IMG/VR virus record: IMGVR_UViG_2703718841_000007 | DNA: 13,197 bases | Reading direction: 5' to 3' (one strand) | Source of the DNA: a virus | Lineage: Duplodnaviria; Heunggongvirae; Uroviricota; Caudoviricetes | In this document: in pieces, positions 1 through 13,197 of the stretch | Position numbering within the stretch: the stretch's first letter is position 1 | Layout of the letters: every line of letters starts with the position of its first letter | Translations under genes and position numbers: made by a program | Notes under the pieces: model-generated | The model's database searches: none | The model's input: only the letters and a program-made list of their open reading frames with translations | Told to the model about the DNA's origin: nothing

Positions 1-25
1 TCCTTTATATTGAGTGTATCGCCAA

Positions 26-50
26 CGCGCCTTCGGGCGCGTTTTATTTA
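26..50 (+). terminator. Intrinsic-terminator-like hairpin with T-rich tail
   Basis: Read directly: stem CGCGCC (26-31) / GGCGCG (36-41), TTCG loop (32-35), then TTTTATTTA (42-50). Would end a plus-strand transcript entering from the left. Confidence 0.5.
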
Positions 51-120
51 CCTGTAGCACATTGAAATAAAAGGATTTATCTCAACAAACGTCCACATAG
101 TGACCACATCGACAATACAA

Positions 121-143
121 ACCCCGTTTCGACGGGGTTTCTT
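121..143 (+). terminator. GC hairpin (ACCCCGT-TTCG-ACGGGGT) followed by TTCTT; possible second terminator or attenuator
   Basis: Read directly: 7-bp stem 121-127 / 132-138, TTCG tetraloop, weak T tail. It ends 5 nt before the first in-frame ATG of the next ORF, which argues against 144 as the true start. Confidence 0.35.
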
Positions 144-1331
144 ATGCGTGTCAATAAGTCCACAGAGCATTCCCGACATCCGCAAAAAATGTTAACATCC
201 ATAAAAACACCAAGCGTAATTATTATAATGAAATATATTTTTGAATACGGACTTTATCTCAGCATACTTATAGCGACAATATATGTCACTTCTAAGTTAT
301 TGGGTATTACACCTGCAAAACATAAATACGCCTCGCTTGATGGCTTACGTGGAATTTGTGCAGCAATGGTTGCTGTATTCCATCTTTACTGGAGAGCCGG
401 AGGAGAATCAGATATATACTGGTCTCTTGAGTACATTACACTCAGCAATGTAAAACGCGCCATATATCTAACAGGAGAGTTATCTGTTGGGGTCTTTTTT
501 ATGCTGTCTGCTTTTTTATTTTTCAAAAAGGCACTAGCGGACTCCTTCGATGTAAAAAGCTTTGCAATTTCACGATTCATGCGAATTTACCCACCTGTAG
601 TTGTTCTTTTATTTATAATATATATTGCAACATTTATCATGAATCCGGATAACCATACTCCAGTATCGCAATGGTTTATATCTTCATTACCATTTATATT
701 CAATCCGCCTGGCGCTAACATCAATGGTGTATCGCTCCAGATTGCCACATCTGGTGTGTTCTGGACGTTAGTCTGGGAATTACGCCTATACCTTGCAATT
801 CCATTTTTATATCTGATAATGAAAAACATCAAATATAAAGAAGCATTTGTTATTTTTTTAATGGGATGTGTTTTATTATTCAAGTATTTTATAAACAATG
901 AACAACACCTGAGTTATATAATGTATTTCCTTGCAGGATTTCTTGTCGCTACAATCAAGAGCAACAAGCGCCCATCAGATATAATCTGCGCTTTATTATT
1001 ATTCGCAGCCATATATTTTACTCGACATGCTTACAACACTACAACTCCGCTTTATATGTTTATTGTTTTCTACACAATAAAGTGCGGATGTGATTACTTT
1101 GGCTTACTTACATCCCTGCCTGTAACTATGCTGGGAACCTGCAGTTTCTCCCTTTATTTAGTTCATGGGATAACTCAAACAGTATCTAAACATTATTTAT
1201 ATAGTGCAGGAAACTATGTTTGGCAGATTTGTGCAATTATTGCGGCAGGTATCATTGCGCCGGTTATGTACAAATATGTCGAAAGTCGCAGCATCATACA
1301 TAAGCGTCCTCAACTTCAGATTGCAAAGTAG
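144..1331 (+). CDS. Integral membrane acyltransferase, acyltransferase-3 family (OafA/Oac-like O-acetyltransferase type)
   Basis: Long ORF that is highly hydrophobic throughout. Family-typical N-terminal motif YASLDGLRGICAAMVAVFHL and FFMLSAFLFF segment. Strongly AT-rich (one 60-nt line, 601-660, hand-counted at 15 G+C). True start is uncertain: ATGs at 144, 189 and 228, none with a good Shine-Dalgarno. Confidence 0.75.
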   Translation: MRVNKSTEHSRHPQKMLTSIKTPSVIIIMKYIFEYGLYLSILIATIYVTSKLLGITPAKHKYASLDGLRGICAAMVAVFHLYWRAGGESDIYWSLEYITLSNVKRAIYLTGELSVGVFFMLSAFLFFKKALADSFDVKSFAISRFMRIYPPVVVLLFIIYIATFIMNPDNHTPVSQWFISSLPFIFNPPGANINGVSLQIATSGVFWTLVWELRLYLAIPFLYLIMKNIKYKEAFVIFLMGCVLLFKYFINNEQHLSYIMYFLAGFLVATIKSNKRPSDIICALLLFAAIYFTRHAYNTTTPLYMFIVFYTIKCGCDYFGLLTSLPVTMLGTCSFSLYLVHGITQTVSKHYLYSAGNYVWQICAIIAAGIIAPVMYKYVESRSIIHKRPQLQIAK

Positions 1332-1338
1332 AACATTT

Positions 1339-1358
1339 GCGCCCCTGAACAGGGGCGC
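1339..1358 (+). terminator. Stable GC hairpin 8 nt after the acyltransferase stop, no T-tract
   Basis: Read directly: GCGCCCCT (1339-1346) / AGGGGCGC (1351-1358), loop GAAC. There is no U-run on either strand, so it may be an RNA-stabilising hairpin rather than a terminator. Confidence 0.3.
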
Positions 1359-1425
1359 TATCCCACCACGCTGTTAAAATTTTGTTTCGTCTTACTTAGC
1401 ATTTTTAAGTTGCCCATCGGAAAAA

Positions 1426-1695
1426 CGTCACAACCATCACGCCCCACAAAAAAAACCATTAACCATCTGATTATCATGAATAAATGTTGTGATGGTAAAA
1501 CCATCACAAAACGTAACGTAAACCGTCACACCCTATAAATTCAGCGAGTTATAAAACAGAGTTGTGATGTTTTAAGGCCGTCACACTGTGATGCTCTTGT
1601 GATGCTCTTGTGATGGTTTTCAATATATGAATTTACTTATACATATCATATAGATAAATGATATTTTTTAAATCTGTGATGTTTGTGACGGTTTT
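1426..1695. repeat. Iteron-like array: at least 12 copies of TGTGATG(G)/TGTGACG(G) in both orientations, with a near-perfect 25-bp palindrome and an AT-rich tract
   Basis: Read directly. CGTCACA 1426-1432 and ACCATCAC 1433-1440; palindrome GTTGTGATGG-TAAAA-CCATCACAA 1486-1510; CGTCACA 1524-1530; GTTGTGATG 1561-1569; tandem TGTGATGCTCT x2 (1587-1608) then TGTGATGGTTTT (1609-1620); TGTGATG 1675-1681 and TGTGACGG 1684-1691. AT-rich tract 1621-1672. No ORF of 60 aa or more. Confidence 0.6.
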
Positions 1696-1943
1696 CCGAT
1701 GCTCCCCCTAAATTTTTGAAAAAATTAGAAGTGGTCAGAAATCACCCTGATTTGTTGGTGGTTTTGTATATATCTCTGTTAGTGATTTGAGCATTGGTGC
1801 AGTACGTTAATGTAGGTACTGCCCCAGCCCGGTGTCCCGCTGTGCCGGGATGAACGCGATCTCGTCCATCTGGCTGTCAAATCCCTGCATTGCCCGTCTG
1901 GGCATGTTCGCAATGAGAAAATCGGTTAATGCCGTTAACTGGC

Positions 1944-2396
1944 TCATATCATGGCCACCGTAATGCGTTTCAGCCCTTTGATGCGGCGTACTGCCAGTGT
2001 GGACTCTGCAATCAGGCTGGAGCGGGTTTCGTCACTTTCCTGCCCCGGATGGCTCTCACGGCGACCAACAGACGCAAATTCGCCCATCAAATCAGCTTTG
2101 GCACGTGCATATACCGCTTTGCGATAACGGGCGCACAACAGATTTTCGCCGTCAATTTCCACGCCCGAAACGTCCGCCGCGCGCTCATGGCCAGCATTGC
2201 GATACCTTGCCGCCACACTGACCAGATCATCATTGATTTCGCCGGCTGCAGTCAGCAGTGCCTGGCGGATGGTGGCCGCATCAATATCGGCCGGAATGGT
2301 GCGCTGGGACTGAAAATCTTTCACGCTCAGGTCAGGCCAGAAGCCATCATTCGTCAGAGTGGCATCGTCAAAATCAATTGAAGTTCCGCTGAACAT
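1944..2396 (-). CDS. P2 gpL-like head completion/stabilisation protein
   Basis: ORF resembles the gpL family (FWPDLS region, central acidic region, Y-rich C-terminal part) and lies downstream of the M-like gene as in P2. The track ORF starts at GTG 2435; the ATG at 2396 has a GGAG Shine-Dalgarno 7 nt upstream and is preferred. Confidence 0.6.
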   Translation of the reverse strand: MFSGTSIDFDDATLTNDGFWPDLSVKDFQSQRTIPADIDAATIRQALLTAAGEINDDLVSVAARYRNAGHERAADVSGVEIDGENLLCARYRKAVYARAKADLMGEFASVGRRESHPGQESDETRSSLIAESTLAVRRIKGLKRITVAMI

Positions 2397-2489
2397 CCTG
2401 TTTCTCCGGAAAAAAGCGGGCTGGCCGGTTTCCACGGGCGATACGCTTATGCGATCCCCTCCACCGCGCCCGCTTTCGGGTCGGTAGTC

Positions 2490-2681
2490 TTACTCGCCGC
2501 GTTTTGCGGCCTGAATCTCACCTTCTTCAAACCACGCATCAGATGCGCGGCCGTCAGCAGTCTGATAGTGGATCAGATACTGATTGCAGCTGTTGGTGTA
2601 CTCCGCACGGGCTTTGATATGCCCCTCTTCGCCGCTAATGGAAACTTCAACAACCTGGCCTAACTCATGCTTAAACGACAT
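2490..2681 (-). CDS. Hypothetical small protein (63 aa) between the M-like and L-like genes
   Basis: ATG start at 2681 with a GGGAG Shine-Dalgarno 6-7 nt upstream; the start lies 1 nt after the M-like stop (tight coupling). No family recognised. Confidence 0.5.
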   Translation of the reverse strand: MSFKHELGQVVEVSISGEEGHIKARAEYTNSCNQYLIHYQTADGRASDAWFEEGEIQAAKRGE

Positions 2682-2682
2682 A

Positions 2683-3396
2683 TCAAACTCCCGTAGACTC
2701 TTTTTTCAGCGCCCGCAGACGCGCAGCAATACGCTGCAACATCGTGCCAACACCACATTTAGGGTCGAATCCCTTCGCCTGCTCCAGCAGTTCCTTAGCC
2801 CGGAGCAATACTTCCCTGTCTTCCGTTGCCGCTGCGCGTGGCTCTCCGTTTTCATCGCGTAGCAGGTGCAGACCGGCAAACTTCAGGTATTTGGCCTTAA
2901 TGACCTCATACACATTCCAGTGCTGCGTCACGTTTTCCAGCGTACGGCCAAAATACGGCTCCACATCATGCCCCTGTACGGCTTCCGCTTCCGCCCAGGA
3001 CAACACCGTATCCGCCACAAACACCGGGAACGTACTGCCGAACGCGGCCGGGGTTTCCTGCCCCCGCTGGATTGCCATATCCGCCCAGTCCAGCGCCTGG
3101 TCAAACTGGCCTGTATCAAACAGCCAGACGACACACCAGGCAAAAACAGGATTCTGTTGCACACTGTCACCTTCCAGCCAGGATTGCGCGGTTGGCATCC
3201 AGCGCGGTAACAGCACATCACGCTTAAATTCCATTCGCTCAGCGCGGCTTTCAATCGCTGCAGCTGCGGCGACATCTTTCTCCAGCGCGACAATCTGAAT
3301 ATGCAGGCTGGTTTCCGTGTCCAGAGACTGCTGCTGTCGCAGTAACCGCTCCGCTTCAATTCGTGCGCTGTGGCGCTGTGCCGGTGACAGTTGCAT
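2683..3396 (-). CDS. P2 gpM-like terminase small (endonuclease/DNA-recognition) subunit
   Basis: N-terminus MQLSPAQRH..., LLPRWMP and WLFDTGQFDQALDWADMAIQRG segments match my recollection of the gpM family. ATG at 3396 with a strong AGGGGGA Shine-Dalgarno; starts 10 nt after the O-like stop. Confidence 0.7.
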   Translation of the reverse strand: MQLSPAQRHSARIEAERLLRQQQSLDTETSLHIQIVALEKDVAAAAAIESRAERMEFKRDVLLPRWMPTAQSWLEGDSVQQNPVFAWCVVWLFDTGQFDQALDWADMAIQRGQETPAAFGSTFPVFVADTVLSWAEAEAVQGHDVEPYFGRTLENVTQHWNVYEVIKAKYLKFAGLHLLRDENGEPRAAATEDREVLLRAKELLEQAKGFDPKCGVGTMLQRIAARLRALKKESTGV

Positions 3397-3406
3397 TAAA
3401 TCCCCC

Positions 3407-4108
3407 TTACTCGCCTGCCGGAGGCGCGACAGGTGCCCCGATAGCTACCGCTTCTTCCGCCTCACCCAGACGGGTTTCAATAGCAGATACGCGCTTATCA
3501 ATGGCATCCAGCGCTTCAGCCAGCGCCTGTAAGGCATCAGACTGTGAAGGTTCCTGCTCCGGGGTCTGCTCCGGTTCTTCGATACTGAAAAAATGGCGCC
3601 AGCCCTTTTTCGCTGTCTTTGACATTCCCTTTTCCTTTTTAAATTCCCTGACTTCATCAAACGCCAGCGGCTTGTATGGTCCGATGCGTTTTCCCCTGGT
3701 GCGGCTGAAACGTAACCGTGTGGTGCTTACCCCGGCCGGACTGTCAGTAATGGCCAGTCCCTCAAGATAGGTTTTCCCGGTATTTCTGAAATTGCCGTCC
3801 GGTGTAAACTCCGGTGATAAAAATAAAAGCTGACCGTCTGCATTTGCCTGTAGCAATGAAATCGCCGGACAGAGGCGGGCATATAAACGAAGAATACCTT
3901 CATCATCCCGCTCGGCTTTTACTTCCAGCACCTCCCCCATATTCCCGAAATTACGGGAATGTTCCGGCCATAACAGCGCGGTATACAAAGAGGGGTCATA
4001 TAATTCAGCGGCATCAAGCAACCATTGTTCTTCAATAAATCGCTTATCAACCGTTTCACCCGCAGTGGCGATACAAATCCAGTTTGTTGCCAGTTGTGAA
4101 CCTGACAT
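3407..4108 (-). CDS. P2 gpO-like capsid scaffolding protein/protease
   Basis: GKTYLEGLAITDSPAGVSTTRL and a C-terminal coiled-coil-like region (EALDAIDKRVSAIETRLGEAEE) resemble the gpO family. The track ORF starts at GTG 4168, but the ATG at 4108 has a perfect GGAGG 5 nt upstream and is preferred. Shorter than my recollection of P2 gpO (about 284 aa). Confidence 0.7.
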   Translation of the reverse strand: MSGSQLATNWICIATAGETVDKRFIEEQWLLDAAELYDPSLYTALLWPEHSRNFGNMGEVLEVKAERDDEGILRLYARLCPAISLLQANADGQLLFLSPEFTPDGNFRNTGKTYLEGLAITDSPAGVSTTRLRFSRTRGKRIGPYKPLAFDEVREFKKEKGMSKTAKKGWRHFFSIEEPEQTPEQEPSQSDALQALAEALDAIDKRVSAIETRLGEAEEAVAIGAPVAPPAGE

Positions 4109-4251
4109 ATTGCCTCCGTTCATGCTGCGGTTTTCAGTATCGCCAATAAAATTAACCGCCGCATTCACTTCATTTCGGATATAGGCTATTAGCCGAACAC
4201 ATCAGAAATAAAGCGGGATTTAATATACAAACGCCCGTGCATAATGTGTGC

Positions 4252-5496
4252 ATGGCTAAATATTCAGAAGAATTAAAAGGCGTTGCGCGGGCGCTTTATT
4301 TAAAACGCTATACCCCGCAGGAAATTGCCAGCGAACTTAATCTGCCTAACAGACGCATTGTCTATTACTGGGCGGAGAAATATTGCTGGGCGGAATTACT
4401 CAGTCATGAATCCACCGAAGATGCATTAAACCGTCGCATTCAGTCACTGACATTACGTGAAGGGAAATCGGAGCTGGAGCTGCGGGAGCTGGACAGTCTC
4501 GTTTCTCACCTGGTGAAACTACGTGCACAGCACAATAAGCATCAGGAAAAGCTGGCAGAAATTAAACACAGTGAAAATGATGCGCCGGCGCGTCAGTCCG
4601 GTGGCGACGAAAAGCCCCGGAAACGTGGCAAGTACAAAAAGAACGACATCAGCGGACTGACACAGGAAGATTTTGACCGGTTCGCGCTGGAGCACCTTTT
4701 CGGTTACCAGAAACACCTTCGCGCTAATCTTCATCAGCAAATCAGGAACATCCTGAAAAGCCGCCAGATTGGTGCAACCTGGTATTTCTCAATAGAAGCC
4801 TTTGAGAATGCGGTCATGACAGGCGATCCGCAAATCTTCCTGTCCGCATCAAAGGCTCAGGCGGAAGTATTCCGCAGCTATATCGTCAACATTGCGGAGC
4901 AGTATTTCGGCGTGGAGCTGACGGGAAACCCCATCCGCCTCTCCAACGGCGCGGAGATGCGATTCCTGTCCACCAACAAGAACACCGCCCAGTCATACAG
5001 CGGCCATCTGTACTGCGATGAATATTTCTGGGTACCCAACTTTGCAAAATTAAACGAAGTGGCCAGCGCGATGGCCACACACGACAAATGGCGAACCACC
5101 TACTTTTCCACCCCCAGCAGCAAAACGCACCAGGCGTACCCGTTCTGGACTGGTGAAGAATGGAAGCGCGGTGACAAAAAACGCGCGCGCGTACAATTTC
5201 CCACGGAGAAGGAGCTGCGCGACGGTGGACGGTTATGTCCTGATGGGCAGTGGCGCTACATCATCACAATGGAAGACGCGATCGCAGGCGGGTTTAATCT
5301 CGCCAGCATCGGGAAGCTGCGCAACCGCTACAACCGCGACACTTTCAACATGCTGTATATGTGCGTGTTCGTGGACAGCAAGGACAGCGTATTTTCGTTC
5401 TCTCACGTAGAACGCTGCTGTGTAGATCCGGATATGACAATGAAGCGGAACACTGGACGCTCCCGATTGACCGGCTGGCGCTGGCGCAACTGGTGA
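4252..5496 (+). CDS. P2 gpP-like terminase large (ATPase) subunit, C-terminally truncated; probable pseudogene
   Basis: N-terminal HTH-like region, then KSRQIGATWYF (Walker A-like), FLSAS, DEYFWVP (Walker B-like) and YFSTPSS...PFWTGE typical of the gpP family. Family resemblance stops near 5427 (...HVERCCVD) and the ORF ends after a 23-aa unrelated tail. It has about 415 aa against about 590 in P2 gpP (recalled), so the C-terminal nuclease domain is absent. The GTG at 4237 is an alternative start. Confidence 0.65.
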   Translation: MAKYSEELKGVARALYLKRYTPQEIASELNLPNRRIVYYWAEKYCWAELLSHESTEDALNRRIQSLTLREGKSELELRELDSLVSHLVKLRAQHNKHQEKLAEIKHSENDAPARQSGGDEKPRKRGKYKKNDISGLTQEDFDRFALEHLFGYQKHLRANLHQQIRNILKSRQIGATWYFSIEAFENAVMTGDPQIFLSASKAQAEVFRSYIVNIAEQYFGVELTGNPIRLSNGAEMRFLSTNKNTAQSYSGHLYCDEYFWVPNFAKLNEVASAMATHDKWRTTYFSTPSSKTHQAYPFWTGEEWKRGDKKRARVQFPTEKELRDGGRLCPDGQWRYIITMEDAIAGGFNLASIGKLRNRYNRDTFNMLYMCVFVDSKDSVFSFSHVERCCVDPDMTMKRNTGRSRLTGWRWRNW

Positions 5497-6332
5497 ACCT
5501 GAACGCGCAGCACGGCGGTGTGCTGTATGCCCGTCGCAATATGGTGACGGCAAACTATAAAGACGGCGGACTGACGCATGAACAGCTTGGTGCAGCCGTG
5601 TTCGACTGGCTGACCTTCGGTGATGTGGCCATTCTGAAAGTGCGTAACGGCTGGGGGGATGTGGTGGCACTGTACCCGCTGCCGGCACTCTATACCCGCC
5701 AGCGTAAGACCGGGGAGTTTGTGGTACTGCAGCAGGGTGAACCGATGATTTATCCGCCTGAAGATATTATTTTTCTCAGGCAGTACGATCCGCAACAGGC
5801 GATTTATGGTCTGCCGGATTATATCAGCGGTATCCATTCTGCCCTGCTTAACGGTGAGGCAACAATTTTTCGTCGGCGTTACTACCATAACGGCGGACAC
5901 ACAGGTGGCATGATCTACTGTAACGACCCAAATATGACTGATGAAGTGGAAGAAGAAATTATTCAGAAGCTGGAGCAGTCAAAGGGGATCGGGAACTTCA
6001 GCACCATGTTTGTGAACATCCCCAAAGGCGATCCGGACGGCATCAAATTTATCCCGATTGGGGATATCAGCGCCAAAGATGAGTTTCAGAACATCAAGAG
6101 CATCAGCGCCCAGGACGTACTGACCGCGCATCGATTCCCGGCAGGACTGGCGGGGATTATCCCGACGAACGGCGCAGTAATGGGAGATGTTGAGAAAGCG
6201 TCCAAAACCTACCGCAAAGCAGAAATTTTGCCCATTCAGCGCATGTTTACCGCCGCAGTGGAACAGGAAAGTGATGTACCGCCCCACCTGTACCTTAATT
6301 TCCTGAAAGACAGTGAGCTGGAAGGTGATTAA
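5361..6332 (+). CDS. P2 gpQ-like portal protein, N-terminally truncated and out of frame with the upstream P-like ORF; probable pseudogene
   Basis: IYGLPDYISGIHSALLNGEATIFRRRYYHNGGHTGG and the downstream KGIGNF...DGIKFIPIGDISAKDEFQNIKSISAQDVLTAHRFPAGL resemble the gpQ portal family. Resemblance begins about 25-35 residues into this frame-3 ORF, which overlaps the end of the frame-1 P-like ORF. The listed start is a GTG chosen by the ORF caller, not a credible initiation site. Confidence 0.6.
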   Translation: MRVRGQQGQRIFVLSRRTLLCRSGYDNEAEHWTLPIDRLALAQLVNLNAQHGGVLYARRNMVTANYKDGGLTHEQLGAAVFDWLTFGDVAILKVRNGWGDVVALYPLPALYTRQRKTGEFVVLQQGEPMIYPPEDIIFLRQYDPQQAIYGLPDYISGIHSALLNGEATIFRRRYYHNGGHTGGMIYCNDPNMTDEVEEEIIQKLEQSKGIGNFSTMFVNIPKGDPDGIKFIPIGDISAKDEFQNIKSISAQDVLTAHRFPAGLAGIIPTNGAVMGDVEKASKTYRKAEILPIQRMFTAAVEQESDVPPHLYLNFLKDSELEGD

Positions 6333-6385
6333 TGTTCGCAAAAAGGCTAAAATATCATCGTTTTCCAACTTCCGGAGCGATGGAT

Positions 6386-6661
6386 ATGCGGGTAATGAAG
6401 GTTTACTGTCCGGTATGTGAGGCAAGGGCTGTTATCAAAAAAACAGCCCGAAAACACAAGGAACTGTCGGATTTATATTGCGCGTGTACCGATGTTGAAT
6501 GTGGTCACACTTTTGTGATGAATATGACATTCTCACATACCATCAGCCCCAGCGCCAAATCCAGCGATGCGTTGATCGCCACTATCTGTAACAGCCTTGA
6601 TATCCAGCAAAAGCAGCTGATGTTAAAGTTTCTGAGTCAGGACGGCACTGCTGCCGCATAG
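6386..6661 (+). CDS. ogr: Ogr/Delta-family zinc-finger late-gene transcriptional activator
   Basis: Exact C-x2-C-x22-C-x4-C spacing (CPVC...CACTDVEC) as in P2 Ogr. The ATG at 6386 has GGAG 8 nt upstream. The frame is open from the ATG at 6332, which overlaps the portal stop as TAATG; another ATG at 6395 would give an MKVYCPVC N-terminus, closest to Ogr. Confidence 0.8.
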   Translation: MRVMKVYCPVCEARAVIKKTARKHKELSDLYCACTDVECGHTFVMNMTFSHTISPSAKSSDALIATICNSLDIQQKQLMLKFLSQDGTAAA

Positions 6662-6692
6662 AAAAAAGCACCGCTACCGGTGCTTTTATTTT
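6662..6692. terminator. Bidirectional intrinsic terminator
   Basis: A-run 6662-6667, stem GCACCG (6668-6673) / CGGTGC (6678-6683), loop CTAC, T-run TTTTATTTT 6684-6692. Confidence 0.75.
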
Positions 6693-6742
6693 CTGAGATG
6701 TAACAGATTCCCATCTATCAACGTCGATGAATGACCAAGTGA

Positions 6743-6800
6743 TTAATAGTCCCCCCCTCCTAAACATGATATTATCTTTCCAAATTTTGGGAGGCATCTT
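6743..6800 (+). promoter_or_regulatory. Putative promoter and RBS of the glycosyltransferase-like cargo gene (extended -10 TGaTATTAT; C7 tract upstream; GGGAGG Shine-Dalgarno)
   Basis: Read directly: TGATATTAT at 6767-6775 (extended -10-like), C7 homopolymer 6751-6757 where a -35 would lie, GGGAGG 6789-6794 six nt before the ATG at 6801. No confident -35. Confidence 0.35.
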
Positions 6801-7520
6801 ATGTTAATAGTCTCAGTTCTTAAATGTAGTAAAGAGTTTACCCCTAAACACGCCCAATGGCTTCATCGTCAGTTCAAAGATATTCCATCTATATGTTTAA
6901 CCGATGCAGATAATATTCCTGGAGTTAACACAACCCCTTTGCTTTATAACTGGCCGGGATGGTGGTCTAAAATTGAACTATTTAATCCTAATCACCCAGT
7001 CCTTGGAGACCAAGATTTACTCTATTTTGACGTAGATGTTGTGGTCACGGGAGATATTCATATTTTCGAAGGTGCGAAGAAATTTACAATGCTTCGGGAG
7101 TTTAACCATGCCTCAAGAGTAAACTCATCAATAATGATGATTCCGGCGTCGATTAAAAAGACGATTTGGGAACAATTCATTATTGATCCTGAGAAAATTA
7201 TGCGCAATTGTCAGACTGAAGACAAATGGGGTGATCAGGGATTTCTCGGTAGCATCATAAAACCAGCCCTATGGCAGGATATCATTCCTGGCTCAATTGT
7301 TAGTTATAAATGTGACATCGCCACCCCCTCGATGATTGGCTTCAATGCAAATTTAGCCTCTGAGGCTGCGACAGGGAAAGTCCCTGATAATGTGGCGGTT
7401 GTTTGCTTTCATGGCAGTCCACGCCCCTGGCGTACTGGTTTTGATTGGGTTCCTTCGTTTTCCCTGCGGGATACTCTGTACGGTAAATTAAAGAACTTTA
7501 AAATAAGAATGAAGCAATAA
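6801..7520 (+). CDS. GT-A-fold glycosyltransferase-like protein (GT8-like DxD and H-x-G-x-x-[KR]-P-W motifs); accessory/cargo gene
   Basis: LYFDVDVVV (DxD, about residue 75) and CFHGSPRPW (about residue 212) match the two signature motifs of retaining GT8-type transferases (LgtC/WaaJ type), with similar inter-motif spacing. Strong Shine-Dalgarno. AT-rich relative to neighbours (60-nt lines hand-counted: 6841-6900 has 24 G+C, 7141-7200 has 21 G+C). Convergent with the primase gene. Confidence 0.5.
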   Translation: MLIVSVLKCSKEFTPKHAQWLHRQFKDIPSICLTDADNIPGVNTTPLLYNWPGWWSKIELFNPNHPVLGDQDLLYFDVDVVVTGDIHIFEGAKKFTMLREFNHASRVNSSIMMIPASIKKTIWEQFIIDPEKIMRNCQTEDKWGDQGFLGSIIKPALWQDIIPGSIVSYKCDIATPSMIGFNANLASEAATGKVPDNVAVVCFHGSPRPWRTGFDWVPSFSLRDTLYGKLKNFKIRMKQ

Positions 7521-7588
7521 AGATAACGCCCCTATTGCTTCAATGTTCGCTCCTTCCCCTAACAATAAAGTTAGGCACTAGTGAACCG

Positions 7589-10246
7589 TTACTTTTCCCG
7601 GCCAAATATCCAGCAGCGGAATGTTTCCGGCATCCGTTGCATATCCCCTTTACCACGATTATGGCGCTCACTTACCGCGCTGCGCGTGGTGCTTTGTCTG
7701 ATAAACCGGCGCTCATTGCCGTTTTTAAGCAGCTTTTTAATTTCCGTTAACGTGAACGGAATACGCTGCCGGTGTGCTGCGGCGACCTCTTCCATGTGAT
7801 TGAAATTAACCGCGATTTCATTTTCATCTGATGAATGATTGATGCCATAAGGTGCCAGTTCATCCAAGTAATCAAACAGCTCCCAGAACTCCTGCACCAG
7901 AGGATGATCCTTTTTAAGTGCCTGACAACGTTCAACGGCCAGCGCGGTGATGGCTTCACGCGTTTTTTCTATACGTTCAACCGGCACCGGTACAACAAGT
8001 GCAAGCGCCTCCAGCAAGCCCACAAGCTGCGCGTGATTCTTTGCAATACGGATATGGCGAATACTGCTATTAGACTCCAGCTCATTCCTAGCTCGCTCGT
8101 ACCCCCTGCCGAACGTCTGCATGATTTCTTTTTCGCGCATGGTGGCCAGTAATGTGAATCCGGATACCTGGCTAACGGGGAGTTGTTCAAGTCGTTCTGC
8201 AGCGTGGCGCGTCTGAATGGACTGGCCGCGCTTGTCGGTATAGATGTGGATGATACGCTCCAGAAACGCCTTGCTGCCGTCTGTGTCGGCATTTTGCGCT
8301 ATCACAATACTTCCCCTGAACGGCGGCTCATACGTCTCGTTATTGTTCGATTTGATACCCACGGCGCGGGAGGCACGACCGTTATACAGTGATTTCAGCT
8401 CGTCCCAGTCAAAAGCGCGTTGCTTGGCGTTATCGGTAGTACGGTCGCCCTCAATCAGCACAACCGGCAGATTACCGACCTGGGCGAAGTTACGGCCACG
8501 CGCGGCGGCGGTAGATTTAGATGGGTCAAACCCTTCGTATTCCTCACGGCCGGCGAGCTTCCAGAGAAATTCTATCAGCGTGGATTTACCTGTCCCCGGC
8601 TCGCCCACGATTTCCAGAAACGGAAATGACTTGTCACGCTCGCGGATTTGTTCGGCAAACAGCGACCCCAGCCAGAACGCCAGAGCCACATACCCTTTTT
8701 CACCAAATGCCGTCCAGATATCGTCTACCCAACCCGTAGTAAACTCGTTCAGCTTCGGATTCAGATCCAGCGCCGGCGTGAGGCTCAGGCTCTTAACACT
8801 GGCACTGTTGATTTCGAAGTAATCCTCGTCGTTCATCTCATACAGCCGGCCATCGCAAACGGCCACGCGGTTAAACAACCAGGCGGCATAATCCTTGTTA
8901 TAGCCGATGAAATTCTGCGTCTTTACCTCTTTGATTTCAGGGAGGCGCATCTGGATGAACTTATCCAGCTGTTTGGTGCTGCCTGTGTACACCGCCCCTT
9001 TGGCGATGTGCAGCAGACGCTTTTTGAACTCGGCGGAGCTGGTGAGCTGATTAGCCGTGAAAGTATCTTTCACGGCTGGCCGGTTAGGCATACTGACTTT
9101 CACGTAATACCAGGACTCGTCCGTAGGTTCAGACCGCTGAAAGTAAAGCGGCGTCAGCCAGCAGTTAGCTATTTCGGTCACGCCGCCTGACTCTTTAACC
9201 GCCCGTTCTTTGGCCTCCCACTCCATCACCACTTCGGTACCGGTATTGGTGATGCGCTCATAGGCTCGCATATACCTGTCCAGATCCAGCTCAAACCAGT
9301 ACATGCGGGAGTTATGCTCAAAGTAGAACGAGTGCCACTCGTTATGCTGATGCATGAGCAGCGCTTTCTCAGTCGGGCTTTTTGCCAGAAGGAGATCGCC
9401 ATAGTAGCGATAATTTTTAATGTCCGACTTACTGAACCGGTTACGTAACAACAGGTCATTCCAGTCCAGCGATGCCGATGATTTCACCGGCTGCGCGGCA
9501 CGAGTTTTCCATCCTGCAGCATCACTACGGGCAGCGAACGCCAGTGTGTGCTTTGTGCCGGCTTTATCGCCGTCAAACGCCCATACAAGACGTGGACGTG
9601 GTTTTTCACCCAGTTCTTTGGCCAGCGTATCCAGTGCGGCCAGCGGATAGTTGTTACTGCTCAGTGTGGCAACTGCAGGTAACCCTGCCTGGCACAGACT
9701 CAGCGCGTTGAAGATTCCCTCAGTGATCCAGATTTCGTTCACTTCCTGCAGGTTGATAAAGGGAGGAACCCACCAGTGACCGACATAGCTTCCCCTGATG
9801 TTGGCTTTCTGCTTACCGAAGCGCTGCGGCTGGTCAATGATGCGCTCCCATGTTGCACCGCATGACAGCGAAAATCTGACCGTTGCCGACCCCATGCCAT
9901 CTTTCACGAATGCACCCTGGGTAAAACAGCCTTTTAATGGCTCAGTCTCCAGCCCTCTGGCCTCGCGCAGATACGCCTCAGCTACTGCATGGGGGTTATC
10001 TTCTGTGGTCTGGTAACGTTTTGACCAGTCTTCAAAGATATCCGGATACAGCTCTTTCACGACAATCTGATGTGCGCAGTTATTTTCACGGCCACATTTC
10101 AGAATCCAGGGCTTTTCTATGCTGGTAAATAATTCGCGCTTACGACAGGCAGGGCAAACGCCCTGCTGCAAATACTTATCCCGCTCTTTAAATTCAAAGT
10201 CCCGAACAAGACGGCGCACAACGTCCTGTTGTATCGTTTCGTTCAT
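7589..10246 (-). CDS. P4-alpha-type bifunctional DNA primase/helicase (zinc-binding plus TOPRIM primase, P-loop helicase, C-terminal domain)
   Basis: CPACRK...CGRENNC zinc motif; TOPRIM-like ITEGIFNALSL and WAFDGDKAG; Walker A IVGEPGTGKST. One 60-nt line (8461-8520) hand-counted at 38 G+C. The ORF is open from TTG 10282; the first ATG is 10246; neither has a good Shine-Dalgarno. This is not a P2 A-type rolling-circle initiator. Confidence 0.8.
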   Translation of the reverse strand: MNETIQQDVVRRLVRDFEFKERDKYLQQGVCPACRKRELFTSIEKPWILKCGRENNCAHQIVVKELYPDIFEDWSKRYQTTEDNPHAVAEAYLREARGLETEPLKGCFTQGAFVKDGMGSATVRFSLSCGATWERIIDQPQRFGKQKANIRGSYVGHWWVPPFINLQEVNEIWITEGIFNALSLCQAGLPAVATLSSNNYPLAALDTLAKELGEKPRPRLVWAFDGDKAGTKHTLAFAARSDAAGWKTRAAQPVKSSASLDWNDLLLRNRFSKSDIKNYRYYGDLLLAKSPTEKALLMHQHNEWHSFYFEHNSRMYWFELDLDRYMRAYERITNTGTEVVMEWEAKERAVKESGGVTEIANCWLTPLYFQRSEPTDESWYYVKVSMPNRPAVKDTFTANQLTSSAEFKKRLLHIAKGAVYTGSTKQLDKFIQMRLPEIKEVKTQNFIGYNKDYAAWLFNRVAVCDGRLYEMNDEDYFEINSASVKSLSLTPALDLNPKLNEFTTGWVDDIWTAFGEKGYVALAFWLGSLFAEQIRERDKSFPFLEIVGEPGTGKSTLIEFLWKLAGREEYEGFDPSKSTAAARGRNFAQVGNLPVVLIEGDRTTDNAKQRAFDWDELKSLYNGRASRAVGIKSNNNETYEPPFRGSIVIAQNADTDGSKAFLERIIHIYTDKRGQSIQTRHAAERLEQLPVSQVSGFTLLATMREKEIMQTFGRGYERARNELESNSSIRHIRIAKNHAQLVGLLEALALVVPVPVERIEKTREAITALAVERCQALKKDHPLVQEFWELFDYLDELAPYGINHSSDENEIAVNFNHMEEVAAAHRQRIPFTLTEIKKLLKNGNERRFIRQSTTRSAVSERHNRGKGDMQRMPETFRCWIFGREK

Positions 10247-10285
10247 AAATAATCCAGATGTGAAATAATGGGTAAAAGGCAAAAA

Positions 10286-10504
10286 CTATATTCTGTACTG
10301 CTTGTTATATCGCTCATGTGTCATTAGTTCCCAGCTTCTGCCCTTATCCTTACTCAGTAATCGCCAGCGATAAGAAACATAAACAGAGAAATAATGTTTT
10401 GGCTTAATAACCTGATATACCTTTTTGCCGTTGTAATATTCTGTCAGCACTGAAAATGCCTTGTGAATGACACTTTCACTTGCATGAGAGGTCACTGTAA
10501 GCAT
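10286..10504 (-). CDS. Hypothetical protein (72 aa), AT-rich
   Basis: ATG start 2 nt after the exonuclease stop; ends 3 nt before the primase ORF. No family recognised. Lys/Tyr/Arg-rich. Confidence 0.45.
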   Translation of the reverse strand: MLTVTSHASESVIHKAFSVLTEYYNGKKVYQVIKPKHYFSVYVSYRWRLLSKDKGRSWELMTHERYNKQYRI

Positions 10505-10506
10505 CG

Positions 10507-11076
10507 TTATTTCACACTGGCTATTTTTACAAGATACATCCAGACATAAGAAACAACTTTAGCCTGATGAATGGCATCATATAAAGCGTGATGTTTAACA
10601 CCATCAAACTTAATAATATTACGAACATTCAGCCCAAGTGTTTTTGACAGTTCAACAACCGTTCTTACATCACGGTCATTCCAGTAGTACCAAAGTGGAT
10701 CGGCAAACCCGCATTTCTCTGATGCATTACGTAAAATAACATTGTCGAACGCTGCACTATTCCCCCATACCTGTACTTTAGATGGGTCAGAATGCTCAGT
10801 AATAAAAGCTTCCAGATTAGCTAACGTCAGAGGCAAGTCCAGACAATCGTCATTAAGCAGCTCGCTACGCGCTTCGGCATCCTGACGCATCCACCATAAT
10901 ACGGTTTCTGACCCCATAGTGAGACCGTGGCCTACACAGCTGCCCAGGCTGACACGTTGATAAAACTGTTCACCCATTTCGCCAGTTTCAGGGTCAAAGA
11001 ATACAGCACCGATAGAAGCAATCGCAGAAGTCGGTTTATTATCCATTGTTTCAAGGTCAATCATTAAATGTTTCAT
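10507..11076 (-). CDS. DEDDh-type 3'-5' exonuclease (DnaQ/RNase T-like fold)
   Basis: Exo I MIDLET (D-x-E), Exo II WGNSAAFD, Exo III HHALYD (H-x4-D). AAGGA Shine-Dalgarno 8 nt upstream of the ATG. AT-rich (line 10561-10620 hand-counted at 19 G+C). Confidence 0.7.
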   Translation of the reverse strand: MKHLMIDLETMDNKPTSAIASIGAVFFDPETGEMGEQFYQRVSLGSCVGHGLTMGSETVLWWMRQDAEARSELLNDDCLDLPLTLANLEAFITEHSDPSKVQVWGNSAAFDNVILRNASEKCGFADPLWYYWNDRDVRTVVELSKTLGLNVRNIIKFDGVKHHALYDAIHQAKVVSYVWMYLVKIASVK

Positions 11077-11085
11077 ATCGGTTCC

Positions 11086-11421
11086 TTAACGTTGGGAAGC
11101 TGCAACAGATTTAAGATGCGAGTTATTACTTTTTAACGCTGTGGTAGCCAGCGACATAAGACCGGAAATGTTATTTTCAGTTGGTATATTTCCGCCAAAT
11201 ACCATAAGCGTGATTTTGTGCAGTTCTTCAAAATCATCACTATCATTATTAAAGCGAGCAGTGGAGGTTATACCCTCAAGGCATTTTGCAAGCTGAATGT
11301 TTAATTCCATTAACTGCAAGCCATCGCTATGTACAGAGAATGTTTCTTTATCAATGGTTTTTGCCTGAGCGTGATAGTTTTGCAACAGACTACGAATCAG
11401 CGTGGCATATTTAGTCTTCAT
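11086..11421 (-). CDS. Hypothetical protein (about 111 aa), AT-rich
   Basis: The ORF is open from TTG 11433; the ATG at 11421 has a GGGGA Shine-Dalgarno 7 nt upstream. Its stop is 9 nt before the exonuclease start. No family recognised. Confidence 0.45.
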   Translation of the reverse strand: MKTKYATLIRSLLQNYHAQAKTIDKETFSVHSDGLQLMELNIQLAKCLEGITSTARFNNDSDDFEELHKITLMVFGGNIPTENNISGLMSLATTALKSNNSHLKSVAASQR

Positions 11422-11447
11422 GATAATCCCCAATAATATTTAGTTTA

Positions 11448-11729
11448 CTAACGAGCACTTTTATCTTTCGTGAATAAACGGTTCTTCCAGTCATGCCATT
11501 CAGGCGGGGCAATTTGAGCCAAATGAATGGCATAAGCATCCCATTCCCCCCGATGGATATAGATTTCCCCACCTTTTTTTGATGGATTTAGAGGGTCTTT
11601 CATGCGGATTACCGGCAGTTTTCCAGCCGTGGCCATTTTGCGAATTGCAGCAGGCGTTTTGCCTATATATTCGGCAAAAAGCTCAGGGGTCACCAACTCT
11701 GAAAGCGCCTTTTCTGCTGGTTCCTTCAT
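11448..11729 (-). CDS. cox: P2 Cox-like excisionase/switch repressor
   Basis: 93 aa with AGKLPVIRMKDP, corresponding to the KLPVIDM region of P2 Cox as I recall it. It is transcribed divergently from the C-like repressor and is the first gene of the early operon, as in P2. Confidence 0.7.
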   Translation of the reverse strand: MKEPAEKALSELVTPELFAEYIGKTPAAIRKMATAGKLPVIRMKDPLNPSKKGGEIYIHRGEWDAYAIHLAQIAPPEWHDWKNRLFTKDKSAR

Positions 11730-11837
11730 CTGTGGTATCCTTCGTTAGTTTGGGTTCCTAGGGCGCTTTAAGTCGTTCTAGGGTTCTTTTGTCAAGGTTC
11801 TTTTGTAAGAACCAATAATAGTTGCGATACAAGAACC
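11730..11837. promoter_or_regulatory. Immunity-switch intergenic region with operator-like repeats between cox and the C-type repressor
   Basis: Read directly: GGTTCTT at 11782-11788 and 11796-11802; perfect inverted repeat GGTTCTT-TTGT-AAGAACC at 11796-11813; a further AAGAACC at 11831-11837 abutting the C start codon; direct repeat GTTC(C)TAGGG at 11753-11763 and 11775-11783. Confidence 0.6.
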
Positions 11838-12137
11838 ATGTCAAGAAATTATGCGGAGAAACTCCGGCAGATCCGGAAAGCTGAAGGGTTAACTCAAAAA
11901 GATTTTTCAGAGCTTACTGGGGTAGCTCTTGGAACAATAAAAAAGTACGAAACTGGCCATCAGCCAGCTCGTGCAGAAGTCTTAGAAAGTGTTATAGAGG
12001 TACATATGTTTGAAAAATATACACTCTGGTTAATGACAGATAAGACGGCACCAATTGCGGGGCAGGTGTCCCCGTCTCTCTCCCCTGATGGGCAAGACAA
12101 CATAACATCATCCCGTTCCACCCGGAAAATTGGCTAA
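11838..12137 (+). CDS. P2 C-type immunity repressor (small XRE-family HTH protein)
   Basis: 99 aa, the same length as P2 C. HTH LTQKDFSELTGVALGTIKKYETG and the KYTLWLMTDKTAPIAGQVSP segment match my recollection of P2 C (KYTLWFMT...). Lies upstream of and co-directional with int, as in P2. Confidence 0.8.
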   Translation: MSRNYAEKLRQIRKAEGLTQKDFSELTGVALGTIKKYETGHQPARAEVLESVIEVHMFEKYTLWLMTDKTAPIAGQVSPSLSPDGQDNITSSRSTRKIG

Positions 12138-12203
12138 ACATCTGGTTTTTCTATGCGTTAGCGCAAAATTTACATAATGATTCATACATCGGAGGGCTTC
12201 GCT

Positions 12204-12464
12204 ATGTCGATTAAGAAGCTTGATGATGGTCGTTTTGAAGTGGACGTTAGACCGCGCGGAACCTCAGGAAGAAGGATTCGACGCAAATTTGACAGAAAGG
12301 CGGAAGCACAGGCATACGAGCGGTATGTACTGACAAACTTTCACGATAAAGAATGGCAGGATAAACCCGCAGACAGGAGGCTTGTATCCGAGTTAATTTC
12401 TTTATGGTGGAGCTACCATGGAAAGAATCACAACTATGGTGACTCATATAAAAAGCGTTTGGAA
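12204..12464 (+). pseudogene. int: Tyrosine integrase, N-terminal arm-binding domain fragment (frame 3), separated from the catalytic part by a +1 frameshift
   Basis: MSIKKLDDGRFEVDVRPRGTSGRRIRRKFDRKAEAQAYERY is a typical phage integrase N-terminal domain. GGAGGG Shine-Dalgarno 7 nt before the ATG at 12204. The reading frame switches inside the A7 run at 12463-12469. Confidence 0.65.
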
Positions 12465-13197
12465 AAAAATCAACCGAGAAATGGCGGAACCCAGAGTGTA
12501 CGAGCTTACCCGCAACTTTCTGATGAAATATCGTGCAGAACGACTTCATAGTGGAGTATCTGCTGGCACGGTAAACAGGGATTTCTGTTCCATGTCCAGC
12601 ATGTTCAGTTTGCTGATAGATATGGAAGAATTTCATCACGAAAACCCGTTTCGCGCCGTGAAGAAGTTACGTCTGGAAAACACAGAAATGTCATTTCTGT
12701 CCGAAGAAGAGATCCACCATTTGCTGAATGCCCTTACAGGGGATGATCGCAGAGTTGTCGTTCTTTGCCTGAATACAGGAGCACGATGGGGTGAAGCCAG
12801 TAATCTTAAAGCTGAAAACGTGATAAGTAACCGTGTGACCTTTGTTAAGACCAAAACCGGCCCAGCTCGTACTGTTCCGATATCGAAGGAAATCGCGGAC
12901 TACATCCTTACACGCAAATCGGGGAAATTGTTCGATACCAACTATGAGCGAGTTCGCGATGTTCTTCGTAAGATTAAGCCAGACTTGCCGAAAGGTCAGG
13001 CACTGCATGTTTTACGCCATACCTTCGCAACACATTTCATGATCAACGGCGGGAATATCATCACGCTACAGCGTATTTTGGGTCATACAACAATCGAGCA
13101 AACAATGACATATGCTCACTTCGCCCCAGATTATCTGACTGATGCCATACGATTTAACCCTATGCGTGGGAGTGTCCACATAATGTCCACCGACTAG
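12418..13197 (+). CDS. int: Tyrosine integrase, core-binding and catalytic domains (frame 1); C-terminal part of the frameshifted int
   Basis: Catalytic signatures TGARWGEA (box I Arg) and HVLRHTFATHFMINGGNIITLQRILGHTTIEQTMTYAHF (H-x-x-R and Tyr region). The stop codon is the last three bases of the window. The ORF's own ATG at 12418 is internal to the gene. Confidence 0.85.
   Translation: MERITTMVTHIKSVWKKINREMAEPRVYELTRNFLMKYRAERLHSGVSAGTVNRDFCSMSSMFSLLIDMEEFHHENPFRAVKKLRLENTEMSFLSEEEIHHLLNALTGDDRRVVVLCLNTGARWGEASNLKAENVISNRVTFVKTKTGPARTVPISKEIADYILTRKSGKLFDTNYERVRDVLRKIKPDLPKGQALHVLRHTFATHFMINGGNIITLQRILGHTTIEQTMTYAHFAPDYLTDAIRFNPMRGSVHIMSTD

Follow-up and report, generated by a model that had tools for sequence, protein, structure and literature searches.

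The left end of the stretch of DNA analysed here (13,197 nt; the window) raises the question of whether an AT-rich gene for an acyltransferase-3 (AT3) membrane protein belongs to a mobile element or to the host DNA beside it, and of what such a gene would do for its carrier. An initial reading of the letters without database searches (the sequence-only reading) had left the first point undecided and had proposed that the gene is surface-modification cargo.

Our analysis revealed that the window is the E. coli raiA–pheL locus holding a decayed P2-like (Peduoviridae, Evevirus-type) prophage. P2-type gpM, gpO, terminase, portal and Ogr/Delta were recognized by family match, and the RefSeq annotation of the locus adds an integrase and a member of the Cox family. 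P2-type genes for the head, for regulation and for recombination are present, together with a duplicated att core and tgTGGaCa arms on both sides. The tail fibres of the prophage are likewise of P2 type: they have a collar domain, a chaperone for fibre assembly is encoded, and no tailspike was found. Position 1 of the window, the first base past raiA, corresponds to position 20001 of the longer source locus (L001). The boundaries are defined by the following features:

1–23, + strand: 3′ untranslated region of host raiA, beginning at the first base past its stop codon, and part of the RaiZ small RNA in the K-12 annotation; identical to K-12 (997–1019 of the K-12 locus, L004)
24–45, + strand: att core on the raiA side, a 22-nt direct repeat (AACGCGCCTTCGGGCGCGTTTT) that is also the raiA/RaiZ terminator hairpin
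91–108, + strand: direct repeats GTCCACA and GACCACA, 11 nt apart, the reverse complement of which fits tgTGGaCa; likely P′ arm-type integrase sites
13174–13191, + strand: direct repeats GTCCACA and GTCCACC, 11 nt apart, within the 3′-terminal part of int, which is frameshifted; likely P arm-type sites

Phage DNA begins at base 46. The second copy of the att core, with one mismatch, lies outside the window after int and just before pheL (L001 32327–32348), and the empty site of K-12 has a single copy, with raiA joined directly to pheL. Judging by their match to the P2-type arm consensus tgTGGaCa (PMC3448106), the repeats at 91–108 and 13174–13191 are likely to be P2-type integrase binding sites; the pair at 91–108 recurs in phage ESSI2_ev239 (ev239) and in a Citrobacter prophage, where it likewise separates the att region from the AT3 gene. 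Our literature search returned no report on raiA–pheL as a phage integration site.

The AT3 gene starts 99 nt (from position 144) or 183 nt (from position 228) past the att core, with the arm-type repeats in between. It is part of the mobile element, with the att repeat on one side and the tail genes on the other. Two observations place it there: the att repeat separates raiA from the gene, and gene and integrase co-occur without exception. Using a DNA-level search with a reach of approximately 65–70 % identity, we detected the gene in 22 of 5,426 complete E. coli genomes; the same 22 carry this integrase, and none of the 5,404 others has the gene. The sequence-only reading had suggested that comparison with the empty locus would place the boundary, as it does, and had named the gene's presence at the same position, with core-like synteny, in strains lacking the element, combined with no surface phenotype, as the finding that would speak against the cargo reading; no integrase-free genome has the gene. 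Origin from the host flank or from a separate small island abutting the prophage would fit a composition sharply unlike that of the phage structural genes and a boundary that is invisible within the window, where the second att copy is missing. We nevertheless reject it, at a negligible residual probability: the att repeat and the P2-type arm repeats both precede the gene, raiA and pheL are direct neighbours at the empty K-12 site, the gene sits next to int in the deposited ev239 genome and its co-occurrence with the integrase is perfect.

The AT3 gene and its candidate expression signals are as follows:

24–43, + strand: hairpin 1, stem 24–31/36–43, UUCG loop, −14.4 kcal/mol, z −2.4 by RNA folding; att core and raiA/RaiZ intrinsic terminator
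119–140, + strand: hairpin 2, 9 bp, UUCG loop, followed by UUUCUU, −13.2 kcal/mol, z −2.8 by RNA folding
190–198, + strand: candidate extended −10 element of the AT3 gene, TGtTAACAT; TGnTAAyAT is conserved in three sequences
228–1331, + strand: AT3-only membrane O-acyltransferase gene, 367 aa from a conserved start, as judged by family matches and homologue starts
1339–1358, + strand: hairpin 3, 8 bp, G+C-rich, 8 nt past the AT3 stop codon, −17.1 kcal/mol, z −3.5 by RNA folding

The longest ORF at the locus is open from 144 to 1331 on the + strand (395 aa); however, translation most likely starts at 228, as judged by comparison with the homologues (366–377 aa, N-terminus MKYI..), which begin at the equivalent of this position. 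In ev239, a stop codon lies a short way upstream of the equivalent ATG. A start at 144 is also less likely because the conserved −10-like element would fall within the supposed N-terminal extension. The encoded protein matches the Pfam family Acyl_transf_3 (PF01757; E value 5.9e-29, 101.6 bits against a cut-off of 31 bits, profile positions 2–322 of 326) and PHROG 3333 ‘O-acetyltransferase’ (2e-40), confirming its earlier assignment to the acyltransferase-3 family. NCBIfam offered no informative equivalog for it, and PADLOC matched neither this protein nor the 239-aa protein described below to a known defence family.

At 36.4 % G+C (GC3 33 %), against 47.5 % for the window and 51–57 % for the phage structural genes, the gene has the lowest G+C content of all coding segments in the window, as the sequence-only reading had stated; the next are two small ORFs (38.4 % and 38.8 %). 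The line of 60 nt starting at 601 contains exactly the 15 G+C given at that time for a sampled line; two further lines are lower (841, 12 G+C; 181, 14 G+C), and the lowest line of all (1621, 10 G+C) is non-coding.

All three hairpins, which had been described as two upstream and one downstream of the gene, proved stable, but the first is no feature of the gene, being the terminator of host raiA/RaiZ and at the same time the att core. Hairpin 2 is a terminator-like insulator that separates the att region from the AT3 gene, and a hairpin of other sequence occupies the same place in ev239 (−15.2 kcal/mol) and in Citrobacter (−18.9 kcal/mol). Hairpin 3 lacks a T-tract on both strands. An apparent stem lies approximately 40 nt past the stop codon of the Citrobacter homologue, as judged by eye without folding. 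Positions 1–2000 of the window contain six terminator-like sites against 1.2 expected. An Rfam scan of the whole window (E ≤ 0.1) returned no match, suggesting that neither the hairpins nor the repeat array described below belong to known RNA families. The AT3 gene probably has a promoter of its own, since the extended −10 motif TGnTAAyAT recurs approximately 30 nt 5′ of the common ATG in the window, in ev239 and in the Citrobacter homologue. A consensus promoter scan found no + strand site upstream of the gene and did not flag the element at 190–198.

Two further features, for which no strand is given, lie to the right of the AT3 gene:

1404–1712: phage-owned iteron-like array of ten TGTGAYGNT copies in both orientations, within a 37-nt inverted repeat
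1815–1818: deletion junction; window 1–1818 corresponds to 20001–21829, and window 1815–3451 to 35724–37360, of the locus with an intact prophage (L003)

Ten of the 11 TGTGAYGNT matches in the window fall within 1424–1692, with 0.89 expected for the whole window. The inverted repeat has its arms at 1404–1440/1676–1712, and no line in the window is richer in A+T than one within this array. To the right of the junction, approximately 13.9 kb of tail and lysis genes of the intact prophage are missing. Decay is not peculiar to this copy, as 10 of the 22 carrier prophages are decayed, with approximately seven distinct deletion patterns, all of which spare the AT3 gene. We considered this retention as a sign of selection and dropped it, as it is near chance for a terminal 1.1-kb gene (an estimate of ~0.5). 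The ORF is full-length in 22/22 carriers at ≥99.8 % DNA identity.

Beyond E. coli, Citrobacter carries an 80 % homologue, which is the terminal gene of a similar prophage occupying another chromosomal site, and Enterobacter carries 52 % homologues in unrelated prophages, convergent to tailspike genes with a beta-helix. The source names of the homologues comprise Citrobacter, Enterobacter, Kosakonia and Salmonella, with the prophage context confirmed for the first two. Among 58 long viral contigs of IMG/VR, 33 have the homologue less than 3 kb from a contig end, where 10 would be expected. Related prophages at mntR have the same slot filled by a hexapeptide acetyltransferase-like gene or by unrelated genes, showing that the slot at the prophage end holds variable cargo. 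The AT3 gene is best explained as lysogenic-conversion cargo (a ‘moron’) of a P2-like, Evevirus-type temperate phage. Our literature search found no paper on ev239 or on this AT3 gene or clade, and no experimental work on the clade.

Inspection of the catalytic motifs (367-aa numbering) revealed that R41-X10-H52, F90/F91, R116xxR119 and W179/E184 are invariant in 32 homologues. R41 and H52 align with R47 and H58 of OacB, giving the R/K-X10-H motif that is known from the first core helix of OafA (R14/H25; PMC7448272), and R116-F-M-R119 aligns with R116 and R119 of OacB, giving the RxxR motif that marks the cytoplasmic loop following the third helix in AT3 enzymes. The glycine of the FFxxSG/FFxISG motif is absent: the E. 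coli/Citrobacter subclade has alanine (FFMLSA) and distant homologues keep glycine. This glycine is invariant among 31 characterised enzymes, with G46A tolerated in OafA and G53 critical in Oac (PMC7448272); judging by the sequence, the substitution is a motif deviation and no ground for excluding the protein from the AT3 family. Together with the lack of a promoter in the consensus scan, we counted it against the main reading of the protein as a glycan-acylating enzyme. The AlphaFold2 model (pLDDT 91.8, pTM 0.90) predicts an N-terminal helix and approximately ten membrane-length helices, around 11 in total. No solved AT3 structure was found in the PDB to set beside it: a profile search of PDB sequences gave 0 matches, and the best Foldseek hit was a weak one to human HGSNAT (E value 0.1). 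The protein has a single Pfam domain and ends approximately 15 residues past the last helix, with no SGNH domain. Estimates of dN/dS (0.20 against ev239, 0.05 against the Citrobacter homologue, 0.04–0.20 overall) show, at the level of sequence divergence, long-term purifying selection on the protein.

The second glycan-modifying gene put forward by the sequence-only reading was borne out at fold level:

6801–7520, + strand: second cargo gene, a soluble 239-aa protein with a predicted GT8-like (GT-A) fold and a DxD motif, by PHROG 1962 and AlphaFold2/Foldseek

Its AlphaFold2 model (pLDDT 96) is closest in Foldseek to LgtC, glycogenin and other GT8 structures (E value 2.5e-8), and the protein matches PHROG 1962 ‘glycosyltransferase’ (6e-81); D77 and D79 of the DxD motif are invariant. 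No Pfam family matches it, even at an E value of 10. The AT3 and GT8-like genes are independent modules, since ev239 has the former without the latter.

Taken together, these data make it quite probable that the protein is a phage-borne AT3 enzyme acylating an envelope glycan. The proposed role as surface-modification cargo gains support from the int–attP–AT3 place in the phage, the homologues beside tailspikes, the intact motifs and purifying selection. The order in the circular phage is int, attP, terminator hairpin, AT3 gene and then a convergent tail-fibre operon. Because the phage integrates into the raiA/RaiZ terminator, the AT3 gene becomes the downstream neighbour of raiA, at the opposite end of the prophage from int, and two hairpins separate it from raiA, the rebuilt raiA terminator and the phage hairpin. 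AT-rich foreign genes are often silenced, which counts against this reading. Expression in the lysogen would probably be from the gene's own candidate promoter (190–198). From what is known of the family, the acyl group, most likely acetyl from acetyl-CoA, would be taken at the cytoplasmic face, passed via the membrane domain by R41-X10-H52 and R116-x-x-R119, as in the accepted AT3 model, and used on the periplasmic side to O-acylate one of the sugars of an envelope glycan, which may alter antigenicity and phage receptor properties.

Which glycan serves as the acceptor is a more finely balanced matter. By analogy, we give the O-antigen about an even chance, with LPS core, ECA or another glycan as the alternative. 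The host strains have complete Wzx/Wzy O-antigen clusters, and the acceptor would thus be available. The identical AT3 allele, however, occurs in hosts with an O5-family wzy (11 genomes), an O105-family wzy (two) or neither (nine), and thus spans at least three wzy classes; if the enzyme accepted a single type of O-unit, some of these hosts would offer it no substrate. No link to O-serogroup was found among the 22 carriers, and most O5 and O105 genomes are without the gene. P2-like phages adsorb to the LPS core by tail fibres and not to the O-antigen by tailspikes, so the self-exclusion logic of Sf6 or P22 is not directly transferable.

These observations invite a sub-case in which the acceptor differs, namely a glycan common to all E. 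coli (LPS core, ECA or periplasmic glucans), perhaps acted on together with the GT8-like gene product. Periplasmic glucans are the target of OpgC, and the LOS core is that of Lot3 and H. influenzae OafA. P2-type tail fibres such as those encoded here, with their collar domain and chaperone and no tailspike, probably use the LPS core as receptor. The 239-aa cargo protein has the fold of LgtC, and the E. coli LPS-core transferases are GT8 enzymes as well. AT3-only enzymes with other substrates exist, e.g. WecH on ECA (PMC9558356). We nonetheless consider a common glycan unlikely, since OacB, which among the characterised relatives we found is the nearest (27 % identity), works on the O-antigen, the 52 % homologues adjoin beta-helix tailspikes, pointing to O-antigen or capsule, and ev239 has the AT3 gene without the GT8-like gene; moreover, exchange of O-antigen clusters within the host lineage could explain the diversity of O-types with the original target unchanged. 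More doubtful still is the specific version in which the enzyme acetylates such a shared glycan, most plausibly the LPS core receptor or else ECA, and not the O-antigen, so that the lysogen is protected, possibly with the aid of the GT8-like gene. To our knowledge, core-receptor editing as lysogenic conversion is undescribed for Peduoviridae in E. coli.

Alternatively, the gene may be a silent or effect-free passenger, kept only through its protected end position in the prophage. A G+C content of 36 %, the negative consensus promoter scan and the chance-level sparing of the gene by the deletions are in keeping with this, as is the small number of carriers (22/5,426), nine of which are named as ST761, a tight clone (PMC9396132). 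A passenger would, however, hardly be expected to display dN/dS values of 0.04–0.2 across lineages, which indicate long-term constraint at the protein level, or to keep all catalytic motifs, a full-length ORF in every carrier and an extended −10 element with an upstream insulating hairpin conserved in three divergent phages; we regard this explanation as improbable.

Acylation of an envelope glycan by a phage-borne enzyme thus remains our preferred reading. Phage-borne O-acetyltransferases alter serotype, vaccine epitopes and phage susceptibility in Shigella and Salmonella. The AT3 clade described here occurs in a P2-like phage of E. coli whose carriers include the pig-associated, tigecycline-resistant ST761 clone, and the identity of the acceptor is relevant to O-typing and to the choice of therapeutic phages. 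The finding fits the textbook pattern of temperate phages modifying host surface sugars and opens no new question alone: the AT3 gene is intact, lies at the very end of a decayed prophage and is real but ordinary cargo.

Among known systems, the nearest is ev239 (NC_049392, a deposited complete phage genome record; Peduoviridae/Evevirus), in which int (25751–26734) is followed by the AT3 gene (27190–28293) and then by convergent tail genes. Its gp35 ‘O-acetyltransferase’, a function given by annotation, is the same gene (96.5 % amino acid identity; 95 % DNA identity over window 184–1789, including the iteron-like array) in the same position relative to the tail genes. In contrast, ev239 has another integrase and another att core and lacks the GT8-like gene.

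The closest characterised relative found is OacB of Shigella flexneri phage Sf101 (27 % identity over 307 residues, E value 1e-20). Both proteins are AT3-only with an extra N-terminal helix, in our case by prediction, and OacB is reported to have 11 membrane segments (PMC8952252), in line with one such helix in front of a 10-helix core. Six of the seven experimentally critical residues of OacB are identical here (R47, H58, W71, F98, R116 and R119 in OacB numbering; PMC8952252, PMC7448272), while the seventh, S146, is matched by a proline here, in a loop of low conservation. The substrates of OacB are known (Rha III at 3/4-O and GlcNAc at 6-O). Sf101, a proven serotype converter, displays the same layout of int, attP, oacB and a convergent tailspike. 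The carriers differ in type: Sf101 belongs to the P22-like podoviruses and bears a tailspike for O-antigen, and the phage described here belongs to the P2-like myoviruses and bears tail fibres.

Oac (OacA) of Shigella phage Sf6 is likewise phage-encoded and AT3-only, and both proteins possess RxxR and FFxxSG-type motifs. Acetylation by Oac confers superinfection immunity. It differs from the window protein in that its critical G53 is replaced by alanine in the latter, which alone has the extra N-terminal helix, and a tblastn search against Sf6 gave no match at E ≤ 1e-5. OafA and OafB of Salmonella share the AT3 domain with R/K-X10-H and RxxR, which are essential for their activity (PMC7448272), but they are AT3–SGNH fusions, in which an 11th helix leads to a periplasmic SGNH domain responsible for the last transfer step; as the window protein ends after the AT3 domain, it would need direct transfer or a partner protein. 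WecH (YiaH) of E. coli is also AT3-only and acts on ECA, a glycan present whatever the O-type (PMC9558356); unlike the gene described here, it is a chromosomal core gene and not phage-borne, and it went undetected as a relative in the DNA-level search (~65–70 % identity). The Sf6 oac gene maps beside the integrase gene according to Clark et al. 1991, as summarized in PMC9558356, and the order of int, attP and an AT3 gene convergent with the tail genes, which we observed in Sf101 as well, is the classic layout of serotype-converting phages (Sf101 oacB, Sf6 oac). The AT3 gene of the raiA–pheL prophage shares two features of the Oac/OacB type: its product is AT3-only, and the temperate phage encodes it directly beside attP and int.

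Two complete E. coli chromosomes match window positions 1-1900 with 100 % identity. In strain PSJ-12, the window starts directly after the stop codon of raiA and runs to that of a frameshifted phage integrase, with pheL and pheA lying beyond it; in K-12, raiA adjoins pheL. The raiA-pheL interval in the window is filled by a decayed P2-like prophage. For head formation and packaging it has gpL, gpM and truncated forms of the gpO scaffold, terminase and portal; for regulation and recombination, Ogr/Delta, Cox, an HTH repressor and int; and for replication, a P4-alpha-like primase and a 3′-5′ exonuclease. Besides an acyltransferase-3 (AT3) gene, it carries one 239-aa cargo gene. The features that define its termini and the AT3 gene are as follows:

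24-43: hairpin 1 (-14.4 kcal/mol)
91-108: direct repeats GTCCACA/GACCACA
119-140: hairpin 2 (-13.2 kcal/mol), followed by TTTCTT
144..1331, + strand: AT3 gene, longest ORF of 1-1360 (395 aa)
1339-1358: hairpin 3 (-17.1 kcal/mol)
13174-13191: direct repeats GTCCACA/GTCCACC

A 22-nt direct repeat, AACGC(G/A)CCTTCGGGCGCGTTTT, is found at window 24-45 and again after int, before pheL (PSJ-12 locus, 32327-32348). The empty K-12 site has one copy, and at both the raiA and the pheL end the sequence departs from K-12 precisely at the prophage-facing edge of the repeat. Because the repeat is both the intrinsic terminator of raiA and the 3′ terminus of RaiZ, an annotated small RNA, the first 'upstream hairpin' of the sequence-only reading is the att core; base 46 is the first of the phage DNA. 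Both pairs of shorter repeats are the reverse complement of the P2-type arm-site consensus tgTGGaCa (PMC3448106). Together, the att core and arm-type repeats place the AT3 gene within the element, immediately past the P′ arm of attP, which settles whether it belongs to the element or to the host flank, a question the sequence-only reading had left undecided.

ORF 144..1331 matched PF01757 Acyl_transf_3 along nearly the full profile (E value 5.9e-29, 101.6 bits against a cut-off of 31) and PHROG 3333 'O-acetyltransferase' (2e-40), confirming its proposed family. It had also been singled out as the most AT-rich coding segment, citing a 60-nt line with 15 G+C; that line starts at 601 (those from 841 and 181 contain fewer still), and the gene's G+C content of 36.4 % is indeed the lowest of all coding segments in the window (window, 47.5 %; phage structural genes, 51-57 %). 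The gene proper is likely to be 228-1331 (367 aa), judging from three features of the sequence: homologues of 366-377 aa begin at the equivalent of ATG 228; Escherichia phage ESSI2_ev239 (NC_049392; hereafter ev239) has a stop codon upstream of the equivalent ATG; and an extended -10-like element, TGnTAAyAT, kept approximately 30 nt upstream of the ATG in three divergent phages, falls within the supposed N-terminal extension of the 144-start ORF.

All three hairpins said to bracket the gene are real, and positions 1-2000 contain six terminator-like sites against 1.2 expected; the first, however, is the raiA terminator, rebuilt on integration with a change of T-tract from TTTTTTGTT to TTTTATTTA. 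On the RNA (window 24-50; empty K-12 locus, 1020-1050), integration restores the stem-loop exactly but turns the 3′ U-tract UUUUUUGUU into UUUUAUUUA. Small-RNA chaperones read the 3′ U-tract end of a small RNA, and prophage integration could alter RaiZ termination or stability. The stems of hairpin 2 differ in sequence between the window, ev239 and a related phage of Citrobacter amalonaticus, but the structure is kept; it most likely halts transcription that arrives from int (free phage) or raiA (lysogen). Neither strand has a T-tract at hairpin 3, which may serve as an mRNA stabiliser or as a weak terminator where the AT3 and tail transcripts converge.

The distribution of the AT3 gene is that of phage cargo. 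Of 5,426 complete E. coli genomes, a blastn search sensitive to approximately 65-70 % identity detected it in 22, with 100 % coverage and no less than 99.8 % identity in every case, and the integrase region was present at ≥99 % identity in exactly the same 22; none of the 5,426 carried either alone, and hence no strain lacking the element had the gene at this position. ev239 (Peduoviridae, Evevirus) encodes an AT3 protein with 96.5 % identity. There, int (25751-26734) is followed by the attP region and AT3 (27190-28293); the tail genes come next, convergent to AT3 and spanning the ends of the linear record. The integrase and att core of ev239 differ from those of the window, whereas the arm repeats and hairpin are of the same kind. 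DNA similarity between the two begins at 184, between attP and the AT3 gene; the AT3 cassette thus accompanies the tail side of the genome, joined to varied integration modules. In C. amalonaticus, an 80 % homologue occupies the terminus of a similar prophage, adjoining a copper-ATPase gene, and is likewise preceded by GTCCACA repeats and a hairpin, while 52 % homologues in Enterobacter hormaechei occur in unrelated prophages, convergent to tailspike genes with a beta-helix. Among 58 IMG/VR viral contigs of at least 20 kb, 33 have the homologue no more than 3 kb from a contig end (10 expected at random placement).

Related Evevirus-like prophages next to mntR lack the AT3 gene; its slot is filled, with the orientation unchanged, by a hexapeptide-repeat 'serine acetyltransferase'-like gene (Pfam Hexapep slightly below threshold) in some and by zinc-ribbon and DUF6338 genes in others (L097, 3704-4477; L098, 3252-3956; L099, 2382-3864), indicating that the slot is a variable cargo position. 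Two unrelated acetyltransferase folds thus occur in one slot among related phages.

Strain NT1F10 and similar strains carry an apparently intact prophage of ~29-30 kb, relative to which the window lacks 13.9 kb (tail and lysis genes, at 1818), the capsid gene and 0.7 kb at the terminase/portal junction. Two overlapping frames, 12177-12551 and 12418-13197, divide the integrase (12177-13197), which carries a frameshift annotation in RefSeq for the identical sequence of PSJ-12. The split integrase and the loss of capsid, tail and lysis genes render the prophage immobile. The primase/helicase ORF is intact in the window (7589-10282, 897 aa); the otherwise identical PSJ-12 prophage lacks 952 bp of this region (window 9087-10038), and the window therefore represents a different, slightly less decayed isolate. 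The left deletion endpoint, just after ...GTTAATGTAGGTA (window 1815-1818; L002, 21818; intact-prophage locus L003, 21829), is common to the window type and strain YPE10, as is junction 5433-5435. At that left endpoint the two have different large deletions with different right-hand partners, and simple deletion can derive neither from the other; endpoints differ in other decayed copies. The 72-aa ORF 10286-10504 (- strand) is named 'ParE family toxin-like protein' in some RefSeq genomes and 'hypothetical' in others; PADLOC models gave no match to it, and PHROG 1525, of unknown function, was its sole match.

Downstream of the AT3 gene, TGTGAYGNT occurs ten times, in both orientations, in 1404-1712 (0.89 expected over the whole window). 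A 37-nt inverted repeat frames this array, which contains the most AT-rich 60 nt of the window; by eye, the Citrobacter phage has an apparently different, TTTGCAAAA-like repeat at the equivalent place. The region resembles an iteron array, perhaps one that serves the P4-alpha-like primase as an origin or cis-replication region.

The second cargo gene (6801-7520) sits between the Ogr/Delta-like and primase genes; ev239 has other genes there. Its 239-aa product had no Pfam match, even at an E value of 10, and falls in a family of >600 proteins in which a DxD motif is invariant. The top PDB matches to its AlphaFold2 model (pLDDT 96) were GT8 glycosyltransferases (LgtC and glycogenin, E value 2.5e-8), in keeping with its earlier description as GT8-like.

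The analogy to Oac, OacB and homologues linked to tailspikes makes a surface glycan the most probable AT3 acceptor, with O-antigen the most likely candidate. The host strains possess complete Wzx/Wzy O-antigen clusters: PSJ-12, whose AT3 region is identical to that of the window, has an O105-family cluster, and NT1F10 an O5-family cluster, its wzy allele and prophage coordinates being common to strains named ST761 in PMC9396132. Among the 22 carriers, wzy was O5-family in 11, O105-family in two and neither in nine, and the AT3 gene was missing from 24/35 O5-family and 9/11 O105-family genomes, so the gene shows no link to O-type. Either the O-antigen cluster was swapped following arrival of the phage, or the enzyme's acceptor is a glycan that all hosts share, for instance LPS core or ECA. 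A common acceptor deserves some weight: P2-type phages bear tail fibres, not tailspikes, and the predicted GT8 fold of the second cargo gene resembles LgtC. E. coli LPS-core transferases are also GT8 enzymes. The ST761-type host NT1F10 also carries a P22-like prophage beside sbcB (L093, 19155-50000); P22-like phages normally take O-antigen as receptor.

The AT3 protein has been under purifying selection (dN/dS 0.20 against ev239, 0.05 against the Citrobacter homologue and 0.04 against a 77 %-identical IMG/VR homologue). Residues invariant across 32 homologues include R41, H52, F90, F91, R116, R119, W179 and E184 and match the R/K-X10-H, FFxxSG and RxxR motifs that define functional AT3 enzymes (PMC7448272), with one deviation, the 'invariant' FFxxSG glycine being alanine in this gene's subclade. 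Our literature search found no publication on this clade, and no AT3 structure was found in the PDB to compare with the model. On sequence criteria, the gene is an AT3 family member bearing the genomic signature of phage serotype-conversion acetyltransferases; this signature and its phage location support the proposed surface-modification cargo as a putative function. The protein shares 27 % identity (BLASTP, E value 1e-20) with OacB of Shigella flexneri phage Sf101, and of the seven experimentally critical OacB positions (PMC8952252), six are identical in the alignment (R47, H58, W71, F98, R116 and R119), while the seventh, S146, falls in a poorly aligned loop. The AlphaFold2 model built with the homologue alignment (pLDDT 91.8) predicts an N-terminal helix and ~10 further membrane-length helices, in agreement with the 11 segments reported for OacB.

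Follow-up and report, generated by a model that had tools for sequence, protein, structure and literature searches.

The DNA analyzed here (13,197 bp, referred to in full as the window) raises the question of what function is served by a dense, non-coding array of short repeats that point in both directions. The motif TGTGAYG is found 13 times in the window, and 11 of these copies are located at positions 1426-1690, on both strands. When the whole 13,197 bp were shuffled, the motif occurred 3.66 times on average and 10 times at most, and 13 copies were reached in 0 of 200 shuffles. The only two copies outside the array are what would be expected by chance. A further site at 1434-1440 on the minus strand, the slightly degenerate GTGATGG, is 9 bp away from the first one and brings the array to 12 copies in 265 bp. 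An initial annotation had counted at least twelve copies of a 7-8-mer in both orientations, as was found, and had proposed an origin composed of iterons and an unwinding element like the P4 ori and crr sites; all the comparative tests that were run are consistent with that proposal. Considering how the array is built and conserved, that it co-occurs with a primase gene and lies close to it in relatives, and that its duplex is of low stability, we propose that the array is probably the vegetative replication origin of an Evevirus-type phage, with a P4-like combination of iterons and unwinding element.

Location of the array in a defective prophage

The window most likely represents a defective temperate prophage of the Evevirus type (Peduoviridae, P2-like head) inserted between raiA and pheL. 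Two features define the context in which the array is found:

88-110, no strand: prophage end with integrase arm-type sites (GTCCACA at 91-97 and GACCACA at 102-108), just past the raiA terminator; comparable to the attP arms of phage ESSI2_ev239 (ev239)
7589-10246, minus strand: primase-helicase gene coding for a Zn-ribbon, a Toprim domain and an SF3 P-loop (DUF5906); phrog_1139; intact in the window

The position of the arm-type sites places both the array and the neighboring acyltransferase gene within the prophage. The array is 92% identical in ev239 and is also present in 16 IMG/VR contigs with differing genes at their left-hand side. Since this left-hand cargo varies among relatives, the array is part of the phage backbone and does not belong to the acyltransferase locus, as had been suggested. 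The array had also been described as lying just outside the last phage gene (L-like), which does not hold for the intact phage: a 13.9-kb deletion with its junction at 1815-1818 took out the tail genes, and the array adjoins gene L in the window because of this deletion.

Structure of the array

The components of the array and its flank are as follows:

1404-1712, no strand: whole array, with edges defined by 37-nt imperfect inverted arms at 1404-1440 and 1676-1712
1426-1441, minus strand: outer site pair 1, TGTGACG (1426-1432) and GTGATGG (1434-1440), 9 bp apart in the same orientation; 250b 259b in the layout described below
1487-1509, no strand: palindrome with facing TGTGATG sites at 1488-1494 (plus) and 1502-1508 (minus)
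1524-1530, minus strand: single TGTGACG site, from the motif count
1563-1585, no strand: facing sites TGTGATG (1563-1569, plus) and TGTGACG (1579-1585, minus)
1587-1615, plus strand: triple of sites phased at 11 bp (1587, 1598 and 1609); 75a 86a 97a in the layout and the equivalent of the P4 ori triple
1621-1672, no strand: AT-rich tract, 52 bp with 13.5% G+C, proposed DNA-unwinding element
1675-1690, plus strand: outer site pair 2, TGTGATG (1675-1681) and TGTGACG (1684-1690), 9 bp apart and inverted with respect to pair 1; 0a 9a in the layout
1691-1818, no strand: conserved non-coding flank with degenerate motif-like copies such as TGGTGGTTTT, ending at the deletion junction (1815-1818)

The 37-nt outer arms are 81% complementary, are separated by 235 nt and include the outer site pairs. 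Comparison of 18 copies placed the left boundary of conservation at about position 1400. In 18 distinct copies of the array the identity was 0.95 at the motif columns and 0.83 at the spacer columns (Mann-Whitney p = 2e-5, a value that is indicative only because the copies are phylogenetically related). The palindrome noticed in the initial annotation is present as two perfect arms of 10 nt separated by 3 nt, although it extends over 23 bp and not over the 25 bp (1486-1510) that had been assigned to it. The 11-bp tandem duplication at 1587-1608 is real; it consists of two copies of TGTGATGCTCT and is followed by a third copy in phase at 1609. The number of these units is polymorphic between strains, and NT1F10 has an extra one. 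The tract of low G+C content has the extent first described, but instead of coming after the whole array it has sites on either side, the triple 1587/1598/1609 on the left and the pair 1675/1684 on the right. As had been noted, the region has no ORF, with none of 50 amino acids or more detected. Two other possibilities were discarded. An RNA gene or a promoter was considered, and the Rfam search of the array returned a single match with an E value of 0.99, far under the gathering score, while only weak promoter-like matches were found within the AT-rich tract. A classical DnaA-dependent iteron origin was also considered; the repeat units are 7-8 bp long and bidirectional, and matches to DnaA boxes are at chance level.

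The segment 1621-1672 contains the least stable 50-bp duplex of the window (-48.1 kcal/mol compared to a mean of -69.6, standard deviation 5.7). The AT-rich tract is also the least stable 50-bp stretch in the ev239 genome and in locus L003. The least stable stretch was found inside the array in Smp131, RSY1, phi3 and PfPro as well, and in phiCTX and the Halomonas phage the array stretch ranked second and third, respectively. The stability profile suggests that melting of the DNA may begin in this tract.

Conservation of the site layout

Fourteen other phage genomes or contigs that code for a primase-helicase of the phiCTX orf37 family share the arrangement of sites found in the array: sites at 0 and 9, a gap of about 60 bp, sites at 75, 86 and 97, and so on up to an inverted pair at about 250/260. 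The repeated hexamer varies among these arrays and can be GGTAAY, GTAACY, TGTCAG or TGTAAG. Three of the layouts, with the arrays oriented alike, are shown below (a and b, the two site orientations):

Evevirus (GTGAYG): 0a 9a 75a 86a 97a 106b 121a 161b 183b 196a 250b 259b
Phage 2F_1 (GTAACY): 0a 9a 74a 85a 96a 104b 119a 129b 183b 193b 206a 260b 269b
phiCTX (GGTAAY): 0a 9a 74a 85a 96a 105b 171b 183b 193b 205a 259b 268b

Similar layouts were found in RSY1, Smp131, Halomonas phage 4908 and PfPro (TGTCAG). The gap equivalent to the AT-rich tract is 59-61 bp and is mostly AT-rich (G+C 0.14-0.36, with RSY1 at 0.56). The arrangement 0a 9a, 59-61-bp gap, 74-76a 85-87a (96-97a) and inverted pair at about 250-270 was recovered, and 0 of 300 random arrays matched it equally well in a comparison with the arrays other than that of the Halomonas phage. 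A scan for the layout regardless of the motif yielded one match per array-bearing genome. The same scan of 1.76 Mb of unrelated DNA produced no full match and one half match. P2, whose replication depends on gpA, lacks an array of this kind, also when searched by layout. In phi3 an array is present without the detailed layout. The 1.76 Mb of background consisted of loci from a scan of a genome collection (596 Gb) with the 15-mer CGTCACAACCATCAC; as an array finder this 15-mer was too unspecific, with nearly all of the 120 loci being chance matches. When the strict layout scan was applied to 80 IMG/VR primase loci, the full layout was identified in four of them (L008 and L151, both Evevirus, and L167 and L168), a number that does not represent a true frequency since many of the loci seem to end before the expected array region. 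The arrays of L161-L164 and L166 were found only by a k-mer cluster scan followed by motif-specific site mapping.

These comparisons bear on the question of which protein recognizes the sites. The array could be bound by Cox or Ogr, by the C repressor, by a nucleoid protein of the host or by a protein that regulates the neighboring cargo, and act as a silencer or insulator between cargo and late genes. Its position at the border of the variable cargo region would be compatible with this role, and so would a partial copy found on Salmonella IncF plasmids that lack the primase, where it lies within a long AT-rich intergenic region flanked by divergent operons. However, the two Pseudomonas phages phiCTX and phi3 differ in motif while GGTAAY is common to phages of four host genera, which argues against a host factor. 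Furthermore, most array-bearing phages have no homologues of Cox, C or Int. The operators of the repressor, located between C and cox, are repeats of unrelated sequence (GGTTCTTTTGT / AAGAACC), which does not favor another regulator as the initial annotation had contemplated. No strong promoter was found, the array lies downstream of the hairpin of the cargo gene, and the spacing between CRP half-sites, as read from the sequence, does not occur. We regard a regulatory function as quite unlikely.

The resemblance between TGTGA(C/T)GG and the Int arm site TGTGGAC(G/A), one base away, raises another alternative, in which the array would be a relic or a secondary set of integrase arm-type sites. 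In ev239, the arm TGTGGACGGTAAAA can be compared with the array sequence TGTGACGGTAAAA, and the arm CCGTCCACAAAACGTCCACA also resembles CCATCACAAAACGTAACACA in the array. The genuine arms, however, have the consensus TGTGGAC (ev239 26745-26966) and flank the attP core 1.4-1.6 kb from the array, and another genuine arm is present at 91-108 in the window; the array is at least 1.3 kb distant from the arm sites and has a different motif. The twelve sites, their conserved 260-bp layout and the unwinding tract do not resemble an att site, and this layout is shared by phages whose integrases and arm sites are unrelated, among them phiCTX (R1/R2, GTTCCCA). This origin of the repeats is extremely improbable.

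Linkage to the primase gene and to cos

In L161-L164, L166-L168 and phi3, the array follows the 3′ end of the primase gene at a distance of 0.1-1.3 kb. In Evevirus the distance to this gene is about 4.5 kb, past int, attP and one cargo gene. When 35 ev239 proteins were compared, the primase was the only one with homologues in each of the seven other reference phages that carry an array and with none in P2. Primase homology was the criterion by which the phages had been selected, with P2 as the only negative control, and the co-occurrence of array and primase is therefore in part a product of the sampling.

The distance between the array and cos is fairly constant (180-220 bp) in phiCTX, RSY1, Smp131 and Halomonas phage 4908, and therefore a role linked to packaging is conceivable in these phages. 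The array would then be an accessory site like cosB, a platform for the small terminase subunit (the gpM homologue), IHF or both, that aids the recognition of cos. Two IHF sites are annotated inside the phiCTX array, and the ev239 record ends about 470 bp from its array; these ends are the sole clue to the location of the Evevirus cos, which was not located by homology with the P2-type cos. Nevertheless, P2 has a homologous cos and terminase and lacks the array, and in L161 and L162 the P2-type cos, next to Q, is 2.4-3.2 kb away from the array with cargo genes in between. With respect to attP, the arrays of Evevirus and phiCTX have opposite orientations, so their geometry relative to cos cannot be the same. 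Matches to the IHF consensus are not enriched in the array over the chance level, and gpM homologues do not track the array because they are also present in P2. A packaging function for the Evevirus array seems very unlikely.

The putative initiator protein

The primase-helicase is the candidate initiator, and it may bind the sites of the array. Its translation likely starts at the ATG at 10246, although the mechanically delimited ORF begins with a TTG at 10282. Toprim_3 and Toprim_2 were matched at residues 184-280, and the CxxC...C...C motif is invariant. The DUF5906 match at 558-666 is below the Pfam cut-off (22.8 compared to 27.6 bits). The C-terminus is predicted to include a helical region and a winged-helix-like region. 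In the predicted model the last ~75 residues (E130-133 to E195-202) are arranged as strand-helix-helix-strand-helix-strand, a pattern that is compatible with a winged helix. No Pfam hit to Pox_D5, the origin-binding domain of P4, and no PDB sequence hit were obtained for the protein. A fold search with the model of the C-terminal 205 amino acids had the SCCmec helicase Cch (5dgk) as best match and also matched SaPI Rep (8tch), with no P4 alpha structure among the hits, and a word-indexed protein search with the same 205 amino acids produced 16 hits, mostly fragments.

Among the close relatives L165-L168, the last ~87 amino acids are 67-83% identical, compared to 93-97% for the first 690, and the array motif alternates between TGTAACC and TGTGACC. 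There was no clean mapping between motif class and identity of the C-terminal domain, a point against the origin assignment, as are the deviating layout in phi3, the missing Pox_D5 match and the partial copy on plasmids that lack the primase. Residue 887, in the last strand, is the sole position that separates the TGTGAY phages (T) from the TGTAAC phages (V), and the GGTAAY phages also have T at this position.

Comparison with known replication origins

The ori and crr of P4 (NC_001609) consist of an octamer repeated in both orientations (TGTTCACC), as is the case in the Evevirus array. Both elements are about 300 bp long and non-coding, with pairs of sites 9-10 bp apart and no DnaA boxes. The type-1 repeats of P4 ori are located at 0a 10a 53b 75a 86a 96a, and five of these six positions agree with the Evevirus layout, a match equalled by 3 of 300 random arrays. 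The pair, the AT-rich gap and the triple of P4 ori (0, 10 / 75, 86, 96) overlay those of Evevirus (0, 9 / 75, 86, 97), so that P4 ori shares the left half of the layout found in Evevirus and phiCTX; P4 crr also has 9-bp pairs. The Zn-ribbon, Toprim and DUF5906 P-loop are found in the same order in P4 alpha and in the Evevirus protein, although the similarity between both proteins is marginal (BLASTP E 0.002-0.004 over segments of the P-loop and Toprim), and the C-terminal Pox_D5 domain of P4 alpha could not be recognized in the Evevirus primase by sequence. Other differences are that the motifs are not the same and that P4 has two sites, ori and crr, 4.5 kb apart, while Evevirus has one array.

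In P4 both ori and crr, separated by 4.5 kb, are required for replication. The array could be the counterpart of crr, a cis-acting replication enhancer that is bound by the primase-helicase while initiation and melting occur elsewhere. P4 crr has a similar length of about 300 bp, contains pairs of sites spaced by 9 bp in both orientations and is located just 3′ of alpha, the position that the arrays of L161-L164 and phi3 occupy with respect to the primase gene. Conversely, neither the window nor the ev239 genome contains another cluster of the motif, the two stray copies in the window being at the level of chance; the least stable duplex of the genome lies within the array itself; and the part of the layout that matches P4 fits ori and not crr. 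An enhancer with the origin elsewhere is unlikely.

Another system close to the Evevirus array is the element annotated in phiCTX as R3 repeats (NC_003278, misc_feature 35100-35390), located between attP and cos. By its layout it is an orthologous element, with 12 sites whose offsets and orientations are almost those of the Evevirus sites, it is AT-rich within a GC-rich genome, and the phiCTX primase-helicase belongs to the same family as that of Evevirus (41% identity). The motif is GGTAAT/AATTACC instead of TGTGAYG. While R3 adjoins attP and is 180 bp from cos, the Evevirus array is inverted and a cargo gene separates it from attP. A literature search found no function for the phiCTX R3 repeats and no origin for Smp131, RSY1 or Evevirus.

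Likenesses extend to other systems. The origins of SaPI/PICI elements have two sets of short iterons around an AT-rich stretch, as does the array, and the location of the array just 3′ of the initiator gene in L161-L164 is an additional likeness. In SaPI Rep, specificity is carried by the C-terminal part of the initiator. In lambda ori, recognized by the O protein, and in the Rep-iteron origins of plasmids F, P1 and pSC101, the repeats for the initiator are beside an AT-rich unwinding element, also like in the array. Classical iterons are 17-22 bp long and mostly direct repeats, usually accompanied by DnaA boxes. In contrast, the units of the Evevirus array are 7-8 bp long, occur in both orientations with an overall dyad symmetry, and have no DnaA boxes. 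Judged from these comparisons, the array would add a further case to a type of origin already known, but with a site layout that is conserved in many phages with differing repeat sequences.

Proposed initiation pathway

A pathway can be proposed by analogy to P4 alpha and to SF3 helicases that act as initiators. If the array fires as an origin, as we propose, the primase-helicase (7589-10246, minus strand) would read the octamer TGTGAYG(G) with the winged-helix-like region at its C-terminus, which evolves fast. The fixed geometry of the twelve sites, with inverted outer pairs of 9-bp spacing about 250 bp apart and a triple phased at 11 bp beside the 52-bp tract of 13% G+C, would position the oligomers of the protein. 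The tract at 1621-1672 would then melt, the SF3 helicase would be loaded, and the Toprim domain would prime theta replication without DnaA.

More tentatively, the array may be read as a double loading platform coded by geometry. It would consist of two mirror-image half-origins, each with an outer pair, a gap and a phased cluster, that serve as templates on which two SF3 primase-helicase hexamers assemble head to head. The spacing would have been fixed across host phyla while the hexamer was swapped repeatedly (TGTGAYG, TGTAACC, TGTAAG, TGTCAG, GGTAAY) along with the fast-evolving C-terminal domain. This elaboration is possible, although we hold it with considerably less confidence than the assignment of the array as an origin. 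If it is correct, these phages would harbor a natural set of mutually orthogonal origin/initiator pairs, and the array fragment on Salmonella IncF plasmids could be a hitch-hiker or a decoy that titrates the initiator.

Implications

The defective prophage in the window has lost cos and the capsid and tail genes, and has kept an intact initiator gene together with its probable origin. A likely origin can be assigned to phages of the Evevirus type. Orthology extends this assignment to phiCTX, RSA1/RSY1, Smp131 and a large number of uncultured P2-like phages, in which R3-type repeat regions are annotated and for which the literature search gave no function. The site layout is precise and testable, and it may be used for the automatic identification of origins in phages with a primase of the phiCTX orf37 family. 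Matched pairs of initiators and origins with differing specificity may be of use in studies of replication and in the construction of orthogonal vectors.

Host Locus and Decay of the Prophage

The 487-bp region around the array shares 98-100% identity with 22 complete E. coli chromosomes. All three loci examined (L001-L003) place it within a P2-like prophage flanked by raiA and pheL-pheA. The remaining features of the window are as follows.

Features of the window
91-97 (GTCCACA) and 102-108 (GACCACA): integrase arm-type sites, after the raiA terminator
144-1331: acyltransferase (Acyl_transf_3)
1339-1358: hairpin, between acyltransferase and array
Beyond the array, before the moron: head genes L, M, O', P', Q and an Ogr-like gene
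6801-7520: phrog_1962 "glycosyltransferase" moron
7589-10282, minus strand: Toprim/DUF5906 primase-helicase, 885-897 aa
After the primase-helicase, in order: ParE-like ORF, 3'-5' exonuclease, hypothetical gene, cox, HTH repressor, int start

The window prophage is decayed: relative to its intact counterpart in E. coli NT1F10 (L003), it has three internal deletions, with overlaps of 3-9 bp at the junctions. The largest (13.9 kb, L003 20501-34394) removed every tail and lysis gene together with 0.5 kb of non-coding DNA past the array, and fused window position 1818 to a tail-gene remnant beside L with 4 bp of microhomology (junction 1815-1818). The second, at 3443-3451, took 1.2 kb, namely capsid gene N with a portion of O; the third, at 5433-5435, took 0.7 kb at the P/Q junction. 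The initial annotation had placed the array immediately beyond the L-like gene, taken as the last recognisable one of the phage, but this adjacency exists only because of the 13.9-kb deletion. The primase ORF is intact in the window; in PSJ-12 and YPE10, two other strains, it is truncated or interrupted by a stop. Two genes of the window are absent from Escherichia phage ESSI2_ev239 (ev239): the moron, which encodes 239 aa, is low in G+C and had no Pfam or PADLOC match, and the ParE-like ORF (10286-10504, 72 aa), located between the primase and exonuclease genes with no obvious antitoxin partner.

Anatomy of the Array

The heptamer TGTGAYG occurs 13 times in the window, 11 of them within 1426-1690, while shuffling the whole 13 kb gave 3.66 ± 1.86 copies and never 13 or more (0/200 shuffles). 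A twelfth site, GTGATGG, is found on the minus strand at 1434-1440, 9 bp from the first site. The dense cluster of at least twelve copies described initially is therefore real, as is the 11-bp tandem duplication at 1587-1608: the unit TGTGATGCTCT starts at 1587 and 1598, and its phase continues at 1609. The near-perfect 25-bp palindrome reported at 1486-1510 is also present but shorter: at 1487-1509, two perfect arms of 10 nt flank a 3-nt spacer. The tract noted for its very low G+C, 1621-1672, has a G+C content of 13.5%, and duplex stability over 50 bp reaches its minimum within it, whether measured across the window, the 29-kb ev239 genome or the 40-kb locus L003. Imperfect inverted arms of 37 nt (1404-1440 and 1676-1712) bound the array on either side. 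As expected from the first reading, no ORF of at least 50 aa was found in the region; no convincing promoter was detected there, and the single Rfam match (E 0.99) was not meaningful. The copy number of TGTGATGCTCT depends on the strain, with two full units in the window (1587-1615), three in NT1F10 (L003 20259-20298) and a degenerate second unit in ev239, which alters the number of phased sites beside the AT-rich tract.

The Array Is Part of the Phage Backbone

The array is present at 92% identity in ev239 (Peduoviridae, Evevirus), where the order is int, attP (arm sites TGTGGAC), O-acetyltransferase, array, about 0.9 kb of mostly non-coding DNA with two small annotated ORFs, and tail genes. 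A 19-mer from the array matched 16 IMG/VR contigs. When 18 distinct copies were aligned, similarity began at about window position 1400 and the sequences to the left were unrelated, indicating that the cargo varies from phage to phage. Judged from these alignments, the array belongs to the phage and not to the acyltransferase locus, which had been raised initially as an alternative. Among the 18 copies, conservation was 0.95 in motif columns versus 0.83 in spacer columns.

An isolated array fragment of about 230 bp was found in the conjugative IncF plasmids CP054717 (L004 8001-8225) and CP053580 of Salmonella enterica. It corresponds to the left two-thirds of the array, as far as the AT-rich tract, with motifs kept and spacers diverged (72-84% identity with phage copies). 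It occupies part of an AT-rich gap of 860 bp, with a DUF883 operon on one side and an acyl-CoA ligase/GNAT cluster on the other. Its flanks showed no phage homology, and none of the primase matches in the plasmid collection was on a Salmonella plasmid. The fragment may be a relic, may have hitch-hiked, or may act as a decoy.

The RefSeq record of ev239 (NC_049392; L005 1-117 and 29127-29203) ends in Nextera adapter followed by poly-A, and over its first 117 nt it lacks collinearity with the prophage. The two true ends meet at one point, L003 ~20845 (...CCGCAGGCGGG / TGCGGTGTAGCGCC), about 470 bp from the array and near AAAACTGAAATC repeats. This point may be the physical genome end (cos).

A Constant Site Layout under Changing Motifs

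The window primase-helicase is a full-length member of phrog_1139 and shares 29-47% identity with proteins from phiCTX (orf37), Ralstonia RSY1, Stenotrophomonas Smp131, a Halomonas phage, Pseudomonas phi3 and PfPro, and the uncultured phage 2F_1. When k-mer clusters were sought with a generic detector, which recovered both P4 crr and ori as positive control, every one of these phages yielded a single dense bidirectional array; the sample had been selected by primase homology, with P2 as the sole negative control. The phiCTX array is the region labelled 'R3 repeats' in the GenBank record, between attP and cos. The motifs vary among phages (GGTAAY, GTAACY, TGTCAG, TGTTCC), while site positions and orientations are constant.

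Site layouts, with arrays oriented alike (offsets in bp; a and b, the two orientations)
Evevirus: 0a 9a 75a 86a 97a 106b 121a 161b 183b 196a 250b 259b
2F_1: 0a 9a 74a 85a 96a 104b 119a 129b 183b 193b 206a 260b 269b
phiCTX: 0a 9a 74a 85a 96a 105b 171b 183b 193b 205a 259b 268b

RSY1, Smp131, the Halomonas phage and PfPro have a similar plan. With all shifts and flips permitted, none of 300 random arrays matched as well (the Halomonas array was outside this test). The six-site phi3 array departs from the detailed plan, and 97/300 random arrays did as well. A motif-blind scan for any hexamer at 0, +9, +74 to +76 and then +11 (at most one mismatch; optional inverted pair at +245 to +265) gave exactly one match per array-bearing genome, none in P2 or P4, and one half-match and no full match in 1.76 Mb of unrelated DNA. 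The gap behind the first pair is 59-61 bp in all arrays with the layout, and its G+C content is 0.14-0.36 in most of them, RSY1 being an exception (0.56). A strict scan of 80 IMG/VR primase loci, many of which apparently end before the expected array region, found the full layout in only four, two of them Evevirus.

The resemblance to P4 ori and to iteron-plus-unwinding-element origins, proposed initially, is supported by the stability minimum inside the array and by the site arrangement. The six annotated type-1 repeats of P4 ori, when flipped, read 0a 10a 53b 75a 86a 96a, and five of the six match the Evevirus layout (3/300 random arrays as good); the pair, gap and phased triple correspond to the half-array containing the AT-rich tract. 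Pairs with 9-bp spacing are shared with P4 crr. A crr-like enhancer that does not itself initiate replication is an unlikely alternative to an origin. P4 alpha is built of Zn-ribbon, Toprim, D5_N, DUF5906 and Pox_D5 domains, in that order. The same order holds in the window protein for its invariant Zn-binding Cys cluster, Toprim and a DUF5906 match below threshold; its sequence similarity to alpha is marginal, and Pox_D5 was not detected in it.

Association with the Primase-Helicase

A P2-type cos lies 180-220 bp from the end of the array in phiCTX, RSY1, Smp131 and the Halomonas phage, as might be the case for an accessory packaging site. Nonetheless, P2, which replicates by gpA rolling circle, has homologous cos and terminase and no such array. 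Furthermore, in the IMG/VR loci L161 and L162 the array is beside the primase gene and away from a P2-type cos, which adjoins Q 2.4-3.2 kb beyond the array (nhmmer profile, E 1e-10 and 4e-11). Among the closest relatives (L161-L164 and L166-L168, primase 51-55% identical), the primase stop codon is followed, 0.2-1.3 kb downstream, by an array of the same plan; in phi3, the dense array begins about 75 bp past the stop. Of the 35 ev239 proteins, the primase alone has tblastn homologues in each of the seven other reference phages with an array while lacking one in P2; head and terminase proteins occur in P2 too. A packaging role is consequently improbable. Between array and cos, L162 carries genes for a C5 cytosine methylase, a HEPN protein (MAE_28990-type) and a GmrSD-type nuclease (7028-9938), suggesting a defence-gene hotspot at the position of the acyltransferase in the window.

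The array could instead bind another regulator, which we regard as improbable. The repeats in the repressor-cox intergenic region are quite unlike the array motif, so the array does not represent a set of C operators, and Cox, C and Int are absent from most reference array-bearing phages. Host factors are also unlikely binders on sequence grounds, since two Pseudomonas phages differ in motif and GGTAAY is common to phages of Pseudomonas, Ralstonia, Stenotrophomonas and Halomonas. Matches to IHF and DnaA consensus sequences in the window were at chance level. In the ev239 gp31-cox region (L005 24841-25160; about window 11100-11730), six clustered TTTGCA/TGCAAA copies (p ~7e-8, k-mer cluster scan) may be Cox or repressor sites.

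The primases of L165-L168 are 93-97% identical over the first 690 aa, 82-93% over the helical C-terminal part and 67-83% over the last ~87 aa; the array motif is TGTAACC in L167 and L168 and TGTGACC in L166. Fast divergence limited to the C-terminal unit is what would be expected of a specificity determinant. No convincing mapping of motif class to C-terminal identity or single residues was obtained.

The integrase arm-type site TGTGGAC(G/A) is one base from the array motif TGTGA(C/T)G (L005 26745-26966 versus 28440-28500; window 91-108), and the extended contexts, TGTGGACGGTAAAA and TGTGACGGTAAAA respectively, are similar by coincidence or common descent. That the array consists of att-related sites is hardly credible. 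TGTGATG/TGTGACG runs with a 9-bp phase in both orientations also occur at 330-600 of an unrelated Lysobacteraceae MAG contig (JAGXSL010000047), adjoining genes for a ParE toxin, a MarR-like HTH protein and a 1093-aa DEAD-type helicase; they may be another origin or operator sharing the array word.

A Probable Replication Origin

The anatomy, the deep conservation under changing motifs and the embedded duplex-stability minimum are established, as is the fact that the array occurs together with the primase-helicase gene and often lies next to it. This evidence, all of it comparative, points to the array as probably the phage replication origin. Origins of this kind, in which short iterons and an unwinding element serve a P4-like primase-helicase, are already known. 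In the literature searched, which did not extend to the first phiCTX papers (1993 and 1999), we found no statement of an Evevirus origin, no equation of the phiCTX R3 repeats with an Evevirus-type element, and no fixed site layout under swapped motifs. In the mechanism that we infer, the octamers would be bound by the C-terminal region of the primase-helicase, and the overall dyad symmetry, with outer inverted pairs about 250 bp apart and a gap then a cluster inward of each, would position the oligomers. Melting of the 52-bp AT-rich tract would then allow loading of the SF3 helicase followed by priming by the Toprim domain, independently of DnaA, as in P4.

Follow-up and report, generated by a model that had tools for sequence, protein, structure and literature searches.

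The missing capsid gene of a defective P2-family prophage in Escherichia coli almost certainly reflects a 1.2-kb in-frame deletion

The window analyzed here, a stretch of 13,197 nucleotides, is a whole defective ESSI-2-like prophage (genus Evevirus, P2 family) that has become fixed at raiA-pheL within a single E. coli lineage. Genes were called by combining a listing of open reading frames (ORFs) with Pfam scans. The 16-mer CCTTCGGGCGCGTTTT at positions 30–45 is the probable attL core; in an intact relative, it is repeated ~90 nt past the integrase stop, on the attR side, which lies beyond the window. An acyltransferase gene (Acyl_transf_3; 144–1331, plus strand) adjoins the attachment site as prophage cargo, and its counterpart in the nearest phage, ev239, is an O-acetyltransferase. 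The possibility that the prophage, or one of its modules, ends at position 1818 was considered and rejected, as the att core lies at ~30 and the acyltransferase is phage cargo; the sequence of strain BY63 runs on past 1818.

The next genes lie on the minus strand. Deletion junction A (1815–1818, microhomology GGTA) borders a tail-terminator (gpR-like) remnant of only the first ~44 codons (1816–1947), which RefSeq annotates as a partial pseudogene in strain PSJ-12. The remnant is followed by an intact head completion gene of the gpL family (1944–2435), a small conserved phage ORF of 63 aa (2490–2681) that is also found between M and L in ev239, and an intact small terminase subunit gene of the gpM family (2683–3396; PF05944, E 9e-39). 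Upstream of the latter lie the native N-M junction (3397–3409), consisting of the stop TAA, the Shine-Dalgarno sequence AGGGGGA and a 10-nt spacer; the final 12 codons of N, the capsid gene (3410–3445), which encode the C-terminal tail AIGAPVAPPAGE of a fusion protein; and deletion junction B (3443–3451), with the exact microhomology TACCGC at 3446–3451. The O::N fusion ORF itself (3407–4108; PF05929, E 8e-31) encodes 233 aa. On the plus strand, we found a truncated large terminase gene with its ATPase domain kept (4252–5496), deletion junction C (5433–5435, microhomology TAT), a portal gene without its native start and first ~40 codons (5436–6332), an intact Ogr/Delta-type zinc-finger late-gene activator (6332–6661), and an intact glycosyltransferase-like gene (6801–7520). 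The right part of the window holds a primase gene (7589–10246), a ParE-like ORF (10286–10504), an exonuclease gene (10507–11076) and a Cox-like gene (11448–11729), all on the minus strand, and then a repressor-like gene (11838–12137) and an integrase pseudogene split into two ORFs (12204–13197), both on the plus strand.

The nearest phage is Escherichia phage ESSI2_ev239 (NC_049392.1; Peduoviridae, Evevirus), a coliphage isolate (PMC10910852). Its gene order from integrase to tail matches that of the window, except that a capsid gene of 1,029 nt separates O from M, and its tail and lysis arm is complete. By BLAST, the window shares 98% nucleotide identity with ev239 over 1815–3451 and 82–88% elsewhere; over the shared head, packaging, and replication genes, the identity to this classified member of the P2 family is 82–98%. 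Between the intact sister prophage and ev239, the identity is 92% across 20 kb. The intact relative of the window lies in E. coli NT1F10 (NZ_CP075462.1), which carries a full-length ~29-kb prophage at raiA-pheL with intact O (279 aa), N (342 aa), P (593 aa), and Q (339 aa). This prophage is 99.8–99.9% identical to the window, and about a dozen other strains carry full-length ~29-kb prophages with the same identity. In complete E. coli genomes, raiA-pheL is the invariable location of the element.

The window, ev239, and the NT1F10 prophage share the order integrase, primase, Ogr, portal, terminase, scaffold, small terminase, and head completion, and the cargo acyltransferase at the attachment site is common to the window and its intact relatives. 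The head cluster has the divergent Q-P / O-N-M-L arrangement of the P2 family, with the Pfam domains Portal, Terminase_6N/Terminase_5, Phage_GPO, Phage_term_smal, and Phage_GPL in P2 order; N is missing from this cluster only because of the deletion mapped below. In contrast to both intact relatives, the window lacks the capsid gene, the 3′ end of the scaffold gene, the nuclease domain of the terminase, the 5′ end of the portal gene, and all tail and lysis genes, and its integrase is frameshifted. It is therefore a remnant of a P2-family prophage and not a complete inducible phage genome.

As the original prediction had stated, no capsid gene lies between the O-like ORF (PF05929) and the M-like ORF (PF05944). 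The P2 gene order O-N-M-L on which that prediction drew was also right, and so was its comparison with the length of P2 gpO, which is 284 aa. The stop of the O-like ORF had been placed at 3407–3409 and the ATG of M at 3396, with AGGGGGA between them, and the minus strand from 3409 to 3394 reads TAAGGGGGATTTAATG; here, AGGGGGA overlaps and follows the stop (3409–3407), and the 10-nt spacer (3397–3406) leads to the ATG at 3396. The label of O-M junction given to this site was mistaken. The stop and start form the native junction between the capsid stop and the terminase start, base-identical in NT1F10, and the 41 bases at 3380–3420 around them are the same in that strain. The scar had been expected within these 41 bases; the real joint, at 3443–3451, lies ~40 nt upstream, just outside them.

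Of the two origins that had been proposed for the junction, the first, an in-frame deletion of the 3′ end of O and nearly all of N, is confirmed at base resolution by the endpoints mapped against NT1F10. Relative to the NT1F10 prophage, 1,201 bp are missing at junction B: scaffold codons 222–279 with the stop (177 nt), a 34-nt spacer, and capsid codons 1–330 (990 nt). Alignment to NT1F10 further shows that the fusion protein consists of O residues 1–221 joined to N residues 331–342. Its last codons therefore do derive from the 3′ end of N, as had been suspected, and the stop used is that of N. The microhomology that had been suggested as a further check is also present: the 6-bp TACCGC occurs in scaffold codons 220–221 and in capsid codons 329–330, and a looser match extends to 8 of 9 positions over 3443–3451. 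A protein at full length for its own family, with relatives that also lack N, had been named as the outcome that would speak against a deletion scar, and neither feature was found. The fusion starts at ATG 4108, in agreement with the native gene and RefSeq; a 253-aa ORF from GTG 4168 was rejected as the gene on the same grounds.

Based on these endpoints, the capsid gene was almost certainly lost in one 1,201-bp deletion by illegitimate recombination between the two TACCGC copies. The capsid frame of the parent is +1 relative to the scaffold frame, and 1,201 is of the form 3n+1, so the scaffold frame continues to the capsid stop. Since the sequence downstream of the joint is unchanged, the capsid stop, the Shine-Dalgarno sequence, and the small-terminase start together resemble an intact tight junction. 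Thus, a tight, well-formed junction beside a missing gene may be no more than the unaltered downstream boundary of the gene that was deleted, which calls for caution in reading such sites. Taken alone, the in-frame fusion and the intact M and L could hint at a retained function. We infer that the in-frame outcome was a one-in-three chance and that the fusion has no selected function. The lesion is ordinary defective-prophage damage and is already annotated: in RefSeq, the fusion product is entered as a GPO family capsid scaffolding protein, and the pseudogenes beside it are flagged.

A step in the BLAST identity to ev239, 98% to the left and 84% to the right of joint B, suggested a mosaic boundary at this position. 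When the intact prophage of NT1F10 was scanned against ev239 by sliding comparison, the identity was 95–100% through N and the joint and dropped only deeper in O, which ruled out such a boundary.

The fusion and P2 gpO both belong to the GPO family and share 33% identity. P2 gpO comprises a protease domain at residues 1–141 and an internal scaffolding domain at residues 195–284, and the latter is absolutely required for procapsid assembly (PMC7552001). The catalytic Asp, His, and Ser of P2 (D19, H48, and S107) align with D21, H50, and S98 of the fusion and are invariant in the alignment, and the fusion is thus predicted to retain the N-terminal serine-protease domain with its Asp-His-Ser triad. 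In contrast, the joint falls at about P2 gpO residue 233 of 284. Of the 279 residues of the native scaffold, the final 58 have been replaced by 12 capsid residues, and profile coverage extends over positions 2–230 of 268 in the Pfam model and 5–230 of 287 in the PHROG model. Most of the C-terminal scaffolding and capsid-binding domain of P2 gpO (195–284) is therefore missing from the fusion, which carries a capsid C-terminus instead. The order O-N-M-L is alike in P2 and in the ancestor of the window. Judged from these alignments, the fusion is a predicted protease domain without a working scaffold, the reverse of what a satellite would require to redirect capsid size.

The other lesions of the element were read against the same near-isogenic intact NT1F10 prophage. 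At junction A, 13,898 bp are missing, from the non-coding DNA past the acyltransferase into the tail-terminator gene, and the tail fiber, baseplate, tape measure, lysis, and sheath/tube genes are lost with them. At junction C, 717 bp are missing, which takes away ~600 nt at the 3′ end of P and ~40 codons at the start of Q, and P and Q are left out of frame. The large terminase has consequently lost its nuclease domain, seen as Terminase_6C in intact copies, and its frame ends 20 codons past junction C. The integrase is frameshifted by one extra A (A7 versus A6, at ~12457–12463), and RefSeq likewise marks the PSJ-12 integrase as frameshifted. With the fusion and these three other lesions, the element would be unable to build heads or tails, cut DNA, or excise.

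The distribution of the scar bears on whether the capsid gene is missing from the DNA or only from an assembly. The window matches a draft contig (LOOF01000002.1 of GCA_001576305.1) at 100% identity, and a collapse during assembly could in principle have removed the gene. However, junction B is present in 2 of 5,426 complete genomes, and these two closed genomes with the same joint come from different laboratories; further samples assembled in NCBI and Logan have the joint as well, and the shared repeat of only 6 bp is too short for collapse. We therefore give an assembly artifact practically no credence. Sixteen complete genomes contain the O segment; apart from these two, the remaining 14 match on the O side only and lack junction B. 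Gene annotation or gene calling showed intact O and N in NT1F10 and in further strains. In an index search, the fusion protein was found in 31 blocks of the collection, and the glycosyltransferase of the prophage in 1,196. All 24 fusion-encoding contigs that were read have the raiA-pheA context and the same three deletions, most carriers have an extra 954-bp deletion in the primase gene, and four representative carrier loci match the window at 100% throughout their aligned parts. In sister strains (PK5, YPE10, E89, HZ13, BY63, GCA_028598035, GCA_054792755, and GCA_900448905), this prophage has suffered other, independent deletions or IS insertions. This pattern is that of a resident prophage being dismantled and not that of a maintained mobile element.

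The second origin proposed in the original prediction was that the element is natively capsid-less, a satellite whose scaffold-like protein redirects the capsid size of a P2-family helper that mobilizes it. On the surface, the window does follow P4- or PICI-type logic: an integrase-regulator-primase-Ogr/Delta backbone stands beside packaging genes with no capsid gene, as in the systems with P4 Sid, SaPI CpmA/CpmB, and PLE TcaP, and the O::N fusion is in frame. However, the same backbone occurs in the complete phage ev239 and in the full-length prophages at the same site, and near-identical relatives at this locus carry intact O and N, with the breakpoints falling inside both ORFs. Moreover, the part of gpO that was lost is the scaffolding domain itself, the terminase and portal genes are broken out of frame, and the integrase is frameshifted, so that a scaffold acting without its own capsid is contradicted both by the loss of most of that domain and by three further inactivating lesions. 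Among the ORFs scanned with Pfam and PHROGs, none matched Sid/Psu/CpmB/TcaP-type or defense families, and the sole scaffold-like protein is the truncated gpO.

Satellite mobility would call for a working integrase and independent sites or hosts, whereas every carrier read has the element at one chromosomal locus with identical sequence. P4, SaPI, and PLE are natively capsid-less, possess dedicated size-determination scaffolds, and are mobile at many sites; in contrast, the window has a deleted capsid gene and no scaffolding domain, and it is immobile. Nor does it fit the capsid-forming PICIs (cfPICIs), which encode a capsid, portal, and head-completion set of their own and, of the terminase, the small subunit only, as it has no capsid gene, a truncated portal gene, and a large-terminase fragment. 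A native satellite is accordingly a very improbable reading, and it is almost certain that the missing capsid gene reflects the 1.2-kb in-frame deletion in a decaying P2-family E. coli prophage.

A further reading is that of a domesticated remnant, in which the fusion and/or M and L block superinfecting Evevirus or P2-like phages, or in which the cargo acyltransferase or glycosyltransferase is selected. The fusion ORF is open with its catalytic triad kept, M, L, Ogr, the acyltransferase, and the glycosyltransferase-like gene are intact, and the lineage is present in at least 24 assemblies, all of which would suit such a role. Against this, the zero divergence among carriers leaves no sign of selection to be read, the 954-bp primase loss in most carriers resembles continuing decay, and O, M, and L are freely deleted in other strains. 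A search for defense systems in the element with PADLOC also returned no meaningful matches. Domestication thus appears very unlikely, though slightly less remote than a satellite origin.

Decay of the resident prophage also agrees with what is seen in cryptic E. coli prophages, which likewise reside at a single site, have several deletions and a frameshift, retain cargo genes, and contain IS insertions, the latter found here in sister strains. Unlike typical cryptic prophages, a nearly identical intact copy of this one still circulates at the same site. This places the decay in the very recent past and allows every lesion to be mapped at base resolution. The locus is a clean textbook case of prophage decay in which the intact parent form survives in sister strains. 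Its recognition removes a false lead to a possible new capsid-less satellite; the finding itself is of very little consequence. Wider interest attaches only to the deletion endpoints, which are motif-biased and re-used.

The endpoints were compared over 17 distinct deletion junctions of this prophage family, with the tails of other truncated O alleles (P0002 and P0008) mapped by tblastn. The dinucleotide TA lies within the microhomology at 11 of the 17 junctions, where 5% would be expected from 200,000 simulated junctions. Among the first 10 junctions, 8 have G[AGT]TA in both parents and in register (0.66% expected), and most TA-class endpoints fit G-R-T-A-Y on the plus strand. In the seven junctions gathered after the pattern was noticed, strict TA occurs in two (P about 0.04) and ordinary GC-rich microhomology in three. 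There seem to be two classes of junctions, and the three in the window all belong to the TA class.

Several enzymes were considered in connection with these endpoints. Integron integrases use secondary sites of the form GWTMW with the crossover at G/TT; this does not fit, as the base before TA comes from the left parent in the present junctions. Topoisomerase I, which follows a rule of C four bases upstream (PMC9352719), was rejected as the cause of the TA bias on reading the listed endpoint sequences: C is found at that position in ~4 of 17 junctions on the plus strand and in about half when both strands are counted, which is about chance. For E. coli gyrase, the consensus center is CGGCGGTAT/GGGG/ATACCGCCG (supplement of PMC6379681), and the endpoint 5-mer corresponds to GGTAT, immediately 5′ of the scissile bond in this consensus. 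The flanks of the endpoints match the gyrase consensus marginally above background (p 0.03–0.1), and the crossover lies 1 nt inside the predicted gyrase cut; this offset and the marginal flank match weaken the link to gyrase, which serves as a lead only.

We tentatively consider that the scar in the window and most deletions of the family could stem from type II topoisomerase-mediated illegitimate recombination at G-R-T-A-Y with a TA overlap, a reading that is possible but doubtful. If it is true, all three junctions in the window are examples, and the prophage's own ParE-like gene might aggravate such recombination. If the motif bias and the re-use of endpoints are confirmed on the roughly 1,000 public assemblies with the element, the family would provide a natural data set on prophage dismantling.

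The TA or G-R-T-A-Y class, together with the re-use of sites, indicates that "simple slippage" may understate the mechanism. In NT1F10-based coordinates, five sites (7517, 9598, 24244, 24285–8, and 30601) are each re-used by two to three independent alleles. Among these, 24244 is the scaffold-side endpoint of junction B and is also used by another allele, in which O is fused to a tail-side ORF.

The arm encoding the whole tail, the baseplate and the lysis functions is missing from the window, having been lost in a 13,898-bp deletion whose junction lies at 1815–1818. The left endpoint of this deletion (immediately after …GTAGGTA) is shared, to the nucleotide, with an independent deletion of 7,036 bp in strain YPE10. 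Across this prophage family, deletions do not end at random positions. Besides the capsid-gene deletion, the window has another internal one, outside the initial observation: 717 bp are missing at 5433–5435, with TAT microhomology. The large terminase has thereby lost its nuclease half and the portal its first ~40 codons, and the two remnants are out of frame (ORFs 4252–5496 and 5361–6332).

Most assemblies encoding the O::N scaffold–capsid fusion, including both closed genomes, have additionally lost 954 bp from within the primase gene. This deletion shows TA microhomology and is equivalent to 9087–10038 of the window. The primase is intact in the window and in 4–5 other assemblies; the window thus stands at an earlier point in the same series of decay steps.

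Two cargo genes are intact. The first, adjoining attL, encodes an Acyl_transf_3 acyltransferase (144–1331), and the second encodes a glycosyltransferase-like protein (6801–7520) that is assigned to PHROG 1962 and has no Pfam match. Whereas ESSI2_ev239, the closest phage, carries two hypothetical genes between ogr and the primase, the window has the glycosyltransferase-like gene in their place. Each cargo gene is kept in every examined decay variant that still covers its interval, and their products may modify the cell surface.

We compiled 17 junctions from the family, including those at 1815–1818, 3443–3451 (the capsid-gene scar) and 5433–5435 of the window and those in seven loci holding other copies of the prophage (L002, L003, L005, L015, L018, L021 and L035). 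TA occurs within the microhomology at 11 of the 17, against 5% expected. Read on the plus strand, the majority of TA-class endpoints match G-R-T-A-Y, and independent alleles share five of the endpoint sites. The endpoint 5-mer equals the GGTAT adjoining the cleavage position in the consensus published for E. coli gyrase, but the register is shifted by 1 nt and the flanks give weak support. A 72-aa ORF resembling ParE family toxins lies on the minus strand at 10286–10504 (RefSeq and contig-table annotation, PF24732); its sole relevance here is a speculative link to gyrase-dependent breakage.

The window covers the element from just past raiA to the integrase stop. The integrase itself is a pseudogene (12204–13197) owing to one additional A in a homopolymer at ~12457–12463, the run being A7 in the window versus A6 in intact relatives. 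The 16-mer CCTTCGGGCGCGTTTT at 30–45, similar in appearance to the terminator region of raiA, recurs ~90 nt 3' of the integrase stop in intact relatives and so probably marks the att core. Finally, the mechanical ORF call of the scaffold gene (GTG at 4168, 253 aa) is 20 codons too long, and the native start, in agreement with the intact prophage and RefSeq, is the ATG at 4108, giving 233 aa.

Follow-up and report, generated by a model that had tools for sequence, protein, structure and literature searches.

A truncated terminase-portal junction, very probably the scar of a 717-bp deletion, in a remnant of a P2-family prophage of Escherichia coli

Why does the reading frame of a phage large terminase give way, out of frame, to that of a portal protein? 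The question is raised by a 13,197-nucleotide stretch of viral DNA (IMGVR_UViG_2703718841_000007), analyzed here over its whole length and referred to as the window. An earlier note, made from the sequence alone, had described a large terminase truncated at its C-terminus, with the ATPase part kept and the nuclease part lost, that is joined out of frame to a portal protein truncated at its N-terminus. Our analysis upheld this description and set the portal loss at the first 40 codons.

The truncated, gpP-like large terminase gene (terL) was assigned to 4252–5496 on the plus strand by Pfam, alignment to P2, and the annotation of E. coli PSJ-12. Its frame-1 ORF spans 4237–5496, and the true start is the ATG at 4252, which corresponds to the annotated start position in intact alleles. 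The 414-aa product consists of 394 native residues followed by 20 out-of-frame residues (MTMKRNTGRSRLTGWRWRNW) and a TGA stop at 5494–5496. The native start and the upstream region are still in place. Pfam searches revealed Terminase_5 (PF06056) at residues 9–63 and the Terminase_6N ATPase domain (PF03237) at residues 166–386. The Terminase_6C nuclease domain, located at residues 415–573 of the intact 593-aa TerL, was absent, which is the outcome expected in the earlier note for a domain search of this ORF. Alignment with P2 gpP showed 44% identity over 384 aligned residues and ended at residue 392 of 414, matching the proposal that family resemblance is lost after about 5427 and that the frame stops at 5496. 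Walker A (KSRQIGAT) and Walker B (DE) aligned with those of P2 gpP. The sole PDB sequence matches of intact TerL were terminase nuclease-domain structures aligned to residues 446–568, all within the part that is missing from the window. Thus, the N-terminal features of a P2-type gpP (Terminase_5 and Terminase_6N with both Walker motifs) were present in the 414-aa product, and the C-terminal RNaseH-like nuclease domain was not. Judged by this domain content, the window terL is a gpP pseudogene and no functional member of the P2-type large terminases. The PSJ-12 terL is already annotated by NCBI as a pseudogene, "missing C-terminus".

The remnant of the gpQ-like portal gene, codons 41–339, occupies 5433–6332 on the plus strand, as identified by alignment with P2 gpQ and by phrog_68. 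The frame-3 ORF that contains it runs from 5361 to 6332, and the intact portal allele encodes 339 aa. A portal domain was clearly recognized (PF04860, E = 2e-16; phrog_68, E = 8e-115), with positions 47–336 of the 344-position phrog_68 profile covered. Similarity to P2 gpQ extended across the remaining portal at 34% identity and covered the rest of frame 3; portal-like sequence had been proposed from about 5440, close to the breakpoint at 5433–5435 described below. A PDB sequence search with the intact portal gave no match. A complete portal ORF with its own start, translationally coupled to terL, is no longer present, since codons 1–40 and the ATGA overlap have been deleted. The remaining start candidates are GTG 5361 (inside terL), ATT 5391 (called by PGAP) and GTG 5493 (called in contigs of the Logan assemblies, giving a 279-aa product), of which ATT 5391 and GTG 5493 are backed by a gene caller alone. 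At 5493–5496 (plus strand), the sequence reads GTGA, in which the portal-frame GTG lies over the new terL TGA stop. This overlap is fortuitous and offers a candidate re-initiation point.

The junction itself, hereafter D3, was mapped by base-by-base comparison with the intact alleles of E. coli PK5 and NT1F10. At window positions 5433–5435/5436, the loss amounts to exactly 717 bp, where approximately 0.6–0.7 kb had been estimated from P2 lengths of about 590 aa for gpP and 344 aa for gpQ; the intact alleles, at 593 and 339 aa, are close to these. Agreement with the intact allele extends to 5435 on the left and begins at 5433 on the right; the shared TAT at 5433–5435 is a 3-nt microhomology. 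Both flanks are 100% identical to the intact alleles of the two strains. As the junction is exact and resolved to the base, chance is not a concern. No longer imperfect repeats were found at the breakpoints beyond TAT. D3 joins codon 394/395 of terL to codon 41 of the portal gene, taking away TerL residues 395–593, including the whole Terminase_6C domain, and portal residues 1–40 together with the portal start codon. Pfam and the intact-allele comparison thus agreed with the earlier note that the lost part comprised the terminase nuclease domain and the portal N-terminus. In the intact allele, terL and the portal gene overlap by ATGA in different frames; therefore, the TerL frame now reads 20 foreign codons and then stops. 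Although 717 is a multiple of three, the frame is lost because the junction joins two differently framed genes.

We compared window positions 4000–6700 with complete E. coli genomes by megablast, which yielded 18 genomes at 99% identity or above. Sixteen of the 18 matched in two pieces spanning approximately 717 more bases, while PSJ-12 and 23CRST024 were colinear with the window. The allele with the extra 717 bases was 99.9–100% identical in the 16 genomes, and the 717-bp segment occurred once in each of them among 5,426 complete E. coli genomes. It was absent from the whole genomes of PSJ-12 and 23CRST024, the scar carriers, indicating that it was deleted and not relocated. The segment encodes conserved domains common to P2 and thousands of its relatives, which identifies the long form as ancestral. 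The converse, that the 717 bp are an insertion in the other strains, was considered and excluded, as the segment encodes the nuclease domain and portal N-terminus that P2 shares. Overall, the intact allele was found at the same locus with near-identical flanks, and the short form of terL was limited to one E. coli lineage, as expected of a pseudogene formed by deletion.

Any single sequence invites the generic worry that such a junction is a sequencing or assembly artefact, for instance a collapsed repeat or a mis-join, and nothing specific to this locus favors it. Two complete genomes, finished independently of each other, have the same junction, as do Logan assemblies from separate sequencing runs, and no repeat longer than 3 nt that could collapse flanks the deleted segment. 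The exact 414-aa product was found on at least 24 contigs from independent assemblies, and the exact intact 593-aa protein on 338 contigs. One Logan contig (SRR13871106_13) differed from the window by a single mismatch over all 13,197 bases. We regard an artefact as having almost no likelihood.

The junction might also be a natural architecture, in the form of a family of short gpP-like ATPases accompanied by an internally initiated portal, or of a TerL-portal fusion made by programmed frameshifting. The end-to-end match of the truncated ORF to phrog_3746 ("terminase large subunit"), a profile of 374 positions, speaks for a short family. Such a conserved family, which the earlier note had named as the finding that would overturn its reading, was looked for among homologs of the truncated TerL. 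Among the best 120 representatives of 90%-identity clusters, 119 were 578–639 aa long and carried the nuclease domain (PF17289); the lone short one was a 327-aa fragment on a 3.2-kb contig. The 90% cluster of TerL itself has 794 members, and all 14 other members listed were 593–597 aa long. No slippery heptamer was seen by eye between 5436 and 5496, and the complete identity of both flanks to intact alleles is likewise at odds with a natural short form. A natural architecture is therefore scarcely credible.

The surroundings of the junction show what kind of element carries it. The window is a remnant of an approximately 29-kb Evevirus-like prophage (Peduoviridae, P2 family) located between raiA and pheL in E. 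coli. A full-length prophage occupies the raiA-pheL locus in 12 complete genomes, including NT1F10, with gene sets for tail, baseplate, tape measure, lysis, head, packaging, replication and lysogeny. The synteny of Peduoviridae (int-C-Cox, a replication gene, portal-terL divergent from scaffold-capsid-terS-gpL, and tail) is complete in this sister prophage and in phage ev239. Only the subset left after the deletions is found in the window, whose element is thus a remnant of a Peduoviridae member.

At the raiA-proximal end, a 16-bp direct repeat, CCTTCGGGCGCGTTTT, lies at 30–45 (unstranded) and is found again in NT1F10, 90 nt beyond the stop of the integrase. By arithmetic, approximately 6e-4 chance matches are expected for the two stretches compared, and the repeat is likely the att core. 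This placement puts the O-acetyltransferase-like acyltransferase gene (144–1331, plus strand; Pfam Acyl_transf_3, phrog_3333) inside the prophage as cargo. The gene is intact and was present in all seven variants whose raiA-proximal end was compared. Downstream of it, 1380–1815 is an AT-rich non-coding stretch that reaches to the first deletion junction (D1, below). Seven of the nine window copies of TGTGATG fall within 1488–1681, against a mean of two in shuffled sequences, and the cluster includes a perfect 9-bp palindrome, TGTGATGGT-aaa-ACCATCACA, at 1488–1508. An 11-bp tandem repeat, TGTGATGCTCT, at 1587–1615 has one extra copy in NT1F10. The repeats of 1380–1815 may represent a regulator-binding array for the cargo gene.

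On the minus strand follow the head completion gene gpL (1944–2396; intact by Pfam Phage_GPL and the PSJ-12 annotation), the small terminase gene gpM (2683–3396) and the scaffold/protease gene gpO (3407–4108). The small terminase had been noted as apparently intact, and indeed gpM is an intact 237-aa ORF with full Pfam coverage (Phage_term_smal, profile positions 2–127 of 130). The gpO gene is truncated at its C-terminus (Phage_GPO, profile positions 2–230 of 268), measuring 702 nt in the window versus 840 nt in intact alleles. On the plus strand, the Ogr/Delta late-gene activator (6332–6661; Pfam Ogr_Delta) is intact and is the last gene of the terL-portal operon, with a terminator-like hairpin after it at 6664–6687. 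The Toprim primase/helicase-like replication gene (7589–10246, minus strand) is intact in the window, and the integrase is a pseudogene with a +1 frameshift (12204–13197, plus strand; annotated as "frameshifted" in PSJ-12). The A-run of the integrase gene numbers seven A in the window against six in the intact allele, and the added base was assigned to 12463. Scanned with Rfam at gathering thresholds, the window gave no match over its whole length.

Two further small ORFs were observed in this part of the window. A 239-aa ORF at 6801–7520 (plus strand) matched phrog_1962 ("glycosyltransferase", moron category; E = 6e-81) and had no Pfam or PADLOC match. It sits between ogr and the primase gene, where ev239 has different small genes, and the position therefore appears to be a variable cargo slot. 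A 72-aa ORF of a ParE-like toxin family at 10286–10504 (minus strand), between the exonuclease and primase genes, was intact in all variants examined; an adjacent antitoxin annotation was absent.

D3 is one of several lesions in this lineage. Comparison of the window with the NT1F10 composite, by which D1, D2 and D3 were all mapped as unstranded junctions, placed D1 at 1815–1818, with 13,898 bp of tail, baseplate and lysis genes lost and a 4-nt microhomology, GGTA. D2 was placed at 3443–3451, with 1,201 bp lost and an exact microhomology, TACCGC. D2 took out all of gpN, the major capsid gene, and cut off the scaffold gene at its 3' end; no capsid ORF was found in the window. PSJ-12, 23CRST024 and Logan contig SRR20708242 have an additional 954-bp deletion in the primase gene (window 9087–10040), with a TA microhomology. 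The window lacks this deletion, and therefore belongs to an earlier point in the same series of losses. Every contig with D3 also has D1 and D2, so that the alleles compared give no order among these three; the primase deletion alone is demonstrably later. Since the losses also extend to the capsid gene, to every tail and lysis gene and to the reading frame of the integrase, the element is a dead prophage remnant and not one that lacks just its own terminase.

The microhomologies measure 3 nt at D3, 4 nt at D1, 6 nt at D2 and 2 nt at the primase deletion. The chance of finding at least that length, calculated from 200,000 simulated random junctions in the prophage, was P = 0.056, 0.019, 0.002 and 0.16, respectively. 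Taken alone, the 3-nt microhomology of D3 is marginally non-random (P ~0.06). The D3 microhomology and those of 2–6 nt at the other deletions together point to illegitimate recombination, and a RecA-independent event of this kind, either replication slippage (slipped mispairing) or microhomology-mediated end joining, would account for D3. In this one deletion, TerL lost its RNaseH-like nuclease domain and the portal both its start and its N-terminus; the scar would then have been inherited clonally. We conclude with high confidence, from the comparison of alleles, that the feature is most probably a scar left when a P2-family prophage spontaneously lost 717 bp by deletion, and that it marks one step in the stepwise decay of this prophage. 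Without a functional integrase and without its genes for tail, lysis and capsid, the remnant is no longer able to excise or to form particles. The ORFs for the O-acetyltransferase and the glycosyltransferase-like moron and those of the regulatory and replication genes are still intact.

For the two chimeric ORFs, the best reading is that of pseudogenes whose expression and function have presumably been lost, while the fortuitous GTGA overlap could permit some translation of the portal fragment. We searched for expression signals around the junction. No exact TGT-N12-ACA, the activator site of P2 late promoters, occurred in 4100–4300 upstream of terL, and a scan of 4000–6800 detected no sigma-70-like promoter. 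The promoter scan bears on a further explanation, in which the remnant has been domesticated and the ATPase-only TerL (with gpM and gpL), or the portal begun at GTG 5493, is retained as a dominant-negative or decoy against packaging by incoming P2-like phages. In the truncated terL, the native start is kept, as are Terminase_5 and the whole ATPase domain; the gpM, gpL and Ogr ORFs are all intact, and the scar persists in at least 24 assemblies, as retention would predict. However, all copies are approximately 100% identical, leaving no divergence for a test of selection, and clonal descent explains their persistence. The lack of a sigma-70-like promoter in the scanned interval also argues against it, as does PADLOC, which gave no match in the set scanned (unannotated small ORFs and cargo proteins, TerL and gpM not among them). 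We consider domestication very improbable, if somewhat less so than the two readings dismissed above. A related reading, likewise a long shot in our estimation, would have the ATPase-only TerL or the portal fragment from GTGA 5493 expressed upon Ogr-type activation, supplied or induced by a related P2-like phage, and poisoning the packaging motor or portal ring; if true, the scar would be an accidental module of superinfection interference.

The fate of the same prophage in other strains also speaks against domestication and for decay by deletion. The prophage was present at 99% identity or above in 19 complete genomes, in 12 of them at full length and in 7 degraded. The seven represent at least five separate decay routes, namely the window lineage and at least four others. 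In PK5 and CUPF12, the capsid N-terminus is fused to a gpV/gp5-like spike (PK5 locus 3463–5235). In HZ13, an IS5-family element stands at the point of contact between the baseplate genes and the region upstream of terL, and the integrase contains an internal stop. In YPE10, the sheath gene is joined to the middle of terL, so that the ATPase half is lost and the nuclease half kept, the opposite of the window. E89 retains just the primase-to-integrase part, with IS100 in the integrase. The gene gpM is gone altogether in HZ13 and E89. Other lineages destroy the genes in question, and do so in different ways.

These findings bear mainly on annotation. The scar is an ordinary pseudogene-forming lesion, one of several in the remnant, and the kind of event is already known. 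We suggest that 4252–5496 and 5433–6332 be labeled as pseudogene fragments of one deletion event; the names "terminase" and "phage portal protein", with an ATT or GTG start, are inappropriate for the two ORFs. Stepwise prophage decay is displayed here at a small, clean locus: full-length, intermediate and further-degraded alleles are available at approximately 100% identity, and E. coli shows five or more independent decay routes. Such a set could serve as teaching material or as a benchmark for prophage-completeness callers. Beyond annotation, the significance is small.

Compared with known systems, the locus follows the P-Q operon of P2 (NC_001895), with the same layout, divergent O and P operons and a P stop that overlaps the Q start, whereas in the window P is missing its 3' third and Q its first 40 codons. 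In the phage group of the window, ogr lies directly downstream of the portal gene, while P2 has a terminator and the cos end after Q. The closest phage is ESSI2_ev239 (Evevirus ev239, Peduoviridae; NC_049392), in which gene order is the same throughout and nucleotide identity is mosaic, at 82–98%. Its genome measures 29.2 kb, compared with approximately 29 kb between the candidate att cores in NT1F10, and is complete, with a terL of 595 aa and a portal of 339 aa; the cargo between ogr and primase differs. A literature search for ESSI2/ev239 brought up passing mentions, the remaining hits being unrelated papers on the HEV239 vaccine. A separate observation concerns the gpL-gpM block (within 1815–3451), which is 98.4% identical to ev239, compared with 82–88% for terL, portal and primase; this pattern suggests that the head module has recently recombined between Evevirus-like phages.

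P4-like satellites and capsid-forming PICIs carry an integrase, Cox, a primase, an Ogr/Delta-type activator and some head genes, and have no tail genes. A satellite of either type was considered from the tail-less gene set of the window and rejected once the full-length sister prophage had been found. The likeness is superficial, as the capsid gene of the window is gone and its terminase and portal are broken. An evolved lack of structural genes, a functional integrase and redirection of packaging by its own means were not found; the losses are recent deletions from a complete phage, the integrase is frameshifted, and other lineages lost different sets of genes. The sister prophage, in NT1F10 and 11 other complete genomes, is approximately 99.8–99.9% identical over the aligned phage blocks and occupies the same integration site, but has what the window lacks: the 717 bp, the capsid gene, tail and lysis genes amounting to approximately 13.9 kb, and an integrase that is in frame.

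Cryptic prophages of E. coli, such as Rac, e14 and CP4-57 of K-12, decay stepwise by deletions, IS insertions and frameshifts. The window does not differ from them in kind, since in both cases morphogenesis genes were lost and cargo and regulatory genes kept. What is unusual is how well the present case is documented, with both intact and intermediate alleles available at approximately 100% identity.

Follow-up and report, generated by a model that had tools for sequence, protein, structure and literature searches.

A PmgQ-like glycosyltransferase gene in the accessory slot of a defective P2-type prophage, with a possible role in LPS-core modification

P2-type phages have a published hot spot for accessory and defence genes between gpA and gpQ (PMC9122126, PMC13586616), and neither of these two papers mentions a glycosyltransferase (GT)-type enzyme. 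The Gtr systems of prophages (GtrA/GtrB/GtrC) change LPS sugars and block superinfection through three membrane proteins (a GT2 enzyme, a flippase, and a GT-C enzyme) that work in the periplasm via Und-P-glucose. In mycobacteriophages of the Che8 and Corndog type, virion glycosylation is encoded by phage glycosyltransferase genes in structural operons, often with methyltransferases. The P1 genes pmgO-pmgP-ppp-pmgQ make up a late operon under a late promoter. For twenty years pmgO, pmgP, and pmgQ have carried the label "putative morphogenetic"; they are not needed for plaque formation (PMC10695390). We found no functional study of PmgQ, HdmD, pmgO/pmgP, WaaZ/WabI, or a prophage GT8 in the literature.

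The window analyzed here (13,197 nt, IMG/VR record IMGVR_UViG_2703718841_000007) derives from a defective P2-type Escherichia coli prophage inserted between pheL and raiA. It carries a gene for a GT8-like glycosyltransferase of 239 aa (6801-7520, + strand), a single ORF with an ATG start, whose product is a PHROG 1962 member and a homolog of P1 PmgQ. A first-pass annotation of 6694-7588, a range that comprises this ORF and the intergenic flank on either side, proposed LPS conversion, glycosylation of a phage or host protein, and an anti-phage effector as candidate roles. Among these, the sequence data favor LPS conversion. Our preferred reading, to which we assign a probability of roughly 0.45, is that the gene encodes a cytoplasmic hexosyltransferase acting on the LPS core, leading to lysogenic conversion or phage exclusion.

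The gene order around the GT gene is Q - ogr - terminator - GT - primase. The slot is bordered on the left by an ogr/delta-type zinc-finger late activator gene (6332-6661, + strand; Pfam Ogr_Delta, E 1.1e-15), which sits directly after the portal gene and follows Q in 50/50 related loci that extend past Q and align closely. The right border is a replication gene encoding a Toprim primase with a DUF5906/helicase-like part (7589-10282, - strand; Pfam, and RefSeq 'toprim domain-containing protein'), with which the GT gene is convergent. The gene had been placed next after the packaging block and a terminator; a terminator does precede it, but ogr lies between the portal gene and that terminator. 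The ogr-to-primase interval measures between 48 bp and 2.1 kb across 52 related elements. Some close relatives have nothing in it; others have a P2 Old homolog (PADLOC E 1.7e-215), a YafO toxin, DUF2528, or uncharacterized proteins 281-330 aa long, bearing out the earlier view of a variable P2-type slot. The match to the published gpA-gpQ hot spot is supported, and the GT gene is best explained as an exchangeable accessory gene in this portal/ogr-to-replication-gene hot spot.

The GC content of the ORF (0.41) and of its upstream spacer (0.40) differs from that of P'-Q-ogr (0.51) and of the primase gene (0.52), consistent with the single AT-rich, stand-alone gene described in the first pass. 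The strong Shine-Dalgarno sequence reported there, GGGAGG, was found at 6789-6794 (+ strand), 6 nt before the ATG. At 6664-6687 lies a hairpin whose 10-bp stem has five GC pairs and which is followed by ATTTTC; because an A-run precedes it and a T-run follows it, it looks bidirectional, and the expected layout of a bidirectional terminator, the cargo gene, and a convergent replication gene holds. This hairpin looks as if it ends the P'-Q-ogr transcript and insulates the GT cargo gene. A second, terminator-like hairpin for the convergent primase transcript (7510-7542, - strand; 14 pairs, then TTCTTATTTT on the - strand) overlaps the GT stop codon.

The GT gene had also been credited with promoter-like signals of its own. 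An extended -10-like element, TGaTATTAT, can be read from the sequence at 6767-6775 (+ strand) as a candidate promoter, but its -35 is poor and a consensus scan of the + strand found no sigma-70 promoter for the gene. Alignment of the upstream regions of five GT homologs revealed no conserved promoter. We count the scan result and the unconserved upstream regions against an LPS role. No dyads of the Ogr-type late promoter (TGT-N12-ACA) lie near the GT gene, and their total count is at chance level. The GT gene is co-oriented with P-Q-ogr, a late operon, and could be transcribed late by read-through from it; the shared strand, too, counts against an LPS role. The gene is real and under purifying selection. 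Pseudogene and chance-ORF readings were rejected on the basis of 602 homologs and a dN of 0.11-0.18, with saturated dS, between the gene and its relatives.

Structure and profile searches had been suggested in the first pass as checks. The AF2 model of the GT protein (pLDDT 96.5) has a GT-A (Rossmann-like) fold closest to solved GT8 structures, and its top Foldseek hits are exclusively GT8 entries and the GT8-like domain of UGGT, as anticipated. The best structural matches include the protein glycosyltransferases glycogenin, Gat1, and GlyE, a point that weighs against an LPS acceptor. The profile searches gave a split result. Searched against PDB sequences, the family profile matched Gat1 (E 2.6e-7), glycogenin (1e-5), and GlyE, with the DxD, GDQG, and C-terminal KPW regions all aligned. 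The protein itself had no match in Pfam, including PF01501, even at E <= 10, none in an NCBIfam scan, and none in a single-sequence search of the PDB sequences. The signal for GT8 likeness thus comes only from the family profile and structure comparison. When the family profile was compared with one canonical waa-locus GT8 in hhalign, the probability was 6% and the DxD region alone aligned. Because PF01501 and NCBIfam miss the protein, we call it GT8-like and not a demonstrated GT8 member.

The DxD motif FDVDVVV noted in the first pass is present, and its D77 and D79 (codons of D77-V-D79 at 7029-7037, + strand) are invariant in 56 homologs. D77-V-D79 aligns with the D-A-D of glycogenin and Gat1 and is the predicted Mn2+/UDP-sugar site. 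By conservation and alignment, G144-D145-Q146-G147 (7230-7241, + strand) would be the equivalent of the GGDQG catalytic loop of glycogenin: the 56 homologs show no variation at G144 and D145 and at least 90% conservation at Q146, and the loop aligns to the GDQG/GDTG of glycogenin/Gat1. On the same grounds, C202-F-H204-G-S-P-R-P-W210 (7404-7430, + strand) is a predicted C-terminal metal-binding/UDP motif. The FHGSPRPW stretch (residues 203-210) had been taken for the C-terminal GT8 motif; it is there, with H204, G205, and P207 invariant in the 56 homologs, but its true form is H-G-x-P-[RK]-P-W, two residues shorter than the canonical GT8 H-x-x-G-x-x-K-P-W. HMMER keeps G-x-x-K-P-W in register and places C202, not H204, opposite His212 of glycogenin. 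P1 PmgQ has F at the C202 position and retains the His.

The PHROG 1962 profile matches the GT protein with E 5.8e-81 (residues 1-223 against profile positions 1-224 of 230), and identity to P1 PmgQ is 40% over 92% of the length. At E <= 1e-10, 3,694 representatives of 50%-identity clusters match the family. No transmembrane segment was found in the GT protein. Its C-terminal helix has five basic residues and missed the hydrophobic-moment cut-off, so a membrane-anchoring amphipathic helix was dropped as evidence. The missing transmembrane segment and this basic, not strongly amphipathic helix count against the LPS reading. The gene product is best explained as a soluble, DxD/Mn2+-dependent, nucleotide-sugar glycosyltransferase of predicted GT-A fold. 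It is probably retaining, and its family is best explained as an unnamed one related to GT8 (glycogenin, Gat1, LgtC).

The nearest relatives of the gene occur as lone cargo genes at the ends of prophages. A 75%-identical gene adjoins integrase and tail fibre genes in the lambdoid phage Chlobot, and relatives with 79%, 54%, and 49% identity lie at prophage-host junctions. Close relatives occur in a pair with a hexapeptide sugar acetyltransferase, and GT4 fragments adjoin the E. albertii copy. The window gene itself is in a prophage, not a waa locus; only homologs of 43-49% identity are found in waa loci. The Pectobacterium P0034 homolog (49% identity) lies inside such a locus, in the order GT9-WaaL-GT9-GT4-Kdo kinase-PEtN transferase-like-canonical GT8-WaaZ-GT homolog-GT25, and shares one clade with the window protein (NJ bootstrap 95/100). 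In Klebsiella sp. R390, a 43% homolog adjoins waaL, a WaaZ-like gene, waaC, waaF, and hldD, and Raoultella and Morganella have the same layout. A Halomonas homolog adjoins WaaZ and a UDP-glucose dehydrogenase, and fusions of the GT family with MptE-like/WaaZ-related domains exist. Tandem GT paralogs at the relatives' loci were rejected by profile search: 125/168 proteins are true members and the rest are PmgO-/PmgP-like.

The tail-fibre end carries a second cargo gene of surface-glycan type, an Acyltransferase-3 family member (144-1331, + strand; Pfam Acyl_transf_3, E 5.9e-29). It belongs to the same insert, because its neighbors in the intact prophage are the last tail gene on one side and host raiA on the other. 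We count this gene, the waa-locus relatives, the clade with P0034, the WaaZ-related fusions, and the acetyltransferase pairing for a link to LPS. Because the closest non-phage relatives are in LPS-core clusters, the enzyme most likely alters a cell-surface sugar. That sugar could also belong to another lipid-linked or periplasmic glycan (O-antigen unit, enterobacterial common antigen, colanic acid, or capsule), whose modification would still be lysogenic conversion. The paired hexapeptide acetyltransferase, the O-antigen-acetylase-type Acyl_transf_3 gene, and the GT4 fragments beside the E. albertii copy all fit this idea. We nevertheless consider it improbable, as the chromosomal relatives occupy core (waa) loci by waaL, waaC, waaF, and WaaZ and not O-antigen or capsule loci.

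In the LPS-core reading, the enzyme would be made independently of virion production and would act at the cytoplasmic face of the inner membrane, adding an alpha-linked hexose to the lipid A-core (LPS core oligosaccharide). The change would affect a receptor structure of P2-, P1-, and many other coliphages and would result in lysogenic conversion, with superinfecting phages excluded. We infer the expression in lysogens, the donor sugar, the LPS-core acceptor, and the exclusion phenotype.

The main rival is glycosylation of the virion or of another protein, because distant relatives of the gene are located in phage head modules and late operons. An enzyme made late would modify capsid, tail, or tail-fibre proteins, as mycobacteriophage glycosyltransferases do, and would change particle stability, adsorption, or immune recognition. 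At dozens of loci in HK97-type prophages, members with 30-42% identity are found between the gene for the major capsid protein and those for head-tail connectors, accompanied by FkbM, MT24, or MT25 methyltransferases and PmgO-like partners. Late expression is suggested by the late promoter of the P1 pmgQ operon, by the phiNP relative phiNP_030 (late region, between Rz and terS), and by an Ewingella P2-like prophage, in which a four-GT cassette directly follows Q in the same operon. The 95% clade of the window protein also contains the Ewingella cassette GT. The late-operon relatives (P1, phiNP, Ewingella) and the members between capsid and connector genes also count directly against the LPS reading. 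The orientation shared with P-Q-ogr adds to the case for a virion role. Against it stand the terminator between ogr and the GT gene, the gene's own base composition, a slot otherwise filled by host-acting exclusion genes, a waa-locus gene as the nearest chromosomal relative, and the dispensability of the three P1 genes for plaque formation. P1 and P2 virions are not known to be glycosylated, which we also count against this rival. On balance, we regard virion glycosylation as unlikely.

The state of the carrier prophages bears on the same question. The window's prophage lacks the tail genes, the N gene for the capsid, and portions of O, P, and Q, yet its GT gene is intact. Two further remnants, one 186-like and one lambdoid and cut by IS1, also have an intact copy. 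The gene is thus retained in three independently degraded prophages that are unable to make virions, which we count against virion glycosylation and for an enzyme independent of virions. The 18 E. coli copies are ~100% identical and hence recent, so this retention carries little statistical weight. The P2 cos 19-mer is absent from the window.

The cargo could alternatively be a defence or counter-defence effector that glycosylates a host factor or an invader's protein, or that protects the prophage's own products. Directed at proteins or small molecules, it would block competing phages inside the cell like its slot-mates, Old and toxin-antitoxin genes. The location in the gpA-gpQ defence hot spot (PMC9122126) and the action of the closest solved relatives (Gat1, glycogenin, and GlyE) on proteins are in keeping with such an effector, as is Pseudescherichia, where family members flank invasin/Big_1 adhesin genes. 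We judge it quite unlikely: a PADLOC scan of the GT protein matched no model, a gene for a partner or sensor is lacking, an enzyme of this kind goes unmentioned in the hot-spot papers, and the waa-locus relatives and sugar acetyltransferase pairing point to glycan, not protein, acceptors.

Phage glycosyltransferases that put LPS-type sugars on 5hmC exist (10.1101/2023.12.21.572611), so the enzyme could in principle take part in DNA hypermodification by glycosylating bases. No gene for a cytosine methyltransferase, TET, or hydroxymethylase was found in the window or the intact prophage, and DNA glycosylation was rejected as highly improbable for this reason. To our knowledge, glycosylated DNA has not been reported in P1 or P2, which also speaks against it.

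If the LPS-core reading is true, one soluble enzyme suffices for a prophage to rewrite the receptor of many coliphages. Lysogenic conversion by this route would be simpler than through Gtr, with its three proteins, and the P2 hot spot would gain a non-classical "defence" that present defence finders overlook. If the product is an ordinary sugar transferase without a phage phenotype, the gene is routine prophage cargo. More broadly, and somewhat doubtfully, the PmgQ-like family, its PmgO-/PmgP-like MptE/WaaZ-related partners, and the methyltransferases may form a widespread, unrecognised phage toolkit for glycan remodelling. With it, temperate phages that adsorb to the LPS core (P1-, P2-, and lambdoid types) would mask their own receptor. 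In lysogens this would be the task of single-gene versions like the window gene; late in lytic growth, multi-gene cassettes would keep progeny from being lost on cell debris. Such a toolkit would be a glycan-based counterpart of T5 Llp. In a second, novel reading, the capsid-proximal cassettes may point to widespread glycosylation of capsids among proteobacterial HK97-type phages. These proposals offer a first concrete hypothesis for P1 pmgO, pmgP, and pmgQ, and they concern a family for which Pfam has no model, which comprises >3,600 sequence clusters and is strikingly placed by capsid genes.

Compared with CAZy GT8 enzymes (glycogenin, Gat1, LgtC, WaaJ/WaaO, and GlyE), the GT protein shares the DxD and the GDQG loop and has a similar C-terminal His...[RK]-P-W, and ~190 residues superimpose at roughly 3 Å. 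It differs in having only 11-17% identity to them, in escaping PF01501 and NCBIfam, in its shorter length (239 aa), and in the shortened His motif. With P1 PmgQ and P7 HdmD (PHROG 1962) it has in common the family and the phage-borne setting, in which the gene is non-essential for plaque formation. PmgQ is encoded in a late-promoter operon with two MptE-like proteins (PmgO and PmgP) and a phosphatase, whereas the window gene is alone, behind a terminator in an accessory hot spot, and its product has an extra basic C-terminal helix. The locus resembles P2 tin/old (Rousset et al. 2022) in its position relative to the portal and replication genes and in contents that vary among close relatives, one of which has an Old homolog in the same slot. 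Unlike in P2, ogr is fused behind Q here, a Toprim primase takes the place of gpA, and the cargo is a glycosyltransferase rather than a recognised defence system (no PADLOC match). We propose a functional analogy to prophage Gtr, in that the cargo would change LPS sugars and block superinfection. The means would differ, with one soluble GT-A enzyme and no gtrA/gtrB nearby; no GtrA, GtrB, or GT-C gene was found in the window or the intact prophage. The mycobacteriophage virion glycosylation genes resemble the head-module branch of the GT family in their arrangement. In contrast to these Che8/Corndog-type genes, the window gene lies outside the structural operon and persists where the structural genes have been deleted.

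The range 6694-7588 of the window holds a single open reading frame (6801-7520, plus strand; 239 aa, ATG start), preceded by a ribosome-binding site (GGGAGG) 6 nt upstream of the ATG, as the first-pass annotation had described. This GT8-like glycosyltransferase gene (GT gene) is a real gene, given that its product has 602 homologs and is matched by 3,694 50%-identity cluster representatives at E <= 1e-10, with dN of 0.11-0.18 against relatives and saturated dS. As had been claimed, it is AT-rich (GC 0.41, and 0.40 in the preceding spacer, vs 0.51 in P'-Q-ogr and 0.52 in the replication gene) and convergent with the Toprim/DUF5906 replication gene (7589-10282), whose terminator-like hairpin (7510-7542, minus strand) overlaps the GT gene stop codon. 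The annotation also placed it after a packaging block and a strong bidirectional terminator. The hairpin is there (6664-6687, with an A-run 5' and a T-run 3'), but an ogr/delta zinc-finger gene that had been missed (6332-6661; Pfam E 1.1e-15) lies between it and the portal gene. Of the promoter-like signals, an extended -10-like element (TGaTATTAT, 6767-6775, plus strand) can be recognized by eye. However, its -35 is poor, a consensus scan gave no sigma-70 promoter on the plus strand, no Ogr-type dyad was found near the gene, and no upstream region is conserved among homologs, so the case for its own promoter is weak.

In this phage group, as seen in the window (6329-6335) and in fetched loci L015-L065, the P-Q late operon ends with the ogr/delta-type late activator gene, which directly adjoins the portal gene, with a one-base overlap between the Q stop and the ogr start. 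P2 itself has ogr at the opposite end of the late region, beside attP.

Direct scans of the protein against Pfam, NCBIfam and PADLOC returned no match. PHROGs assigned it to phrog_1962 ("glycosyltransferase", E 5.8e-81), and tblastn found P1 PmgQ and P7 HdmD at ~40% identity. Among solved proteins, a 56-sequence family profile matched the GT8s Gat1 (2.6e-7), glycogenin (1e-5) and GlyE, and three motifs aligned with solved GT8s: the DxD previously noted (D77, D79), a GDQG loop (144-147) and the C-terminal FHGxPRPW. An AlphaFold model from the family alignment (pLDDT 96.5, pTM 0.93) has a GT-A fold, and its top Foldseek matches were all GT8 or GT8-like UGGT domains. Profile matches, aligned motifs and Foldseek matches together predict that this is a GT-A enzyme of GT8 type, although by the Pfam criterion it is not a member. 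The C-terminal motif reported at first pass is present, but its His part falls two residues short of the canonical length. In the HMMER alignment it is C202, and not the invariant H204, that faces glycogenin His212. Because P1 PmgQ lacks the Cys yet keeps the His, H204 appears the likelier metal ligand.

We fetched 52 IMG/VR loci via the portal protein and located Q, ogr, primase, exonuclease and integrase on them. In every locus that reaches beyond Q and aligns closely with it (n = 50), ogr came next after Q. The interval between the ogr and primase stop codons ran from 48 bp, where the slot is empty, up to 2.1 kb, and the contents of this slot varied among elements with 93-100% identical portal and primase. 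Besides the GT gene in the window element, occupants were a full-length P2 Old homolog (locus L028, 8511-10379; PADLOC E 1.7e-215), a YafO toxin accompanied by a partner of 199 aa (locus L038, 8388-9378), a DUF2528 protein, several small ORFs, and an uncharacterised 281-330 aa protein that recurs in three related elements (loci L021, 8395-9387; L027, 8395-9384; L061, 8586-9434; minus strand). The portal proteins of L028 and L038 are 90-95% identical to that of the window element, with primase at 94% in L028 and only 59% in L038. The 281-330 aa protein had no Pfam match and only marginal LmuB-like PADLOC matches; it is a candidate exclusion gene. These findings bear out the placement at the P2 variable locus and agree with the published gpA-gpQ hot spot (PMC9122126, PMC13586616), in the main texts of which no glycosyltransferase is mentioned. 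That other occupants are host-acting exclusion genes argues for a host-directed role of the GT gene on a surface glycan.

The survey of relatives covered 160 loci drawn from viral and genome collections, plus 10 exact-protein look-ups; a profile search of 168 proteins recognized 125 true members of the GT (PmgQ/PHROG 1962) family, 30 PmgO-like and 13 PmgP-like proteins. The closest relatives (47-100% identity) are single cargo genes at prophage ends beside tail-fibre genes, carried by the lambdoid phage Chlobot, P2-like prophages and others. In many cases a hexapeptide acetyltransferase accompanies them, and such sugar acetyltransferases again favor a surface glycan. Other relatives lie in chromosomal LPS-core loci. 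In Pectobacterium sp. B1J-3 (49% identity) the order is GT9, WaaL, GT9, GT4, Kdo kinase, sulfatase-family gene, canonical GT8, WaaZ, the homolog and GT25. In Klebsiella sp. R390 (43% identity) the homolog adjoins waaL, a WaaZ-like gene, waaC, waaF and hldD; it adjoins waaL and a WaaZ-like gene in Raoultella and Morganella, waaL in Erwinia, and a WaaZ-type gene in Halomonas. The nearest chromosomal relative is therefore a core-locus gene, and the family is tied to WaaZ-type enzymes by adjacency and by fusion: PmgP-like proteins show distant kinship with WaaZ-like (Kdo III transferase type) proteins, PmgO- and PmgP-like proteins give weak MptE-like matches, and three homologs (P0086, P0131, P0255) fuse PmgQ-like and MptE-like domains. 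Weighing all lines of evidence, we favor, at a probability of roughly 0.45, a putative modification of the LPS core by the GT gene product that would mask a phage receptor.

Glycosylation of the virion is an unlikely but serious alternative, to which late-region contexts point. Multi-enzyme late cassettes occur in P1 (pmgO-pmgP-ppp-pmgQ; L227, 3144-5702), in phiNP (three genes between Rz and terS; L228, 4466-6303) and in an Ewingella P2-like prophage (L231, 6342-8663), where Q is followed by PmgO-like, PmgP-like, PF03407 transferase and GT-family genes, then other hot-spot cargo and gpA; pmgO, pmgP and pmgQ are the module common to all three. More distant relatives (30-42% identity) lie in HK97-type prophage head modules across Proteobacteria, where the GT-family gene, a PmgO-like partner and a methyltransferase stand between capsid and connector. 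These contexts, the orientation of the GT gene with the late P-Q-ogr operon and its weak promoter evidence all count against a host-directed role. In a neighbor-joining tree (100 bootstraps) the window's immediate clade had support of 100; at 95 it grouped with the other cargo genes, with the waa-locus gene of Pectobacterium and with the Q-linked cassette gene, the last also a point against that role. The tree does not resolve the deeper placement of the Klebsiella waa genes, phiNP, P1 and the head-module branch. None of the P1 genes pmgO, pmgP and pmgQ is required for plaque formation (PMC10695390), which fits an accessory role and favors no single reading.

The capsid-connector cassette recurs in alpha-, beta- and gammaproteobacteria (~4000-7000 in loci L086, L155, L100, L105, L121, L165 and many others), combining a PmgQ-like GT, a PmgO-like MptE-related protein and an FkbM, MT24 or MT25 methyltransferase. 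This has the look of a conserved glycosylation module near the capsid gene, of which we know no description. In Pseudescherichia, family members lie beside invasin/Big_1 adhesin genes; PmgQ-, PmgP- and PmgO-like genes flank adhesin genes of very large size, with invasin/Big_1 and RCC1 repeats (L170-L174, L183, L014), hinting at adhesin glycosylation by the trio. Contigs binned to Saccharibacteria and Patescibacteria (L186, L204, L214), groups not known to have LPS, carry family members as well; if the binning is correct, the family is not limited to LPS acceptors. Modification of another surface glycan by the window enzyme seems improbable. Slightly less so is an effector acting on a protein target: the best structural matches include protein-glycosylating enzymes, which weighs against a surface-glycan role. 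Other readings share the remaining probability.

The prophage of the window, from E. coli, sits between pheL and raiA and is 100% identical to copies in strains PSJ-12 and 23CRST024; of 5,426 complete E. coli genomes, only 18 have the element. It is defective: measured against the intact version of strain NT1F10, it lacks the entire tail module (junction near 1815), capsid gene N together with a part of O (near 3443-3451), and the sequence from the 3' end of P into the 5' end of Q (near 5433-5435). The two internal junctions fall in overlaps of 9 and 3 bases between neighboring BLAST alignments. Both cargo genes are intact despite the deletions: the GT gene and an acyltransferase-3 gene of O-antigen acetylase type (144-1331), which lies within the insert at its tail-fibre end, beside host raiA. 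E. coli BY63, BY68 and I3 match window 1-1818, with the acyltransferase-3 gene; the remainder of the window is unmatched there. This second gene supports a host-directed role on a surface glycan, as does the intact GT ORF in three independently degraded prophages incapable of making virions, namely those of the window, of strain Combat13F7 (a 186-like remnant) and of strain SW070917 (a lambdoid remnant cut by IS1). The absence of enzymes that would generate 5hmC makes DNA glycosylation unlikely.

Genomic context makes it possible that phages hold a toolkit for masking their own LPS receptor, and that capsid glycosylation is common in proteobacterial phages. The slot of the GT gene is the known P2 hot spot. 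The protein clearly belongs to the PmgQ/PHROG 1962 family, which databases label "glycosyltransferase" and for which, to our knowledge, there is no functional characterisation. It is predicted to work like GT8 transferases, yet falls outside their Pfam family. The proposed outcome would parallel Gtr-type lysogenic conversion, but the Gtr machinery comprises three membrane proteins, whereas the window encodes one unrelated, soluble GT-A enzyme.

Follow-up and report, generated by a model that had tools for sequence, protein, structure and literature searches.

An intact Toprim primase-helicase gene, probably that of an Evevirus-type P2-like phage, in a defective prophage, with a candidate iteron origin

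The window analysed here, a stretch of viral DNA of 13,197 nucleotides, is a 13-kb remnant of a prophage of about 29 kb lying between raiA and pheL, and its features are collected in Table 1. An open reading frame on the minus strand at 7589-10282, comprising 897 codons when counted from a TTG, encodes a primase-helicase. The TTG at 10282 is simply the first possible start past the stop of the upstream gene, and the true start is most likely the ATG at 10246, which gives a protein of 885 aa and is preferred because it agrees with the RefSeq and ESSI2 annotations and with the conserved M1 of the family alignment. The reading frame is real and intact, and RefSeq already labels the gene as a toprim-domain protein or a bifunctional primase/helicase. 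The initial annotation had placed the gene in a P2-type context, and this is confirmed by Cox, by the 99-aa HTH repressor and by an Ogr_Delta (PF04606) gene in the window; promoter, repressor and cox are all intact, and the order cox, orf, exonuclease, ParE-like gene and primase recurs in ESSI2 and in Citrobacter prophages. The proposal that replication is not of the P2 A/B kind also holds, as tblastn searches for gpA and gpB homologues were negative for both the window and the complete ESSI2_ev239, and the primase-helicase stands in the A/B place.

Table 1. Features of the window, with coordinates counted from its first nucleotide
Feature	Position	Strand	Remarks
Candidate origin	1404..1712		11 of the window's 13 TGTGAYG heptamers, in both orientations; AT stretch
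Junction of ~14-kb deletion	1790..1815		tail and lysis genes (probably cos too) gone relative to ESSI2_ev239
Junction of ~1.2-kb deletion	3443..3451		capsid gene N and 3' end of O gone
Junction of ~0.7-kb deletion	5433..5435		truncated terminase P fused to truncated portal Q
Terminator-like hairpin and T-run	7510..7542	-	directly past primase stop
Primase-helicase gene, 885 aa	7589..10246	-	closes early (Pe) operon; mechanical ORF runs to TTG 10282
C-terminal helical bundle and winged-helix-like domain, aa 691-885	7592..8176	-	AF2 secondary structure
AAA+/P-loop ATPase, aa 506-690	8177..8731	-	Walker A GEPGTGKST, E599/D601, N652, R664
Beta-rich N-terminal domain of helicase half, aa 271-505	8732..9436	-	
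DnaG-type primase core	9437..10060	-	N-subdomain aa 63-164; Toprim aa 165-270 (E176, D225, D261)
Zinc-ribbon, aa ~20-62	10061..10189	-	C31, C34, C51, C57; AF2 shows beta-ribbon
Operon stretch upstream of primase-helicase	10286..11729	-	cox, orf115, exonuclease, ParE-like ORF
ParE-like ORF, 72 aa	10286-10504	-	Pfam ParE_like
DnaQ-like 3'-5' exonuclease	10507-11076	-	Pfam Rv2179c-like
orf115	11086-11433	-	same operon as primase-helicase
cox	11448-11729	-	Pfam Phage_Cox (PF10743)
Pe-like early promoter	11815..11844	-	TTGACA-18-TATTAT, 11/12; faces divergent C repressor gene
C repressor gene	11838-12137	+	99-aa HTH protein

The domain content of the protein agrees with the zinc-finger, TOPRIM and P-loop primase-helicase of roughly 890 aa that had been described from the sequence. 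On the 897-aa form, Pfam matches Toprim_3 (E 6.6e-11) and Toprim_2 (E 4.6e-10), both at aa 184-280, together with the P-loop domain DUF5906 at aa 558-666, which scores below the curated cut-off (E 1.6e-4), while the Walker A motif reads GEPGTGKST. Across 70 homologues the four cysteines C31, C34, C51 and C57, the Toprim residues E176, D225 and D261, and the ATPase residues K554, E599, N652 and R664 are invariant (885-aa numbering), and the window protein conforms at all 100+ invariant columns of the family alignment, these zinc, Toprim and ATPase residues included. Within the family, conservation is highest in the ATPase and lowest in the C-terminal domain. Searches of the PDB by sequence, whether with the single protein or with a 70-sequence profile, returned only weak matches to DnaG Toprim domains, so structure prediction was needed. 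In the predicted AF2 structure (pLDDT 88.7), the N-terminal ~270 aa model as a zinc-ribbon and Toprim primase of the DnaG/T7-gp4 type, and the C-terminal ~560 aa model as an initiator helicase of the Cch / SaPIbov1-Rep ('MCM-like') type with a winged-helix-like C-terminus. By analogy with SaPI Rep and Cch2, the C-terminal domain (aa 691-885) is presumed to bind DNA.

The protein matches PHROG 1139 from end to end (E=0, aa 15-896 against profile positions 2-890 of 895), a family whose members are annotated 'DNA primase', 'toprim domain-containing protein' or 'bifunctional DNA primase/helicase' and for which a literature search found no biochemical data. The closest named relative is gp29 of ESSI2_ev239, an Escherichia phage of the genus Evevirus, with 94.6% identity over the full length, and the homologues of phiCTX, RSY1 and Smp131 share 41-47% identity with the window protein. 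The 41% identity to phiCTX ORF37 extends over 881 aa and thus the full length, in line with the earlier statement that proteins of this type serve P2 relatives in other genera. Judged by sequence, the ORF and the 'DNA primase' genes of complete P2-like phages are orthologous over their full length. The gene order around it is the same in ESSI2_ev239, a complete E. coli peduovirus, and the module is also found in intact prophages from Salmonella, Enterobacter, Pseudocitrobacter and Citrobacter. ESSI2_ev239, phiCTX and other complete phages of this kind have neither gpA nor gpB, and the orthologue is their only large replication gene. The initial annotation had named close full-length homologues in ordinary complete phages of the same host as evidence against its view of the module, and the ESSI2_ev239 protein and the intact prophages of four genera are such evidence. 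In a known group of P2-like E. coli phages this primase-helicase is the usual replication gene, and its presence here is an ordinary finding that was already annotated.

The reduced size of the element has a separate origin. Three deletions cut through genes, so that O, P and Q are truncated and N, the genes for tail and lysis and the region past the repeat array are gone, and these deletions account for the small size. The earlier reading of the replication module swap as a satellite trait is not sustained. A satellite would be expected to be compact, to carry helper-hijacking genes (psu/sid/delta/epsilon or equivalents), to keep intact ends and not to derive from a larger phage by deletion, and the element does not answer to this description; the window has no psu, sid or epsilon-type genes. 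We therefore rejected its identification as a satellite, given that three internal deletions and a frameshifted integrase gene denote a defective prophage. In sister strains this prophage has suffered other deletions. The element in the window has lost the ability to form or package virions, and the primase-helicase gene is carried along, so far intact, while the prophage around it decays.

The array of TGTGAYG heptamers around an AT-rich core is the most likely origin, a role that, taken by itself, has about an even chance. Its 11 heptamers fall within 265 bp, six exact 11-mers occur against 0.04 expected, and the AT stretch inside the array reaches 85.7% AT at 1620-1675. The same repeat scan recovers the P4 ori and crr and finds nothing in P2 or in the early region of HP1. 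A host origin of the repeats was considered and rejected, as they lie inside the prophage and recur in the ESSI2_ev239 genome record (28384-28656). When viral contigs were scanned for the palindromic iteron pair, every match was a copy of the same E. coli element. Of the earlier suggestion that the origin is bound by this protein, the array proved real and an iteron-type origin plausible. Somewhat less probable, though a serious competitor, is that the protein is the replicase and the array is something else, either a packaging array next to cos or a set of sites for Cox, Int or another regulator, with the origin elsewhere, for example inside or beside the gene. The array adjoins the ends of the linear ESSI2 record, so that cos may be nearby, and a comparable repeat block of phiCTX (R3-R6) flanks cos; P2, however, has no such array near cos and the window terminase belongs to the P2 family. 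A blastn-short search of the window and ESSI2 for P2-, P4- or phiCTX-like cos sites gave nothing convincing, with RSY1 as the positive case. Position also speaks for a non-origin role, since the array does not adjoin the gene but lies ~4.6 kb from it on the phage circle, whereas SaPIs and many relatives have the array directly downstream. In favour of arrays of this kind as origins, a survey of 80 related loci placed 10 of their 18 iteron clusters at most 1.5 kb downstream of the primase gene. Against packaging, in relatives with P2 gene order the arrays adjoin the primase gene, ~2 kb from the expected cos position, and a locus without terminase genes (L008) has a 12-copy array after its primase gene. 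Similarity of the C-terminal domains does not track iteron sequence, which favours the alternative: proteins beside the same GGTTACAA iteron share ~36% identity in this domain, no more than pairs with different iterons. Against it stand the 86% AT core flanked by repeats in two orientations, as in SaPI and P4 origins, and the lack of any other repeat cluster in the window's early region.

Taken together, we consider it likely that the ORF encodes the replication protein of a P2-like prophage of the Evevirus type, now defective, and this protein would act as follows. Once the C repressor is lifted, Pe would transcribe cox, the exonuclease and the primase-helicase, and the latter would recognise the iteron origin and melt the adjacent AT-rich DNA. 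It would then load itself as hexamers without a loader, and 3'->5' unwinding combined with priming for host Pol III would yield bidirectional (theta) initiation. The label 'P4-alpha-type' in the initial annotation is apt for the architecture and not for homology, and the corresponding explanation, a P4-alpha-family primase-helicase gained by a module swap that marks the element as satellite-like, is very improbable. The domain order of zinc motif, Toprim, P-loop and C-terminal domain is indeed shared, Toprim_3 is present in both proteins, DUF5906 appears below threshold in 26 of 36 family members, and a 51% identical homologue resides in a compact 12-kb island. Yet full-length similarity to P4 alpha is absent: in BLASTP the two proteins align colinearly over two short patches (E 0.002 and 0.004), which hold the Toprim EG..A/D.D motifs and Walker A, and hhalign, of limited sensitivity here because the P4 profile is shallow (members ≥85% identical to P4 alpha), gives a single 142-column Toprim match with 52% probability, the EGxxxA and DxD motifs being aligned by both. 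Zn_Ribbon_Prim, D5_N and Pox_D5, all found in P4 alpha, are missing from all 36 family members scanned with Pfam. P4 alpha matches Zn_Ribbon_Prim (PF08273) at E 1.9e-18, whereas the zinc-ribbon region of the window protein, a different four-Cys ribbon, has no match to that model. Nor does the window protein show the D5_N plus DUF5906 signature of a D5-type SF3 helicase, or match the ori-binding winged-helix of Pox_D5; AF2 predicts a winged-helix-like C-terminus. The modelled helicase half is much closer to the Cch / SaPIbov1-Rep fold than to D5-type helicases, an order that Foldseek also gives, and the best 50 structural neighbours in BFVD include several proteins annotated DUF927 and neither P4 alpha nor phiCTX ORF37. 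The gene's standard place in complete phages of the same host, the deletions and the lack of psu, sid and epsilon-type genes argue further against this explanation.

Whether the gene still matters to the strain is a separate question. It could be an inert relic, intact only for lack of time and of no consequence, which we regard as doubtful. The gene occurs in only 19 of 5426 complete E. coli genomes, with all copies >99% identical, and four of the 19 copies are broken, two by a 952-bp deletion and the others by an internal stop or a truncation; since copies in sister strains are already broken, nothing shows selection on the gene here. The locus of the truncated copy also holds IS100. The deleted or frameshifted state of the remaining prophage is in keeping with a relic, as is the report that replication genes are the most often pseudogenised core genes in defective P2/P4 elements (PMC13586616). 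However, the reading frame, catalytic residues, promoter, repressor and cox of the window are all intact, and the relic explanation bears on present-day use, not on the identity of the gene. Co-option as an anti-phage defence gene or another non-replicative Toprim ATPase is barely credible: PADLOC matches the Toprim segment weakly to DRT-associated 'RTasDnaG-like' models (E 4e-7), and P2-like phages have defence hotspots near the replicase, but these matches span the generic Toprim domain only, and orthology and synteny tie the gene to the sole replication gene of complete phages.

Identification of the gene as a phage replication gene removes a false satellite lead and corrects two labels, in that HP1 Rep is gpA-type and the helicase half is Cch/SaPIbov1-Rep-like rather than P4-alpha/D5-like. 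It also provides a concrete origin candidate for a widespread and biochemically unstudied replication module of P2-like phages, one that gpA-based searches for P2-like prophages will miss. For the window itself there is little consequence, the gene being annotated in RefSeq and standard in a named E. coli phage genus. Tentatively, and with a probability we would put well short of even, PHROG 1139 may represent an uncharacterised Gram-negative initiator class, combining a DnaG-type primase with a Cch/SaPIbov1-Rep-like self-loading helicase and iteron origins, that is exchanged as a portable module between complete P2-like phages (Evevirus, Citexvirus and many prophages) and ~12-kb E. coli islands. 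The gene content of these islands includes a P4-type integrase, AlpA, an Icd-like gene, Ogr/Delta and a P2-family capsid gene, and they may constitute a satellite type not yet described; if so, the link between phage and satellite would be real at the level of the family, not for this window.

The window protein resembles P4 alpha in functional architecture, which runs from an N-terminal Cys motif through a DnaG-type Toprim primase and a P-loop helicase to a C-terminal domain, and its candidate origin is likewise iteron-type, but full-length homology is undetectable, P4 alpha is 777 aa long against 885 aa, and the helicase half is modelled in a Cch/DUF927-like fold class as opposed to the D5 class. 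SCCmec Cch (5dgk) and SaPIbov1 Rep (8tch) are DUF927 'MCM-like' self-loading initiator helicases, of a class described as loading itself, with a C-terminal winged-helix domain and with iterons on either side of an AT-rich core (PMC9371898, PMC7581432). Their three-part fold of N-domain, AAA+ ATPase and C-terminal DNA-binding domain is reproduced in the model of the window protein, although sequence identity is just 11-13% and Pfam DUF927 is matched by one of 36 family members (E 9e-5) and not by the window protein. Unlike the window protein, Cch and SaPIbov1 Rep have no fused Toprim primase; SaPIbov1 has a separate AEP-family primase, and Cch-type SCCmec operons had yielded no canonical primase. 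They are carried by staphylococcal islands, whereas the family of the window protein is carried by phages of Proteobacteria. Primase and helicase are also fused in SaPI5 PriRep, vaccinia D5 and T7 gp4. P2 gpA/gpB and HP1 Rep, HUH rolling-circle initiators, fill the same early-operon slot in P2-like phages, but they are unrelated in protein and mechanism and show no similarity to the window protein; HP1 Rep, earlier suggested as a comparator, matches Phage_GPA (E 6e-127) and is thus a gpA/HUH protein and not a primase. The true counterparts are phiCTX ORF37 and ESSI2_ev239 gp29, which are orthologous to the window protein over the full length and likewise close the early operon in P2-like phages without gpA/gpB. 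Relative to the ESSI2_ev239 system, nothing of substance differs in the protein; the prophage in the window is defective, and its int, C and exonuclease alleles are mosaic, with ~50% identity to their ESSI2 counterparts.

The TTG from which the primase-helicase reading frame is counted lies only a few bases beyond the stop of the preceding upstream gene, and an ATG at 10246, giving 885 aa, agrees with RefSeq (the PK5 gene, 99.9% identical), with gp29 of the complete P2-like Escherichia phage ESSI2_ev239 and with the conserved M1 of a family alignment of 70 sequences that are 48-94% identical to the window protein. Pfam identified Toprim_3 (E 7e-11), Toprim_2 (E 5e-10) and, below threshold, a DUF5906 P-loop domain around GEPGTGKST (E 1.6e-4), and NCBIfam returned just a weak DnaG Toprim match. 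Across the 70 sequences, C31, C34, C51 and C57, the Toprim acidic residues E176, D225 and D261 and the ATPase residues K554, E599, N652 and R664 are invariant, and all are kept in the window copy. Given this length, these domains and these residues, the initial annotation was correct in describing a zinc-finger, Toprim and P-loop protein of about 890 aa. Conservation within the family is highest in the ATPase and lowest in the C-terminal region (aa 691-885), which would fit, if weakly, a role of that region in origin specificity.

The surroundings are of P2 type, as had been proposed, since Cox, an HTH repressor and Ogr_Delta are accompanied by homologues of gpL, gpM, gpO, gpP and gpQ. The absence of the P2 replication proteins gpA and gpB was likewise confirmed: tblastn of the window with P2 gpA, P2 gpB and HP1 Rep gave no match, and ESSI2_ev239 has no gpA/gpB. 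Because a Pe-like promoter and a hairpin bound it, the operon can be read as cox, orf115, a DnaQ-like exonuclease, a ParE-like ORF and the primase-helicase gene. The ParE-like ORF keeps its position in Citrobacter prophages and has no obvious antitoxin partner.

Coordinates and properties of features in the window
Feature	Position	Strand	Remarks
Acyl_transf_3 acyltransferase gene	144-1331	+	low-GC cargo gene at attL end
Iteron-like array	1404-1712	both orientations	between acyltransferase gene and deletion junction
gpO + N stub fusion ORF	3407-4168		
Truncated P ORF	4237-5496		
Truncated Q ORF	5361-6332		
Ogr_Delta	6332-6661		
Glycosyltransferase-like gene	6801-7520	+	low-GC cargo gene, 239 aa, PHROG 1962 'glycosyltransferase'; variable slot between ogr and primase gene
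Hairpin + T-run			3' of primase stop
Primase-helicase ORF	7589-10282	minus	uninterrupted, 897 codons counted from TTG
ParE-like ORF	10286-10504	minus	72 aa, PF24732 E 2e-16, PHROG 1525; directly upstream of primase gene
Cox	11448-11729		PF10743
Pe-like promoter	11844-11815	minus	strong (TTGACA-18-TATTAT); faces repressor gene
HTH repressor	11838-12137		99 aa

The proposal that this gene marks a module swap of satellite-like character was contradicted by its distribution. A full-length match to PHROG 1139 ('DNA primase') was obtained for the protein, and tblastn gave 40 full-length matches in phage genomes, with identities of 94.6% for ESSI2_ev239, about 47% for Ralstonia RSY1-type phages and 40% for Smp131; for phiCTX ORF37, 41% identity was confirmed over 881 aa. 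Scoring of the protein collection yielded more than 2000 homologues, and species-representative genomes contained at least 545 loci. ESSI2_ev239 reproduces the gene order of the window exactly: int, C, cox, orf, exonuclease and primase, then ogr, Q, P, O, N, M, L and tail genes. Full-coverage copies of this entire gene set are carried by intact prophages in Pseudocitrobacter, Salmonella and two Enterobacter genomes, where the primase shares 96-98% identity with its ESSI2 counterpart, and a 63% identical version is found in intact-looking Citrobacter prophages adjoining pheL, on the same side of this locus as in the window. Moreover, a family member fills the gpA slot of a Providencia prophage with classical P2 gene order. 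Close full-length homologues are standard in complete P2-like phages of the same host, the observation named beforehand as refuting that proposal. The Smp131 and RsoM1USA papers give the gene just as a predicted DNA primase. As a replication gene it is standard in a known phage lineage and had been annotated before; here it sits in a defective prophage. In comparisons of the window with ESSI2_ev239 (L002) and loci L018-L021, identity to ESSI2 is 95% for the primase and just about 43-61% for int, C, ogr and exonuclease; a conserved primase amid such diverged genes indicates an early region shuffled gene by gene within the lineage.

The compactness of the element is explained by decay. The window is E. 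coli chromosome from the raiA-pheL interval, with the acyltransferase gene outermost at its left end and the repeat array next to it, both of them phage DNA since the same order is found in the record of ESSI2_ev239, a 29.2-kb member of Peduoviridae, genus Evevirus. By alignment to that genome, a deletion of about 14 kb (junction about 1790-1815) removed all tail and lysis genes, one of about 1.2 kb (3443-3451) took out capsid gene N together with the end of O, and one of about 0.7 kb (5433-5435) joined a truncated P to a truncated Q; moreover, int is frameshifted at 12418-12551. The primase gene occurs in 19 of 5426 complete E. coli genomes, every copy >99% identical, and the same locus has decayed differently among the carriers. 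Specifically, PK5 has full-length P and Q, no tail genes and a capsid gene annotated as an abnormally long 1773-nt ORF; YPE10 partly keeps its tail genes, and its primase gene is broken by an internal stop; PSJ-12 carries a 952-bp deletion within that gene and is otherwise 100% identical to the window; and E89 retains only the part of the gene matching its positions 1493-2694 in the window copy, with IS100 also at the locus. The element is therefore an ordinary decayed prophage and no satellite. Both cargo genes look like surface-polysaccharide-modifying (serotype-conversion-type) morons; the acyltransferase is shared with ESSI2_ev239, where it is annotated as O-acetyltransferase, and the glycosyltransferase-like gene is not present there.

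A 51% identical homologue lies in a compact island of about 12 kb between gcd and hpt in E. coli GCA_011890865.2 (L008:5593-17471), together with a P4-type integrase, AlpA, an Icd-like gene, a second integrase, Ogr/Delta, a 423-aa P2-family capsid protein, a PemK toxin and a 12-copy CGGTTACA array. Of the 5426 genomes, 40 have at least 80% of the island and 488 have parts of it; the island may represent a satellite type not yet described or one more remnant of a prophage.

The repeats pointed out in the window are real. TGTGAYGNTTT occurs six times at 1422-1694, three per strand (0.04 expected), and 11 of the window's 13 TGTGAYG heptamers fall within 1426-1690 in both orientations, surrounding an 85.7% AT stretch (1620-1675). 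The array is kept copy for copy in ESSI2_ev239 (28384-28656), with the same six 11-mers in the same arrangement. A repeat scan (at least 4-5 copies of one 8-mer inside 350 bp) picked up P4 ori and crr, the phiCTX R3 block and the L008 array, which flanks AT-rich DNA just after the homologue; it found nothing in P2 or the HP1 early region, and simulated genomes never gave more than three copies. The scan of 80 related loci yielded 18 clusters, of which 10 lie no more than 1.5 kb downstream of the primase gene, against about 1.3 expected from sequence share. These scan results support a general association of the family with iteron arrays. Four points count against a firm assignment of the window's array as origin: it is about 4.6 kb away from the primase gene on the phage circle; C-terminal domain identity does not follow iteron sequence; the array adjoins the termini of the linear ESSI2 record, so that cos may be close by; and a similarity search did not locate cos. 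We regard the array as a candidate origin, with the chances evenly balanced.

Other repeat blocks were seen in related phages. A second cluster in ESSI2_ev239 (L002 26741-27090; CGTCCACA, 5 copies), between int and the O-acetyltransferase gene, probably represents attP sites for Int (arm-type) or Cox; its counterpart region falls outside the window. Between attP and cos lie six copies of AAGGTAAT in phiCTX (L005:15051-15510; 35050-35510), annotated as R3 repeats, and four of AGGTAACA in Smp131 (L013:11041-11390); blocks of this kind, similar to the window's array, might serve those phages as origin or be related to packaging.

The label "P4-alpha-type" is true for domain architecture only. BLASTP against P4 alpha gave two short, colinear patches, one in Toprim (33% over 99 aa, E 0.004), pairing EGIFNAL with EGYATAL and DGD with DRD, and one at Walker A (35% over 63 aa, E 0.002), and profile-profile comparison, with a shallow P4 profile, matched the Toprim region only (52% probability). 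P4 alpha carries Zn_Ribbon_Prim, Toprim_3, D5_N, DUF5906 and Pox_D5, whereas among 36 diverse members of the window protein's family none has Zn_Ribbon_Prim, D5_N or Pox_D5, 26 have DUF5906, each below threshold, and one has DUF927. The suggested comparison with HP1 Rep proved inapt, as that protein is a gpA-type initiator (Phage_GPA E 6e-127) without similarity to the window protein. Overall, the observation was confirmed and its interpretation borne out in part: the protein class and the departure from gpA/gpB stand, but neither assignment to the P4-alpha family nor the comparison with HP1 nor the implied satellite character found support.

The AlphaFold2 model, for which the 70-sequence alignment served as input, was confident (mean pLDDT 88.7, pTM 0.68). 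Structure comparison figures were about 13 for MCM, 12.9 for SaPI5 PriRep, 12.4 for vaccinia D5 and 8.5-9.6 for SV40/JCV large T antigen; Foldseek gave the same order (Cch E 9e-17, SaPIbov1 Rep E 1e-11, D5 E 4e-4), and neighbours among predicted viral structures were Toprim and DUF927 proteins. Two initiator-helicase families have been distinguished, the MCM-like DUF927 family (Cch, SaPIbov1 Rep) and the D5_N/Primase_Cterm family, with Cch2, SaPI5 Rep and many primase-helicase fusions (PMC7581432). P4 alpha falls into the latter because of its D5_N and Pox_D5 domains, and the helicase half of the window protein, as modelled, belongs structurally with the former. On this placement, the protein is best described as a DnaG-type zinc-ribbon/Toprim primase fused to a Cch/SaPIbov1-Rep-like initiator helicase.

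SaPI Reps use a C-terminal winged-helix domain to bind 6-12 iterons that lie to either side of an AT-rich core; they need no ATP to melt the origin, and they load themselves, probably as a pair of hexamers (PMC9371898). By analogy, the window protein may recognise iterons flanking AT-rich DNA, melt the origin and load itself, and would then prime for the host polymerase, leading to bidirectional initiation. The remaining value of the gene lies in a testable origin candidate, in a family that also serves compact islands such as L008, and in its structural placement with Cch and SaPIbov1 Rep.

Follow-up and report, generated by a model that had tools for sequence, protein, structure and literature searches.

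Three adjacent genes between cox and the primase gene of an Escherichia coli prophage remnant, encoding a 111-aa protein (orf111), a DexA-like exonuclease and a 72-aa protein (orf72), are the core of the early operon of their phage lineage, and neither a recent AT-rich insertion nor an inserted defence island. Relatives carry the same genes in the same order and all three are under purifying selection, which is why we regard them as core early genes. With respect to their function we favour the reading, which we consider about evenly balanced between right and wrong, that they form an early lytic DNA-metabolism module that would express, together with the primase, an active DexA-type exonuclease, a small partner dedicated to the exonuclease, and a helical protein specific to the lineage. 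The window referred to below is the whole stretch of viral DNA that was analysed (13,197 nucleotides).

The early operon of a decayed P2-like prophage

The element in the window is a degraded P2-family prophage of E. coli, Evevirus-like and now defective. In 19 out of 5426 complete E. coli genomes the chromosome matches the region with 99.6-100% identity, and RefSeq shows the prophage remnant there between raiA and pheL. The RefSeq annotation comprises a frameshifted integrase, the repressor, Cox, a hypothetical protein, a '3'-5' exonuclease', a 'ParE family toxin-like protein' (orf72) and a toprim protein; the rest consists of Ogr/Delta, truncated portal and large terminase genes, gpO, gpM, a head-completion protein, a partial tail gene and an acyltransferase. 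RefSeq already calls all three genes of interest; the exonuclease and orf72 bear names derived from their families, and the 111-aa protein is a 'hypothetical protein'. Pfam recognizes P2-type late genes in the window (Ogr_Delta, Phage_portal, Terminase, Phage_GPO, Phage_term_smal), which keeps remnants of the portal, large and small terminase, scaffold and head-completion genes. The element further shows the divergent C repressor / Cox switch of a P2-like early operon with the replication gene in last position; in this lineage the replication protein is not gpA but a Toprim primase. Phage ESSI2_ev239 (Evevirus, Peduoviridae; NC_049392) has the same order of integrase, repressor / cox, 111-aa protein, exonuclease-fold protein, 72-aa protein and primase, with identities to the window of 92% for orf111, 92% for orf72 and 95% for the primase; its 72-aa ORF is unannotated. 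In contrast to the decayed remnant in the window, it is a complete phage genome of 29.2 kb. The gene order of ev239 and the P2-type late genes thus identify the element as a decayed P2-like prophage. A preliminary description of this DNA had spoken of a helper phage, implying a satellite, which turned out not to be the case: a helper-dependent or P4-like satellite is ruled out by the head-gene remnants of the element itself and by its full-size relatives, IMG/VR contigs of 26-35 kb that represent full P2-like genomes.

The preliminary description had also placed three tightly packed minus-strand genes in the early operon between cox and the primase gene, and both the genes and their operon membership were borne out (Table 1). 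A near-consensus sigma-70 promoter, which points away from the C-repressor gene, precedes cox, a terminator-like hairpin follows the primase gene, and the single same-strand terminator-like match between promoter and primase end is weak and lies inside the primase gene (9612-9593). Because of this arrangement the five genes from cox to the primase look like one predicted early operon, divergent from the HTH_3 repressor gene. The gaps of 2-9 nt that had been described hold within the trio (9 nt between orf111 and the exonuclease gene, 2 nt between the latter and orf72), but not for its flanks. The distance between cox and orf111 is 26 nt from the ATG and 14 nt from the TTG of orf111; that between orf72 and the primase gene is 39 nt if the latter starts at ATG 10246, and 3 nt only with a TTG at 10282. 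The ATG is the likely primase start, because the resulting length of 885 aa equals that of the ev239 primase.

Table 1. Predicted features of the early region in the window
Feature	Position	Strand	Evidence and remarks
Intrinsic-terminator-like hairpin after primase	7510..7542	-	14-bp stem, then T run; pattern match only
Toprim primase with P-loop (helicase-like) domain, last gene of the operon	7589..10246	-	Toprim_3 E 6.6e-11; phrog_1139 'DNA primase' E 0; DUF5906 sub-threshold
orf72, 72 aa, 'ParE_like'	10286..10504	-	PF24732 E 1.9e-16; phrog_1525
Exonuclease, DexA/Rv2179c-like DEDDh 3'-5', 189 aa	10507..11076	-	PF16473 E 1.1e-67; phrog_255 'exonuclease'
orf111, 111 aa, all-helical	11086..11421	-	from ATG; 115 aa from TTG at 11433
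cox, Cox-family excisionase/repressor, first gene of the operon	11448..11729	-	PF10743 E 7.7e-25; phrog_1831; RefSeq 'Cox family DNA-binding protein'
Early promoter (Pe-like), upstream of cox	11815..11844	-	TTGACA, 18-nt spacer, TATTAT; 11/12 consensus; pattern match only
C-type (HTH_3) immunity repressor, divergent from cox	11838..12137	+	PF01381 E 1e-9; phrog_147

We compared 33 related loci, i.e. 32 IMG/VR viral contigs found through orf111 and phage ESSI2_ev239. The order C / cox-orf111-exonuclease-orf72-primase is invariant among them, except that orf72 is missing in one locus (L022). Median dN/dS values (pairwise Nei-Gojobori) are 0.108 for orf111, 0.098 for orf72 and 0.108 for the exonuclease gene, compared to 0.081 for cox and 0.040 for the primase gene. 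Homologues of orf72 occur in Salmonella, Citrobacter and Kosakonia, among others, and those of orf111 in Klebsiella, Serratia, Cedecea, Citrobacter and Salmonella, among others. With homologues across the Enterobacteriaceae and dN/dS values around 0.1, the two small ORFs are not spurious, a possibility that had been raised earlier. The AT-richness of the trio, which had been described correctly, is evident from GC contents of 38.7% (orf111), 42.3% (exonuclease) and 38.4% (orf72) versus 46.8% for cox and 52.4% for the primase gene, and it is kept in the 33 related loci, where the GC fraction ranges from 0.32 to 0.41 for orf72, from 0.35 to 0.41 for orf111, from 0.38 to 0.47 for the exonuclease gene and from 0.45 to 0.55 for the primase gene. 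The immunity region (int, C, cox) overall reaches just 45-47% GC. The earlier figure of 19 against 38 G+C per 60-nt line was a selected extreme; lines across the region span 19 to 34. Above all, low GC content does not mark a foreign or recently acquired module here: the same genes in the same slot with the same low GC content in the 33 loci (only orf72 of L022 is missing), including an isolated phage, rule out such an insertion. PADLOC models gave no defence-system match for the region, the sole match being a generic CRISPR-associated DEDDh domain in the exonuclease, and Rfam and repeat searches of the window and the region found nothing.

The suggestion that both small proteins belong to no recognizable family still stands for orf111, which has no match in Pfam, NCBIfam or PADLOC and was assigned only to phrog_7058 (unknown function). 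Its family is tiny; an exhaustive profile search among 1.84 billion representatives returned 6 matches, all from its own family or fragments. The structure model consists of four helices (pLDDT 78.7), and its structural neighbours are generic helical bundles only. orf111 is confined to the primase-type lineage, and gpA-type relatives carry other small genes at that position, e.g. DUF4761, DUF4754 and Fil. It is a narrow orphan family of enterobacterial phages with a predicted helical bundle fold, and co-inheritance with the primase module is the sole functional lead.

The exonuclease and its PF24732 neighbour

The 189-aa protein matches PF16473 (Rv2179c-like 3'-5' exoribonuclease domain) over the complete profile (positions 1-177 of 177; E 1.1e-67; 227.6 bits against a cutoff of 27). 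In agreement with the preliminary description, all DEDDh motifs are in place: the five catalytic residues D7, E9, D111, H162 and D167 align with D-E-D-H186-D191 of DexA. Judged by these residues it is a predicted active-site-intact member of the T4 DexA / Rv2179c-like DEDDh family. By tblastn this family was found in 1590 phage records including T4-like dexA; the only solved relatives by sequence are 8KEL and 8KEN (E 1.7e-9), whose identity as the 227-aa T4 DexA was confirmed against the T4 genome copy. T4 DexA and the window enzyme share PF16473, the DEDDh residues, homology over residues 4-179 and a tryptophan (W152 in DexA, W132 in the window enzyme). However, they are only about 28% identical, the window enzyme is 38 residues shorter and without the DexA surface loops, and two aspartates of DexA are not kept: the tetramerisation residue D90 is replaced by L83, and D169 corresponds to K145 in a BLAST alignment to EcD-type proteins (see below) or to G148 in a phmmer alignment to DexA. 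The gene environment differs as well; the window enzyme is encoded in the early operon of a temperate P2-like phage beside PF24732, whereas the annotated neighbourhood of T4 dexA contains no PF24732-like partner. A literature search by family yielded no papers for PF16473 or PF24732.

For orf72, the earlier verdict of no recognizable family had to be given up. The protein exceeds the cutoff of PF24732 (ParE_like) clearly, with 60.3 against 24.4 bits, and its homologues share the motif GYL.I.VG.RWRLLSKN.G..W.LMTHE.YN. The PF24732 family comprises about 190 clusters, and all named sources among 120 listed are Enterobacterales genera. The Pfam and RefSeq names of orf72 suggest one alternative to a role in DNA metabolism, namely a toxin-like two-gene module in which orf72 would be a RelE/ParE-superfamily toxin or host-takeover factor and the upstream exonuclease-fold protein would neutralise or target it. 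With ParE/RelE type II toxins orf72 shares, apart from the Pfam label, its small size, a predicted structure of one helix and a 3-4-strand sheet, and tight coupling to the upstream gene. In addition, its invariant T-H-E-x-Y-N tail resembles C-terminal motifs of HigB/ParE, a likeness that consists of short local matches only, since hhalign of orf72 against HigB, ParE and RelE sequences aligned motifs of just 5-20 residues. However, no significant sequence or structure match of orf72 to bona fide ParE, RelE, HigB or YoeB was found, and its profile matched none of the PDB sequences. There is no cognate antitoxin either: no antitoxin-like DNA-binding gene lies beside orf72, which is flanked by the 189-aa exonuclease gene upstream and the primase gene downstream, and its location in a lytic operon also sets it apart from type II toxins. 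Finally, orf72 is absent from the otherwise intact relative L022. We consider a toxin-like module quite unlikely.

A DexA-like gene directly followed by a PF24732 gene is present in P2-like prophages of E. coli (L056), Klebsiella (L066-68), Hafnia (L074-75) and Pantoea (L076-77), those of the last three genera being gpA-type, and in at least 78 of 80 further IMG/VR loci. The pairing is not obligate. In ICE-like elements a PF24732 gene without an exonuclease gene comes after DUF2857, and in two prophages, a P2-like one from Serratia and one from Mixta, after small unknown ORFs. In most sampled contexts the PF24732 gene starts within a few nucleotides of the stop codon of the upstream gene, or overlaps it. 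That PF24732 tightly follows upstream partners which differ with the type of element (DexA-like proteins, DUF2857, small unknown ORFs) is a further point for the toxin-like reading. DUF2857 was considered as a diverged exonuclease and rejected (hhalign probability 0.3%), and so was an apparent natural fusion of exonuclease and PF24732 at one locus (L102), where the C-terminus of a frameshifted exonuclease gene reads through into the next gene.

The exonuclease slot of the window lineage holds two clades, the 189-aa intact DEDDh proteins represented by the window enzyme and a clade of 186-aa proteins in 14 of the 33 loci. The latter are 41-49% identical to the window enzyme, and other residues stand in place of the Asp of Exo II, the catalytic His and the Asp of Exo III, at positions where the flanking alignment is unambiguous. 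This clade includes the 'exoribonuclease' of phage ev239, which has only 48% identity with the window enzyme and has lost the Asp of motif II along with the His and the Asp of motif III. The 186-aa proteins are nevertheless full length and evolve under purifying selection as in the intact clade (dN/dS 0.114). At Klebsiella-type loci, a sample biased towards relatives of the Klebsiella query, about 69 out of 72 upstream proteins are without the Exo I Glu and the His, and usually also without the Exo II Asp. Taken together, dead exonuclease-fold proteins have lost two to four of the five catalytic residues; the DexA fold seems to have become a pseudo-enzyme in at least two clades while being kept under purifying selection beside PF24732. 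Since a catalytically dead fold is retained at full length and under selection, catalysis should be dispensable for whatever retains the fold and its pairing with PF24732. To judge from these substitutions, exonuclease catalysis in general cannot be what keeps the pair together. The widespread, selected pseudo-enzymes point instead to a non-catalytic function of the exonuclease fold.

The DexA fold and PF24732 might constitute an unrecognised two-component module of P2-like phages with a conserved function that does not depend on catalysis, PF24732 being re-used with other partners in ICEs; we put this forward tentatively, as possible rather than probable. The purifying selection on dead exonuclease-fold partners also speaks for the toxin-like pair discussed above, as a neutralising role of the fold would explain why catalysis is dispensable. 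Another reading of the trio is anti-defence, by which the exonuclease, or dead variants of it serving as sponges, would at an early lytic stage remove or sequester immune nucleic acids such as retron/DRT cDNA or oligonucleotide messengers. The dead, conserved variants are compatible with a binding-only role, and the trio consists of AT-rich genes, two of them for small uncharacterised proteins, with predicted expression at once on derepression. The host 3'-5' ssDNA exonuclease ExoI is reported to limit the poly-dA products of DRT9 (PMC13174585), so the same could be achieved in principle by a 3'-5' exonuclease from a phage. Against this, no homology to described anti-defence proteins was found, the position of the genes is invariant across the lineage and not that of a variable accessory locus, and the idea is reached by inference throughout. 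We regard anti-defence as very improbable.

The HREX enzyme EcD and a possible role in superinfection exclusion

According to Kang et al. (2025, PMC12153337), a DexA homologue from E. coli named EcD, borne on a plasmid, cuts the genome of T4 but not unmodified dsDNA and confers protection from T4 ('HREX'). It was described as a bacterial enzyme, and a PF24732 protein was not part of that work (PMC12153337). With the published cloning primers (PMC12153337) the EcD-type gene could be found in IMG/VR contigs. Its product is a protein of 189 aa that begins with MIDTET and carries Ala78, and the 3' end of the gene fits the reverse primer but for one base; on the strength of the primers and A78, EcD corresponds to the 189-aa protein encoded at loci L038, L043, L053, L056 and L059. 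The EcD-type locus is a gpA-type P2-like prophage with int, C / cox, DUF4761, DUF4754, the exonuclease gene, the gene for a 75-aa PF24732 protein and Dam. Its position in a P2-like early operon thus indicates that the 'bacterial' EcD is a prophage early gene, located in the same slot as the window exonuclease. The window enzyme and EcD-type proteins are 36% identical (E 3e-38); both are DexA-like proteins of 189 aa in which D90 is absent and the tryptophan is kept, and both are encoded next to PF24732. They differ in that EcD keeps an acidic residue at the D169 position, where the window protein has a lysine, and in that the EcD prophage encodes gpA for replication and Dam downstream, in contrast to the Toprim primase of the window lineage. 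A defence phenotype has been reported for EcD only, on a plasmid (PMC12153337).

EcD provides a precedent (PMC12153337) for an HREX-like role in superinfection exclusion or defence, by which the window exonuclease would degrade incoming modified phage DNA (e.g. 5hmC-containing DNA of T-even phages) and spare that of the host, with orf72 as a modulator. The sequence identity, the shared early-operon slot and the adjacent PF24732 gene are in line with this, as are the retention of W132 and the replacement of D90 by L83. However, of the two residues proposed for 5hmC recognition, DexA W152 and an acidic residue (D169 in DexA, Glu in EcD; PMC12153337), the window enzyme has the tryptophan only, and the proposed hydroxymethyl reader is Lys145. 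Because the gene is located behind a C-repressed early promoter it should, by analogy to P2 biology, be silent in the lysogen. Furthermore, many relatives are catalytically dead, the published defence test involved plasmid expression only (PMC12153337), and the genes occupy a conserved core slot and not a variable cargo locus. An exclusion function of the window genes thus seems unlikely to us.

Proposed role and implications

We favour the early lytic DNA-metabolism module, and a replication-accessory role fits the conserved core position of the trio. Upon derepression, a single transcript from the promoter before cox would cover cox, orf111, the exonuclease gene, orf72 and the primase gene. 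We infer that the exonuclease most likely digests DNA from free 3' ends, and that it either scavenges host DNA or trims replication or recombination intermediates, as described for DexA. orf72 would be a partner dedicated to this enzyme and coupled to it in translation, and probably not a free-standing toxin but a subunit for binding or regulation, in presumed physical contact with the exonuclease. For its part, orf111 goes along with the primase-type replication module as a helical protein peculiar to this lineage. Three observations are at odds with a role in DNA metabolism, namely the dead exonuclease-fold relatives, the occurrence of PF24732 also without an exonuclease, and the report of the 36%-identical homologue in defence (PMC12153337).

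The finding is largely ordinary insofar as the trio represents core early genes of a known phage family. What deserves attention is that the DexA fold occurs with PF24732 in a conserved pairing, that it recurs as a pseudo-enzyme, and that the HREX enzyme comes from a prophage early operon. PF24732 is a constant, uncharacterised companion of the exonuclease in most sampled P2-like contexts. EcD and HREX map to the repressor-controlled lytic operon of P2-like prophages, which changes the reading of the defence phenotype of this enzyme. If DexA fold and PF24732 do constitute a two-component module, the pair could be a toxin/neutraliser-like or a nucleic-acid-binding (sponge-like) device directed at processes of the host or of competitors during early lytic growth, and the HREX enzyme EcD would be one catalytically active member of a phage module.

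Exonuclease-fold proteins and their conserved ends

In many P2-like phages the protein in the exonuclease slot is full length and has the DexA fold, but of the five residues of the DEDDh active site two to four are missing. These proteins are still under purifying selection (dN/dS 0.114, obtained for the dead clade of the window lineage), and loss of the catalytic residues has occurred in at least two clades, the type found in the Evevirus phage ESSI2_ev239 (ev239) and a Klebsiella type. At the N-terminus (MKHLMID) and in the C-terminal tail (VSYVWMYLVKIASVK) the active and the dead exonuclease clades hardly differ, whereas identity outside these ends is only 41-49%. Judged from this pattern, the near-invariant ends could be recombination junctions, or an interaction or coupling element adjoining the start of orf72, the PF24732 gene that directly follows the exonuclease gene.

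Features of the window and of the compared loci (L001 etc.)
Feature	Location	Details
Acyl_transf_3 acyltransferase	window 144-1331	395 aa, 36% GC; prophage edge, adjoins raiA
Decayed head genes	window 1929-6332	
239-aa ORF	window 6801-7520	AT-rich (41% GC); between ogr and primase terminator
Near-invariant exonuclease end	window 10507-10560	homologous ends in L002-L034
P2-type integrase	window 12177-13197	two overlapping frames
DexA-fold protein, two to four catalytic residues missing	L002 6306-6866; L066 3447-3992	
The same, further loci	L006, L008, L009, L021-L023, L025, L026, L030-L034; L082-L161	
DUF2857-PF24732 overlap	L069 3438-4255; L071 3405-4231	ICE-like; neighbourhood DnaB ... AcaB, TopB
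EcD-type gene	L056 5679-6248; also L038, L043, L053, L059	primer and A78 match
Apparent exonuclease-PF24732 fusion	L102 2410-3228	rejected
Primase ORF, strain 23CRST024	L001 18344-20047	567 aa

EcD and other partners of PF24732

By primer and A78 match, the gene for the anti-T4 exonuclease EcD, described as 'bacterial', could be traced to the early operon of a P2-like prophage of the gpA type. There, a PF24732 gene (75 aa) and then Dam come after the EcD-type gene. The main text of the EcD paper (Kang et al. 2025, PMC12153337) does not contain the word 'prophage' and makes no mention of the PF24732 partner gene. In ICE-like elements it is a DUF2857 gene, not an exonuclease gene, whose stop is overlapped by PF24732; DUF2857 shows no homology to the exonuclease and was rejected as a homologue. 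An ORF that appeared to fuse exonuclease and PF24732 was likewise dismissed, as a frameshift at the 3' end of the exonuclease gene leads to read-through into the next gene.

Cargo genes and decay of the prophage remnant

Searches with the 239-aa ORF gave a match to phrog_1962 ('glycosyltransferase', category moron) and none in Pfam, NCBIfam or PADLOC. The ORF was found only in the closest relatives of the window (L001, L003-L005), a distribution that makes it look like variable cargo. At the end of ev239 corresponding to the window acyltransferase there is an O-acetyltransferase, and the acyltransferase is therefore probably a serotype-conversion moron.

The integrase is split into ORFs of 124 aa and 259 aa, is annotated as frameshifted in RefSeq, and excision of the prophage is probably no longer possible. 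Among the head genes, the large terminase (419-aa ORF) and the portal gene (323-aa ORF) are truncated and overlap; the same region also holds gpO, gpM and a head-completion gene, past which merely a tail-gene fragment is left. The primase ORF of strain 23CRST024 is shortened, and its tblastn matches to the window primase are limited to residues 388-885, while exo, orf72 and orf111 (the first gene after cox) remain identical. The prophage remnant is thus decaying further in some strains.

Follow-up and report, generated by a model that had tools for sequence, protein, structure and literature searches.

The short spacer between the cox and C genes of a P2-like prophage holds two classes of repeats, and the question raised by this locus is which regulatory protein reads which class, and on what promoter it does so. 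The window that was analyzed (the whole stretch of 13,197 nucleotides, IMGVR_UViG_2703718841_000007) is almost exactly one decayed P2-like prophage, and the spacer is the C/Cox immunity switch of this defective prophage of E. coli, which is situated between raiA and pheL. The reading to which we assign a probability of about 0.78 is that the early promoter Pe would be repressed by C at two sites, O1 and O2, with Cox acting on a separate set of phased boxes. The binding of C and Cox, the dimer stoichiometry, the transcription starts and the location of Pc are what we infer from the sequence of this switch and its relatives.

The earlier note on this DNA had taken the locus for a C/Cox switch, and the gene products agree with such a switch of the P2 type: the C ORF resembles P2 C (E 7e-20), and the ORF on the opposite strand both belongs to the Phage_Cox family and matches P2 Cox. 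By phmmer, residues 1-99 of C align with residues 1-99 of the "C protein" of PDB 2L49/2XCJ (E 6.9e-20), and the cox product matches PDB 4LHF, the P2 Cox structure, with an E of 5e-9. The gene order int-C / cox lies within a P2-like remnant with 22-bp att repeats at its ends, and the identical locus is annotated in RefSeq as Cox family protein / HTH protein / phage integrase. Leftward of cox are a 3'-5' exonuclease gene, a ParE-like gene and a Toprim primase gene, and beyond the primase are Ogr, portal, terminase, scaffold and small-terminase genes; a capsid gene is absent from the gene content of the window. The frameshift in int was called against the intact 330-aa int of strain YPE10, in which the element is likewise sited between raiA and pheL. 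The bounding direct repeat of 22 bp is AACGC(G/A)CCTTCGGGCGCGTTTT, one copy of which is found at window positions 24-45. With int frameshifted and the capsid gene missing the prophage is defective, and its switch may no longer be important to the host. The identical switch is present in 19 of 5,426 complete E. coli genomes. Among 50,697 phage records, blastn with the switch matched the C gene only, at 68% identity, and tblastn against the INPHARED phages gave no C protein more than 55% identical; the immunity specificity is apparently uncharacterised so far.

GGTTCTT had been placed at 11782-11788 and 11796-11802 and its complement AAGAACC at 11807-11813 and 11831-11837, with a perfect inverted repeat of 4-bp spacer at 11796-11813 and a second repeat class beside it, and reading of the sequence bears out each of these positions: the inverted repeat is GGTTCTT-TTGT-AAGAACC, i.e. 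7-N4-7, and the second class is present as GGTTCCTAGGG at 11753-11763 and GTTCTAGGG at 11775-11783. The spacer measures 108 bp, as had been claimed, from the cox start (CAT at 11727-11729, minus strand) to the ATG of the 99-aa C ORF at 11838, which stands immediately 3' of the last AAGAACC copy. The clustering of GGTTCTT is greater than chance. Over both strands of the 13,197 bp there are six copies where 1.47 would be expected, a count reached by only 1 of 200 dinucleotide shuffles, and four of the six fall within 56 bp; 5 of 300 shuffles produced a perfect 7-N4-7 palindrome that had a third copy of its arm within 60 bp. An independent repeat search also recovered the inverted GGTTCTT pairs, together with an 8-nt direct repeat (AAGAACCA, two copies 24 bp apart) and an 11-nt direct repeat (GGTTCTTTTGT, two copies 14 bp apart). 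TAGGG alone is without enrichment across the window (10 found, 15 expected), so that the second repeat class rests on conservation and context rather than on counts.

The only sigma-70-like match in positions 11400-12250 is Pe, which reads TTGACA-18-TATTAT on the minus strand and agrees with the consensus at 11 of 12 positions. Relatives of the switch were gathered by exact-protein look-up and by an alignment-based scan of viral contigs. All 15 pheL-site loci have TTGACA-18-TATnnT at this place, as do most other switches; the relatives share phylogeny, and conservation counts such as this one are not independent events. By weight matrix Pe scores 13-15 bits in the pheL-site relatives, as compared to 14.1 for the annotated Pe of P2. 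The overlap of the -35 with the C start, TTGACATGG, is identical to that annotated in P2, and the P2 GenBank record gives the order Pe -35 over the C start, O1, -10, O2, which is also the order in the window. Because TTGACATGG and the order of the parts match P2, the Pe spacer contains the site that abuts the C start. Pe would drive leftward transcription into cox from a predicted start near 11808. The pair of "divergent" promoters earlier proposed does not fit this arrangement well, Pe being at the C end and directed toward cox, and in P2 Pe and Pc face each other.

Table 1. Genes and sequence elements of the switch and of the adjoining att region, in window coordinates.
Feature	Position	Strand	Basis or remark
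cox, 93 aa, first gene of early operon	11448..11729	-	PF10743 Phage_Cox, E 7.7e-25
Candidate Pc, extended -10 TGGTATCCT, predicted start near 11748	11733..11741	+	putative, weak
Terminator-like hairpin, boxes 1 and 3 plus GCG/CGT extension, then TTCTTTTGT	11752..11792	+	terminator scan
Probable Cox box 1, CTAGGG, within repeat 11753-11763	11758..11763	+	10-bp phasing with boxes 2 and 3
Probable Cox box 2, TTAAGT, degenerate	11768..11773	+	relatives; TTAGGG in L004, L016, L018
Probable Cox box 3, CTAGGG, within repeat 11775-11783	11778..11783	+	TAGGGTT conservation
Leftmost GGTTCTT copy	11782..11788	+	unconserved, probably incidental
Putative C site O2, GGTTCTT-TTGT-AAGAACC, perfect 18-bp palindrome	11796..11813	.	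about -5 to +13 of Pe
Predicted Pe -10, TATTAT	11815..11820	-	promoter scan, 11/12 matches
Putative C site O1, AGTTGCG-ATAC-AAGAACC	11820..11837	.	fills Pe spacer, as P2 O1 does
Predicted Pe -35, TTGACA, overlaps C start codon	11839..11844	-	promoter scan and matrix scan
C immunity repressor gene, 99 aa	11838..12137	+	HTH_3, E 1e-9
Integrase gene, frameshifted in window	12204..13197	+	one extra A in A-run ending 12463
Int arm-type repeats TGTCCAC, two copies	13173-79, 13184-90	+	P2-type arm consensus
TAG of first att-side box, at window end	within 13173..13197 feature		remaining att boxes just beyond window

The CTAGGG repeats are probably Cox boxes, to judge from their conservation and their recurrence in att. 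Cox would act on three boxes phased by 10 bp (CTAGGG / TTAAGT / CTAGGG, 11758-11783), and the same boxes beside the Int arm sites in att would link excision to repression of Pc, an arrangement known from P2 and WPhi. TAGGGTT hardly varies over the full set of C specificity classes, and the repeat unit of the boxes in relatives is 10 bp, YTAGGGCGYT. A TAGGG-type triple with the same 10-bp phasing starts at the int stop codon in YPE10 (L001) and in other pheL-site loci; it is intact in about half of the pheL-site loci, with one or two boxes degenerate in the rest. This att triple has the Int arm-type repeats on one side and the att core on the other, as does the annotated Cox site of P2 attP, and the order of arm sites, Cox site and core is that of the annotated P2 attP; the P2-type Int arm consensus is tgTGGaCa (PMC3448106). 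In the control locus L019, which has a different Cox and occupies the cpxP site, TAGGG is absent, and the switch and att have CTTGTAACTGCTTA in common instead. The boxes are also constant where Cox is constant, as seen in the comparison of L035 with L018 and L026. Cox-type target repeats thus occur in both switch and att as a matter of sequence evidence alone. In addition, the analysis gives the att structure for a family of prophages whose target, across the Enterobacteriaceae, is the raiA terminator upstream of pheL.

A cox-box of P2 style was considered as well. One such sequence, TTAAAGCGC, is present as a single copy on the minus strand (11771-11763, 8 of 9 positions), and the similar TGAAAGCGCC at 11701-09 falls in coding sequence. 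The phased CTAGGG reading is preferred over it because only CTAGGG recurs in att. There are three probable Cox boxes here, as against six or more reported for P2.

Selection on the box region could be due to a conserved hairpin instead. The GTTC(C)TAGGG repeats would then be primarily the arms of a plus-strand RNA hairpin, i.e. a terminator or attenuator ahead of C, a proposal that is compatible with the boxes and that we consider unlikely, if worth keeping in sight. The terminator-like match is followed by a T-run, and the RNA fold is -15.4 kcal/mol with a z of -3.4. In 20 distinct relatives 89% of the cells are paired and 6 pairs are changed on both sides; 7-14 of 500 shuffles reach the observed values (14 of 500 for the covariation score), a modest signal from a structure that was derived from one of the tested sequences. 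The many G.U pairs make the hairpin specific to the plus strand, and L079 has a perfect 10-bp inverted repeat of different letters at the same place. However, the att copy is a purely direct triple without a hairpin, direct repeats built on CTAG, itself a palindrome, are bound to pair, pairing is seen in the WPhi repeats too although no T-run follows them, and no known promoter lies upstream of the hairpin. No family was matched in an Rfam scan of 11300-12300. The hairpin may arise as a side effect of the palindromic CTAG at the core of the repeats, or it may be a real terminator or attenuator.

The promoter of C itself is the least certain part of the switch. The candidate Pc, an extended -10, belongs to a motif TGnTAT(C/T)CT that is present in 15 of 15 pheL-site loci, n being variable; its conservation is confounded because the motif overlaps the complement of the cox Shine-Dalgarno sequence. 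WPhi has TGTTACCCT where the published Pc start falls (PMC1904263). The candidate is without a consensus -35, and a weight-matrix scan of the relatives gave no conserved consensus Pc promoter. With starts near 11748 and 11808 the Pc and Pe transcripts would overlap by ~60 nt, as compared to 35 in P2 and 82 in WPhi. The best plus-strand score, 9.7 bits, belongs to TTGTCA(11789)-19-AATAAT(11814), which was rejected as Pc because its -35 falls in seven columns that are all variable, its -10 arises automatically as the mirror image of the Pe -10, and both operators would sit on the promoter. TTCCTA-18-TAGGGT and hexamers positioned as in P2 were dropped by eye for a poor -10.

A more elaborate proposal joins the candidate Pc to the hairpin: the Cox-box region would double as a plus-strand intrinsic terminator (11752-11792) just downstream of the TGGTATCCT Pc and attenuate C-int. 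This is a speculation to which we attach little weight. Were it correct, rightward transcripts would end after about 45 nt or else continue into C-int. The truncated ones would be small RNAs antisense to the cox leader, and the supply of repressor and integrase would be set by attenuation, which Cox or C bound nearby could modulate. We know of no such attenuation layer described for P2-like switches.

The preferred reading of the GGTTCTT repeats, two dimer sites for C on Pe, is drawn from 13 distinct switches whose C proteins have the same or a near-identical recognition helix (GT[IV]KKYE) and which align without gaps. Among these the AAGAACC arm of O1 (11831-37) is constant in all seven columns (13 of 13 relatives), and in O2 the proximal arm AGAACC (11808-13) and the distal arm GGTTC (11796-11800) are both invariant. 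The centers are free: 4 of 4 columns vary in that of O2 (11803-06) and 3 of 4 in that of O1 (11827-30), and all seven columns between box 3 and O2 (11789-95) vary. The O2 18-mer is GGTTCTTTTGTAAGAACC. O1 retains 3 of 7 palindromic pairs, its -35-side arm being conserved and its -10-side arm half degenerate; the arm beside the Pe -10 keeps only AGTTG, which is invariant in the 13 switches. This pattern is the footprint that would be expected of two 18-bp C dimer sites. The two direct repeats of the operator, AAGAACCA, 24 bp apart, flank the Pe -10, are conserved and co-vary with C; operator repeat spacings published for P2-like phages are 22, 26 and 34 bp (PMC1904268).

C, as a 99-aa helix-turn-helix dimer, would shut off Pe by occupying the two 18-bp 7-N4-7 sites, O1 filling the spacer between -35 and -10 and O2 covering the predicted Pe start. 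The Pe-upstream arm of each site would be GGTTCTT on the Pe strand, and these two arms would be the "direct repeats" of the P2 literature. A partner arm is predicted 11 bp downstream of each; in O2 it is a perfect inverted copy, so that a symmetric dimer can there read one and the same sequence with each of its recognition helices, and in O1 it is presumably constrained by the Pe -10 and retains only GTT. The fourth GGTTCTT, at 11782-88, would lie outside the operator.

The earlier note had counted four GGTTCTT half-sites. Four copies are indeed present, but only three are conserved among the 13 switches, and in place of four equivalent half-sites the units look like two 18-bp dimer sites, 24 bp from center to center. 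It might still be held that all four are working C half-sites, the leftmost, alone or with 11796-11802, being an extra operator for C's own promoter. The leftmost copy does belong to one of the two perfect 11-nt direct repeats (GGTTCTTTTGT, 14 bp apart), GGTTCTT is found there in three lineages (E. coli, Pectobacterium L006 and Enterobacter L011/12), and P2 C is reported to raise and then to lower its own synthesis (PMC3448106). Nevertheless, 11782-88 reads GGTTTGT or GGTTTTC in 6 of the 13 same-specificity switches, its last three columns being variable, and the constant GGTT is part of TAGGGTT, which is also retained by classes whose C arms are unrelated; moreover the leftmost copy has no partner arm 11 bp away, and an 18-bp site built on it overlaps O2. 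We consider an operator role for this copy improbable; it is probably incidental.

The site abutting the C start, now O1, had been taken to suggest autoregulation, a claim that does not hold well in that form: the site is between the -35 and -10 of Pe, with TTGACA over the C ATG, and from this position its first-order role would be repression of Pe. That O1 mainly autoregulates C rather than repressing the early promoter is doubtful in about the same degree. The site is on the path of any rightward C transcript, and at high concentration P2 C turns down its own expression (PMC3448106, PMC1904263), but O1 lies exactly in the Pe spacer, between a perfect -35 and the -10, where P2 O1 lies, and around it there is no conserved rightward promoter, the best being TTGTCA-19-AATAAT with its variable -35.

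The assignment of the GGTTCTT-type sites to C was also followed through the relatives. Other recognition-helix classes (AIGTIKSYEAGHQS, VSLSTIKSYETGHQS and others) have different arms at the same positions, with both sites changed together. One such class has GGTTGTT-N4-AACGAC(C/T) in both sites, and arm sets elsewhere are GGTTGTAA-AA-TTACAACC, GGTCAG-N6-CTGACC and GGTCTTC-N4-GAAGACC. In L035 Cox is 99% identical and the boxes are identical, whereas the N-terminal half of C is 64% identical and the arms are unrelated; in L018 and L026, on the other hand, Cox is only 75% identical and helix 3 of C is of the same type (GTVKKYE as against GTIKKYE), and the GGTTCTT arms are kept. The arms track the DNA-binding, N-terminal half of C and not Cox. 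The proposal of separate C and Cox operators is in this way upheld, the GGTTCTT-type arms following the N-terminal half of C and the CTAGGG boxes following Cox and recurring in att. The swapped assignment, Cox on the GGTTCTT sites and C on the CTAGGG boxes, can be given almost no credence in the face of this double dissociation (L035 against L018/L026), of the presence of the CTAGGG boxes in att, where only Cox is expected, and of the position of the GGTTCTT sites on Pe, where P2 C acts.

The palindrome of O2 is not peculiar to this prophage. A survey of 100 switches, 67 of them distinct, recorded, for the 50 nt that follow the Pe -10 on its downstream side, the 7-N4-7 site with the best score: the site is 7/7 in 15 and 6/7 in 24 of the distinct switches, as compared to 0.2% and 4.8% of shuffles, respectively. 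A palindromic O2 (at least 6/7) is thus present in 39 of 67 and absent in P2 (4/7). At least 12 different arm sequences are found among the palindromic sites, e.g. GATAACC-TTTT-GGTTATC in a P88-like isolated phage (L002). The WPhi-like class has an asymmetric O1, of which O2 is approximately the reverse complement; its two sites are asymmetric and mutually inverted. The P2 C family has been described as direct-repeat binders (PMC1904268, PMC2995052), with the lack of a palindrome stressed as a property of the P2 C repeats; O2 here is a perfect 7-N4-7. A palindromic operator appears to be the common state in the family, and departs from the published "direct repeat" description. In the literature search a palindromic operator of this family was unmentioned; the 2006 immunity-class survey of Karlsson et al., which reportedly distinguishes immunity classes I-VII, lay outside that search.

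The significance of the palindrome lies in an oddity of which P2 C is the textbook case, namely a symmetric HTH dimer whose target is said to be direct repeats that are not palindromic. In this symmetric dimer the helices are spaced as in P22 c2, and it was proposed that one helix reads the 8-bp repeat and the other contacts DNA outside it, on a side that was left undetermined (PMC2995052). The O2 palindrome includes the "direct repeat" as one arm, which implies that each "half-site" is a full dimer site with its partner downstream, and suggests P2 itself as the degenerate case. P2 C requires both of its half-sites, whereas a palindromic site would be expected to be bound by itself. In the P2 C footprint four patches are protected, namely O1 and O2, the spacer, and ~12 nt on the downstream side of O2 (PMC1904263), and this matches partner arms downstream of each repeat. 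The symmetric-reading model may not be valid for all members, P2 being without the palindrome and the WPhi-like class being asymmetric. That the palindrome at 11796-11813 is instead a nucleic-acid structure, an RNA hairpin or DNA cruciform, and not a repressor site seems very improbable. Its arms do stay complementary across classes, as a hairpin would require, but the third arm copy in O1 co-changes with them (AAGAACC becoming AACAACC in class B), the Pe RNA would lack one arm, its predicted start being inside the palindrome, the stem is short and A+T-rich, and in place and size the palindrome corresponds to the P2 C footprint (PMC1904263) and to the 18-bp operators of P22 c2 type (PMC2995052).

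Among the closest known systems is the switch of P2 (AF063097). The 99-aa C is 39% identical to P2 C over its full length (BLASTP), and Cox is of the same Pfam family and 38% identical. Gene order is int-C / cox in both, as is the Pe -35 TTGACA over the C start with TTGACATGG, two 8-nt direct repeats flank the Pe -10 at a distance of about two helical turns (22 bp in P2 and 24 bp here), and the att Cox site lies between the Int arm sites and the core. Other features differ: the operator repeat is GTTTAGAT in P2 and TGGTTCTT here, O2 has a perfect inverted partner arm that P2 lacks (4/7), and the Cox boxes of P2 are TTAAA(G/C)NC(A/C) in at least 6 copies, whereas those of the window are CTAGGG-type with three clear copies. 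P2 Pc also has a TATAAT 38-43 nt from cox, an element without counterpart here.

WPhi (AY135739, immunity class III) has the more similar repressor, with C 51% identical, although its Cox is only 40% identical. A 12-nt direct repeat of the Pe-Pc region has been reported as the sequence that WPhi Cox recognises (PMC5009727). A single repeat of this kind is seen there, CCTAGAARGGAC, in two copies 20 bp apart from start to start, and we infer that it is the WPhi Cox target; it resembles CCCTAGAACGAC / CCCTAGGAAC of the window, which are likewise 20 bp apart on the same strand. WPhi shares as well an extended -10-like TGnTAYCCT where Pc is expected. Its O1 and O2, unlike those described here, are 10-nt direct repeats 34 bp apart.

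A site of 18 bp with two-fold symmetry, whose outer arms are conserved and whose center is free, recalls the operators of P22 c2 and 434 cI, and the P2 C dimer superposes on the N-terminal domain of P22 c2 with the same helix spacing of 26 A (PMC2995052). The comparison rests on the HTH fold, and O1 is here only half symmetric. The tripartite CI/Cro operator of lambdoid phages differs from the present arrangement, which has two sites rather than three and in which Cox uses separate boxes, not shared operators, this second repeat class being distinct and tracking Cox. The CI/Apl switch of phage 186 shares face-to-face promoters, and Apl and Cox are both recombination directionality factors that act on phased direct repeats, between the promoters and at att (PMC7498355). 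However, the CI of 186 has two domains and about 190 aa and binds inverted repeats as well as distant sites, and a switch of that type includes cII and an establishment promoter, whereas the repressor here is a 99-aa protein of P2 type, aligning end to end with P2 C. What the element adds to the known P2 C/Cox switch is a new immunity type, and not a new kind of system.

The whole element is flanked by a 22-bp direct repeat, AACGC(G/A)CCTTCGGGCGCGTTTT, which resembles the raiA terminator hairpin and probably represents the att core; almost all of the prophage remnant would therefore be contained in the window. All relatives from Citrobacter, Enterobacter, Salmonella, Klebsiella and Pectobacterium are found on the upstream side of pheL/pheA. 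In the pheL-site locus of E. coli strain YPE10 (L001), a long inverted repeat lies just past the point where the window ends, with the att-side boxes on one side and the att core on the other (17826-17866; TAAGGCGCTCAT...ATGAG(A/C)GCCTTA, then TTATTT), and is probably the int terminator.

The remnant is decayed in its late region (2683-6332), where the small terminase gene adjoins the scaffold gene with the capsid gene absent between them, and where a 419-aa terminase ORF and a 323-aa portal ORF overlap. The copy of the same prophage in YPE10 has a deletion pattern unlike that of the window, and its primase gene is interrupted by an internal stop. The integrase is split into two frames (12177-12551 and 12418-13197) because the A-run at 12457-12463 has one A more than the intact 330-aa integrase gene of YPE10; the split gene is either a pseudogene or the product of a sequencing error.

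Alignment of the C proteins shows them to be mosaic, in that the nearest relatives of the DNA-binding N-terminal half are not those of the C-terminal half; e.g. the C protein P0021 joins an N-terminal half of class B, which carries another recognition-helix type than the window's, to a C-terminal half identical to the window's. Cox and C have also recombined independently within the prophage family. Together these features point to frequent module exchange within this family of P2-like prophages.

In the switch itself, the two CTAGGG boxes form a terminator-like hairpin followed by a T-run (11752-11792, plus strand), which is plus-strand-specific because of its G.U pairs and whose covariation among 20 relatives is modest. 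The extended -10-like motif TGGTATCCT (11733-11741, plus strand), seen as TGnTAT(C/T)CT in all pheL-site relatives, is a possible C promoter, with the caveat that it is also complementary to the cox ribosome-binding site.

Early operon genes and repeats probably associated with integration
Feature	Position	Strand or type	Context
ParE-like toxin-domain gene, 72 aa	window 10286-10504	-	early operon
Toprim/DUF5906 primase gene, 897 aa	window 7589-10282	-	early operon
22-bp flanking repeat	window 24-45; L001 2528-2549 and 17881-17902	direct repeat	
Int arm-type repeats GTCCACA/GACCACA	window 91-108		near attL; fit to P2-type arm consensus
Int arm-type repeats TGTCCAC x2	window 13173-13190		within int 3' end; fit to P2-type arm consensus

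The ParE-like toxin-domain gene of the early operon has no obvious partner. Where P2 carries an A-type replication gene, the window prophage has the Toprim/DUF5906 primase in its place; the Int arm-type repeats, on the attL side and at the int 3' end, match the P2-type arm consensus tgTGGaCa.

Follow-up and report, generated by a model that had tools for sequence, protein, structure and literature searches.

The question raised by this locus is why the gene for a phage integrase is read in two different frames, and whether the split is an error in the sequence, a frameshift that the element uses, or a mutation that has inactivated the gene. The stretch of DNA that we analyzed (the window) is 13,197 nucleotides long, and the integrase gene (int) lies at its end. 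The reading frame of int moves from frame 3, beginning at ATG 12204, to frame 1, ending with the stop codon at 13197, at a run of seven A's (A7). Direct reading of the sequence from 12460 to 12470 gave tgg-aaaaaaa-t, which places the run exactly at 12463-12469. The sequence and the list of open reading frames (ORFs) both agreed with the original prediction that this run splits the integrase, with the N-terminal part in frame 3 and the rest in frame 1. Removal of one A gave a continuous protein of 330 amino acids (...KKRLEKINREMAEPRVYELT...), bearing out the further claim that the repaired integrase would be of normal length. The repaired translation was the same at every residue as WP_000023380.1, a protein annotated as 'tyrosine-type recombinase/integrase' and encoded at the same locus in E. 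coli 2018-18.25PC. The extra A was the only difference from the allele with six A's (A6) across 1048 nt.

A run of this length is by itself not a signal, and we rejected it as such: there were six A7/T7 runs in the window compared to 5.7 expected from shuffled sequences. We count the observation as real because the frame break coincides with the run and the run holds the sole difference from the intact allele. In the ORF list, the frame-3 ORF spans 12177 to 12551, and ATG 12204 is the biologically sensible start within it. The frame-1 ORF encodes what remains of the core-binding domain, followed by the entire catalytic domain. Because this 259-amino-acid ORF needs the extra base to exist, it is diagnostic of the A7 allele. 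The exact sequences of both products are on deposit, the 115-amino-acid frame-3 sequence as BEB22740.1 and the 259-amino-acid sequence as KJJ75813.1. The coordinates of these and the other features of the window are listed in the table.

Features of the window, with positions counted from its first nucleotide
Feature	Position	Strand	Comment
Left att core, aacgcgccttcgggcgcgtttt	24..45	+	Intrinsic terminator of raiA/RaiZ; from alignment with the empty K-12 site
Acyltransferase-family (Acyl_transf_3) cargo gene	144-1331		Far end of the prophage
Junction of ~13.9 kb deletion	1815..1818		Tail, baseplate, tape-measure and lysis genes lost; flanking alignments overlap by 4 bp
Junction of ~1.2 kb deletion	3443..3451		Major capsid gene and end of scaffold gene lost; 9-bp overlap
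Junction of 714-bp deletion	5433..5435		3' end of large terminase and 5' end of portal gene lost; 3-bp overlap
952-bp segment of toprim gene	9087-10038		Absent from PSJ-12, 23CRST024 and most A7 SRA-run assemblies
ParE-like ORF, 72 aa	10286-10504	-	ParE_like PF24732 in some annotations; 'hypothetical' or uncalled elsewhere
Cox-family excisionase/regulator	11448..11729	-	Intact; PF10743 Phage_Cox; phrog_272
HTH repressor, in the position of P2 C	11838..12137	+	phrog_147 transcriptional regulator; HTH_31/HTH_3; directly upstream of int
int pseudogene, P2-type tyrosine integrase	12204..13197	+	994 nt (intact gene 993 nt, 330 aa); PGAP 'frameshifted'
Truncated frame-3 product, 115 aa	12204..12551	+	88 native residues, then 27 out of frame; TAG at 12549-12551
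Opposite-strand ORF, 130 aa	12247-12639	antisense	Wholly within conserved integrase coding sequence
Frame-1 ORF, 259 aa	12418..13197	+	First ~17 residues out of frame; native integrase from 12470 on
A7 homopolymer	12463..12469	+	A6 (GAA AAA ATC, E-K-I) in intact allele; the additional A causes the frameshift

The repaired protein had the domains of a tyrosine integrase. Pfam searches identified a core-binding domain (Int_N, PF24624) at residues 57-156 (E = 4.7e-28) and a catalytic domain (Phage_integrase, PF00589) at residues 164-307 (E = 8.3e-20), and the protein matched the phrog_1 integrase family with E = 1.6e-79. Residues 1-56 matched no Pfam family, even at E ≤ 10; they were covered by a tblastn match to P2 Int and by phrog_11531. 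From the 57% identity of the protein to P2 Int, we give these residues a putative arm-binding role. In the alignment with PDB 5c6k, identical residues were found at all the catalytic positions: R (GARWGEA), K (VKTKT), HxxR (HVLRH), H (LGHT) and Y (TYAHF). As a separate observation, chain 14 of PDB 9i5v (401 residues) matched the catalytic region of the integrase (E = 7e-9), and its label, 'Ribosome-associated translation inhibitor RaiA', is unexpected for a sequence resembling a tyrosine recombinase.

The break comes after residue 88 and falls within the core-binding domain, of which the first third is kept; the frame-3 product retains just positions 1-32 of the 100 in the Int_N profile, and all five catalytic motifs sit in the frame-1 part. 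In the original prediction, the arm-binding N-terminal domain was placed in frame 3 and the catalytic domain in frame 1. The N-terminal region is indeed in frame 3 and the whole catalytic domain in frame 1, but the break itself lies within the domain between them. The core-binding and catalytic domains, the catalytic residues, the location beside an attachment site with a duplicated core, and the gene order were all those of a P2-type integrase, but the reading frame was interrupted. The int gene in the window is thus a pseudogene of the P2-type tyrosine integrase family and not a functional member of it.

We determined the distribution of the two alleles by comparing the integrase region, using megablast, with 5,426 complete E. 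coli genomes. There were 22 near-identical copies. The match extended over 1048 of 1048 nt in two strains isolated from human faeces in Ecuador, PSJ-12 and 23CRST024, and 15 complete genomes had a 1047-nt match at 99.9% identity, that is, with a single gap that implies A6. Direct reading of the tract gave A7 in PSJ-12 and 23CRST024, and A6 in 2018-18.25PC, HZ13, PK5, E89 and BY63. In both of the RefSeq complete A7 genomes (PSJ-12 and 23CRST024), PGAP had annotated the gene as a pseudogene, 'phage integrase, frameshifted'. In an exact-sequence look-up, the diagnostic 259-amino-acid ORF was indexed in 27 blocks of the public collection, compared to 1050 blocks for the intact 330-amino-acid protein, which always adjoined pheL/pheA in the places examined. 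The 24 contigs carrying the 259-amino-acid ORF that we read came from Logan assemblies of separate SRA runs (>20), from GCA_000954045.1, and from one ENA gut metagenome. A7 was present in four of the four loci retrieved (L009-L012), and contig JYHP01000041.1 of GCA_000954045.1 was 100% identical to positions 2418-13197 of the window (10,780 nt fetched) and probably represents either the origin of the window or a sister isolate. All other members of the integrase cluster that we saw were uninterrupted and 330-339 amino acids long. This is the comparison with orthologous integrases that had been proposed as a check.

These results bear on the possibility, raised in the original prediction, that A7 is a sequencing or assembly error and that the genome is truly A6 with an intact integrase. 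Errors in homopolymer length are common, the carriers of A7 are close kin, and a systematic homopolymer error could in principle recur between assemblies. However, the same pipelines give A6 in hundreds of other genomes, and A7 was found in at least 24 independently assembled contigs from varied projects and sources (complete genomes, WGS, SRA runs and a metagenome). In addition, A7 co-segregated perfectly with one deletion architecture, and random errors would not follow phylogeny. An artefact is expected not to be reproducible across independent data sets; in this assembly-level comparison, A7 was reproduced by many independent assemblies. Because A7 recurs across independent assemblies and co-segregates with one architecture, inheritance is favoured over random homopolymer error, and we consider an artefact extremely improbable. 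At the level of assembled sequence, the data favour a genuine inherited mutation. This is the other of the two readings first proposed, an inactivating mutation, and it is the one that accounts for A7 in the two complete genomes, in GCA_000954045.1, in more than 20 SRA-run assemblies and in the metagenome.

The carriers of A7 appear to have a single origin. Every A7 contig examined had the same remnant architecture, including a 233-amino-acid scaffold fragment and a 414-amino-acid terminase fragment, and the chromosomal flanks of the carriers differed by 0-2 SNPs per 10 kb. Among the complete genomes and the 26 intact-allele contigs that we read, we found neither A6 in the deletion architecture of the window nor A7 in an intact prophage or any other architecture. 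The carriers fell into two branches. One includes the window and GCA_000954045.1, in which the toprim gene is intact (885 amino acids). The other, which includes PSJ-12, 23CRST024 and most of the SRA-run assemblies, has an additional 952-bp deletion in the toprim gene, and this deletion marks a younger sub-lineage. The existence of two sub-lineages means that the A7 carriers are distinct genomes related by descent. The distribution of the sequences points to one mutational event for A7, followed by clonal descent. A7 and the deletion architecture always occurred together in this set, which is compatible with either order of the frameshift and the deletions.

There was another lesion near the integrase in these strains. 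The diguanylate cyclase gene dgcN (yfiN) lies outside the window, ~5 kb downstream of the integrase (19996-21222 of the extended locus, L001). An internal stop is annotated in dgcN in both complete A7 genomes, two fragments are called in two SRA-run assemblies, and GCA_000954045.1 has no call for the gene. The A6 strain 2018-18.25PC has an intact dgcN, as do most of the other A6 genomes examined, whereas HZ13 and BY63 carry other lesions that break it. The broken dgcN looks like a further marker of the A7 clone.

The element that carries int can be recognized from its intact counterpart. In 2018-18.25PC, the integrase terminates a P2-like prophage of ~29 kb. The prophage has a C-like HTH repressor gene and int, with a divergent cox, followed by genes for a 3'-5' exonuclease, a ParE-like ORF and a toprim-domain replication protein, and then ogr. 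These are followed by the genes for portal, terminase, scaffold, capsid and head completion, by the tail and lysis genes, and by an acyltransferase cargo gene. Comparison with the empty site in K-12 placed the prophage a short distance upstream of pheL, within the intrinsic terminator of raiA; in the K-12 annotation, this terminator also forms the 3' end of the RaiZ sRNA. The empty site aligned to both flanks with a 22-bp overlap, which is the duplicated core. The right copy of the core has one mismatch and is located ~80-110 bp past the end of the window (L001 from ~15132), between the int stop codon and pheL. At the left junction, integration rebuilds a terminator-like hairpin and T-run; in the core copy before pheL there is one mismatch in the stem.

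Deletions were called by comparison with the intact prophage of 2018-18.25PC (L008). In total, about 15.8 kb has been lost from the window relative to that prophage, and PGAP labels the terminase 'incomplete'. The short overlaps at the three junctions (4, 9 and 3 bp) are consistent with microhomology-mediated deletion. The deletions have left the window with fused or truncated ORFs for the terminase (4237-5496) and the portal (5361-6332). The element is unable to make virions, whatever the state of int. Its two att cores are still there, along with cox, ogr and the genes for the repressor and the toprim replication protein. It had been suggested that loss of the integrase would lock the element in the chromosome. 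This effect is largely moot, since the prophage is already without ~15.8 kb of tail, lysis, capsid and packaging genes.

There were three other observations on the remnant. A second one-base length difference from 2018-18.25PC, an extra A in GTGAAATAA at position 10263 of the window, falls in the short interval that separates the ParE-like ORF from the start annotated for the toprim gene. We saw no clear antitoxin partner for the ParE-like ORF. All of the decay variants examined have kept the acyltransferase cargo gene, which is called shorter in 2018-18.25PC and may be what the host gains from the island.

The same prophage has decayed independently in other lineages. PK5 has a different large deletion and an intact int. 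HZ13 has an ISKpn26-associated deletion together with a change from a tryptophan codon to a stop in int, and E89 has a different deletion and IS100 within int. In BY63, BY68 and I3, an IS1-associated deletion takes the 5' end of int. Yet another deletion of the prophage was found in one further locus (L023), and SRA-run assemblies contained additional truncated or frameshifted N-terminal variants of the integrase (P0002-P0004). Inactivation of int at the raiA-pheL locus is therefore recurrent and takes many forms. Because int has been broken repeatedly and in many different ways, this pattern is the signature of neutral or mildly favoured decay, and not of a designed frameshift.

The same comparison is relevant to whether the pieces of int have acquired a new function, for example if the 115-amino-acid N-terminal fragment acted as an arm-site regulator or interfered in a dominant-negative way with related phages entering the cell. 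The native start of the N-terminal ORF is preserved, with a Shine-Dalgarno sequence (GGAGGG) 7 nt upstream of ATG 12204, and the ORF lies behind the repressor gene; the frame-1 ORF has GGAG 5 nt upstream of ATG 12418. Selection for such a function is unsupported, however. The allele occurs in a single young clone, whose flanks differ by 0-2 SNPs per 10 kb, and other lineages have destroyed int without preserving fragments of this kind. We regard a new function for the fragments as highly improbable.

We also considered whether a useful full-length integrase might still be made, by transcriptional slippage on A7 or by a +1 ribosomal shift of tRNA-Lys from AAA to AAA. Re-pairing of tRNA-Lys in the +1 direction on GAA AAA AAT would regenerate the native ...LEKINREM... 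exactly, and low-level restoration of the frame by slippage is compatible with the sequence. Slippage is known to occur at runs of A or T, and it rescues some frameshifted genes (PMC1088944). However, the frameshift is absent from relatives, the other family members seen being uninterrupted, and the E-K-I motif at the run is not conserved in P2 Int. The run is also only 7 nt long compared to ~9 nt; in a large share of the bacteria whose genomes were analyzed, selection against slippage was found from about 9 nt (PMC1088944). Rescue at the level of mRNA would need deletion of one A or insertion of two, which is the unfavoured direction: transcriptional slippage in A/T runs of E. coli yields insertions, and <1% of deletions start in homopolymers (PMC5574713). 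The structural genes of the prophage are gone, and there is little left to select for.

The sequence around the run is similarly unsuited to recoding on the ribosome. The heptamer A_AAA_AAT is a classical -1 motif and leads to the wrong frame, and -1 programmed ribosomal frameshifting was rejected on this ground. Some +1 frameshifts are stimulated by a pause at a stop codon; the codon after the run is AAT and not a stop. A programmed frameshift is expected to be conserved among homologues and to have a slippery sequence suited to its direction and efficiency, and neither was found here. Conservation, run length and direction also led us to reject a +1 shift or transcriptional slippage as the main explanation, and recoding that yields useful integrase appears very unlikely. 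The suggestion that the mutation is slippage-prone was not upheld either: the run is short, the frameshift is not conserved, and the direction required is unfavoured.

Changes in homopolymer length are reversible in principle, and the att cores, cox and repressor are intact. It is conceivable on these grounds that the tract toggles between A6 and A7 by slipped-strand mispairing, turning excision on and off within the population. Known contingency tracts are usually longer. A7 was found in one clonal architecture only, with no revertant among the genomes and contigs examined, which suggests one event and not a switch, and the remnant cannot form particles. Recurrent independent changes in length across the phylogeny, which characterize contingency loci, were not seen among the genomes examined. 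We judge a phase-variable switch to be most improbable. There is similarly slight likelihood that the tract switches reversibly, or is leaky for +1 recoding, and allows the remnant to be excised occasionally and to move in the manner of a satellite with the help of a related P2-like phage.

The explanation that we prefer is a single inherited homopolymer insertion that has left int a pseudogene in a decaying P2-like prophage, and we assign it a probability of roughly 90%. The extra A would have arisen in the natural A6 run (GAA AAA ATC) of int, most simply by replication slippage. The insertion probably occurred once, in one E. coli lineage, and would have been inherited since. Translation from ATG 12204 departs from the native frame after residue 88 and stops at 12549-12551. 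The predicted 115-amino-acid fragment has none of the catalytic domain and lacks the greater part of the core-binding domain, and it would provide no functional integrase; recombination activity has presumably been lost. The pseudogene belongs to a prophage that is decaying by deletion, with its tail, lysis and capsid genes and part of the terminase and portal genes gone, and in which there is probably no selection to keep int. The finding that weighs against full inactivation is that the excision machinery is otherwise preserved, with cox, the repressor and the two att cores all intact.

The consequences are mainly for annotation. The int gene in the window should be annotated as one frameshifted pseudogene and not as two genes, and the raiA-pheL island as an immobile, defective P2-like prophage remnant. 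The locus provides a small example of stepwise decay of a prophage, which several E. coli lineages have disabled through a nonsense mutation, a homopolymer indel, insertion of IS100, IS1 and various deletions. Prophage decay of this kind is ordinary: the A7 allele is already flagged as a pseudogene in public genomes, and the phenomenon is well known. That one prophage at one site should be disabled independently is to be expected and has been well documented, and the case has little importance beyond annotation.

Comparison with known systems leads to the same reading. The closest relative is WP_000023380.1, from E. coli and other Enterobacteriaceae, which shares all 330 residues once one A is removed and is found at the same chromosomal site. 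It differs in having A6 instead of A7 and in usually being part of a complete ~29 kb prophage. The repaired integrase also resembles P2 Int, with 57% identity across residues 1-322 and the same Int_N and Phage_integrase architecture; PDB 5c6k, which together with 5dor we take to be a structure of P2 Int, matches residues 47-325 with E = 4e-97. As in P2, the repressor gene is followed by int towards att, with cox divergent. In contrast to P2, the attachment site here is the raiA terminator upstream of pheL, the replication gene encodes a large protein annotated as having a toprim domain, and the integrase gene is broken by one additional A.

Genes with slippage or programmed frameshifts at A runs, such as those of IS elements, dnaX and mxiE, are similar in that the frame changes within a run of A's. 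Unlike these, the frameshift in the window is not conserved, the run is shorter than their typical ~9 nt, and the direction required is unfavoured. The element also resembles the defective ('grounded') prophages of enterobacteria, in which independent deletions and inactivations of int are likewise found at one locus in different strains, and some cargo and regulatory genes are kept. Such prophages decay by deletion, IS insertion and point mutation, and the general concept is treated in a published review (PMC6379469). There is nothing distinctive in the element described here, and it is a textbook instance of a grounded prophage.
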